A program made the position numbers and the translations under genes. From Eledone cirrhosa (lineage: Eukaryota): DNA of 64,000 bases. Positions within the stretch are counted from its first letter, which is position 1; every line of letters starts with the position of its first letter. The notes under the pieces were generated by a model. That model saw only the letters and a program-made list of their open reading frames with translations, had not been told where the DNA came from and searched no databases. The stretch is taken from contig OZ024742.1 in NCBI GenBank assembly GCA_964016885.1, positions 132,370,001 through 132,434,000 on the forward strand, written 5' to 3'. Below, in pieces: positions 1 to 64,000 of this stretch.

Positions 1-1
1 T

Positions 2-2179
2 AAGAAGTATAAATCTGTCTTTCAAAAGGACCTTGATTCTACCATATTGGACCTAAAAAAGTCTAAAAAAATCCATGTCCACTCGGACAAAACTGGTAAC
101 TTGTATCACATGGATATTGAAGATTATAATGAGTTCATATATAAAGAACTCAGGAAAAATTATAAAAAATCTAATAATGCGTCACTCACCAACATCAACA
201 ACAAAACACACAACATAGTAAAAAAACTAAACATTGAAGATAGAACTGAACCTTTGGCATTGAAAAGACCACACTTCAACCTGAAGGATCATAAATCAAA
301 CTTTAACTCAAATCCTTCTATAAGACTTATATGTCCCTCCAAATCTGATATTGGAATAATTAGCAAAAAAAATTTGGATGGAGTCATCCCACAAATAAGA
401 AAACACGTTAATTTACCACTCTGGGAAAACACTTCCCAGGTAATTAACTGGTTTCAAAATATTAGATGTAAATCTTCTGCTTCATTTCTACAATTTGATA
501 TAGATAATTACTATTCTTCTATATCAACTATACTCCTGAACAAAGCATTGTTATTTGCTAAAAATAGATCTAACTTAACTTTGGATGACATTAATATTAT
601 TACACATGCTAGACTAACACTTATTGAATTTCAGAATGAATACTGGACCAGAAACACATATAGTAATCTATTTGATATTACTATGGGTTCAAGCGATTCC
701 GCCCAAATTACTGATCTTGTGGGCCTCTTTCTCCTTTTCAACATAAATGCCTCCTTTCCCCACCTTAAAGGTGGTTTATATCGTGATGACTGTCTTCTTC
801 TTTCCAACAACCTTAGCCTTTCAGAAATAGAAAAAAACAAAAAGCATATTAGAACTTTCCTTAAAGACTATTATAGTCTTCATATTACTTTTGAAAAAAC
901 AAGTAAAGTAGCAAATTTCCTAGATATAACTTTAGACTTAGCTACGGGTATCTACCAACCTTACCATAAACCCAACCAAAACTTACACTACATACACTCA
1001 CAATCTAATCACCCTAAATCTATCCTTAAAAACCTTGCATATAATATATCACTTAGAATTTCTAACCTTTCTTCTAACCAAGATGTATTTGATAAAAATG
1101 CGACCTTCTATAACGAAGCTCTAGATAGAAGTGGCCACAAAAATAGATTAGAATATATACCTTCTACTAAAAATACTATAAACATACAACCTAATATTAC
1201 CAACAAACACCAAATGAAAAGTACACACCTAAATGCCACCCACATTATACCCCAAAATACCAACAACTCTTCTAATATAAAGTATAGTAACTCTCAAAAA
1301 ACTACTCATCATACAACTCTAATAAATGTTAATAATAAAACCCCTAATAAACAAGATAAAACACCTAAATCTATAAATCTAACTAAAAATGTGCGTGGTG
1401 AAATCATTAACATTAATCCTCCTAGTAAACATCACGATACAACCTATAAAAATAATAAACAACATAGAAACCGTAATAGACGAGTTACTTGGTATAATGC
1501 TCCATTTAATTTACAAATTAAGGATAATATTGCTAAAAAACTTTTTTATATCCTAGAGAAAAACTTCCCGCCAAACCACAAATACCATCAAATCTTAAAT
1601 AGGTCTACAGTTAAATTCTCATACTCAACATCCAATAACATAAAACAAAATATAAATGCCTATAATGCATATAAATGTAAGAATACCATAAGTATACCAC
1701 CAATACATCAAACTAACCATAATATCTCCTCAAATACAGAATTAACGAAAGGTTGTAACTGTAGAAACAAAGCAAACTGCCCATTAAAAGGAAATTGTCT
1801 TGTTAACAACATAGTTTATAAATGTAATGTTAAAACTAAAGATTCTATTTGCTCATATATAGGAGCTACTTCTAACAATTTTAAGGTAAGGTTTGATACC
1901 CACAAACATAGTTTTAAAAATGCCGCACTGGCTAATACAACATCTCTAGCAGAAAAAATCAATAGTTATAAAAATAAGAATATAGAATATGATATGACCT
2001 GGAGTGTGCTCAAAAGAGCCACCCCTTATCAAAATAATAGAAATGAATGTAGATTATGTTCCCAAGAACTATTTGAAATAATGAAATCTAAGGATATCCT
2101 ATTAAATAAACGACAGGAATTAATTATATCGTGTAATCATAAACTAAGAAAAACATTTAAATATTATAAACCTAATTAA
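2..2179 (+). CDS. Hydra-type Penelope-like element polyprotein (RT + C-terminal GIY-YIG endonuclease), 5'-partial, uninterrupted frame
   Basis: Frame is open from the window start (KKYKSVFQKDLD...). RT motifs HSDKTGN, KDHK..P..RLI.P, QFDIDNYY, ITMGS, GLYRDD, NFLDI; linker CNCRNKANCPLKGNC (CxCx5Cx5C); VYKC..YIG..F..R...H and CRLC..E endonuclease motifs. Confidence 0.93.
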   Translation, partial: KKYKSVFQKDLDSTILDLKKSKKIHVHSDKTGNLYHMDIEDYNEFIYKELRKNYKKSNNASLTNINNKTHNIVKKLNIEDRTEPLALKRPHFNLKDHKSNFNSNPSIRLICPSKSDIGIISKKNLDGVIPQIRKHVNLPLWENTSQVINWFQNIRCKSSASFLQFDIDNYYSSISTILLNKALLFAKNRSNLTLDDINIITHARLTLIEFQNEYWTRNTYSNLFDITMGSSDSAQITDLVGLFLLFNINASFPHLKGGLYRDDCLLLSNNLSLSEIEKNKKHIRTFLKDYYSLHITFEKTSKVANFLDITLDLATGIYQPYHKPNQNLHYIHSQSNHPKSILKNLAYNISLRISNLSSNQDVFDKNATFYNEALDRSGHKNRLEYIPSTKNTINIQPNITNKHQMKSTHLNATHIIPQNTNNSSNIKYSNSQKTTHHTTLINVNNKTPNKQDKTPKSINLTKNVRGEIININPPSKHHDTTYKNNKQHRNRNRRVTWYNAPFNLQIKDNIAKKLFYILEKNFPPNHKYHQILNRSTVKFSYSTSNNIKQNINAYNAYKCKNTISIPPIHQTNHNISSNTELTKGCNCRNKANCPLKGNCLVNNIVYKCNVKTKDSICSYIGATSNNFKVRFDTHKHSFKNAALANTTSLAEKINSYKNKNIEYDMTWSVLKRATPYQNNRNECRLCSQELFEIMKSKDILLNKRQELIISCNHKLRKTFKYYKPN

Positions 2180-2656
2180 TAACATTATTTTAGAAATTAA
2201 TATATAATTTAATTTAAATGTTAGTTAACCTATAAATTTAATTTAATTAAAATTCTACTACAGATGAGATTATAAAATATTGTGTAATCATAAATTGTGA
2301 AAAACTTTTAAATATTACTAATATATACTTCGTAAATTAATTTATAGATTAATTTTAATTTATTTAACCTTTTATTAAAATTCCTTTACAGATTAAATAT
2401 AACAAAATATCGTGTATTCAAAGACAGAGAAATATTTTTTAATATTATAGACCTAATTATCGTACATTTTAGAAATATATTTATAATTTGGTTTTAATTT
2501 GGTTAACCTAAAAATTTAATTTAATTGGCTTAAAATTAAAATCCTAATACAGATGGATTGTAGAGTGTCATGTAATCATAGACTGAGATAGGTTTTGGAT
2601 GTATACCTAGTTAATATATTCTTTGCAATTTTTGAAAAAATATGTATATATATGTG

Positions 2657-2719
<63 letters not shown>

Positions 2720-3240
2720 TTATGTATATGTATGTGTGTATATATTAATTTTAATTTCTGTTTACCTATAATTATATTCTACTATAGATAAAATACAATA
2801 TCTGTTTTAATTATTATAAACCTAACTAACATATACTATAGAAATTAATATATAATTTTTAATTTAGTTAACCTATAATTTATATTCTACTACCGATGTA
2901 ATACTTTATTTGTTTTTTTTCCCTATTACTGAATTCATTTCCTAATATTGATACCATAACGTTAATAATTTTAATTTAGTTATACTATAATTAATACTCT
3001 ACTACTATTTAACTTCAAAATTCCGCTTCAAATATTATAAACCTAAGTAGTATACACCTTAGAAATCAATATATTAACTATCTTTAATTTAGTTAACCTA
3101 TAATTAATAGTCTACTTATATTAAAATGCATAATTTTGCCTTCTTTCTTACATTTCCTAATACTGAAACTACTATGTAAACACATATTATGATCTAAATG
3201 CAGATTAATATTCTATGTTTCTTGAAACCTATATTTACTA
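2128..3240 (+). repeat. Degenerate tandem duplications (~130-220 bp) of the ORF 3' end
   Basis: Motifs gtaatcataaact, aaatattataaacctaa and ttagttaacctataa recur at about 2128, 2280, 2410, 2570, 2810 and 3030. Confidence 0.75.
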
Positions 3241-3561
3241 TAATCCCCCCCCCCTATTATTATTTGTATTTATAAGCGTGTATATATGTATGTATATGTA
3301 GGTAGGTATGTATGTTTGGGTGTTTGTATGTGAGTATAAAATTACATATGTGCGCATGTAAATAAGGGTGTATGATTGTGTGTATATATGTATATATATA
3401 TATATATATATGCATATATATGTATATATATATATGTATATATGTATGTATCTATGTATTTATGTGGGTATATGTGTGTATGTATATGTATGCGCATGTA
3501 TACGTCTATGTGTATATGTGTGTATGTGTATATATGTACGTATGTGCGCATGTATATGTGA

Positions 3562-3600
<39 letters not shown>

Positions 3601-3603
<3 letters not shown>

Positions 3604-3897
3604 GATGTTGAATGAATGGAGGCTGTATTTGTAGGGCCATATTTGTTTCATTATATATGTTTCAGGGATGTCATATTGACGATGTGTTGTGCCTTCTTCA
3701 GACAAAATACAATATAGACAGTTTTATAAATAAATAGATTTGACATACCGTTCAACATCGACTTGTATTTGAAAAGTTGATTTGGCAGTATTTTGTCTGA
3801 GGAAGGCATAGCGTATTGTTAGTGTGATGTCCCTGAGGTATGTATGATGAAATAGATGTGGTTTTGTAGATGTAGTTTCCATTTATTTAGTATCGTA
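3601..3897. repeat. Inverted pseudo-LTR pair (arms 3601-3710 and 3788-3897) with exclusively G.T mismatches; HHR remnant
   Basis: Manual ungapped alignment gives 77/110 identities and 33 mismatches, all G opposite T. The minus strand of the left arm reads CTGAAGA...GAAACATATATA. Confidence 0.92.
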
Positions 3898-4049
3898 AAT
3901 ATACTCCAAATACTTGTTGAGTGCTTTTATATCAGTTATAAATATTTACTAGTTGTAACCCAACAATTTAAGTATAACTTTCCATATATATATATATATA
4001 TATATTTGTAGTTGATGTGTGTATGTGTATATATATATGTATGTATATG

Positions 4050-4105
<56 letters not shown>

Positions 4106-4221
4106 TATATGTATGTATATATGTGTGTATATGTATGTGTGTGCATATTTGTCTGACTGTGTGTATTAATTAATTAATTAATTTATTTATTTTATTTCTT
4201 TTATTTCTTTATTTTTATATA

Positions 4222-4282
<61 letters not shown>

Positions 4283-4602
4283 GTGTGTCTATATATATGT
4301 ATGTGTGTATGTATGTGTATGTATATATGTGTGTGTGTATGTGTGTATATATTTATGTGTGTATATGTATTTCTATTTATATATGTATATATGTGTATGT
4401 ATATCCCTTTATTTATGTATGTCTGAGTTGTGTGAGCGTGTGGTTGTGTTTGTATGTGTATACGCATACATGGATGTGTATGTATGTGTATATATGCGTA
4501 TATGTATGTGTGTATGTGTGTGTGTGTATATATGTATATCTATGTATGAGTATGTATGTGTATGTATGTGTATATATATATATATGTGTATATATATATA
4601 TA

Positions 4603-4643
<41 letters not shown>

Positions 4644-4713
4644 TATATGATATGTGTGTGTGTATATATATATATATATATCTTTGTATGTGTGTATGTG
4701 TATATGTGTGTAT

Positions 4714-4758
<45 letters not shown>

Positions 4759-4812
4759 GGTATGTATATGTATGTGTGTATATACATGAGTGTGTTTATA
4801 TATGTGTATAGA

Positions 4813-4877
<65 letters not shown>

Positions 4878-5078
4878 TGTGAATGTATATATATATATCT
4901 ATGTGTGTATATGTATATATATATGTGTGTATATATGTATATGTCTATGTATTTATATGTGTATGTGTATGTGTCTCTATATGTATGCGTGTGTGTATGT
5001 GTATATGTATTTATATGGTGTGTGTATGTATATGTATGTGTATGTATGTGTTTATGTATATGTGTATGTATATGTATG

Positions 5079-5145
<67 letters not shown>

Positions 5146-5212
5146 GTATATGTATGTATATTGATGTATATTTTATATTTTACTTGTTTATATATATATA
5201 TATATGTATATA

Positions 5213-5264
<52 letters not shown>

Positions 5265-5855
5265 CTTAATATTTTTCTTTTTTGTTTTTCTTTTTATTTC
5301 TAAATTTATAGATACATTTATAAATAGGCAGTCTGCTGACACCACTAAATACTGACCTCTCCCCCCCCCCCCTACTTTCTGTATCTGGATCTAAATATGT
5401 GTGGCAGTGTTTATGTGCGCGCATTAATGTCCATATGCTTATGATAATAGTATATACACATATATGTGTGTGGGAGTGTGTGTGTGTATGTATGTTCGTG
5501 GTTGTGTGTATGTTTATGCGTATACGCGCGTGTGTGTGTGAATGTATGTATATGTGTGAGTATATGAATGTGTATATATTTATTTTTATATTTATATGTT
5601 TATATGCGTATACGTATTTTATCTGTAGATTATAAACATACAGACACATTAGCCCTGAATTTTTGTATTTACATACATCTTTTCGACATGCGTATGCATG
5701 TGAACATATATTTTTATGCATATCTGTGAACGAAGTTACTTACATATATACATGCACCTAACTGTATAAACTTTTTGTGTTTTCATTGGTCAATTTGAAC
5801 TCTGTTCCCAAACAGACCTGTAATTTTGAATTGTTGTTATTATCAATAAATATAT

Positions 5856-6009
5856 TTCATTATTTCTGAAGACGGCATATATATGTGTTGGTATGTATAT
5901 TTAATTTTGATAGTTTGTATAATTTTGTATAATTTTGTACATAGATCTGTTGAATATGCATGCCAACTCTAACACATATATATCCTAGAAACGATCGTTA
6001 AATAATGAA
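5856..6009 (+). ncRNA. Type I hammerhead ribozyme (PLE pseudo-LTR)
   Basis: Stem I ttcattattt/aaataatgaa (10 bp), CTGAAGA, long stem II (atatatatgtgtt/aacacatatatat), GAAA, palindromic stem III ACGATCGT, predicted GUU cleavage. Confidence 0.85.
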
Positions 6010-6562
6010 CTTTTTTTGTTTAATATAAGGAACTGTTTCATTGTTTTATTCATTATTTTTTTAATATTTTATATATATATATATACATTTTTAAAATCTA
6101 TTTTTTATTTACTTCAATCGGGATTTTAACTTGTAAACTTTTTTTAATTTCTAATTTTCAATAATGATTTCCACTGTGAAACCATAACATCTAGAATTAA
6201 GTTAGTTTCTCTTAGTGGCTTGTGGCAAATTTTATTGTCCAAGCGGAATGTAGGGGTAGTAGTGAGGCCCATTAAGAATCATATTCTGCCACTACCACTG
6301 GGTTTCGGTCAACCGCAAATACCAAGACGGCAAGTAGCAAATTATAGCCATCTCACATTACAGACCTGGATGGGGGTGCTTGTTTTGTCGGGGTAAGGGG
6401 GGACCTGCCTGGGCGAATTTCGTATAGTGTTTGGGTGGTGGATAGTCAACCTCCTTCGGACTCACAAGGGAGCGGACGAAGGTCTCAAGAGCACCTGCTT
6501 TGTCCGTTCCCTTGTCGATTCAATTTGGAATACCTCGAGAACTTAACCTTATTATGTAAGAA

Positions 6563-6636
6563 GCTGTCTGATGATGTCACGGACTGGTTACACCGAAGAG
6601 GGTCACAACTGTCGTCATTGAAATATGTATCACAGC
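6563..6636 (+). ncRNA. Type I hammerhead ribozyme in a solo pseudo-LTR (~6080-6690)
   Basis: gctgt-CTGATGA-...-GAAA-TATGTA-TC-acagc; same family as 53400-53705. Confidence 0.75.
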
Positions 6637-6685
6637 ATTATCATTAAAGGACTTTAACATATGAAACTACTTTGAATTTTCTTAT

Positions 6686-6716
<31 letters not shown>

Positions 6717-6726
6717 TTGTGTGTTT

Positions 6727-6814
<88 letters not shown>

Positions 6815-9719
6815 TTAAACCGTCAATCATTTCGAATGTAATATGCTTTGCAAATATATATTTGGTGCTCAGTGAAACAAGCCCAATTTAAACTTGAATA
6901 GATTTAATAAACAAATCAATTTATCTGATTATGTTCTTAACATATTTTCATTGTACTATAACTTTGTTAATGTTGCAATACATGTTTTCAAACAAATTTA
7001 TTTTCATGAACATCCTGTTAGATGATGACATAACAGAATAATAACATAACGAAAAATCATGGGAAAGAGGAATTTCAGGTGCTATCTAAGCAATACAGGT
7101 GAAAATAAATACTTTTGTATGTTATTTTTCAGATGCTGGAATAATGACCTTCACATGTTACAACAGTTATTTTGGAAAATCAATAGATTTTCAAATCTGA
7201 TACAAATTCAATTAAGAAGTGTTCATAAACAACCCTGACGGAGAAAACAATATGCTATCAGCACTACTGAGCACTTATTTCAGACAATAGTTGAATGGTA
7301 TTGGAAATCACTTCAAACAAAGACAGTTGTGTCATATAAGACTGTATGAATGATAATCATATTCAAGACAATAACATACAAGGACCTCCACTATATAGAG
7401 AAAAATCAACTAGGAAATATTCTAGGGACAAAAATGTAAGAAAATCAATAACAAGAACACATTCATGATAATTTGATACATATAATTGCAAACGATTCAT
7501 TCTCATAATGTGTAAAAAATCCTTCGAACACATTTATGCCCTGTTACCAGAGAATATTTGCCATGAGAACCTCGAGTGTCATGTTGATGTAGTGTTAAAT
7601 ACTCGGACTGAGTTGATAGAAATTGAAGTATCTATTAGAAAGATTGGTAATAGCATTAACAAAGCAAATAGCTAAAGTTGGAGAACTACAATATTGAACA
7701 TTACATCATCTTCACATTTAGAAACACCAGCAAGTATATCACGCCATAATACCTGTCCGATTTATACATATGTGGATATGTGTATGGATTTATGCGTATG
7801 TGGATATGTGTGTGTGAGTAGATGTTTGTGTGGATGTTTCTCAAATGCCTTACTCAAGCTAGTAATACAATAACCAAGAGAAATATTATGCTATGTCTCC
7901 TCCTAAATTCCACATATTTATCTTATGACCCTACAATTGTAAACGACTTCCAAATTATTTAGGGAAATGAACGAACGTTTTACTTTCAACTAGTAATATT
8001 ACCTAAATACATTTCCAGTTAAACAACATCAAAAGCAACTGCAAAATAGAGCAACAAAACACAATTTGTTGATTCTCTCATTACATATGCTACATATACA
8101 TTAACAAACTCTATGCCAGTGTTCACATCGGTAGACACATGCTAAGAAACATCTCACATAGAAGCCGTTCATCTGGCATAGCATTTGTCCTAATGGTTAA
8201 ACAAATGAAATATATATTCGTCACAGTATACGAGGCAAGTAATCCGAATAGCCATAGGTGTTACCAGTATTTTGCTCTACTGTGTATGTATGTGGGTGGG
8301 TGTATTTTTAGTGTGTCTCCTGTGTATATGTGTGAATGTATGTGTGTGTATGTCAACGCAACAGTGACTGCATATTATCACCGTAACATATATATGTTTG
8401 TCGGTAAAATCCTTACACATAGGATTATCAAATCATTTACTGTCATATTTCTTCATGATTGCTGCTGTTGAGGCCGCATTGCACAAACCTCAGTTCGTAA
8501 AATTATATGTCTGCGACACAGGCATTCATGTGGCATCAACGGAAGTCAGAGATTAACATAGATTCGGCATAAGGAAACATTAGCTGTGATCGAGGCTTTG
8601 ACATATTCAGGCTAGAACTGAAAAACTCAGTGATGATCTGACTATCATCATATGGAAATAAGACCTACGGTTAAATACAGATGAAGTGAATGATAATGAC
8701 ATTAAGATAATGACTCCTCCACCAGTCTCCTTTACCGAGATTATGGATAGTTTGGACATTTTAACTGAACACAAGACGATGCCGGTGGCGTTGTGTTGCT
8801 GAGACAGTGAAAAATTATCTTTAATAACAGAAGAATAAAGAAAGACATACAAGTACATTAAGAAAGAACAGCTAGTTAGTTTGTACACAAATTAATGTCT
8901 GAGTCCCAAACAAATATATATTATTTTCATGAATTACCATCTTCAATGTACTCTGTGAACTTTCATTGTACGCATGTAGATGTATTTTTGTAATGACCTC
9001 ACGTTTTCATCTCCATATTGTCGTTAATTAGCCGAAATACAGTTTCGATTGAAAAAATATCACGAATTTTTAAATGATATCGTTTCGGTGTACATATTTT
9101 ATTGTACAACTGAATTTTATGCGCAACTGTTTGATATGTGCACTTGTAATAGATATCTTAAGGGGATTCAACGTACAAAAATGTGTGTCAATGCTGGTTC
9201 ATTGAATTACAGGTACAGTCCATCGGATGGACTTCCCAGCAGATTCCGTCTAGCCAACTTCACTCACAAATGCTCTACTGAACAATTCATGTAATAGAAA
9301 CAAGTCTATTTCATAACTGCTCCATTTTAGAGAATAATATTTTACTTGAGCGCAAATATAACAATTTGGAATGTAAGAAAATCTTAAAGGTCAATTAGCC
9401 TTGAACGGAATAGTTAACCGCAGTGGGATTTAAACCAGTTCTCAAAGAACGGATACAAGAACATTAAAGCATTTGTCTGTCGAACTAACGAGTCTGCCAG
9501 GCCACTATTTTACACCAGTTCATAAAATACATTGCCACGTGTTCCTCCTAACATATCAATAATGAGTATGGCAAACGGAATCGTCCCTGCTATGTACCTT
9601 GTTACGCATATAAAGACAGTTTATTAACATATAATTTGAAATGATGTAATCGGAATAATGGAAACACCACGAGGTAGCGTAATCAGTTTTGATAGTCTAT
9701 GTTGCTGAAATTAAAGAGA

Positions 9720-10020
9720 AGATAAAGGGAGAGAGAGAGGGAGAAAGTGAGAGAGACAGAGAAAGCAAGAAAAAGAGTGAGTGCGAGTGAGAGAGAGAGA
9801 GAGAGAGAGAGAGCGGGAGAGAGTAGAATATAGAAGTCAATAGTGAGAGAGAGAGAGAGAGAGAGAGAAAGTGAGTGAGAGAGAGAGAGTAGAATATAGA
9901 AGTCAATGGTGAGAGAGAGATAGAGAGAGAGAGAGAGAAGTTGAGATGGAGAATTTCAGAGTGAGAGGTTGATAGAGAAAGAGAGGGGAGAGCAAGAGAT
10001 TTAGAAATAGAGAGGGAGCC
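9720..10020. repeat. (GA)n-rich microsatellite
   Basis: Visible GA/GAGT repeats with a small internal duplication (gagtagaatatagaagtcaat x2). Confidence 0.9.
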
Positions 10021-10207
10021 TCTATGCTACCATTCGATTTTCAAATAATAGCAACCTAATCTCCCACAAATTAAATGTTACTGTCTTAATGAAGGCAAAC
10101 CTAATCTTTTAGAAACAGAGCATTATTCCTGGAATCCCTTTGATAGCAAACATGCTACTTGAAAGGTACATGGGATTCAACATCAATAAGATATATATAT
10201 ATATATA

Positions 10208-10800
10208 TTTATTAAAATAACAGATTAAAGTTTAAGCGAATAATCGGTGCTTTCACCCTAAACAGGATCTTCTGAAACAAACAAAGTCAATCTGTGAACG
10301 CAGAAGTGAATATTTCAAAAAACGTGCAGCCGGAGGAAGACAGGAAGACGATACTTTGGTTCGTGGAAACGTTCCCTAGCAAAGAACGGGAAAAAAACGA
10401 ATATAATACGTCATTATTGGAGCGGTGAAAAACAATTACACGCAAAGACAGAACCACTTTTATGGTATCAAAGAAGTCATAGACTAATATTCCCTTAGGT
10501 GGTTCATAGAGACGTTCTCTGGCAATGAAGGGAAAAAACGAAGATAATACGTCATATGTGGAGCGTGGAGAACAATTGCACGCAAAGACAAAAAACACGT
10601 CAATGGTATAACTGAAGTCGTAGACTAAAATTCTAACTAGGAAACCAAATGATTCTCCGCTTCAGAGTTAAGAATAAGTAAATAAAATACAGAGGTAATT
10701 GAAATTAAATAAATACATACACGCATCCAAATACGTACATACACAAGCATACGCGAAAACATTCGCCATAGGTATACACATACACGCACATATAAATATC

Positions 10801-10833
<33 letters not shown>

Positions 10834-11588
10834 ATACAAATAATTAAATAAACGTATATAAATAAATAAATACGTATATGACAAGCTCACACACATACCT
10901 TCATCTAAATACACAAATGTTCGGAGACGACGTCAACCAAAACACGACGTACACATATACACACACCCAACATACGTACTAAACCCGCATACTCACACAG
11001 ACGCAAAACTCACGTATACACATAACCAAAAGCATATGTACAAGAATATATAAAATATACGCCATAACATATACGTACGAGAAAGTATACATACCTTCAC
11101 AAAACATACAGGTAATATATACTTACCTATGCAAATAAGTAATGGTATGAACATAACATATACTTAGCTACCACATCAAGACGTAAAATATCCGCGTATA
11201 GATCGTAGTATTCGTTAGGGTATAATGTGGGGCTGTAATACAGGAAAGTTTTGTGCAATTTATGTTTACAAGGCGAAATTGCCTCAGATTTTTTGTTTAA
11301 AATGTGGTCTGTGGCGTAGAGTATTTCCAGGGCCTCAGCTGCGCAGATCTCACATCGTCTTTTATTTCCGTTATACGATCTAGCCCTAGCTAGGTTCTCC
11401 CAATGTAAATTATATTGGGTGTGGTTGTCTTTTAGTCTCCAGATATAAGCTGAAAGTGACGTCATATTCATTCTTAGAGGGGAACGAAAAGAATGGGTAT
11501 GCATGTAAAGACGCTGCTTGAATCTATTGGCGGTTAACCATGGGACGTGGGTGTTTCAACCTTACATTTGTAGACAATGTTACTAGAG
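10208..11588 (-). mobile_element. 5'-truncated Hydra-type PLE (GIY-YIG fragment, 3' UTR, pseudo-LTR)
   Basis: ORF 11127-11504 (HTHSFR..TSLSAYIW..CEICAAE..LNKKSE..CKH) is homologous to 57160-58550. HHR-like motif with CAGAAGA core at 10220-10295. Confidence 0.9.
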
Positions 11589-12009
11589 GTTTGTATGTGT
11601 ATGTATGGATATGTTGATATATATGTGTGTATGTATGTATGTGTATATGTATGTGTATGTATATATATATACATATATATGTGTGTGTGTATGTATGTGT
11701 GTGTATATATGTGTGTATGTATATATGTGTGTGTATGTAAGTGTGTGTGTGTGTGTGTGTGTTTGTGTACTTTTAAGAAACCACTGGTAAATGAAATAAT
11801 TGCCTTATATTGTTTATTACATAACTATTAAGCTATGTAACCTACATAGAACACTCTTTTTTCCTGGACCTTTCCGACGGAATTACTACATTTATACAGC
11901 TCCAACCGGGATTGATTGAAGCATATTCTATATTACATATTTGGTTGGCACTTTCCAGCCCGATTAGTTGAGCACTCTACAGTTTTCAGGAATTTAACCA
12001 ACATACACC

Positions 12010-27170: not shown

Positions 27171-27412
27171 TATATATATATATATATATTTGTATGTATA
27201 TATATGTTGAAATATACGTCTGTCTCTATCCAAGAAAATCTTGAACTGTTTAGGTATCTTATCTTGGTTATGTCAATATTTATAAAACAAACTTTGTATT
27301 TTATCTGATGAGGCGGTCACTACTAAGTTCTCGCCTGGTGAAACTGAACCCGAAACAACACACTGTGTGTAGCAACCTTCTCGATTGCACACCCTTGCAC
27401 TCTTCGTCAAAC

Positions 27413-27482
<70 letters not shown>

Positions 27483-27676
27483 ATATATATATACATATAT
27501 ATATATTTATGTATATATATATACATATATATATATATTTATGTATATATATATATACATATATATATATTTATGTATATATATATACATATATATATAT
27601 ATTTATGTATATATATATATACATATCTATACATACATATATATGTATATATATATAACATCCATATAAAATATAC

Positions 27677-27824
<148 letters not shown>

Positions 27825-27927
27825 ACAACGGGTGATAGTGAGGGAGAGAAGGAGTTGGAAACTGATTGATTGATCGTTAAATAGATAAATAGAAAGATAG
27901 ATAGATAGTTAGATACATACATATATG

Positions 27928-27980
<53 letters not shown>

Positions 27981-27981
27981 G

Positions 27982-28015
<34 letters not shown>

Positions 28016-28699
28016 CATACATATATTTATATGGATGTATGGATGGACTAAACTGCTCCGGGATGGTTGTATGGATTGATAGATTGTTCAATGGATGGAT
28101 GTATAGAAGGATTGATGGATATATGGATGCATGTATGTATGGACGGAATAATAGATGTACCGGAAGCAAGATAAATCACTGTATTGCTGGTTATATGGAT
28201 AGCTTGAGAGGAATTGTGCATTGAATGATGGATGAATGAATGGGAAATTTGTTGGACTGAAAAGAAAATAGATTTGTTAAGCTTGGAAGGGGTGATTTGG
28301 TCATTTAGATGGATCGAAATAAACCTGACGTACTCGTCACTGAATTTTACTGAAGTAATCGAAATGTGGCGAATCTAGATAGATGGAAATCTAAATGGAT
28401 TTTAATAATAGGAATTACGAAGCCGTTGGTGTGTTAGAATCTGTACTGGTATTCAGTAGCTAACACTTTGTTTGTATTTTAAATTCCAACCATTTCTACA
28501 CTTAGATTTAAAAAACTTTCTCTTTTGTCCCTGCATTTTCATTTTCCACTGGAGTTAAAAAGTAACGTACCTCAAGCAATAACTCCGATACTCCCATCCC
28601 CGATATTCTTTAGTTGAAAATGTCAACACAGAAATTTTATATGAATATGAAGGTAATTTCTTTTAATTTGTAATGTTTTATTGAGTTGTACATAGTTTA

Positions 28700-29150
28700 T
28701 ACATCATCGTCATTGCGACCAATGTTGAATAAGAATAATCCTGACAAGGTCTCTCCACAATTCCCGATTTTCCATTGCTCCTGGCAACTGCTCCCTACAG
28801 AGGTTATTATCATCTGAGTGGTGATCGATGAAGGTTTGAGCAGGTCTTCCTCTATTGCAGGTCTTCCTCGTGAGTTGGCTCCCACAAACGTAGATTGTGC
28901 ACAACTTCCTGCTTACTTCTCCAGAAACGTCCTGTAAAACGTAACCGTCTTTGAGTAATTATCGTTGTAATCTTTGACATGATTCTTTATAAACTTCCAT
29001 TTTAAATACGTTGATGCCAGTTTATGTTTTGTACAAACCTAGCATTTTAGTGTATACACCATCGAGATTCTTTTCCAGTGCTTGTGTCAAGGTCCATGTA
29101 CCTGATCCATACAACAACACTGATTTAACAGGTGCTCTGAAAAATGATAT
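28700..29150 (-). mobile_element. Degraded RTE-like LINE 3' fragment
   Basis: Minus-strand translation VLLYGSGTWTLTQALEKNLDGVYTKML and ...SRGRP...AMENRELWR. Confidence 0.75.
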
Positions 29151-29409
29151 ATTTTAGTGTATTATTAAGGTTTGTCATGATAAATTTTAGCAGTTTTTGA
29201 TAATGTTTTCAGCTCTTTATTTTACCATGTGTATATTAACTGCTGTATTGTTCCTCGTCTCGAATACTTGTCACTAGTACAAATGTACCCCGACACCCGA
29301 TTTAGGGATCTCTATTCCCTTACCCTCATGCCTGATTGATACACTCATCTCTCTACCAATCTTCAATTCTGATGCTTCTTAGCTCTCAGTATAATCACTT
29401 AACCTATGA

Positions 29410-29525
29410 TCTGTGCTCAAATCCCACCGATGTTAACTGTGCCTTTCATCCTTACGGGGTCTATAAAATAAAGTACCAGTCACACACTGCATAATTGCTG
29501 GCCTTGTACCAAAGTAGAAACAGTT
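29410..29525 (+). mobile_element. Octopus-type tRNA-derived SINE fragment
   Basis: gcctttcatccttacggggtc.ataaaataaagtaccagt...ggccttgt.cc.aagtagaaac; homologous to 46330-46522. Confidence 0.8.
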
Positions 29526-30175
29526 ATAATCACTTAAGCTTTCATTCAAACTTCCTCTGGATTTCTGCTACTTTATTGAATTCTTCTTCAGCCTAACCTC
29601 TTGCTAAGATTTAGCCATCCGCAGTTGTTTATGAACGTATCCTTCATCGAGTTTACCAATCTGACCGTTTCTGCCTATCACACGAAAATAAATTTAAGTA
29701 TTCAATATCAGGACATTAGAAGGGAAAATGATGGAAGAACCGTACACACAGTTAAGATCAAGAACTTCTGTACCAGTGATATATGGATTCTATTTCACAA
29801 ATGTTTATCTAATGGCATGCTGATGTATCAAGTCTGCGAATTAAGTTTGTAAAGAAATAAAATAATAATAAAAATAATATGTGTTATTGTCGAGTAGGTT
29901 ATAGCTTGCGTCCATATGAGAACCAGTTACATACAATATATACAAATAGTATATTGAATTAATCTAATTTCATTCGCCTCCTGTAATAATTAGCGTATCA
30001 TTATCATTGAAAATATCAGTAGCTACTTGAAAAACGTCCTGAACAAAAGAACATAACAAATAGAATAAGGAATATAACAATCTGAATAAGAGTGGCGAAG
30101 TAGCCTGGGCTACAATAAACTAACACTTTTCCAGGAATTATGTTATTTCTATTTGGTTTGTAAATAGCAATGCAG

Positions 30176-30248
<73 letters not shown>

Positions 30249-30787
30249 CAACTGGAAGCTTAGTAAAACCGAAGCTTTGGCTGCGCCTAAGCAAAACCGA
30301 CCTACAATAAGGAATGAGTAGCAAAGCACTCAATAAGGATAGGTTCTTAGTGTAATCACATTACGTTTAAAAGCTTGACAAATTGAAAATTGGGGTAGGC
30401 AAAAACCAACCAAACAATACCAAAAACTACGAAAGAACTAATCAGGTAAAAACATAATACCTGCACATGTCGAACGATATACAGCAATACGTCCAATATG
30501 TTTCTATGAATTCGAAATCATCCATCCAACTTACGTAACACGTAAGCTTGTCTTATTCCATGATCGAACAGGGGATTCACTTCATCAACAGGGATTCCGT
30601 TCTTCTGCCTCAAACTGGTGTGAACATTAACTAAATGCGACTGCCACAATAGACAGCTTTCAATCATTTCGTTGTCACGTGTTATTTCCAACAAGGGAAG
30701 CAACCACCGGTTTTTGGTGGGTATGTGTGTGTGCGTTTGTGTATGCATATATATATGTGTAGGTATGTATATATATATATATATGTA

Positions 30788-32127
30788 TATTAGTAAAAGG
30801 AAAAAAAATGCTGACAATTTTTTCCCAGTGAAAAATAGTTTAAGTAGGAATAAGTATAAATTAGTAATAAGTATTGGTTAGTATTCAGTTTTAGTTTTAA
30901 GTTTTTACCGGTTGCGCATTTCTAATGCTTTTCAAAAATAATTTTCAGATAAAGCGCTCGTGATGTTTGCTCTAATCTGATCAGTTTTGGAAAAACATTC
31001 TAACACATGCCAAAGTACTGCCAACTACAACAACGAAACCCACATTAAAAAAAATGTGATATACCTAAATGTGGCATATATGCATCAACCTAATAGAGGG
31101 TTCGGAATTCTATTTCAAAGATGGACAACGTTTTATAGTAAAACACAATTTCACATGCGCATCAGAAAATCTAATATATGTATTAACCTGCTCAGGTTGT
31201 CGAGAACAATACATAGGCCATACTAAAATCAGCCTCCGCCAACGCATGACTGTCCATAGATCCCAAATTAAAATGCGGGAATACAGAAAAATAAAACTGA
31301 GTGAAAACATTGATACCTGTGCCGCCCAAAATCATCCCAGCTTTTGAATCTTTCCCCTCTACAAATTTAAAGATAATGCCACCCACACCCAGCGCATCAG
31401 CAAGGAATCTCACTTTATTAACAAATACGGACCCCATCTAAATCCGTCTCCCTAAGACGAACCCACACCATACACACGTCAACATACATACCTACATCAG
31501 AATACATCCTACATACATTTCTATCCACATATAAACACAATGACATACGTAAACACACATGTTCTATGGTGCAACACAGATATACACAAATTTGCATACC
31601 TTTTGATGTTTATAGATATAAACGTGCCGACACACACACATACATATACGCACACATGCATTGCACACTGATGGGCACATACATATTTGTACACAAGTAT
31701 TCCCATACGGCAGGGCCTAGTGGATATCCCCTTGCAGTACGTACAATATGGACACTCACACACACCTTGGTGTTATGACAATACTATACATAATTTCACC
31801 CCTTTTATTATTAATGTTTTTGATGTTCTTTTGAGAGAATCGTTTTTGCAAATTACTGAAAATATCGAATAATGCACACCATTTTTATCAGTATCACAAA
31901 AATACTGGTCCATCCACACACAGACAGAGACACACACATACACACATACACACACATACACATACACACGCGTACACTAATATACAAACATACACACACA
32001 CACACACACTTCTTCGTATAAGACAAGAGCTGAAAAATATCTTTCAACATGTTAAAATATCTCCCACACACGTACACACACATTCCTACTGACCGAACTT
32101 ATTCCCTCTACCACGAACCAGTCTGCT

Positions 32128-32158
<31 letters not shown>

Positions 32159-32257
32159 TATTTGTCTTAATAGACACTTGATCTGTTGACCTTTCAACAT
32201 GACAGCAATTCACACACACATCCCTACTGACCATTATCACAACAATGAACCTCTTTA

Positions 32258-32299
<42 letters not shown>

Positions 32300-32762
32300 T
32301 TGTCTTAATAAACTTATTTTTCAGTGACTTCTCAATCAGGCGAAAAACGACACTCTACGACAAACCTACATTTGGCGCAAAATCAATTTTTAACATTCAC
32401 GTGACCGCTACAGACCAATCAAAATTGTTTTGACTACAATAATTTTTGCAACACGAATTGGTGCGAAATGTATAGTACTCACTCACGTGACATTCAACAA
32501 CCAACCAAATCTTAATACCTCTGGAGCCACTTTTTCACATAAAACGGGAAGAATTTCCAAAACTAATCAGATTAGAGCAAACATCACGGGCGCTCTATCT
32601 CAAAATTATTTTTGAAAAGCATTAGAAATGCGCAACCGGTAAAGGCTTAAAACTAAAACTGAATACTAACCAATATTTATTACTAATTTATACTTATTCC
32701 TAATTAAACTATTTTTCACTGGGAAAAATTTGTTAGCATTTCCTTTTCCTTTTACTAGTATA
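30788..32762 (+). mobile_element. 5'-truncated Neptune-type PLE (GIY-YIG fragment) with inverted pseudo-LTRs
   Basis: 31069-31453 C..C, NFTCASENLIYVLTCSGCREQYIG. 30790-30990 is the reverse complement of 32557-32760. Confidence 0.88.
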
Positions 32763-32813
32763 TCACAACTCGTGTGTTACACCTCTATTTTTTTAAATAT
32801 ATATGTATATATT

Positions 32814-32878
<65 letters not shown>

Positions 32879-32909
32879 ACAAGGAGAAAGAGACGATTAT
32901 GAGGAGGAC

Positions 32910-33600
32910 AATATCGGCCTGAGAATCAACACCAAAAAGACCAAGGTAATGAGAACGGCCAGCAACACAGGTCCAGTGATCAGAGTCAACCAACAGGACC
33001 TCGAGGAAGTCGATAACTTCACCTATCTGGCCAGCATCCTGACAAGCAGCCGCGACGTGGAGCTCGACATCAACTGTCCTTTCGGCCAAGCCGTGTGTTC
33101 CAGCGTCTGTGCCCAGTTTGGTCGTCTTCATGCATTAGCACCAATACCAAGCTCCGCCTGTACAAGAGCATCGTGCTGCCGACAGTTCTTTATACGAGCG
33201 AGACCTGGAAGAGTACGGCGAAAATAGAGAGACGGCTGTACGCTTTCCACCAGCGGTGTTTGCGAAATATCCTTCGTGTCTCCTGGCGTAACCGAGTGCG
33301 AAGCGAGGAGATACTGCTGAGAGTCGAGTCGTGGACGCTACAGAGAATGGTCACGGAGCGTCGGTGCCGTCTGGCTGGCTATATATTCTGCGTCTGCCAA
33401 ATGAACGGCATTCGAAAACAGCGATGAACAGGACTCCGCCTGGCGGTGAACGGAGGCGACGAATGTTCCGGAAGGACATGATGGCAGCCAATAGCACCTG
33501 GCACGGTCTCGAAAAAGTTGTCGCTGATCGTGACCGTTGCCGAGTACTTACTGATCGATGCGCCGAGCGGCGCGTAAAAATCTGAGACTGAGACTAAGAT
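32910..33600 (+). mobile_element. RTE LINE 3' fragment (inverted relative of 38387-39078)
   Basis: FTYLAS, KLRLYKSIVLPTVLYTSETW, FHQRCLR; short-repeat tail ctgagactgagactaaga. Confidence 0.92.
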
Positions 33601-33611
33601 ATATATATATA

Positions 33612-33659
<48 letters not shown>

Positions 33660-33666
<7 letters not shown>

Positions 33667-33928
33667 AGATCAAAAGATGGTTAAAGGAGTTCAATATATT
33701 TTATTATGCGCATTTCAAAGACAAACATCATCAAACAATAATATTTGTGTTTTCATCAGATAAAACAGGAGAACATGATATGAAGGCTAAAAAAACACTT
33801 GTTGATAGTGCAGTTTTAAATCAACATATCTTTTGATCTTATATTATGCATACTCCAGTCCCACAAACTGTAGAGTGCTTCTTATCCGATATCTGCATTG
33901 CTTTATTGTACTACAATAAAACTCACCT

Positions 33929-33932
<4 letters not shown>
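33660..33932 (-). mobile_element. Solo pseudo-LTR with hammerhead and internal inversion
   Basis: Near-identical to parts of 19367-19780; minus-strand CTGATGA...GAAATGCGCATA. Confidence 0.87.
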
Positions 33933-33976
<44 letters not shown>

Positions 33977-34034
33977 TATATATATATATATATATATATT
34001 TATTCAGGTTTGAGGTTCACCACTGTATAGAGCT

Positions 34035-34256
34035 GGTCTATTCCGTATGGTCAATCGTAATGCAATAATATAGAGAGTACTCAACGTAAAGCAGTTCAAC
34101 CGTCTTTGTTTTTGTAGTTGGTGGTGCTATTGACGATTGACCATACGGAATAGACCTAATAGCACCACCAACTACAAAAACAAAGACGGTTGAACTGCTT
34201 TACGTTGAGTACTCTCTATATTATTGCATTACGATTGACCATACGGAATAGACCTA
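34035..34256. repeat. Perfect ~96 bp inverted repeat whose spacer is a copy of the arm end
   Basis: ggtctattccgtatgg...ggtgctatt / aatagcacc...ccatacggaatagacc; spacer acgattgaccatacggaatagacct. Confidence 0.9.
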
Positions 34257-34349
34257 TCACCGGATTCATACGGAACCCGGTCATTGAAATGATCATAGTA
34301 TAATAAACCTTTCAAGGATTTACACAAATCCAGCCTCCTGTCATTTCAT

Positions 34350-34397
<48 letters not shown>

Positions 34398-34404
34398 ATA
34401 TTAA

Positions 34405-34515
34405 TAATTGTTTCTACTTTAGGCACAAGGCCAGCAATTACGCAGTACCTTACTGGTTCTTTATTTTATCGACCCCGTAAGGCAAAGTTAATCTAGGCGG
34501 GATTTGAACTCAGGA
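34405..34515 (-). mobile_element. Octopus-type SINE fragment
   Basis: tttctactttaggcacaaggcc...tttatcgaccccgtaagg...gatttgaactcag. Confidence 0.8.
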
Positions 34516-34569
34516 ATAATAATAAAATGTGGAGAGGAGGCAAACGAGTTAGGATATATATATATATAT

Positions 34570-34635
34570 ATATATAGGATATATATATATATATCGATGC
34601 ACCGAACGGTGCGTAAAAATCTGAGACTAAGACTA

Positions 34636-34723
<88 letters not shown>

Positions 34724-34777
34724 TTATATGTTCATATATATATATATATATATGAATATATATATATGTATATATTC

Positions 34778-34809
<32 letters not shown>

Positions 34810-34951
34810 ATATATGGCAACATTTAGGACCGAGTAAGATAGATTACCGATATAAAAGACAGCGAGAAGCGAAAACCAACCAAACAGTGAGTGTGTTCTG
34901 TTATTAATTCTGGCAATATTATTATACACAAATATGACCCTCCCCAAGTAT

Positions 34952-34993
<42 letters not shown>

Positions 34994-35130
34994 ATACTTG
35001 GGGAGGGTCATATTTGTGTAATATTGCCAGAATTAATAACAGAACACACTCACTGTTTGGTTGGTTTTCGCTTCTCGCTGTCTTTTATATCGGTAATCTA
35101 ACTTACTCGGTCCTAAATGTTGCCATATAT

Positions 35131-35164
<34 letters not shown>

Positions 35165-35216
35165 GAATATATACATATATATATATGAATATATATATAT
35201 ATATATGAATATATAA

Positions 35217-35264
<48 letters not shown>

Positions 35265-35347
35265 TTATATATTCATATATATCTTAGTCTTAGTCTCAGA
35301 TTTTTACGCACCGTACGGTGCATCGATATATATATATATATATCCTG

Positions 35348-35350
<3 letters not shown>
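34570..35350. repeat. ~780 bp palindrome centred on (TA)n at ~34973
   Basis: The arms include the RTE 3' tail, its flank and a pseudo-LTR-like terminus (tgaccctccccaagtataacaat). Confidence 0.88.
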
Positions 35351-35378
<28 letters not shown>

Positions 35379-35395
35379 ATATATGTATGCATATA

Positions 35396-35450
<55 letters not shown>

Positions 35451-35497
35451 ATAAAATGTGGAGAGGAGGCACACGAGTTAGGATATATATATATATT

Positions 35498-38110
35498 TGA
35501 AAACAGGGAGAAAGAGACGATTATGAGGAAGAAAAATATATTGTATTCCTTTTCTTTGTCTCTCACTCTCTCTTTTTTCTCGGTTAGAAAATGATTAAAA
35601 CGAAATGTTTTACGTTGTGTGAAGTGTTAAGGTATTAGTTGATTTATTTATTATTTAACAATGGCATTTATTTATCTATTTAATTATCGTCTATTACCGG
35701 TTTCTGCATTTATATGCATTATCAAATGATAGTGAAATGTATTAGTGTGATGTCGCACATGTTAAACAGAAGGTGCAGAAAGAATAATGTTATTTACAAA
35801 CAAGGTTTAAGAAGTGAAAAGAAAAAAGAAAAAGGAAAGAAAAACGTGCATAATGTGGAACGTAAAAAGTCAATGTGGAAGAAAAAATAATAATGTTATT
35901 TACAAGCACAGTCATTGAAGTTAAGCAGTTCAAAATGTGTTAATATCGCACGAGTCCTTAGTTGAACCATGGTTCCGTGAAGGAGTCAAATGGTGGACTG
36001 TGGTTTGATATGATTTCCCTTTTTAGAGAGTTAATATGCAGGGGGAAGCAATTCTTGCTGGGTGATATTTAATTTATTTGAGAAAAAGGATTAGGTAGGG
36101 TGTGAGGGAGGTAACTCTTGTAAATGTTTGATGGTTTGTTGCAGTTTTAGATTGGTCCGATTGGTCCGATTTTTAGGTCATTGAGTAGTGGTTTAAATTG
36201 ATTAATGAAATGTGTTTCCTCATTGGTGCGTTGGATGAAAGTAGCGTTGTCTATGAATTTGTAAATGGGGAAAATTTTAAAGTTTGGATGTTGGTTGAGA
36301 GCACAATTGGCGATGTGTTCACTAAATGCTATCTTTCTGTATTCCTGTATTTTAATTTGTGATTTATGGACGGTCTTACGTTGACGGAGGCTGTTTTTTT
36401 GTCTCTCCTATGTAGTGCTCTTGACAGCCTGAGCAGGTCAAAACATAGATAAGGTTTTTAGATGCACATGTAAAGTTGTGTTTAACTGTGAAACGTTGTC
36501 CTTGTTTAAAATGGAATGTTGAATCTTCTATTAGATTTATGCATATGCCACAGTTGGGCCTTCCGCATTTTTTTACTATAAGGTTTATTGTGAGGTTTTG
36601 TTGGATTTTGGCTTGTGTGAGGATGTTTTTTATGGATTTGGGTTGTCTTTTGCTCTTTATGATGTTGTGTGTTTGGAGGATATTGTTCATTCTTGGGTCT
36701 CTTTTTAGTAAAGGAATATTCTGGAGGATGGTGTCGAATGCCTCATTGTTGAGGGGGTTGTGTGTGGAGATGTATGGTAGAGTTTTTTTGTTGCGGTTCA
36801 CTCCTGGGTTTGGGGTGTCTGAGTTCCTGGATGTCTAGTTTTAGGGCACGTTGGAATCCATTGGTGATTAGGGATGGCGGGTAGTTTCTGCTGATAAGTG
36901 TGTTTTTAATTCTTCTAGTCGTGTATAGCATGTGTATTTATCTGAAACTATTGTGCAGATCCTTCTGGCTAGGTTATAAAGTATTGCCATTTTGGTGTGT
37001 CTAGGGTGGCACGAGTTGAATGGAAGGTATTGTTTGGAGTCTGTGGGTTTGTAGTATATGTCTGTTTCTATTTTGTTGCTTGTCTCCTTGATGAGGATGT
37101 CGAGGAAAGGGAGTTGTTCATAGCTGTAATCCATTGTGAATTGTAAGTTATTGTTGAGCTCATTCAGAAGGGTTTTTAACTCAAACACTCTATCTATACT
37201 TTCATGCCAGAGGATGAAGGAGTCGTCGAGATTTCTCTTCCAGTTCTTTTCTATGTGTTGGTAGAAGTGGTTGCCGTATTTGTCTAGAACTTTTCGGTAC
37301 AGAATGGTATCCAAATATCCCATGACAAGGTTGGCGTATGAGGGGGCCACTTTCGTGCCCATGGCAGTCACACATTTCTGTCTGTAGTATTTGGCATTGA
37401 ATTCGAAGAAACTGTTTTTCAAAATGAATTTGAATCCCTCCAACACAAATTCTTTAGGGATGCGCTGTGGAAGTTCACTGTGGAAATGTTCACTACGGAA
37501 ATTTTCCAATCCTTTTTCTTAAATAAATTAAATATCACCCAGCAAGAATTGCTTACCCCTGCATATTAACTCTCTAAAAAGGGAAATCATATCAAACCAC
37601 AGTCCACCATTTGACTCCTTCACGGAACCATGATTCAACTAAGGACTCTTGCGACATTAACAGATTTTGAACTGCTTAACTTCAATGACTGTGCTTGTAA
37701 ATAACATTATTATTTTTTCTTCCACATTGACTTTTTACGTTCCACATTATGCACGTTTTTCTTTCCTTTTTCTTTTTCTTGTCACTTCTTAAACCTTGTT
37801 TGTATATAACATTATTCTTTCTGCACCTTCTGTTTAACATGTGCGACATCACACTAATACATTTCACTATCATTTGATAATGCATATAAATGCAGAAACC
37901 GGTAATAGACGATAATTAAATATATAAATAGATAAATAAATGCCATTGTTAAATAATAAATAAATCAACTAATACCTTAACACTTCACACAACGTAAAAC
38001 ATTTCGTTTTAATCATTTTCTAACCGAGAAAAAAGACAGAGTGAGAGACAAAGAAAAGAAATACAATATATTTTTCTTCCTCATGATCGTCTCTTTCTCC
38101 CTGTTTTCAT
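35498..38110 (-). mobile_element. 5'-truncated Neptune-type PLE (RT + GIY-YIG, disrupted) with ~600 bp inverted terminal duplication
   Basis: AMGTKVAPSYANLVMG, WKRNLDD, LPFLDI, YYKPTD..SCHP, KCGRPNCGIC, NLIYVLTC..YIGET at 36130-37509. 35498-36090 is the reverse complement of 37510-38110. Confidence 0.92.
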
Positions 38111-38232
38111 ATATATATATATCGTAACTCGTGTGCCTCCTCTCCACATTTTATTATATATTGGTTGGTTTTCGCTTCTCGCTGTCTTTTATATCGGTAA
38201 TCTAACTTACTCGGTCCTCAATGTTGCCATAT

Positions 38233-38287
<55 letters not shown>

Positions 38288-38342
38288 TATACATATTTAT
38301 ATATTCATATATATATATATATATATGAATATATAAGTGTGT

Positions 38343-38386
<44 letters not shown>

Positions 38387-38389
<3 letters not shown>

Positions 38390-41300
38390 TAGTCTTAGTC
38401 TCAGAATTTTACGCACCGATCGGTGCATCTATCAGTAAGTACTCGGCAACGGTGACGATCAGCGACAACTTTTTCGAGCTGTGCCAGGTGATTTTGGCTG
38501 CCGTCAGGTCCTTCCGAAACATTCATCGCCTCCGTTTACCGCCAGGCTGAGTCCTGTCAATCGCTGTTTTCGAATGCCGTCCATTTGGCAGACGCAGAAT
38601 ATGGCCAGCCAGACGGCACCGACGCTCCGTGACCATTCTCTATAGTGTCCACGACTCGACTCTCAGCAGTATCTCCTCGCTTCGCACTCGGTTACGCCAG
38701 GAGACACGAAGGATATTTCGCAAACACCGCTGGTGGAATGCGTACAGCAGTCTCTCTATTTTCGCCGTACTCTTCCAGGTCTCGCTCGTATAAAGCACTG
38801 TCGGCAGCACGATGCTCTTGTACAGGCGGAGCTTGGTCTTGGTGCTAATGCATGAAGACGACCAGACTGGGTATAGCCGCTGGAAAACTGCGGCTCCTTT
38901 GCCGATCCGACAGTTGATGTTGAGCTCCGGGTCGCCGCTGCTTGTCAGGATGCTGCCCAGATAGGTGAAGTTATCGACTTCCACGAGGTCCTGTTGGTTG
39001 ACTCTGATGACTGGACCTGTGTTGCTGGCCGTTCTCATGACCTTGGTCTTTTTGGTGTTGATTCTCAGGCCGATATTTTCCGCACTCTCTTGTAGTGATA
39101 TTGTTAGGGCCTGATATAGGCCTGATATTGTTAGATCTGCACTGTTTTCAGCGATCAAAGCGATGCCCTCGGCAAATGCTAGGTCCCTCAGCCTCGACTA
39201 CCCTCTCCATGTGATTCCTCGACCTGGTCCTTCATCCATTCACCTAAGTACGAAATCGGCTGCCAGCTGGAACAACAGTGGAGAGAGAATTCAACCCTGT
39301 CTTACTCCGGAGCCAATGTCAAAGAACCCCTCACACTGGACTCAGTCCGCACGCAGCAGCTGGGGTTTTCATGCAGTGCCTTGAAAATGGCGATGAATCT
39401 TGCAGGAATGCTGCTACAGTTGCGCATCATTCCACACCGACTCCCGGTGTACACTGTCGAATGCCTTCTGGAAAACAATAAGATTGACAGCCAAAGACTG
39501 TTGTAGCTCAACACATTGTTCGAGAATGTTGCGTATTGTAAAGATCTGTTCCGTGCAAGATCGATTATTTCGGAAGCCGGCTTGTTCCTCCCTGAGCACA
39601 GAGTCGACGCAGCAGCACAGTGCAGAACGCCTTGCCTGGGACTGACAGCAATGTGATACCACGTCAGTTGTTGCAGTCTGCCAGGTTTTGCCTTCTTCGG
39701 CAGTTTGACGATGACACCACGCATTCCACTCAAGGGGAGCCCGACCAACTCTCCAGCAGTGGTTCATCAAGTCCGTCAACGCCGTTATTGTGCTCTCCTC
39801 ACCCAATTTGAGCAGCTCAGGAGAGATCTCATCCAGTCCGCCTGCTTTGCTGTGCCTCAAGTGGCTAATCGCATCTCTCGTCTCTTGTTTGGTGATATGG
39901 TCCTCGCAGACTTTGAGTACCTCAGTGGTTGTTGGAGTCTCTGCAGTCAAGTTTATCAGTGTGACCCGATTTGGTTGGTTCAACGTCTCCCAAAAGTGCT
40001 CCATCCATCTCGGATCCTGTTCCGCTCCAGTGGTCAACGTCTTGGCATTTTAGTCCTTCACTGGCATGCTGGCACCGCTCGACTTTTCTCTCAACTCCCC
40101 CGCGATGCAGAACAGTGCTTTTGTGTCGTTTCGACCAGCAGATTCCTCTGCATCAACCCGTTTTTCTCCACCCAGTCACGTTTGTCCCGCCGGCAGCTTC
40201 GCTTTACCAGTCGGTCGATTTGGCGGTATACGGCATCTCTTTTCTTTTGGTCTTCCTGCGACCTGGTAGAATCTCGCTCGACTTTTGCCTTTTTTCGTCT
40301 GTCAATCAGGTCCCACGTTGGTTCTTGGATCCATTTTCCCCTACTCGTTCCTCGTCTTCGGTCAATAGTTTCTTGTGCTGCCTCAGTCACCGCTGTCGTA
40401 AACATCGTCCATTGATTTTCCAGATCACTCAACTCCCGGAATCGGTTTTGTAGCGCCAATTGGTACAGTCGCATTTGACCGGGATACTTCAGCTTCTCCA
40501 CTGCATATGGCTTTGGTCTTTCCTGTCGTGTCCGTTTCTTCAGGCGCAGCTGAAGTTTCGCACACAGTAGGTGGTGGTCTGAGCCCAAAGTCCCCACCTC
40601 GGTACACTCTGACGTGACTTTCCGAGGACCGCCAGCGCTAGTTGATGCAGATGTAGTCGATCTCTTTTCGGCTTTTCTGGTCCGGAGACTGCCAAGTAGC
40701 CTTGTGAATCTCCTTGTGTTTGTAATAGGTGTTGCTAATGCCCAAGCTGTTGATGGCACAAAACAACTGCAGTCTCTCACCGTTGTCCGTGGTGACCGCA
40801 GCAGAACCGAATGGCCCAGTGATCTGTTCCAGTCCCTGTTTGTTGCAGCCAATCTGAGCGTTTAAATCACTGATCAGTAGTTTGCTGTCATGGCTGGGCA
40901 AGTTATTAAATGTGTCCTGCAGCTGTTCGTAGAAGGCGTCCTTGTCGATGTCGGTTGCGTCATCAAACGGTGCGTAGCCCTGGACCACAGTGATTTTCGC
41001 ATGCCCACTTTGAAAACAGGAGGTTATGAAGCGCGCGCTGACTGGCTCCAATCCGATCAATGCTCGAGTTGCTCGGGCGCTAAGCACGAATCCAAAGCCA
41101 TGTACGTGCTTGTCTTGGTGTCCAGAGTAGAGCAGAGTTGTGTCCCTGCTGCCACTCATCTTTCCGCTGCCGGTCCAGCGCATTTCACTCACGCCCAGAA
41201 TGTCCAGTTGTCAGTGGTCGAACTAACGAAATAGCTGGGACAGCTTTGTATAGTATACGCACCTTCCAATTTCCAATTCGCATCTTTGTTTTGGTGCTCA

Positions 41301-41485
41301 GAATCCGGCTCATCGGAACCCCAACATCCTTTCGGCTTTGGTGGAAGTCCTTCAAGAGTGGAGTGTTTCTCACGCCTTCATCTTTACACCGATCATTTTT
41401 GTTTATTTGTTTGGCTTTTCTTGCTGTTTCTTTAGCGGTTAGAAATTTTACAGCAGTGCCGGGTTGCTAACCCGACGCCTGCCGC
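38387..41485 (-). mobile_element. Near full-length RTE-clade LINE (APE + RT), disrupted
   Basis: RIGNWKVR, SEMRWTGSG, IDYI, SDHHLL (APE); QAGFR, FQKAFDSV, FTYLGS, YTSETW (RT); tail (gactaa)n. Confidence 0.94.
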
Positions 41486-41919
41486 ATGTATATACATATA
41501 TATATATACGCGTATGTGTGTGGTGTGTGTGTGTCTGTGTCTGTGTGTCTGTGTATATGTCTGTGTGTGTCTCTGTGTGTATGTGTGTTTGTGTGTGCAT
41601 GTGCATTCAAATATTGCCGTCCATGTTTAAGTAGGTGTGTTTGTATTAAATGAAACGCTGCCTGGTAGACTGCAGCAGTAACATCTAATATGTCAGTAAT
41701 ATCCAAGTTAGGAAACGGCAACATATGGGATATTTCGTATCGTTTCTACGGATATTCTATTTACATTGATAAAAGGCCTTACATATAAGCATTGTGTAAA
41801 TCCCACTGTGTGCTTTATACACGATGATAAGTAAGCCAGCAAAGTAAATACGTGTTATTTCAGCAGCTAGAATACAATATTAAATCTGTGTTTGTACTGT
41901 ATGTATGTATGTATGTATG

Positions 41920-41953
<34 letters not shown>

Positions 41954-41999
41954 TGTATGTATGTATGTATGTATGTATGTATGTATGTGTGTATATATA

Positions 42000-43012
42000 T
42001 GTGGTGCTACTGGTAACATGTATCCCAGTACAACCTGTCTCATGGTGGGGTCGATGGCGACTAAACTGGCAACCCCACCAACGTTTCTTTGTGAGGAGGG
42101 TGACTTTGGACATCCTGCAGGATTAAAAACAAAACCTGTCAAAGGGCAAAGGAGCTGTTAAGAGTCAATGGCCATCCAAAATCACCGGGAGAGATTACCC
42201 TTTAGCCGTTGTCAAGGCAGAATTCTAGGAGAAGGAAAACTCTGATATAACACCTGCAACCCTGATGGTATCCAATGATGTTGACTTGTTCTTCTTTTTG
42301 ATAAATATCATCTTGGTTAAGAGAGTGGGATAGGCTTTGTGCAGTGCCTTTGCTCACTATAAAAGCTTCACGGCACAGGCATTGCTTTATATCTGGAGAT
42401 CTCTCTGCACTTGTCGTCACATGGTACCATGGGCCCAGCACTATGTGTCAATAATTGTCACAAGTGTAGTGTTTGTACCAGAGTGTTCAAGTCGCTGGCT
42501 GGACTAAAAAGCCACACCCGTTCAGCGCATCAGTAGGGTTCTCCTACTTGTATATAAAGTTGCGGCCGCACTCGAAAACGAGTTGGCAGCCACCACCATA
42601 TATGTATGTATGCCTTTGTCAAGGCATTCTTCTAGGAGAAAGCCACTCAGGAAACTGGGATAACTCCGATATAAAACCTGCGGCTCAGTAGTTACCGATG
42701 ATGTTGAACTTTTCTTCTTTTCGGGTTATGGCTATTGTCGCTCAGAGAGTGGGATTGGCTCAGTGCAGAGTCTTTCCTCACTTTAAAAATATTCTTCACG
42801 CACAGGCATTGAACGATAACATTAATCGATATTTCTTAATAATGCTATATCGTGCAATGGCCATACTCAATAACGAGGGGGCAGTCATCAATATGTATGT
42901 ATGTATGTATATATTTATGTCAGGTCACCAGTGTGTGCTACTGGTAACATGTATCCCAGCACAACCCGTCTCATGGTCGAGTCGTTGGCGATTAAACTGG
43001 CAACCCCACCAA
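42000..43012 (+). repeat. Partially duplicated dispersed repeat, possibly a LINE 5' region
   Basis: gtgctactggtaacatgtatcccag...aaactggcaaccccacca at ~42004 and ~42935; tgtcaaggca..tctaggagaa at ~42210 and ~42617. Confidence 0.55.
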
Positions 43013-43639
43013 ACTAGGCAAAATCTGTTAGATTTGTTACAAATTAGTGTCTTATTACACGTTTTTCAATGCAGTTATGCCATAACCATCGCGAGCTGAA
43101 TTATGTCATTCTCTATCCCGCAATGCGTATTAGTATTAGCATTTCATCAGAATTGTCTAAAGGAAAAGAAAAGCTCTGTAGACCAGGTCTCGTTTATAAA
43201 GTAATTTAAGCATGCAAACAGACATCCTTGTTGCTTTATCATAATATTAATCGGATAATAATCTTGCAAATTTAACATTAATATAGAGATATACGTAGAT
43301 GCCCACATTTTATGTGTATCAAGTAATGAGATGGAGAACGACAATTTATAATAGCCAATGGAATGTGTTAGTAAGTCATTAGAGGAAATGGAACTTGCGA
43401 CAATTGGGCAGATTTTTCAGTAGTTGGTTAACTATAGTTCATTATTAACACAAGCTGCTTAAAAGTTCTCGAATTTTCTGGGAAACGATCAAAGCAAGCG
43501 ATGTGGATTAAATTCGGTCGATAACAGGCGACAAGAAATATAAAGTTCAAGGGGTGAGATGGTTGGAAAGTTAATGCGGCTGGAGTAACTCATTACGGAC
43601 AGTTATACAGACCAGTTTGGTGAGAACGTTTACACCCCT

Positions 43640-43698
<59 letters not shown>

Positions 43699-43848
43699 TG
43701 TGTGTGTGTGTGTGTGTTACAGACAGCCAGCAACAACACTGAGCACAATTAACCGATGAGATTGTCTCCCCTTTTAGCTTCGCATAGTGTGAATTAGCCT
43801 ACATAAAGCGGAAACTACTATTTCCTCTCATATACACACACACGCACG

Positions 43849-43935
<87 letters not shown>

Positions 43936-44621
43936 ATGTGTGTGTGTACATATATATGTTGCAATATCCGTAGGTTTGAGAATGAAAAAAAGGAAGACAG
44001 TGCTGCTTAATCGTGAAGAGAGCAGAAATATTATATCATTTATTTAGTTCATACGCTGAATGAAGGAACCCAAGGTTTTTAAGTCTCAAATGTTTGACCA
44101 GAACATTGCTCAGTGTATGAACATTAAATAAATGATACAACACACACACATACACGCACACACACATCCCCCCCACCCCCACATACATATATATATATAT
44201 AAGAATGTATATAGAGTGTATTTTGCAATACCTTGTATGCTTAATTAAAAGCATTTTGAAGACCATACGCTATTGTTTTAAAATAGTGACAATGTCATTT
44301 ATTTAAATTTTCATCAAACAGGGGAGATAAACTGACAGAGCTCTGTTTCGTACTTTTTGGTACTTATCTAAGTTCATTACCCCTCCTGTTTGCTGAAAAT
44401 TATGTGTGTTGGATTCTTACAGAATTCCAGTAATAATCCGGAACAGATTATACAGAGCGGTCGCCGGTCCAGCAGAAATTGAAAATTAGAATTGGTGCTC
44501 TGAAATAGCGATATATATATGAATGTATATATAGTGTATTTTGCAATATATATATAACGAAGGAAGTGTGGCAAGGAACCAGATGGACCATAACGCACCA
44601 AGTACTTAATATTTAGGGTAA

Positions 44622-44770
44622 TAGGAAAATATTCAAGACCCCGAAGGCAGAGCTCAAGCCGTTTCGACGGCTATTTCTGGACTAGAAATAGCCGTCGAAA
44701 TAGCCGGCGTCCAGAAATAGCAGCCGAAACGGCTTGAATTCTCGCCTTCGGGGTCTTGAACATTTTCCTA
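44622..44770. repeat. Short inverted repeat (~60 bp arms) with an internal partial third copy
   Basis: taggaaaat.ttcaagaccccgaaggc...ctatttctggac / gtccagaaatagc...gccttcggggtcttgaa.attttccta. Confidence 0.85.
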
Positions 44771-45139
44771 TATATATCTATAATTGGTGTGGGATGCTTA
44801 AAGCGTTCGTAAGCAATATGCCGTTTGAGCACTCGATGCTCTTAGAGAGCAGAGTATAATATCACATAAGAAACGGATCTTGCGATTTCAGATTTAGGTT
44901 TGTTCATTGCATCGATCATACCTCGAACTGCTCGCCAGAGAAACGAATGTAATATGTCTTATAAATCTTATTCATAGCACTACTGATTCTACGTTTCTTA
45001 TGTGATATATATATATGTATGTATATGTATATTTCTATATACAACATACACACAGAGGAGATAAAGCACGTGGCAGATAGTGAAATAGGTAGAGGAAATA
45101 TATCAAGAGCAACTAATAACGAGGACGTATATAGACGAA

Positions 45140-45197
45140 AGGCAAGAGAGAGAGAGAGAGAGAGAGGGGGGGTTGATAGATAGAGAGAGGGGTTGAA

Positions 45198-45275
<78 letters not shown>

Positions 45276-45360
45276 GAGAGAGAGAGAGGGAACAGAGTGA
45301 GAGAGAGAGAAAGAAAAAGAGAGACAGAGGCAGTGAAACTGAGAAAGAAGGGGATAGAGA
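45140..45360. repeat. (GA)n microsatellite
   Basis: Directly visible in the sequence. Confidence 0.92.
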
Positions 45361-46321
45361 AAGTGGTTGTGTGCATTTTCACTGCATTAAATTGAAAAAC
45401 ATCACGATACCTGTATCAGCCAATTACCTCACAGTCAAAAAGGCAAATTTATAATCTGCTGATATACGGCCTCGAATTTTCCTATGGCTTAATCAGTTTG
45501 ACTATTCTTGCGGTCAGAAACTTACGATAGAATAGCAAGCTTTCTGTTTGCCGATACCTCGCTTTATTCTATTATAATTTCCTTTGTTTCAGTCAGTGGA
45601 ATTCGACCGGGCTGGGACGCTATCATAACTTAATTGTCCCTGAGCTTATTCCTACAATAGTCTAAAGTGCTCATCGGGCTAGTGCTTACTGTTGTTATAC
45701 GACTGAGAGTAAAAGACTCCCTCCAAAAAAGGATGGCAGTTGATTGCAGAGTTAAACCCATACATACAGCTCGTACTCATTTTCAGTTTGAGTATATTGA
45801 AGCAACGCGAAATGAATTGTTTTGTTCAAGAACCCAACAGACAACCCATTCCAGGAATCGAATCCACAACATTATGATTGTAAGTCCAACTCTGTAGTCC
45901 AGCCTTGTCACATTCTGAGGCTCGTGAATCACCCTAATAACTATGCTAAGGGTAAGCGTGTTTGTTGAATGCTCAGTAACTTGTACGTTGAGCAGGCTGT
46001 TGATCGGATCAACTGAAACACTCATCCTCGTAAACTGAGTGCCTCATATATATATATATATAAATTAGCGAGAATAGTATTTCGGCTATTGGAAATTAGC
46101 GACAAACAACTTCCGAGATGTGTGGCAAGCGCTCCATAGAAACTAGTGAACCAGAGCAACAACGTAAGTTAAAAGGCCAATTATCCGCAAAGCCATAGAA
46201 ACGACCAAGCTATTCGAGTCAAACAAATAATAAAATATGATTGGAAATTATACCCGGACCCCAGGAAAAGGTGGTATAATCCAATATGGGGTTTCTGCAA
46301 CTCTTAAATCAGGTAATGTTT

Positions 46322-46618
46322 GCTTAAACAAATAATTGTTTCTACTTTTGTCACAAGGCCAGTAATTACCCAGTGCATTACTGGTACTTTATTTTATCGA
46401 CCCCGTAAGGATGAAAGGCAAAGTTAACCTTGGCCGGATTTGAACTCAGAATGGCAAGGGCCGTAACTCTATGCGTCAAAGTATAACGTCCCACCCTCTA
46501 CCGATACTGCCAGTCCACCGCTTAAACAAATAATTGTTTCTACTTTAGGCACAAGGCCAGCAAATACCCAGTGCATTACTGGTACTTTATTTTATCGACC
46601 CCGTAAGGATGAAAGGCA
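46322..46618 (-). mobile_element. Octopus-type tRNA-derived SINE plus a tandem partial 3' copy
   Basis: The minus strand has A box tggcagtatcgg, B box gagttcaaatcc and body gcctttcatccttacggggtcgataaa. 46322-46419 is repeated at 46520-46618. Confidence 0.88.
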
Positions 46619-47301
46619 CTTTTGGTATGGTGATCGAACAAGGAAGTCACTTTTCGACACGCATTTAGTTCTATGCAAAGCTAAGGAGCTGTCCGTTATC
46701 TAAACCCACATATATATATATGTATTTATATATATATATAATATATATATATATTTATATATATAATATATATATATTTATAGATATAATATATATAGAT
46801 GTGTGTGTGTGTGTGTGTGTGTGTTGGGTTTTTGCATTATCCATATATCGAATTCCCCTAACGAATGCAGGGTTTGACACAAGGCACTAGAAGAAGAGAC
46901 ATGCGCAATAGACCGCACAGTGCGACTGAACGCAGAACCAATTCGTTGTGAAGTGAATTCCTGAACCACTCAGCCATATCTGCGTCTGTGTATCATCTTA
47001 AGCCCTATCATATCTCAATAAGTGCCATTCAACGATGCTTACATAAACGTGGCAGGTGAGGTGAGATAGTTTCCACAATATTGGAATGTACCTCCGAAAG
47101 TACCGGAACTCACACAAAATAAACATCAATGTCTGGGTATTGCTTCGGTGCATGAGACTCTATTATGATATAGGGCGAGCTAATATATACTATAGATTTC
47201 CCTTTCTTCACGTTTTGGGTTACTTTCCTCTCTTGTGTACTATTTTGTAAACATACAGTGAAATAAACTTCGTGATAGTAAATATTTGCAAAGATCTATA
47301 T

Positions 47302-47434
<133 letters not shown>

Positions 47435-48839
47435 AGAGTTGGGGAAAAATAGGAAGTCTCGTTTAAACGTGTGTTTGATGTATGTATGTATGCATGTATG
47501 AAGTATGTGCGTGTATGTATGTTCATGTGTGCATGCGTGTGTAAATAGCTAGGTAAATGTGAACAATAAAGCTGTATTGGCCGGACCAACATGAAAATCA
47601 TCAAATATCTCAACAATATCCAAATGAGGAAACGACGGTATTTGGGAATGTACATGCTGCATCTACGGACAGTTTGTTTACATTAACTGCACGAAAGTTT
47701 CAGATACACTTTGTGTAATGCACACACTAAACTTTAACCGTGAAGTTAAATATACTACCAAAGCAAATATATTCTGTTTCGGCAGCTAGAATATAGTATT
47801 AGCTATGTGTGATGGTATATATGTATGCTTCAGATTGTGATTAATTTGCTGTCTCTGTGTAGTGTTGTCGAATCTAACAGTGTGTTGTTGGATACATGAT
47901 ATTGGACATAGACCGAGATGCTGGAATGAAATTTTACGTAGAGAAGCAAGCTACATATAAGTGCCGAGCTTCGAACAAAATGAGAAATTTGTTGTGAGAG
48001 TTTTACTTCCATTCGATTCCAGAAATGACCCAATCATCTTTCAGTTATATCAGTTAAACTATACCTAGCACAACGTTATCGAATGTGACCTTGTCTTTGC
48101 GTGTATGATGGAAATTTCGAAAATATTTCCGACAAGTTATGTTAAGGGTTTTTTCATTTCCTCTTTATAATTATTGTAAATTCGTTGCTCATCTATTTGT
48201 TCATTTTGCTGCTCAATAACCTCAACATGCATATTACCGAATCATTTCTTAATAGCCTACTTATTGCACATCGATAAGTCTGTTTACTTTAAAAGCTAAC
48301 TCCATAACCGGTCGACTCCTACATTCGACGTCTCTTGTGTATTCAAATAATTATAAATTTAACCATATGTATTTCGTATTGGGGTCTCTTTCGAGATGGG
48401 TAAGACAATCTTTGATAAAATACTATAGAAGAATTATCACTTGAAATAAAGTGTGTGTCACTGTGGAAAGATAAATGTAGGAATATGCGCACTCACACTC
48501 ACATTCGCATGTAAATATAAACCACAAACATAGTGATAATTTAGCGAATTTACACAAAATCACTTATTCTTCCATAAAAAATTAAATATTCATGAAATAA
48601 TAGCTTAAAGAAGTCGATTATAGTTTAGCAGCAATCATTTTATTAAAATATTTTAAAAATTCATACGAAACGGTTATATTAATATTAATGCGATTAAATA
48701 TCTACCAGCTTAAATATATTGGACTATTTTTAACTGACAAAATTACTTAAATTTTCACTATATTAAGTAAAGATTTCAGGTTAGTAACGGTTTTAAAATT
48801 AAGTAAAAGACAAACATTTTTTGTCGGGGGCTGGGAGTG

Positions 48840-49020
48840 GGGCATGTTCGTCAAATCAAAACCAAAGTTTGAGCGACACCTTATTATCGACCTCAGACCA
48901 ATGGAAAGCAAAGTTGACCTGACTGGGAGTAGAAATCATTACGAATTAGAACGTAAAGTGCTACAACTAAATATCTCAATATACATTTCCGATGCTTTAA
49001 CGATCCTACTAATTCTAATA
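48840..49020 (-). mobile_element. Old diverged SINE copy
   Basis: ttatcgacctc...atggaaagcaaagttgacct...ttagaacgtaaag. Confidence 0.55.
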
Positions 49021-49799
49021 CCCACAAACTATTACTATTCTATAAGCCACTTTTGTATCAGCCTCAAATGATAAAATGTGATTCTCTTAAAACATTTTTC
49101 AAGCGACTAAACAGTTGAGTTAACTCGAATATTTAAACTTTAGCTGGTCGTCGCATAATTCAAAACTCTGGACTGCCCACCTATCTTTCACTTCTTTACA
49201 TATTCTACCACTACTACTCTCCTCATCTTGCTCTTTTTACCATTTTACACATGTTCTTTAATTCCATAGTCTTTGTATAACCTAACATTTACTTAACATT
49301 TCTTAAGAATCTCCAAATTCAATACACTGAAAATAAATCTTTGACATAAACAGTATTTGTAAACTAAATTCAGCACTATTTCTGATGATTCAAAAGATGA
49401 AGTCATACTAAATAGTATTTGTGAATTTATTCATCATTATTCTGTATTTAAGTAACTATTACTCAAATTCGCCGAAAGAATCACATCGGCTTTTTATTTT
49501 AGCAGAATTACATATCTTAGCATGAATTCACATTTATCATGCACATATTTGTAACATCTAATATTTAGGAGCTTCTGCGTTATCTAGGGCACATAACGAC
49601 ATAATATCTAGAGTGCTTTGTATATATCACTCGCTTTTCCGTACCTTCTGAAGGATTCATAGGAGCACCGTAGGGATAAGTGGGGTTTCTTAGATATTTT
49701 AAGCCTGGCATATCCCAGCAACTTTCCAGGTCTAAACGCAACATATTTCACCCAGCCAAGGAGAGAGAATGAGAGAATGGAAGTGAGAAAGGATTACCG

Positions 49800-49960
49800 A
49801 AGAAAATCAACCCCAGTACTAGATATATACTTTATTTATCGACAATGAAAGGATGAAAGGCAAAGTTTTCCTTAGCCGGATTTTAACTCAGAGAGCAAGA
49901 CCTGGAACGAATACCGCAGAGCATTTTATCTCACGTTTTAATGACACTGATAATTCGCAG
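49800..49960 (-). mobile_element. Diverged octopus-type SINE
   Basis: atcaaccccagtact...tttatcgac...aaaggatgaaaggcaaagtt...actcaga...gaataccgc. Confidence 0.75.
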
Positions 49961-51671
49961 TCTGATTAACACATATATAAAGAAAAAAATTGGAGATATG
50001 GGAATAAGTCAATTATTATTTTTAGCATGTCAATTGACTCTACTATTGACAACATTCTGTATTTTTGCATATGCATATTATATGTCCGTGTGTCAATGCC
50101 TGTGTCTGACTGCGTGGTTTAGTTCAGAAAAGAAAGAAAAAATTGAATCAAACAAAATGTTTTGGTTCATTTCAATATATCATTTAACGCTTAAAATTTG
50201 CATCACATCGTGACAAAATTCTGAAATGGATGTCTGATTTAATGTTAAAAACAGTTTTGCTATTGCAACGGATTGAGCCTCAGGCATTTGAGCATTAATA
50301 ATCTAATGTGTGTGTTAATTAAAATAAATATTCACACTTGATTCTTATATAAGGTATCTGCCACGTTGTTAATTCAGTAGTTTCCCATGTTGCTGTGCCA
50401 GCAGAGCACTGCGAAAAGAACCTTACTATGGAATATATGAATTACGAAATTATAGAATAGATTCTTTCAAAATCATGTAAGGCAACATATATTTAGCGAC
50501 AAGTAGCTATGTCAAAATAAATTTAATTACCAATAGGTTGCATTAAAATGTAAACTTCAAAGGGCACTTAATAGTTAAATATGTTGTATGCAAGTAAATT
50601 ACATGCTGTTATTTAAAGCATCGAATGAAGTTTATTTAACATTTATTTATTCATTTAAGAATTTAGAAAAAAAATGCTCTTCCCCAAATAAATGGCATGA
50701 CACTGTGTATCTTAGATGGCTATGTATTTTGTATTGTTAACTAATTCAAGAATGTTATTACTACACTATCTGAAACACAGACATTAAATCACAGTGCGTT
50801 TATATGTGAGAAGAATGTAATACAAGCTCTCTCCATCATTTAGCCAGCAACAATTTGACAAAACAGACCTTCTAAGAATAAGGAAAGAGTATAGAAATCA
50901 TGTCTAAACATACTTTAGAGAAACGTGCAAAGAAATATTAATATTTGCAACTAGAAATATAGAAGCCATTCACATGAATTTTCTCATGAATTTGTTTAAC
51001 TCCCATTCCGCTAACGTTTGCAACTTCATCTCTGACATTGGATGGTCATTATATATTGCAGAAATAGAGAACCAGAGGCACAGAATTTCAAAGCCGGACC
51101 GCCAAAAGGACATTTCGTAGTGACATTCCTAATAAGAATTTTGAATTTAGGTGAAACACGCAAAAATGCATCCAGTAAACCGTGATTCATAGAATATGTA
51201 TTCTCTGCTTACAATGTGTAAATAAGCAGCATCATTGTTAAATGCGTATATCTACGAGTAAGCAACATTATTGTTAAATGCGTATATCTACGAGCAGCAC
51301 TTAAGACTGAAATCAGAGAACAGATAAAGTTGGATATACTTCCTTTAAGTTTAAACAAATATGATAAAGCTGAAGGACAAACATGTAATACTCGGATTTT
51401 AATCGTAGCAACTCGTTGCCGAATAAAAAAAAAAAAAGAAGAAAAATAACAATGAAATCCTTGAAGTGTAAAATGAAAGTTTTGATTTAAAAATAATTAA
51501 TATATATATAATAATCGTAATTAATATATTAAATTATCTGCTACGTTTCTAGTGTTATATTACCCCGTTTATTCAACTAGTAGTTACATCTATCAACAAT
51601 GTGTATATCGAAATTGCGCCGAATATATTTTATATAGCTTCGCTTGGATAAACAGACGATAAGCTGTCCAT

Positions 51672-51972
51672 TTAGTATAGTATTACTGTTGAAAATATAT
51701 AGTATAGTATTACTGTTGAAAATATATAGTAGAATATTATTGTTGAAAATATCTAGTATAGTATAGTATTATTGTTGAAAATATATGGTACAGTATTACC
51801 GTTGAAAATATATAGTATAGTATAGTATTACTGTTGAAAATATATAGTATAGTATAGTATTACTATTGAAAATATATAGTACAGTACAGTATTACCGTTG
51901 AAAATATATAGTACAGTACAACATTACTGTTGAAAATATATAGTATAGTATAGTATTACTGTTGAAAATATG
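51672..51972. repeat. Minisatellite with a 25-30 bp unit (tagta)n-ttactgttgaaaatata, ~11 copies
   Basis: Directly visible; unit length varies by the number of tagta pentamers. Confidence 0.92.
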
Positions 51973-52338
51973 TACACGAATATATAACTATATATATATA
52001 TATATAATTAATTAAAAGTTTGTTAGAAGCAAAGGCAATGCAGACAGGCAGACATATAGACAGATATTATAAGCGCGCGACGTTATAGTTAGGTATCTAT
52101 CTAAAGAGACAGAGTAAGAAAGAGAGGGGAATGTCGTATAATATATATATTATATATAATAAAATACCAGTAATGTACTGGGATAATTGCTGGCCGTGTG
52201 CCAAAAATAGAAACAATTATATTTTTTTTATACAACTGTAAATAACATGTTTATGTATGTATATATACGTATATACAGGTATAAACGAATGGTGTAATTA
52301 AATGTTCAAATTAGACTGTCTCTTGTTCATGATACTAA

Positions 52339-52394
<56 letters not shown>

Positions 52395-52522
52395 TATACA
52401 TATATATACATAAACACACACTATACATATATATATATAAACACACACTATATATACATAGTACCTGTGGACCGAATGCTCTTACACTTGGATATTTTTA
52501 TCAACTTTGTGCTACAGTATAA

Positions 52523-52550
<28 letters not shown>

Positions 52551-52556
<6 letters not shown>

Positions 52557-53302
52557 AATTAATATATCTACCGACATATGTATACCGATGCATACCTATG
52601 CTAGCAGATATATATGTTTTGTCTTAGTAACTTTGAGGTTCTATGCAGGGGAATGCAGAACAATTATATGAAAGACGTAAATAAGAAAGTTATGAAAATT
52701 GACTTACTTACTAAAATTTCACTCCAACTAATTAGTTTCTGTAAGGGGATAAATATAGTTACGTAATAACTATAGAGAAGCCTTACGTCATCAGGGAGTC
52801 TATTCTCAGCTAAGTTTCCAGGCAATGCGGGGACACTGGGAACTTATATAAAAATAATTCAGTGGATGGAAAAAACGAGCGGCGTTAGATTCCAAGCCAT
52901 CTAAAAATTCACTGCCTTCTTGTTCAAGTGGCAAATTAAAAAGAATCAAATCACGTGACACTGAAGTTAACCAGCTTGGAGTGGGGGTGCTAATAAGACA
53001 GAGCTTAGCTACTACTATCAGTCACAGTAGTAATTTAGCAAATTTTGCTCAACAAATAATTTGGAGGTAATTATAAAGAATTAATATATCTACCGACATA
53101 TGTATACCGAAGCATACCTATGCTAGCAGATATATATGTTTTGTCTTAGTAACTTTGTGGTTCTATGCAGGGGAATGCCGAACAATTATATGAAAGACGT
53201 AAATAAGAAAGTTATGAAAATTTACTTACTTCCCCTTACAGAAACTATTTAGTTGGAGTGAAATTTTAGTAAGTCAATTTTCATAACTTTATTATTTACG
53301 TC

Positions 53303-53310
<8 letters not shown>
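52551..53310 (-). mobile_element. ORF-less retrozyme-like element: 522 bp period, ~1.3 copies plus an inverted end
   Basis: Direct repeat at 52551/53073; 53232-53310 is inverted; HHR at 52721-52799. Confidence 0.8.
52721..52799 (-). ncRNA. Type I hammerhead ribozyme
   Basis: actcc-CTGATGA-cgtaagg...ccttaca-GAAA-CTAATTAG-TT-ggagt. Confidence 0.87.
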
Positions 53311-53382
<72 letters not shown>

Positions 53383-53391
53383 AGAGAGAGA

Positions 53392-53706
53392 GAATAAGAA
53401 AATATAATTGCAGATGTTAAAGTCATGGCTGTGAAACATATTTCAATAATGACAGGTGCAACGGGGTTCCGAGTACCAGTTGAATGATCTCATCAGACAG
53501 CAATATTACGTTACAATAAGGGAACGGACAAAGATGATGTTCTTAATGCCTTCACCCTTTCCCTTATTATGTAATGAAGCTGTCTGATAATAACTTGGCA
53601 CTGTTTAGGCGGAATCTCATGGCAACTGTCGTCATTGAAATATGTATCACAGTCTTATCAATAAAGTACTTTAATATCTGCAACTACTTCGTATTTCCTT
53701 ATTCTA
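53392..53706. mobile_element. Diverged inverted pair of HHR-bearing pseudo-LTRs
   Basis: Minus: gctgt-CTGATGA...GAAATATGTTTC-acagc (53428-53501). Plus: gctgt-CTGATAA...GAAATATGTATC-acagt (53579-53653). Confidence 0.75.
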
Positions 53707-53836
53707 AATATACTCCGTCATTCCTATGTAGAATAAGTACGTTTAAATAATAATAAAATAATAATAATAAAATTATTGTGTAAAGTGGTCAAGTCCTTGA
53801 ATTGAATTGCACCGATGTTAACCGTAAGTATATATA

Positions 53837-53941
<105 letters not shown>

Positions 53942-53987
53942 AGTAACAATATTTTTCGAAACAGCGAGCGGGTTTGAAATTATTATA

Positions 53988-54331
53988 AATGTAAGCTATC
54001 GCCGTATTTTGACTAAAGAAATTAAAGAAATTATTTAGCCTGGTAGTGGGGTTAAGAACCCTCGGATAAATGGAAAAATATGAGTATTGACGTACAGGGG
54101 AGTCGAACGCAGATCTTTGGTTATCCAGACTACTGTGCTACCATTTACACCAACACATCACCCATGTGTTGGTGTAAATGGTAGCACAATGGTCTGGATA
54201 ACCAAAGATGTGGGTCCACTCCCCTGTATGTCAATACTCATCTTTTTCGATTTCTCCGAGGGTTCTTAACTCCACAACCAGGTTAAATAATTTCTTTAAT
54301 TTCTTTAGTCAAAATACGGCGATAGCTTACA

Positions 54332-54333
<2 letters not shown>
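53988..54333. mobile_element. Head-to-head palindromic tRNA-derived SINE-like element in (TA)n
   Basis: Arms 53988-54158 and 54164-54333; tRNA-like head tggtgtaaatggtagcac...gttcgactccc. Confidence 0.7.
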
Positions 54334-55795
<1,462 letters not shown>

Positions 55796-55818
55796 ATCTT
55801 TATATATATATATATATA

Positions 55819-58634
55819 TTTATTAAAATAACAGATTAAAGTTTAAGCAAAGAATCGCTGCTAAATCCAGCATCGTTGATTTCATTGATGACGCACCGAT
55901 TAGTTTTAGGGTAATCCTTAGTTACAGCATTATGTAGTAGTTGATGGTAAGTACTGCGCTCCACTTGATATAAGTTGCCAGTTTTGTCGGAATGGACGTG
56001 CACGGCGTTAGAATCCTTAATAGAACGAATTCTATTCTTCAGGTCTTGCTGGAAGGAATTGCTCATATTCCGAAATTTGATGCTCCGAATGAGTTCCAAG
56101 ACATCATTTTCGAAGGGTAGCAGTACTGGGTTCCACAATGGTTATTATAGGTTTTAAATCCAAATTTATCCTATTTGTTGTCTACTTTTCGCGGATTATC
56201 GAAATAAAAGGCACGCAAACGCAACATTTTAATGAACGCGTCTGTTTTCAGTATCAGGAGTTTTATGTATGTTTTCCTGCTTGGTACGGATATGTTCTTT
56301 GTAGAAATATTCAGATGCTGTTTCTGCATGATGAATATAAGTCAGTAGAGTGCACAACCGAGGGAGCCAAATAGTAATAATAATAAATTTGAACACTAAA
56401 ATCCCTGGCCTTTTCCTTCTTTTCTCTATCAAGGACGAATTCCCCAACGCGGGCGGTGGTTTGTACCGTGACGATGGTCTTTTGACCATGACTAAGTGCG
56501 GACCTCGTGCTTGCGACAGGTTCAGAAAAGAACTCACAGCCTTCTTTAAAGGCTTCAACCTCTCTATACAGGTTGAGGCCAATCTCTCGGTCGTTAATTA
56601 CCTCGACGTTACCCTCAATTTATTGAATGGGTTGTATTACCCGTATAGAAAGCCCAACGATACGCTTAATTACATAAGTTAGCATTCCAACCATCCTGCC
56701 AGCATAACCAAGAACATGGTAAGAAACGTTTCGTTGAGTCTTTCCCGTCTTTCCACCAACGAGCGTATTTTCAACGACCATTCCACTTATTACAATGAAG
56801 CTCTTGCTCGAAGTGGATTTGTCGTTAAGGTTACATATATAGAGTACGAAAATAGACCTAGAAGAAATAGATCCCATCGCATTTGTTGGTATAACCAAGC
56901 ATATAATATGGAGGTGGCCACACCTTTAGCTAAGATCTTTCTTTCCCTTATTACGAAGCATTTTCCCCCTACACATAAACATAGTAAATTTTTTAATAGA
57001 AATACTATTAAAATGTCTTACTCTAAGACTCGTAACCTTGCACATAACATCACAGCTTCAAATTTAGCTAAACTACCTAGCCGTAGGAACACGTGCAATC
57101 CAGTATTTAGTTCTAACTGTAATTGTAGGAATCGGGCTGATTGCCCCCGATCCGGGATTTGCCTCTCTAGTAAAATTGTCTACAAATGTAAGGTTGTAAC
57201 ACCCACGTCCCGTAGGGTCTACATAGTGATAACCGCCAATAGTTACAAGCAGCGTCTTTACATGCATACCCATTCTTTTCGTTACCCTCTAAGAAGGAAT
57301 ATGACGTCACTTTCAGCTTATATCTGGAGTCTAAAAGACAACCACACCCAATAAAAGTTACACTAGGACATCCTAGCTAGGGCTAGATCGTATAACGGAA
57401 ATAAAAGGCCATGTGACCTCTGCGCCGCTGAGGCCCTGGAAATACTCTACGCCACAGACCACATCTTAAACAACAAATCTGAGGCAATTTCGGCTTGTAA
57501 ACATAAATTTCACAAAACTTTCCTGTATTATAGCCCCACGTTATACCCTAACGGATAGTACGATCTATACGTGGATATGTTACGTCTTGATGTGGGAGCT
57601 AAGTATATGTTTGTTTATTCCTTTACTTATTTGCATAGGTAAGTATATTTTACCCGTATGTTTTGTGAAGGTACGTATACCTTCTCGTACGTATATTTGA
57701 TTGTTATGGCGTATAATTTGATATATTCTGGTACATATGGTTTGGATATGTGTATACGGGAGTTTTGCGTCTGTGTAAGTATGCAGGTTCGTACGTATGG
57801 TGGGTGTGTGTATATGCGTACTTCATGTTTTAGTTGACTTACGTCTCCGAACATTCGTGTATTTATATGTAGGTATGTATGTGCGCTTGTTATATACGTA
57901 TTTATTTATTTATATACGTTTATATAATTATTTATTTATTGTATACACGCATACACACAAACACATATTTATATGTGCGTGGTTTTGTATACCTATGGCG
58001 AGTGTTTTCGCGTATGCTTGTGTATGTACGTATTTGTTTGCGTGTATGTATTTATTTATTTCTATTACTTCTGTATTGTATTTATTTACTTTGTTCTTAA
58101 CTCTGTAGCGGAGATTCATTTGGTCTCCTAGTTACAATTTTAGTCTACGACTTCTGCTATACCATTTACGTGGTTGTGTCTTTGCGTGCTATTGTTCTCC
58201 ACGCTCCACATATGACGTATTATCTTCGTTTTTTCGTTCATTGCCAGAGAACGTCTCTATGCACCACCTAAGAGAACAATAGTCCATGACCTCTTTTATA
58301 CCATAAACGTGGTTCTGTCTTTGCGCGTAATTGTTTTTCACCGCTCCTATTAATGACGTTCTTTCCCGTACTTTGCCAGCGAACATTTCCACGAACCAAA
58401 GTATCGTCTTCCTGTCTTCATCCGGTTGCAACGTTTATTGAAATATCCATTTCTGCGTTTACAGATTGACTTTGTTAGTTTCAGAAGATCCCGTTAAGGG
58501 TGAAAGCAGCGATTCTGTGCTTAAACTTTAATCTGTTATTTTAATAAATATTTTCTCTACGGTTCTTATATATTTGATATATATTTATCCTTATCGAGCC
58601 CTCTTTGGATTTTAGTCTTCAAATTTATTATTAT

Positions 58635-58640
<6 letters not shown>
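55819..58640 (+). mobile_element. Rearranged Hydra-type PLE: inverted N-terminal part (55863-56400, minus) joined to RT core, GIY-YIG, UTR and pseudo-LTR (56402-58640, plus)
   Basis: Minus: MQKQHLNISTKNI...IKFR...HSDKTGNLY. Plus: GGLYRDDGL, NYLDV, CNCRNRADCPRSGIC, VYKC. Pseudo-LTR end inverted at 55819-55862. Confidence 0.9.
58461..58536 (+). ncRNA. Hammerhead-like motif with variant core CAGAAGA
   Basis: agttt-CAGAAGA-tccc/gggt-GAAA-GCA...TGC-TT-aaact, with distal stem I acagattga/ttaatctgt. Confidence 0.65.
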
Positions 58641-58716
<76 letters not shown>

Positions 58717-58754
58717 TTATAAATATATATCTTTATACATATATATATTTATTA

Positions 58755-58788
<34 letters not shown>

Positions 58789-58789
<1 letters not shown>

Positions 58790-60762
58790 TAGCAGAAGTA
58801 CCCGGCGCTACCCGGGTGTAAGTCGACCTTTGGTCTGTTAGAATGTGTGAAAGTTACTTCCCGCGCATCACAGGTTCAAAACTTCGAACTTCAATGAAAA
58901 GAAATAGGTTAGTAGACGCAGGTGTGTAATTTATTAATTGTAGTTACACAGTGTATCGTTGAAATTGTTCTCTGCACGACTGACTGAAGTCAAAATCGCT
59001 TGATATTGAATGTTCAGTTAATTTAAAGCAGGGTGAAAATGTCGATTTTTTTCAGGGTTTTAGTTTTTTATAATTTTTGCGCTCACATGTGCAGTTAAAG
59101 AATTGAAAGGGCCTTTATCTTACCGCGGCATAATGGCGAGTCTTTTGTGACAGTTTTCAAGAATATCGGACGTTCCTGTAAAAAGTTTTCCCATGTGTAA
59201 CTTTGCCTTGTTTTTTTGCGCAACGTCGAGCCCCACTTCAGTTTTATTGATTTTTTACATCAATGCATGATCCCTGGAGTAGATTTGAGTAGCTAAAAAC
59301 CTGTCCCGGTAAATTTGCTATAGGTGAAAAAAAGTTGATCAAAATTGTATCTAGGGTTATTTCCCTTTGCAACAGCCTCAACGTGTCTTCAAGTATGGTT
59401 TGTTAATTTGCTGTGGAACTAAATCTACTTTCGTCAAATCGGACCGAGGAATCAATGTTTCCATTTCTCTTTCTAGTTAGTGTACCCGGACACACACGGG
59501 TATATAAGGCGCTGGATTTAAATAAATGAACAAACGTTTCCTTTTGTGCTCCAATCTGTGATATTGGTATTTAAAAAAAAATAGTCCACAAACATCCATG
59601 GAGCATGTGTAACGCATGTATCAGGTTATGAGAAAAAGGGTTTTCGATTCTCCATACATAAGATACAAAAAAATTGCACGCAAATAAAACGGGATTTTAA
59701 GGCACTGCCCAATTCATAGCTGAAAGGTAAGAATTAAGTGGAATAATGTTTTGCGACATTCTCAAATTAACAACCGTATAAAAGCAAAGGATATAGCCAT
59801 TGAAATCTAGGTAGACCAAATAATTTGATGGTGTTGTATATCACAGGATTGTTTCCCTTGTGATTCGCGTCTACCCTACAAAGTAAAGTTAGGTGATTGT
59901 AGTCGGTGTTGTATTAAAAAATAAAAGCATACAGAAGATTGAACACTTACGAATTAAGTGAAAATCACGTTGATATTCATATCGTAGCAAAATGTGCCGA
60001 AAAACCTGACGGATTGTAGTGTCAATATTGAAATCGTAGAAATTGCGAATCCCGATCTATAAGATATAATGGCTAGGCCTTGGAGGTGAAGGGGAAGAAT
60101 TGGTTTGCTGAACATTTTGACCATTAATTTAAATAGACATGCGGTTTGGTTGTTTATGACCTAGAATAATTATAAATTAAGTAACTTTTTAGAACCTTTT
60201 GTTTAAAAAAGGAAAACATTGGATACGGACGTAACATTTTTTACAACTTTCTATGTGTACAATACAACTTGGTCAACGTATTATTTAGTAATTTTTTTTT
60301 TCAAAAAGCATGATTATTTAATACTGTTTGAAAATTTACTCACAGCTTTTAGCATCACAAAAGACACCATTAAATTGGGTTCCCTTTTCAGATAGGGATA
60401 ATACTGTATTTCCACTTGAATAAGGTGGAATATGAAAAGATAAACTCTTTAATGGTGGGTCATTTACTGAGACAGCTGGCCCTCCAATCAATAACGCACG
60501 TCCTTATATGGGCATATGAAATTTATTTTTATTGCGCCAGATGTAAACTAAGAGTTCTTGTATTCGAATTCACATAAAATGTCATTTTAATCGAAAAACA
60601 ATCTGTCATAGGGCCCGATTATCGATTTTTCGAAAATTTCAAGTAGCCTATTCCACTCTACGCGTTTAGTTTTATATGTGTGAGGTTTCATGAAAATTGG
60701 ATGAACGGTGTAGCATGCAAGTTGGGAATACCAAACAATGCCCATCTTCACTTTATATATAT
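58789..60762 (-). mobile_element. Non-autonomous Helitron-like element
   Basis: The minus-strand 3' end has hairpin acccgg-gtagcg-ccgggt just upstream of CTAG|T. The other end is tttatatata-type and approximate. No ORF. Confidence 0.65.
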
Positions 60763-60771
60763 ATTTATACT

Positions 60772-62080
60772 ATACAGTGTGTCCATAGAATCATTTGATA
60801 ATATATATACACATTTCCTCTCCCAATTAGCATAATCAACCACACAAAAAATCAATTAAACCAGGCTATAAGATTGAAAGGCACATATGAAGAAATAGTA
60901 GATAAATAAACGACACCAATTTATTCGCGATCAACCGCTATAGAATATTTACCCAACATTTCAATGTCAATAGCACGTGGGAATCGATTAAATATACCGT
61001 CAGCCATACACAATTAGGTATACAATTAAAGTTATAATAAAAAATGCATATACACATACCAGGAATACGTTTCTACCCTTAGGGTTTCATTCGCTTTCGG
61101 AAATATCCTATCAAGGATGAAATCTCGAGCTTCGAACTCATTTGGACAAAGAATTTTCTTAAGTGATCCCCGTCAGAAACGAATTCAAAATGGCTAAGAA
61201 CTCTGACGTGCAGTGGTCAAGTCAGAAAGAATGTGATTGGTGGCTTACGGCGAGTGGGCTGATTGCTAGTAAGCGCAGTCCAATATTGCCCAAATTGCAT
61301 CTCAACGTTATGGGAGATTATCAAATATAAAGATTTACATATACACAAACTAGACAAAGTCACAGATATATATGTTTTGGCAACCATTCACGATGTGGCT
61401 CAATGATGAATTAATGAATTAAATAAACAGAGCAATATACTTTAAAGTATGTCCATAGAACCATTTGATAATATATTTGATAATATATATCAAATAATAT
61501 ATCAGATAATATATTTGATGATATATATCAAATAATAATCATTTGATAATATATACGGGGATCACTTAAGAAAATTCTTTGTCCAAATGAGTTTGTTTCC
61601 TGGTGAGTTCGAAGCTCGAGATTTTATCCTTGATAGGATATTTCCGAAAGCGGACGAAACCCTAAGGGTAGAAACGTAATCCTGGTATGTGTATATGCAT
61701 TTTTTCTTCTAACTTTAATTTTATATCTAATTGTGTATGGTTGACGGTATATTTAATCGATTTCCACGTGCTATTGAAATGTTGGGTAAATATTCTATAG
61801 CGGTTGATCGCGAATAAATTGTTATCGTTTATTTATCTACTATTTCTTCATAGGTGCCTTTTAATCTTATAGCCTGGTTTAATTGGTTTTTGTGTGGTTA
61901 ATTATGGTAATTGGGAGAGGAAATGGTGTATATATATTATCAAATGATTCTATGGACATACTTTATAGTATATTGCTCTGATTAATTAATTTATTAATTC
62001 ATCATTGAGCCACATCATGAATGTTTGCCAAAACATATATATCTGTGACTTTGTCTAGTTTCTGTATATGTAACTCTTTA
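60772..62080. mobile_element. ORF-less retrozyme-like element (~670 bp period) with a large inverted duplication
   Basis: gtccatagaa.catttgataatatata at 60781 and 61451. 60780-61174 inverts to 61557-61960, and 61325-61480 to 61930-62080. HHR at 61595-61675: gtttc-CTGGTGA...GAAA-CCCtaaGGG-TA-gaaac. Confidence 0.8.
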
Positions 62081-62097
62081 TATATATATATATATAT

Positions 62098-62432
62098 ATT
62101 ATTCAACATTTTTACAAATGGAAATATTCGCATAATTAAAATATATACTTTATTATATATATTTCAAAGGTACTGTGCTGTTTTTTTCAGTACGTCCTCA
62201 TCAGACAAAATATATGATTTGATATACGACATACCACTACGGTCATGATTATTCTCTTCCCGTATTGTCAGAATTGAATAATCAAGACCGCAGCATTATG
62301 TCATATATCAAATCATATTTTTTGCTGATGAACACGTAGAGAAAAAAACAGCACAGTACCTTTGAAATATTTACAATAAAGGATATATTTTTATTATGCG
62401 AATATTTTGCGTTTGTTAACATTTTGAATAAT
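62098..62432. mobile_element. Inverted pseudo-LTR pair with hammerheads
   Basis: Arms ~62100-62244 and 62286-62430; CTGATGA-ggacgtactg/cagtaccttt-GAAATATATATA. Confidence 0.8.
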
Positions 62433-62436
62433 ATTA

Positions 62437-62532
62437 AAAACTCCAGGAAAACTAACTGTTGATTTCTTCTAACCTATTGTAAAACTGTATTCTTTGAGTA
62501 ATCAACGAACCATATTAATCTTTGGTTATATG

Positions 62533-62576
<44 letters not shown>

Positions 62577-62667
62577 CATATAACCAAAGATTAATATGGT
62601 TCGTTGATTACTCAAAGAATACAGTTTTACAATAGGTTAGAAGAAATCAACAGTTAGTTTTCCTGGA

Positions 62668-62672
<5 letters not shown>
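62437..62672. repeat. Perfect palindrome centred on (TA)n
   Basis: aaaactccaggaaaac...ggttatatgtatg(TA)n catacatataacc...gttttcctggagtttt. Confidence 0.93.
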
Positions 62673-62709
<37 letters not shown>

Positions 62710-62724
62710 TAACATATATATACA

Positions 62725-62950
62725 CAGTTGACATCCAGAGTTGACATTGCACTCAGTGCTCCTTTGGGAGCCCCTACATGGACACACTAGAAGAGGAAGA
62801 CCAAGGTTAACATATGTTGATGCCCTAAGGACAGACACTGGTCTGTTGGAGATGCAGGATATGGCAGCGATAATGAGGGACAGAGACCGCTGGAGAGAAC
62901 TCGTCCATGGATCTCGGGAATTTTACCCGCCTTAGATAGATAGATAGATA
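62725..62950 (+). mobile_element. RTE-like LINE 3' terminal fragment with (taga)n tail
   Basis: LLWEPLHGHTRRGRPRLTYVDALRTDTGL...MRDRDRWR. Confidence 0.85.
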
Positions 62951-62976
62951 CACATATATCTATATCTAAATACACG

Positions 62977-63042
<66 letters not shown>

Positions 63043-63113
63043 TTTATTTATTTCTTTTTTATATTTATACTGTTGTAGAAAAATATACAAGGGAAAAACA
63101 CTCTGTCCATGTA

Positions 63114-63407
<294 letters not shown>

Positions 63408-63423
63408 ATAAATATATATATAT

Positions 63424-64000
63424 AAAAACAAATAACGAAACGAAATTAAATTTCGTTTCGCTTCTAACTCACTTTTGTATGACTGACGCTTAAACAATTA
63501 AGTTAAAGTGTACATCTACATATGTATACGGAAGTATTAGTATGCATATAAATACACACATGTATACATATGTACATGTACTCAGCTTTTCACTAGACAC
63601 TTTACAGTGAGTGTCAGCTAGTCTGTATGTAACCACACAGGCGGACCGGGTTTTAGAGTCATACGAGTTTTCAAGGAAACACATTTCCTCTATTCCCCAG
63701 AGGGCCAGACAGGAATATTGGACTAGTTTCGATGTTATTACATCTCATCAGCAATATTTACCCATCTTCCGGCTTCTCTGGAGAATTGTAAAAGCACATA
63801 TCGTTATATGCTTTTTCTATGAAAATTAGTAGTGGGTAGACTAATTTGCATAGAACGTGAGTCATTGTACGCACCGGTTCAGCGGAAACGAAAAAAACAA
63901 ATAACGAAACGAAATTAAATTTCGTTTCGCTTCTAACTCACTTTTGTATGACTGACGCTTAAACAATTAAGTTAAAGTGTACATCTACATATGTATACGG
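63424..64000 (-). mobile_element. ORF-less tandem retrozyme-like unit, 469 bp period, running off the window
   Basis: aaaacaaataacgaaacgaaatt...catatgtatacgg is identical at 63425 and 63894; HHR at 63714-63758. Confidence 0.82.
63714..63758 (-). ncRNA. Canonical minimal type I hammerhead ribozyme
   Basis: aatattg-CTGATGA-gatgt(aata)acatc-GAAA-CTAG-TC-caatatt; predicted GUC cleavage; palindromic stem III. Confidence 0.92.

Follow-up and report, generated by a model that had tools for sequence, protein, structure and literature searches.

Compound imperfect (TA)n/(TG)n microsatellites that are moulded by slippage are known as instances of cryptic simplicity. Tracts of this composition also form the 3' tails of certain Penelope-like elements (PLE), as described below. 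The closest elements to have been characterised are the members of the Hydra clade, Hydra-1_Obim among them, whose marks are set out in Craig et al. (2021; PMC8557442). RNA editing is also relevant to such repeats: those of squid are edited in all tissues, mostly at less than 2%, as PMC9068888 describes, and A-to-I sites are under-represented in human dinucleotide repeats according to PMC7302867. The standard hyperediting pipeline, as given in PMC4365171, drops reads with long simple repeats, so that absence of edited tracts in print is weak evidence. A literature search, mostly outside the subscription journals, found nothing on TA/TG mosaic PLE UTRs or on ADAR shaping microsatellites through retrotransposition, and the literature searched held no description of strand-polar, purine-only exchange at ~10 times background.

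The window, a stretch of 64,000 nucleotides from the genome of Eledone cirrhosa, holds four Hydra-type families, A to D, of which D is present twice. Their proteins are mutually just 35-46% identical. The main features are as follows.

1-2179, plus strand: ORF of a young family A Hydra-clade PLE (RT and GIY-YIG), truncated at the window edge
2180-~6069, plus strand: family A 3' UTR, its end point fixed and continued by (TA)n or by a family extension
3603-3983, no strand assigned: foreign segment in a TA run of the UTR, inherited by a family A subfamily
5856-6009, plus strand: predicted hammerhead-like motif whose stem II is long (core recognised by eye; fold z -6.3)
10209-11588, minus strand: family D 3' end, with an EN remnant and a T/G-rich, weakly alternating UTR
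11590-14354, plus strand: start of family B, with a 5' pLTR piece, a decayed ORF and the C/T-rich start of the UTR
14355-23704, plus strand: family C copy nested in B
15247-19285, no strand assigned: 490-bp tandem satellite (8.2 copies, 98% identity) that breaks the family C UTR
23704-25140, plus strand: rest of the family B 3' UTR (TA/TG mosaic), with a hammerhead-like core at 25055-25093
31030-32550, plus strand: 3' end of a Neptune-type PLE (family N) with a CA-rich sense UTR, of opposite polarity
55821-58547, plus strand: second family D copy, a decayed ORF (56395-57537) followed by the UTR

Hydra-clade elements and their boundaries

The part of the family A ORF that lies inside the window (2-2179) is its 3' portion and carries RT and C-terminal GIY-YIG motifs. 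A search of the genome (3.0 Gb in 1796 contigs) gave 62 matches at 95-100% amino acid identity, the window's own copy counted. Single ORFs of 783-830 aa combine YRDD and YIG motifs, which points to an RT with a C-terminal GIY-YIG, a call made on motifs, as a Pfam search of the PLE ORFs gave no hit. In family A ORFs DKG is changed to DKT, the CxCx5C linker is present, and CxxC and CxH lie near the C-terminus. By eye, CxxC is absent before YIG, so that the EN has no CCHH, unlike the Neptune-type EN. The C-terminal GIY-YIG, the DKT, the linker, the CxxC and the CxH all match the Hydra clade as presented in PMC8557442, and so do a putative hammerhead-like motif near the 3' end, insertion into (TA)n and the presence of inverted or tandem partial copies. 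A fixed 3' end followed by TA is seen in 6 of the 12 family-A copies shown, the other copies running into the family extension. Rfam returned no hammerhead hit near that end at E 0.01; Rfam hits of the mir-297/466 type fell under the gathering score and mirror common simple repeats. Two features depart from the published description. Family A has RWR (as in 3/3 ORFs checked) where the published clade has RWK, and its element measures ~6.3 kb, 3.9 kb of it UTR, whereas published Hydra members are shorter than about 3 kb and have short UTRs. The TA/TG mosaic is absent from the six Hydra consensus sequences in the PMC8557442 supplement, Hydra-1_Obim included. Judged by these sequence characters, families A to D belong to a known element clade, the Hydra-clade PLE, and represent a new UTR variant of it.

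The family A UTR finishes just 3' of the hammerhead-like fold and contains TA/TG mosaics at about 2640-2745, 3279-3602, 3984-5261 and 5440-5620. The initial annotation had treated 2640-5720 as a mosaic UTR; mosaics do lie inside it, but the true UTR is 2180-~6069 and half of 2640-5720 is non-alternating. The foreign segment at 3603-3983 has a hammerhead-like core of its own (3659-3701, minus strand), and its transmission by a subfamily suggests that the tails gather and spread other elements. Family B spans 11590-25140, with a TG tract in its pLTR piece (11590-11828) and an ORF, recognised by tblastn, decayed at 12281-14050; family C inserted into it at a TA run. The family C copy consists of an inverted 3' end (14355-14503), an EN remnant (14508-14711), a TA/TG UTR in two parts (14860-15246 and 19774-23200) and a unique end with a decayed hammerhead-like motif near 23640. 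Its UTR includes a locus-specific duplication of 1.57 kb, found in 0/35 relatives. Six intervals had been listed as separate UTRs, and several of these belong together: 14860-15240 and 19780-23200 form one family-C UTR, split by the 490-bp satellite and a palindromic insert, while 23700-24950 is the remainder of copy B's UTR, pieces of 24126-25140 lying downstream of 10/11 B copies. The intervals 10690-11110 and 57600-58090 represent a single family, D, at 88-89% identity. Family N, which served as control, takes its clade name from a CxxC-bearing EN recognised by eye, without a tree.

The window contains further elements. An inverted Neptune-type PLE (35498-38109) lies between pieces of a different RT element, at 32906-33598 and 38388-41210, which gave weak hits to RVT_1 and DUF6451. 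Short elements inside TA runs, many of them palindromic, hold additional hammerhead-like cores, at 19505-19552 (minus), 19681-19728 (plus), 27305-27344 (plus), 29561-29591 (minus), 33712-33759 (minus), 62161-62368 and 63699-63769 (minus). Elsewhere in the genome, five near-identical family-A copies stand in tandem ~6.65 kb apart together with one inverted copy (C6:49.52-49.57 Mb; L075, L079, L084, L166-L168), and a second array comprises three copies (C1:126.84-126.86 Mb). Back-to-back inverted arms with complete UTRs have private changes in common (L172-L175, L177, L178, L181, L182 and others), which suggests that both arms derive from one source element or one RNA. A metagenome scan for relatives produced 102 pattern hits, of which 0 were confirmed.

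Composition, polarity and inheritance of the tails

Dinucleotide counts of TG against CA on the plus strand are 360/61 at 2640-5720, 56/0 at 14860-15240, 553/13 at 19780-23200 and 195/21 at 23700-24950. The earlier description of these tracts as TG-rich and C-poor on the sense strand thus stands, except that family D is hardly a mosaic at all: its UTR is only 21-33% alternating and has 12% C on the sense strand. The polarity extends through the genome. Tracts with G in excess of C lie downstream of 79/87 family-A endonuclease ends and tracts with C in excess of G after 0/87; G exceeds C downstream of 13/14 family-C ends and 3/4 family-D ends, the reverse occurring in none. In family B, TG exceeds CA in 11/11 copies taken from 39 other full-length hits, and does so at least 5-fold in 10/11. 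The TA/TG mosaics belong to 3' UTRs that are passed on within four Hydra-clade families, with TG on the sense strand.

Neptune-type elements had been set apart as CA-rich on their sense strand, with the bias held to be clade-specific. Family N bears this out in 22/23 copies, but another Neptune-type cluster has a TG-rich sense strand (2/2), so the bias is not confined to Hydra elements. The tracts at 26190-26530 and 27480-27820, which had been read as TA/CA tracts outside the elements, are near-pure TA with 17 and 13 CA; as TA/CA on the plus strand is TA/TG on the minus strand, they provide no control. Within the mosaic, 4-5% of the pyrimidines are C, where mutation alone would lead to an equilibrium near 31%. 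Folding predicts that the sense mosaic RNA is 86-95% paired, by way of G:U, and that the antisense RNA or a TG-to-CA swap is 44-54% paired, so that the proposal of the sense RNA as a dsRNA substrate is upheld at the level of prediction. Founder effect and weak selection for self-pairing (U-purine)n RNA are both candidates for the prevalence of TG over CA on the sense strand.

Purine exchange in the alternating tracts

Substitutions were scored in family A from 60 of the 62 matches and 20 copies of a sister lineage; complete UTR anchors were present in 53/60 and 16/20, which make up a 69-copy set. The youngest clade gave 40 hits, 36 of them added and 4 already in the set. The resulting young set has 44 copies at 30 loci, 29 of them scored, a change being called with at least 6 unanimous other loci and identical 6-nt flanks. 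All trees were midpoint-rooted, the young set excepted. In the alternating tracts of the young set, A>G occurs at 36/7270, G>A at 36/5040, T>C at 8/12337 and C>T at 2/457; in unique parts the counts are 10/16269, 3/4611, 7/16298 and 2/5336, respectively. Relative to unique parts of the same copies, the tract rate is thus 8x for A>G (p 5e-11) and 11x for G>A (p 1e-7), and 1.5x, not significant, for T>C. A>G exceeds T>C 7.6x in the young-set mosaic. The 69-copy tree repeats the pattern among clean single changes: alternating tracts have A>G 67/11622, G>A 60/7776 and T>C 21/17157, where the remaining UTR has 73/43101, 73/17970 and 68/60427. In nine pairs of arms, each pair from one locus, 6 A>G and 7 G>A are common to both arms and 5:5 are private to one.

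Sequence context sharpens the strand polarity. When the 29 young loci are pooled with 61 terminal triplets from older copies, TAT>TGT occurs at 79/12404 and the mirror change ATA>ACA at 1/8369, against 3/7722 and 12/10817 in unique parts; TAT>TGT is 16x up on the same trinucleotide there. TGT>TAT is 4.5x up in young copies, relative to G>A in non-alternating UTR, and 1.9x (not significant) in older ones. Hypermutation of TpA on both strands was considered and rejected, ATA>ACA being nearly absent. In the tracts, the difference between G>A and C>T falls short of significance (p 0.27), so loss of G could be a separate, strand-neutral process. Inside pure TA runs new G outnumbers new C by about 9-10 to 1, and in young copies by about 15 to 1, the G entering mostly without length change. 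Per unit, new A in TG runs (5-8/1857) and new G in TA runs (about 15/4571) arise at like rates. Orthologous TA runs differ in length in 103/178 comparisons in which the run is still pure, and TG runs seldom vary (9/416). Beside long variable TA runs there are 13 gains of G and 0 losses. Interruptions of long TA runs track their surroundings, with 475 G against 21 C in TG-type and 9 G against 372 C in CA-type neighbourhoods (copies not being independent); where neither TG nor CA is near, interruptions comprise 24 transitions and 195 A/T transversions. Together these counts establish a strand-polar, two-way purine exchange in the tails, at about ten times background.

The initial annotation had proposed that editing turns TA into TG on the sense strand only, and had itself named symmetric A>G and G>A as evidence to the contrary. 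A>G does lie far above T>C, but G>A equals it, and symmetry is what is found (36:36; 67:60; arms 6:7 and 5:5). As ADAR is unable to make G>A and the flux is balanced, a progressive conversion of (TA)n is not supported. A search among the young loci for a hyperedited copy found none: copies have 0-4 A>G per about 250 A, the per-copy counts are Poisson (variance 0.98, mean 1.24, dispersion p 0.78), and a net one-way excess, if any, does not go beyond about 0.24% per A per copy. The long branch of one copy (L200), taken as a candidate for hyperediting, proved to be one short scrambled stretch with mixed changes. Other families give smaller counts. Terminal changes in family C number A>G 7/721, T>C 8/939 and G>A 4/336 (21 copies used of 35 plus the window), and changes in family B number A>G 8/492, T>C 3/764 and G>A 3/202. 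The CA-polarity comparison in family N, with few alignable sites, yielded 1 transition in about 640 alternating site-comparisons, and the window's 1.57-kb duplication has 6 A/G and 3 T/C differences, which are small numbers.

Unique sequence behaves differently from the tracts. On the 60-copy tree, terminal changes in the ORF are 46 A>G on 905 A columns and 40 T>C on 626 T columns, and internal changes are 16 and 18, so that a sense bias is absent. The hammerhead-holding 3' segment has 16 A>G against 5 T>C on internal branches (p 0.004). In the hammerhead stems of 90 copies, singletons are symmetric, at 3/3578 for A>G and 4/4083 for T>C; of the variable columns shared within lineages, 8 are A/G and 1 is T/C. 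The stem pattern reads as wobble-tolerant drift under structural constraint, and not as editing. A separate observation concerns an excess of terminal G>A over C>T on the sense strand in two UTR segments that are fairly unique: at 2790-3230 there are 16 G>A on 24 G columns and 15 C>T on 64 C columns (p 0.004), and at 5630-6010 the counts are 16 and 5 (p 0.027); the ORF shows none.

An A>G excess that grows with lineage depth had also been predicted, and this is borne out in one lineage only. In a ladder-like lineage of 39 copies the G fraction climbs from 0.31 to about 0.42 with depth (rho 0.92), G blocks become more numerous and long TA runs fall from 38% to 20% of units, the rise in G fraction reaching a plateau at about 0.41-0.44. 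In the sister lineage (30 copies) the G fraction is flat (rho 0.15) and G blocks go up modestly (rho 0.47). The test amounts to two trajectories on a midpoint-rooted tree, with p-values that ignore common ancestry.

Sources of the exchange

What could exchange the purines of these tails and leave the thymines in place? Mispaired, out-of-register, wobble-tolerant copying is the cause we lean towards, without being convinced of it. The copying enzymes would slip in a (T-purine)n tract and pair again in a shifted register, with G:T or G:U wobble letting either purine through and T remaining fixed. Slippage would keep regenerating pure TA runs, G would come into them from TG-rich surroundings and be lost at a similar rate, and C would be scarce for lack of C donors nearby. 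Since the rates in very young copies resemble those in older ones, much of the exchange seems to take place upon insertion or shortly afterwards, which would place it in reverse transcription or second-strand synthesis. Copying of this kind would account for the balance, the purine-only pattern, the heavy slippage of TA runs and a modest gain in periodicity, derived bases lengthening local periodic matches to 8.6 nt, compared with 7.6 nt for random changes (p 0.0025). However, derived bases have a like neighbour at ±2 no more often than expected (27/83 and 35/83, expectation 0.34), no long donor patch was found elsewhere in the UTR, the uncompensated TG-unit indels, about 5, are insufficient to mimic 22 length-conserved single-G changes, and erasure of C falls below the prediction for neutral copying (6 events vs roughly 20, by rough arithmetic). 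The 13:0 gains of G beside long TA runs, the 8 A>G vs 3 G>A of family B, the rise of TAT>TGT well beyond that of TGT>TAT and the similarity of G>A to C>T in the tracts likewise count against copying. Simple one-unit dislocation and long-patch conversion within the UTR have little or no support. A steady state upheld by error-prone copying is thus likely for the tails, in place of one-way rewriting by RNA editing, with a small contribution from editing being possible; balanced flux does not itself discriminate, since any steady state yields balance.

Could RNA editing still supply the G? If ADAR lightly edited the folded (UA/UG)n tail in every round of retrotransposition and the edits became fixed in the genome, up to a few G per 1000 A might be added against an independent G>A loss, with a steady state of ~40% G. 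Such editing is possible but doubtful. It would be a strand-specific source of G (TAT>TGT is about 50x its mirror), and the strand-specific A>G is limited to the part predicted to be dsRNA. The preference for G over C inside pure TA runs, a class that is independent of terminal branch length, and the one-sided gains beside long TA runs also speak for it, as does the finding in PMC9068888 that coleoids edit repeats throughout their tissues, for the most part at low levels. Interruptions that track their neighbourhood would be expected under such editing too. However, it would require a second mosaic-specific process for the 11x G>A of young copies, new A enters TG runs at a similar per-unit rate, and the net one-way excess is small. 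The per-copy counts are Poisson, whereas hyperedited reads as described in PMC5625713 have clusters; the hammerhead duplex is without a private A>G excess; and family C terminal changes are symmetric. The version in which ADAR progressively turns pure (TA)n to TG over successive cycles is very improbable. Its chief evidence is the rise of G, with loss of long TA runs, in one lineage, which depends on a midpoint root and reaches a plateau, whereas the sister lineage is flat and the flux is balanced in every family-A set. The accompanying claim that UA is an optimal ADAR context was overstated, since, for invertebrates, PMC5625713 describes a shortage of G upstream and a preference for A downstream. 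Purifying selection, rather improbable as the cause, would keep U at alternate positions, whether for self-pairing of the RNA or for binding, be it of a UG/UA-binding factor or of the nicked (TA)n target; purines would then drift and C would be removed. A polarity common to four such divergent families fits this, as do the low C content and the hammerhead stems, with their lineage-shared A/G columns and symmetric singletons. Selection is nevertheless unable to lift private A<->G rates 8-11x, pair-breaking changes are no less frequent on internal branches (19:32 breaking to A<->G, vs terminal 52:95), family N functions with CA on its sense strand, and the published Hydra consensus elements in PMC8557442, including Hydra-1_Obim, have short, mosaic-free UTRs. 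It is unlikelier still that the elevated A<->G is an artefact of low-complexity alignment or assembly. Mosaic alignment is ambiguous, two-outgroup polarity gave wrong calls and one shared change was scored in four loci; yet the result survives at least 6 unanimous outgroups and identical flanks, 13/23 arm-pair A<->G changes are present in both arms at separate genome positions, TG runs seldom alter length, and the inheritance and polarity of the mosaic are independent of fine alignment.

Given the abundance of the elements, many one-strand TA/TG tracts in the genome are likely to be seeded by their tails, and retrotransposition would thereby be tied to microsatellite birth. The young copies form a natural mutation-accumulation series. 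If the exchange reflects mispairing by the Penelope RT, it would be informative on the way in which the enzyme deals with repeats. Should ADAR account for a part, the tails would offer an uncommon example of edits in RNA being copied back into the germline genome; editing, set against slippage and loss of G, would hold thousands of tails near 40% TG, a steady-state RNA-editing route to microsatellite composition.

How do the tails compare with the systems they most resemble? They share predicted dsRNA and sense-specific A>G with the A-to-I hyperediting of repeats described for coleoid repeats and lizard Penelope (PMC5625713, PMC9068888). Hyperediting as known from those sources is clustered and one-way, whereas the changes here, known from DNA alone, are dispersed, follow a Poisson distribution and have a counterpart in G>A.

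Frequent gain and loss of units, interruptions that track local composition and a steady-state composition are all shared with cryptic-simplicity microsatellites. Unlike those, the tract resides in a retroelement and has one polarity relative to the RNA; and unlike microsatellites shaped by simple one-unit slippage, it undergoes A<->G changes that conserve its length.

Follow-up and report, generated by a model that had tools for sequence, protein, structure and literature searches.

Retrotransposon hairpins with ADAR-type A-to-G changes apparently fixed in the genomic DNA of Eledone cirrhosa

Edits made in RNA are normally lost along with the RNA, and reverse transcriptase copies inosine as G. 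In avian retroviruses, proviral DNA of avian leukosis virus and Rous-associated virus has been described as A-to-G hyperedited (Hajjar and Linial 1995; Felder et al. 1994; both via the review PMC12925331), with about 50% A>G in an inverted repeat and LTR according to the accessible parts of that review. APOBEC3 editing of the LTR retroelements IAP and HERV-K is likewise the work of a host deaminase and leaves strand-biased mismatch clusters in integrated copies, but through C-to-U changes on cDNA that appear as sense-strand G>A and need no dsRNA (PMC2873906, text available in part). ADAR hyper-editing of inverted repeats in metazoan RNA gives dense A>G in dsRNA, with 5' G depleted in all animals studied and the 3' G preference absent in invertebrates (PMC5625713, in its accessible portion). 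Furthermore, it has been hypothesized that A-to-I editing leads to A>G mutation through reverse transcription, on the basis of statistical correlation at host sites (PMC10209271, partial text). EN+ Penelope-like elements (PLEs) are known for inverted terminal repeats (pLTRs) with palindromic junctions, for hammerheads with a palindromic helix III, and for AT-rich targets (PMC3846280, PMC4209133, PMC11167929, each as far as the text was accessible; the hammerheads are described in PMC4209133). The word "editing" is absent from the main text of PMC3846280, and "ADAR" from bioRxiv 10.64898/2026.07.22.740005. Germline ADAR and transposons are discussed in PMC12599553, whose accessible part does not mention the route considered here.

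The hairpin analysed in this study resembles the avian cases in that an ADAR-type A>G cluster lies in an inverted repeat and appears to have been fixed in DNA by reverse transcription; the edited share of As was 31-39% in cases with a first round of editing, against nearly 50% there. Those cases are retroviral and, in the accessible account, apparently single isolates, whereas the elements described here are endogenous PLEs and a LINE, with edited copies that are amplified, occur at several loci and are still accumulating changes. Unlike the APOBEC3 clusters, the changes are confined to a stem and run A>G on the sense strand, the G>A expected of APOBEC-type editing not being what was found. 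They share the dense dsRNA pattern and the neighbour preferences of metazoan RNA hyper-editing, which consists of differences between RNA and genome, whereas ours are genomic and heritable. Compared with the EN+ PLEs described so far, the particular feature is a captured foreign pLTR hairpin with a changed hammerhead core. The flow of information from RNA edit to DNA is the same as in the hypothesis of PMC10209271, in place of whose correlation we have direct sequence cases, only in retrotransposed copies and with no in-place correction of host genes. The route as such is known from avian retroviruses; what appears to be new is that it is recurrent, amplified and accumulating in germline retrotransposon families. 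A literature search, with subscription papers and supplements largely outside it, returned no report of ADAR-edited hairpins that are fixed, amplified and ratcheting in such families.

The hairpin lies in a 64-kb stretch of DNA (the window) within a 3.0-Gb assembly. The window starts inside a copy of a Penelope-like family, A, whose 3' UTR contains a cassette derived from another Penelope-like family, B, namely its end with the hammerhead. Family B has at least 40 copies with 98-100% match to each other, and its ORF shows about 67% nucleotide identity to that of family A. The family-A frame is open over 725 aa in the window and over 783 codons from stop to stop with the upstream DNA. Its Penelope-like label is based on architecture and on Atlas neighbours with RT/GIY-YIG/HTH_animal families (score 0.95-0.98); Pfam matched no family directly in this frame, nor in the frames of family B and of the PLE at locus L172. 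Family A has the pLTR with hammerhead, the tandem or inverted 5' pLTRs and the 5' truncation of PLEs. Its 3' pLTR is common to the copies and often inverted at their 5' ends, and many copies have inverted and tandem 3' ends. The following features, all on the plus strand, are relevant here; L166 and L167 are free copies of the cassette outside family A.

1..2179, plus strand: 3' portion of the ORF of family A, putatively RT and GIY-YIG-like; its frame opens at about -172, outside the window.
2180..3600, plus strand: part of the family-A 3' UTR that precedes the hairpin and closes with a (TA)n tract; siblings match at 93-100% in the non-repeat parts.
3601..3710, plus strand: left arm, an inverted piece of the family-B terminal repeat (pLTR) with 17 A>G; 17 A>G and 1 T>C against L166, 17 A>G and 2 C>T against L167.
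3711..3787, plus strand: 77-nt loop, continuing the inverted B pLTR, unedited; 0 A>G and 3 other changes against L166.
3788..3897, plus strand: right arm, the direct B pLTR, which contains a type-I hammerhead; 16 A>G relative to the A/T reading.
3898..3985, plus strand: unpaired tail of the B pLTR, nearly unedited; 1 A>G among 4 mixed differences against L166.
5600..6072, plus strand: family A's own 3' pLTR, with hammerhead CUGAAGA at 5866-5872, GAAA at 5988-5991 and palindromic stem III at 5991-5998.

The (TA)n tract before 3601 is the apparent insertion site of the cassette. Family A's own hammerhead is intact-looking by inspection and fold, and a scan of the window with Rfam at gathering score gave 0 matches, hammerheads included. 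In addition, the window holds decayed PLE frames of other families (11127-14110, 36376-37518 and 55058-57354) and, at 15000-19000, a tandem array whose period is about 490 bp.

The two arms align without gaps, and 33 of the 110 pairs are mismatched. As the sequence-only reading had described, all 33 mismatches are G opposite T on the plus strand, with 17 of the Gs in the left arm and 16 in the right; A·C mismatches and transversions are both at zero. The plus strand folds into a single 110-bp stem (-154 kcal/mol, z -18), the minus strand reaching only -62 kcal/mol. Controls were the 16 other inverted repeats found in the window after masking of simple repeats, with a minimum of 50 bp and a gap of no more than 3 kb; their mismatches comprise 27 of the G·T type, 30 A·C and 68 transversions. 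Compared with this mixed spectrum, the ratio of 33:0 has P=8e-18 (P=2e-8 against transitions alone), so that the G·T-only pattern is far beyond chance. Both inverted pairs that had been named as internal controls are indeed mixed, with 4 G·T, 1 A·C and 7 transversions at 53988-54333 and 2, 6 and 9, respectively, at 62162-62367 in the pair at 62098-62432.

Mismatches of the G·T type alone give no direction, and they could also stem from a G·C ancestor that underwent C>T deamination, either APOBEC-like or by methyl-C decay. Measured against unedited source copies, the direction is A>G, because free unedited copies of the same cassette exist. L166 and L167 have the loop, junction and tail of the window. 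In the arms the window differs from L166 by 34 A>G and 1 T>C, of which one A>G and the T>C are changes of L166 itself, and in loop plus tail by one A>G among 7 changes. The proposed ancestor of the arms, in the A/T reading, was expected to match free unedited copies, and it was found as real DNA: it differs from L166 at one position per arm, and young family-B copies depart from it at about 3 of 110 positions, compared with about 32 for the G/C reading. A family consensus with G/C at these sites, named earlier as the contrary outcome, is thus not what the B donors carry; of their 110 positions, about 105-108 agree with the A/T reading and only 74-79 with the G/C reading, which refutes C>T deamination and leaves it a practically negligible probability. 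Two mismatches, 3801 and 3811, do read C>T against the young-subfamily cassette L167; L166 is closer in the arms. Both coincide with a difference between B subfamilies. Position 3811 still segregates in family A (16/42), and 3801 is fixed there, its ancestral state being less certain.

Among family-B copies (L069-L098), two arm positions with A>G and one with C>T set the young subfamily apart from the older, and L097 and L098 show further isolated A>G, possibly from light editing within B itself. A fold-back junction of one kind is present in two B subfamilies and in a distant family akin to the window hairpin at 62098-62432 (L165, L166, L167), which suggests a fixed fold-back point in these pLTRs.

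The A>G changes are confined to long dsRNA, and the copies of family A agree in this: among about 42 of them the loop has no A>G variant site, and the variant sites of the tail comprise 3 A>G versus 6 T>C. In the right arm, the hammerhead has its CUGANGA box at 3797-3803, and its GAAA box has become GAGG at 3835-3838, with G at 3837 and 3838 in 41 of 42 copies. The unedited donors keep the GAAA box and the palindromic stem III, so that the CUGANGA plus GAAA core of a type-I hammerhead is intact in the donors and lost here. Judging from the conserved core, GAGG in place of GAAA should inactivate the captured hammerhead. With this core changed, the edits may have functional effects on the element.

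An exact search for the junction motif gave 42 matches, 21 on each contig strand: 39 edited family-A copies (10-17 A>G in the right arm), two unedited cassettes, in which the same B junction occurs free and outside family A, and one match in another family (L165, which is not a B cassette). Every family-A copy with the junction is edited (39/39), and all 40 scored hairpin candidates in the assembly match at 93-100%. L167 had been flagged as a family-A copy by a loose test (79-80% match 2 kb away); the flag is false.

Full family-A copies have 27-38 Gs at the 87 ancestral As of the arms, three partial copies 22-28. At 54 of these 87 As at least one copy has G, versus 5 of 87 Ts seen as C. Without a tree, variant sites in the arms of about 41 copies amount to 23/56 for A>G and 5/87 for T>C (P=4e-7), and those in ORF plus UTR to 51/1449 and 51/1270 (P=0.54), without skew outside the arms; in the ORF, the counts are 17 and 16. 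The private A>G rate per 1000 is 3.6-6.0 in the arms and 0.9-1.4 outside the hairpin. Since copies lie on both contig strands, it can be seen that the bias tracks the sense strand of family A. A tree was built on non-arm sites with 33 of 38 full copies, five being dropped for fewer than 1000 control columns. Extra Gs at 3682, at 3790, and at 3704, 3705 and 3850 are common to clades of this tree, and those at 3639 and 3851 arose twice. Parsimony required 53 A/G steps at 59 unfixed arm As versus 3 T/C steps at 87 Ts. The four-gamete test was failed by 33 of 120 site pairs, and recombination or conversion may inflate the step counts; the tree rests on control sites.

The siblings thus show edits that are both shared and cumulative, one of the checks proposed with the sequence-only reading. 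Its account of an inverted pLTR pair in the 3' UTR of the plus-strand PLE that was hyperedited and reintegrated is supported by the sense-strand edits, and the reading needs correction in three respects: there was not one reintegration, as at least 39 copies exist, the pair comes from a different PLE family, B, and the sparing of As after G does not extend to all siblings (see below). A founder event that was amplified to at least 39 copies, which keep gaining A>G, is supported.

Nine pairs of copies at the same locus differ by 13 distinct substitutions of mixed type, none of them a new arm A>G. Hence, the A>G bias arises between insertions, at the RNA stage, and not in resident DNA. This bears on an A>G process at DNA level, either by ADAR or another deaminase acting on DNA or RNA:DNA hybrids at hairpins or cruciforms, or by misincorporation during reverse transcription of structured templates. 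ADARs do edit the DNA of DNA:RNA hybrids in vitro (PMC12925331, accessible part). However, besides the lack of arm A>G after insertion, both free cassettes and 28 of 30 related palindromes (see below) are unedited in DNA. In a cruciform the two strands are equivalent, whereas here the changes of both arms are on a single strand, and an error of reverse transcriptase is not expected to spare As after G or to end at stem ends. We regard such a process as very improbable.

For the G alleles in DNA reads, the earlier expectation was not borne out. A screen of sequencing runs for this stretch listed none from RNA. Four outside sequencing runs compared at a likeness of 88, which are partial, leave 3602-3627 uncovered and may come from another species or population, contained essentially only unedited A alleles at the edited sites; they gave the unedited family, not the edited arms, and the G alleles rest on the assembly. 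This could point to a sequencing or assembly artefact at inverted repeats, and mismatch clusters from Sanger-trace errors are documented, as G-to-A (PMC2873906, in the part available). Against it, 39 junction copies, distributed over both strands, have the G pattern in common, nested haplotypes follow the tree of other sites, and identical hairpins elsewhere in the assembly are clean; an artefact is therefore extremely unlikely.

Several family-A copies (L035, L039, L049, L053, L063, L066, L169 and L170) have their 5' truncation or inversion point in or beside the hairpin (about 3601-3824), where reverse transcription may have stalled. L169 and L170, at first candidates for new events, are truncated copies of this kind. 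In L044, an unedited arm of the older B subfamily follows directly after the edited hairpin (6823-7075), and a family-A clade of L038, L043, L044, L045, L051, L060 and L065 has a rearranged UTR segment after 2438 in common (85-86% match).

Edited hairpins are not limited to family A. A sister subfamily, B', forms perfect 193-bp palindromes, of which 28 out of 30 examined differ from the reference copy at 0-3 sites. The B' palindromes L099 and L100 carry 56 and 49 A>G, respectively. In the paired part of L099, 56 of 56 changes are A>G, with none in its 85-nt unpaired extension, and the edits are on the sense strand of a LINE and end where pairing ends. This LINE is a young APE-RT element, and L099 occupies a (TA)n tract of its 3' UTR, upstream of the LINE terminal motif. 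The carrier LINE, which we take to be RTE-like, has an intact frame of 1212 codons and departs from the majority of its siblings in 2 of 1900 columns; the empty site of the insertion is visible in 7 of 30 LINE siblings. An unedited parent of L099 was not among the 59 B/B' loci checked, and a B pLTR was found downstream in 0 of 30 LINE siblings. The LINE (L129-L158 and L067:2450-6088) is very young, with 40 of 40 scored copies identical over 401 bp. It has C-terminal zinc fingers and two 3' UTR length variants with a conserved terminal motif before (ATGT)n-like tails; Pfam detected RVT_1 and Exo_endo_phos in the L067 copy.

Two narrow motif searches led to five more edited loci among 12 new places examined. 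L168 has 21+19 A>G and L171 has 19+17. L172 has 27+10 and lies downstream of another PLE frame on the same strand; no near-identical sibling of this hairpin was found, the best match being 80%. L173 has 10 A>G. L174 has 33-35; two smaller palindromes from another family share the edited strand there, and a B end without edits lies downstream of them. Since the edits of L174 affect the inverted piece and spare its direct partner, an additional template-switch step is needed to explain it; L173 and L174 suggest template switching onto edited RNA. About 1.8 kb between two B copies at L174 (3210-5000; G000:C22, ~27.426-27.428 Mb) contain the inverted B tail and the two small palindromes of an unrelated repeat family, all with A>G on one strand (14-19 A>G each against relatives). 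The stretch looks like edited RNA plus flanking sequence captured by template switching. The assignment to a sense strand covers family A and the LINE of L099, not L100, L168 and L171. Together with family A, the seven further edited loci would represent at least eight events, which is a lower bound.

Five of nine new motif matches examined were rejected (L175-L179): in L175, L176, L178 and L179 one change alone accounts for the match to the edited-arm motif, and the copy at L177 is old and diverged. The G·T-rich flanks of L128 and L113 are simple repeats and not due to editing, and their palindromes are unedited. L179 contains another hairpin with a skewed spectrum (248-609; 17 A·C, 1 G·T, 9 transversions), for which no donor was found and which is akin to window 44875-44990.

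The neighbourhood of the changed As was examined as a signature of the enzyme. In the window, the fractions of edited As by 5' neighbour are 18/40 for T, 13/28 for A, 2/10 for C and 0/9 for G (G versus rest, P=0.012), in exact agreement with the earlier hand count. The statement that As after G are unchanged holds for the window copy, but siblings carry G at four such sites: 3800 (10/42), 3850 (5/42), 3620 (2/38) and 3836 (1/42). Pooled over the window, L099, L100 and L174, the fractions are T 93/204 (0.46), A 61/153 (0.40), C 14/63 (0.22) and G 2/47 (0.04), with P=9e-8; these contexts are not fully independent because the four loci share related donor sequence. A 3' G preference is absent. 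The pooled bias agrees with the invertebrate hyper-editing motif, as given in the accessible part of PMC5625713. In the genome itself, PF02137 matched 12 stretches at four genomic places, with deaminase domains that are ADAR2-like (E 8e-80) and ADAR1-like (best match). Accordingly, the features of an ADAR cluster are found together: A>G only, one (transcribed) strand, confinement to dsRNA, neighbours in the order U>A>C>G, and ADAR genes in the host.

These data also bear on selection, which might have favoured G·U wobble in a functional RNA hairpin, or acted against a perfect DNA inverted repeat, using ordinary mutations. The edited stem is stable on the sense strand only, with folding energies of -153 (sense) and -61 kcal/mol (antisense) compared with -168 and -166 kcal/mol for unedited L166; the edited form spread until it reached at least 39 copies, and selection could help to keep the edits. 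Yet C>T at G·C pairs would likewise be acceptable to selection for wobble, and there are 0 such changes against L166 and, among copies, a C>T allele at 1 of 23 arm C sites; nor can this selection yield the avoidance of 5' G or the 56 changes in single-copy L099, with a carrier that differs so little from its siblings (2/1900 sites). As the source of the changes it is largely refuted and, in our view, very unlikely.

We consider it about 90% probable that ADAR edited the carrier RNA and that retrotransposition fixed the edits in germline DNA; ADAR as the enzyme and inosine in the RNA are what we infer from the pattern. The process would start with family B, a young PLE that appears often to insert back-to-back inverted pLTR copies into (TA)n tracts, forming hairpins that would be perfect at birth; inverted pLTR pairs in such tracts are a known habit of PLEs (PMC3846280, PMC11167929, both in accessible parts). 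Inside the transcribed 3' UTR of an active retrotransposon, such a hairpin would fold into long dsRNA, in which ADAR would deaminate about one third of the adenosines. The reverse transcriptase of the carrier would then read inosine as G, resulting in a new germline insertion with G·T mismatches on the carrier sense strand. In family A, an edited copy would have become the master and then been amplified. As both free cassettes are unedited, the first edits may rather have come after the cassette had entered family A. In later cycles, the remaining As could be edited further because G·U pairs keep the stem, more slowly, at about one per transposition branch, which would constitute a one-way ratchet.

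With copies from before and after the change in one genome, A-to-I edits appear to have been turned into inherited DNA repeatedly and in two unrelated retrotransposon clades. If so, transposition-competent RNA would be a target of ADAR in the germline or early embryo. More broadly, ADAR and retrotransposition together probably act in this genome as a recurrent, heritable A>G mutator that is specific for strand and structure. Any hairpin on retrotransposed RNA, whether of a PLE, a LINE or a flank captured by template switching as L174 suggests, would be rewritten with one third of its As changed, and masters would ratchet with each cycle. The marks would record germline ADAR activity, the number of RNA passages and the strand copied by the PLE reverse transcriptase, in family A the sense strand; for PLE reverse transcription, an antisense template has been proposed (PMC3846280, partial text). 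Inverted repeats with G·T mismatches only would offer a cheap genome-wide signature of the share of ADAR in repeat evolution. In one family-A copy (L049), the edited cassette tail is followed immediately 3' by a (TA)n tract that holds a perfect unedited B palindrome (7810-8267), and this fresh palindrome is the predicted substrate of a next editing event.
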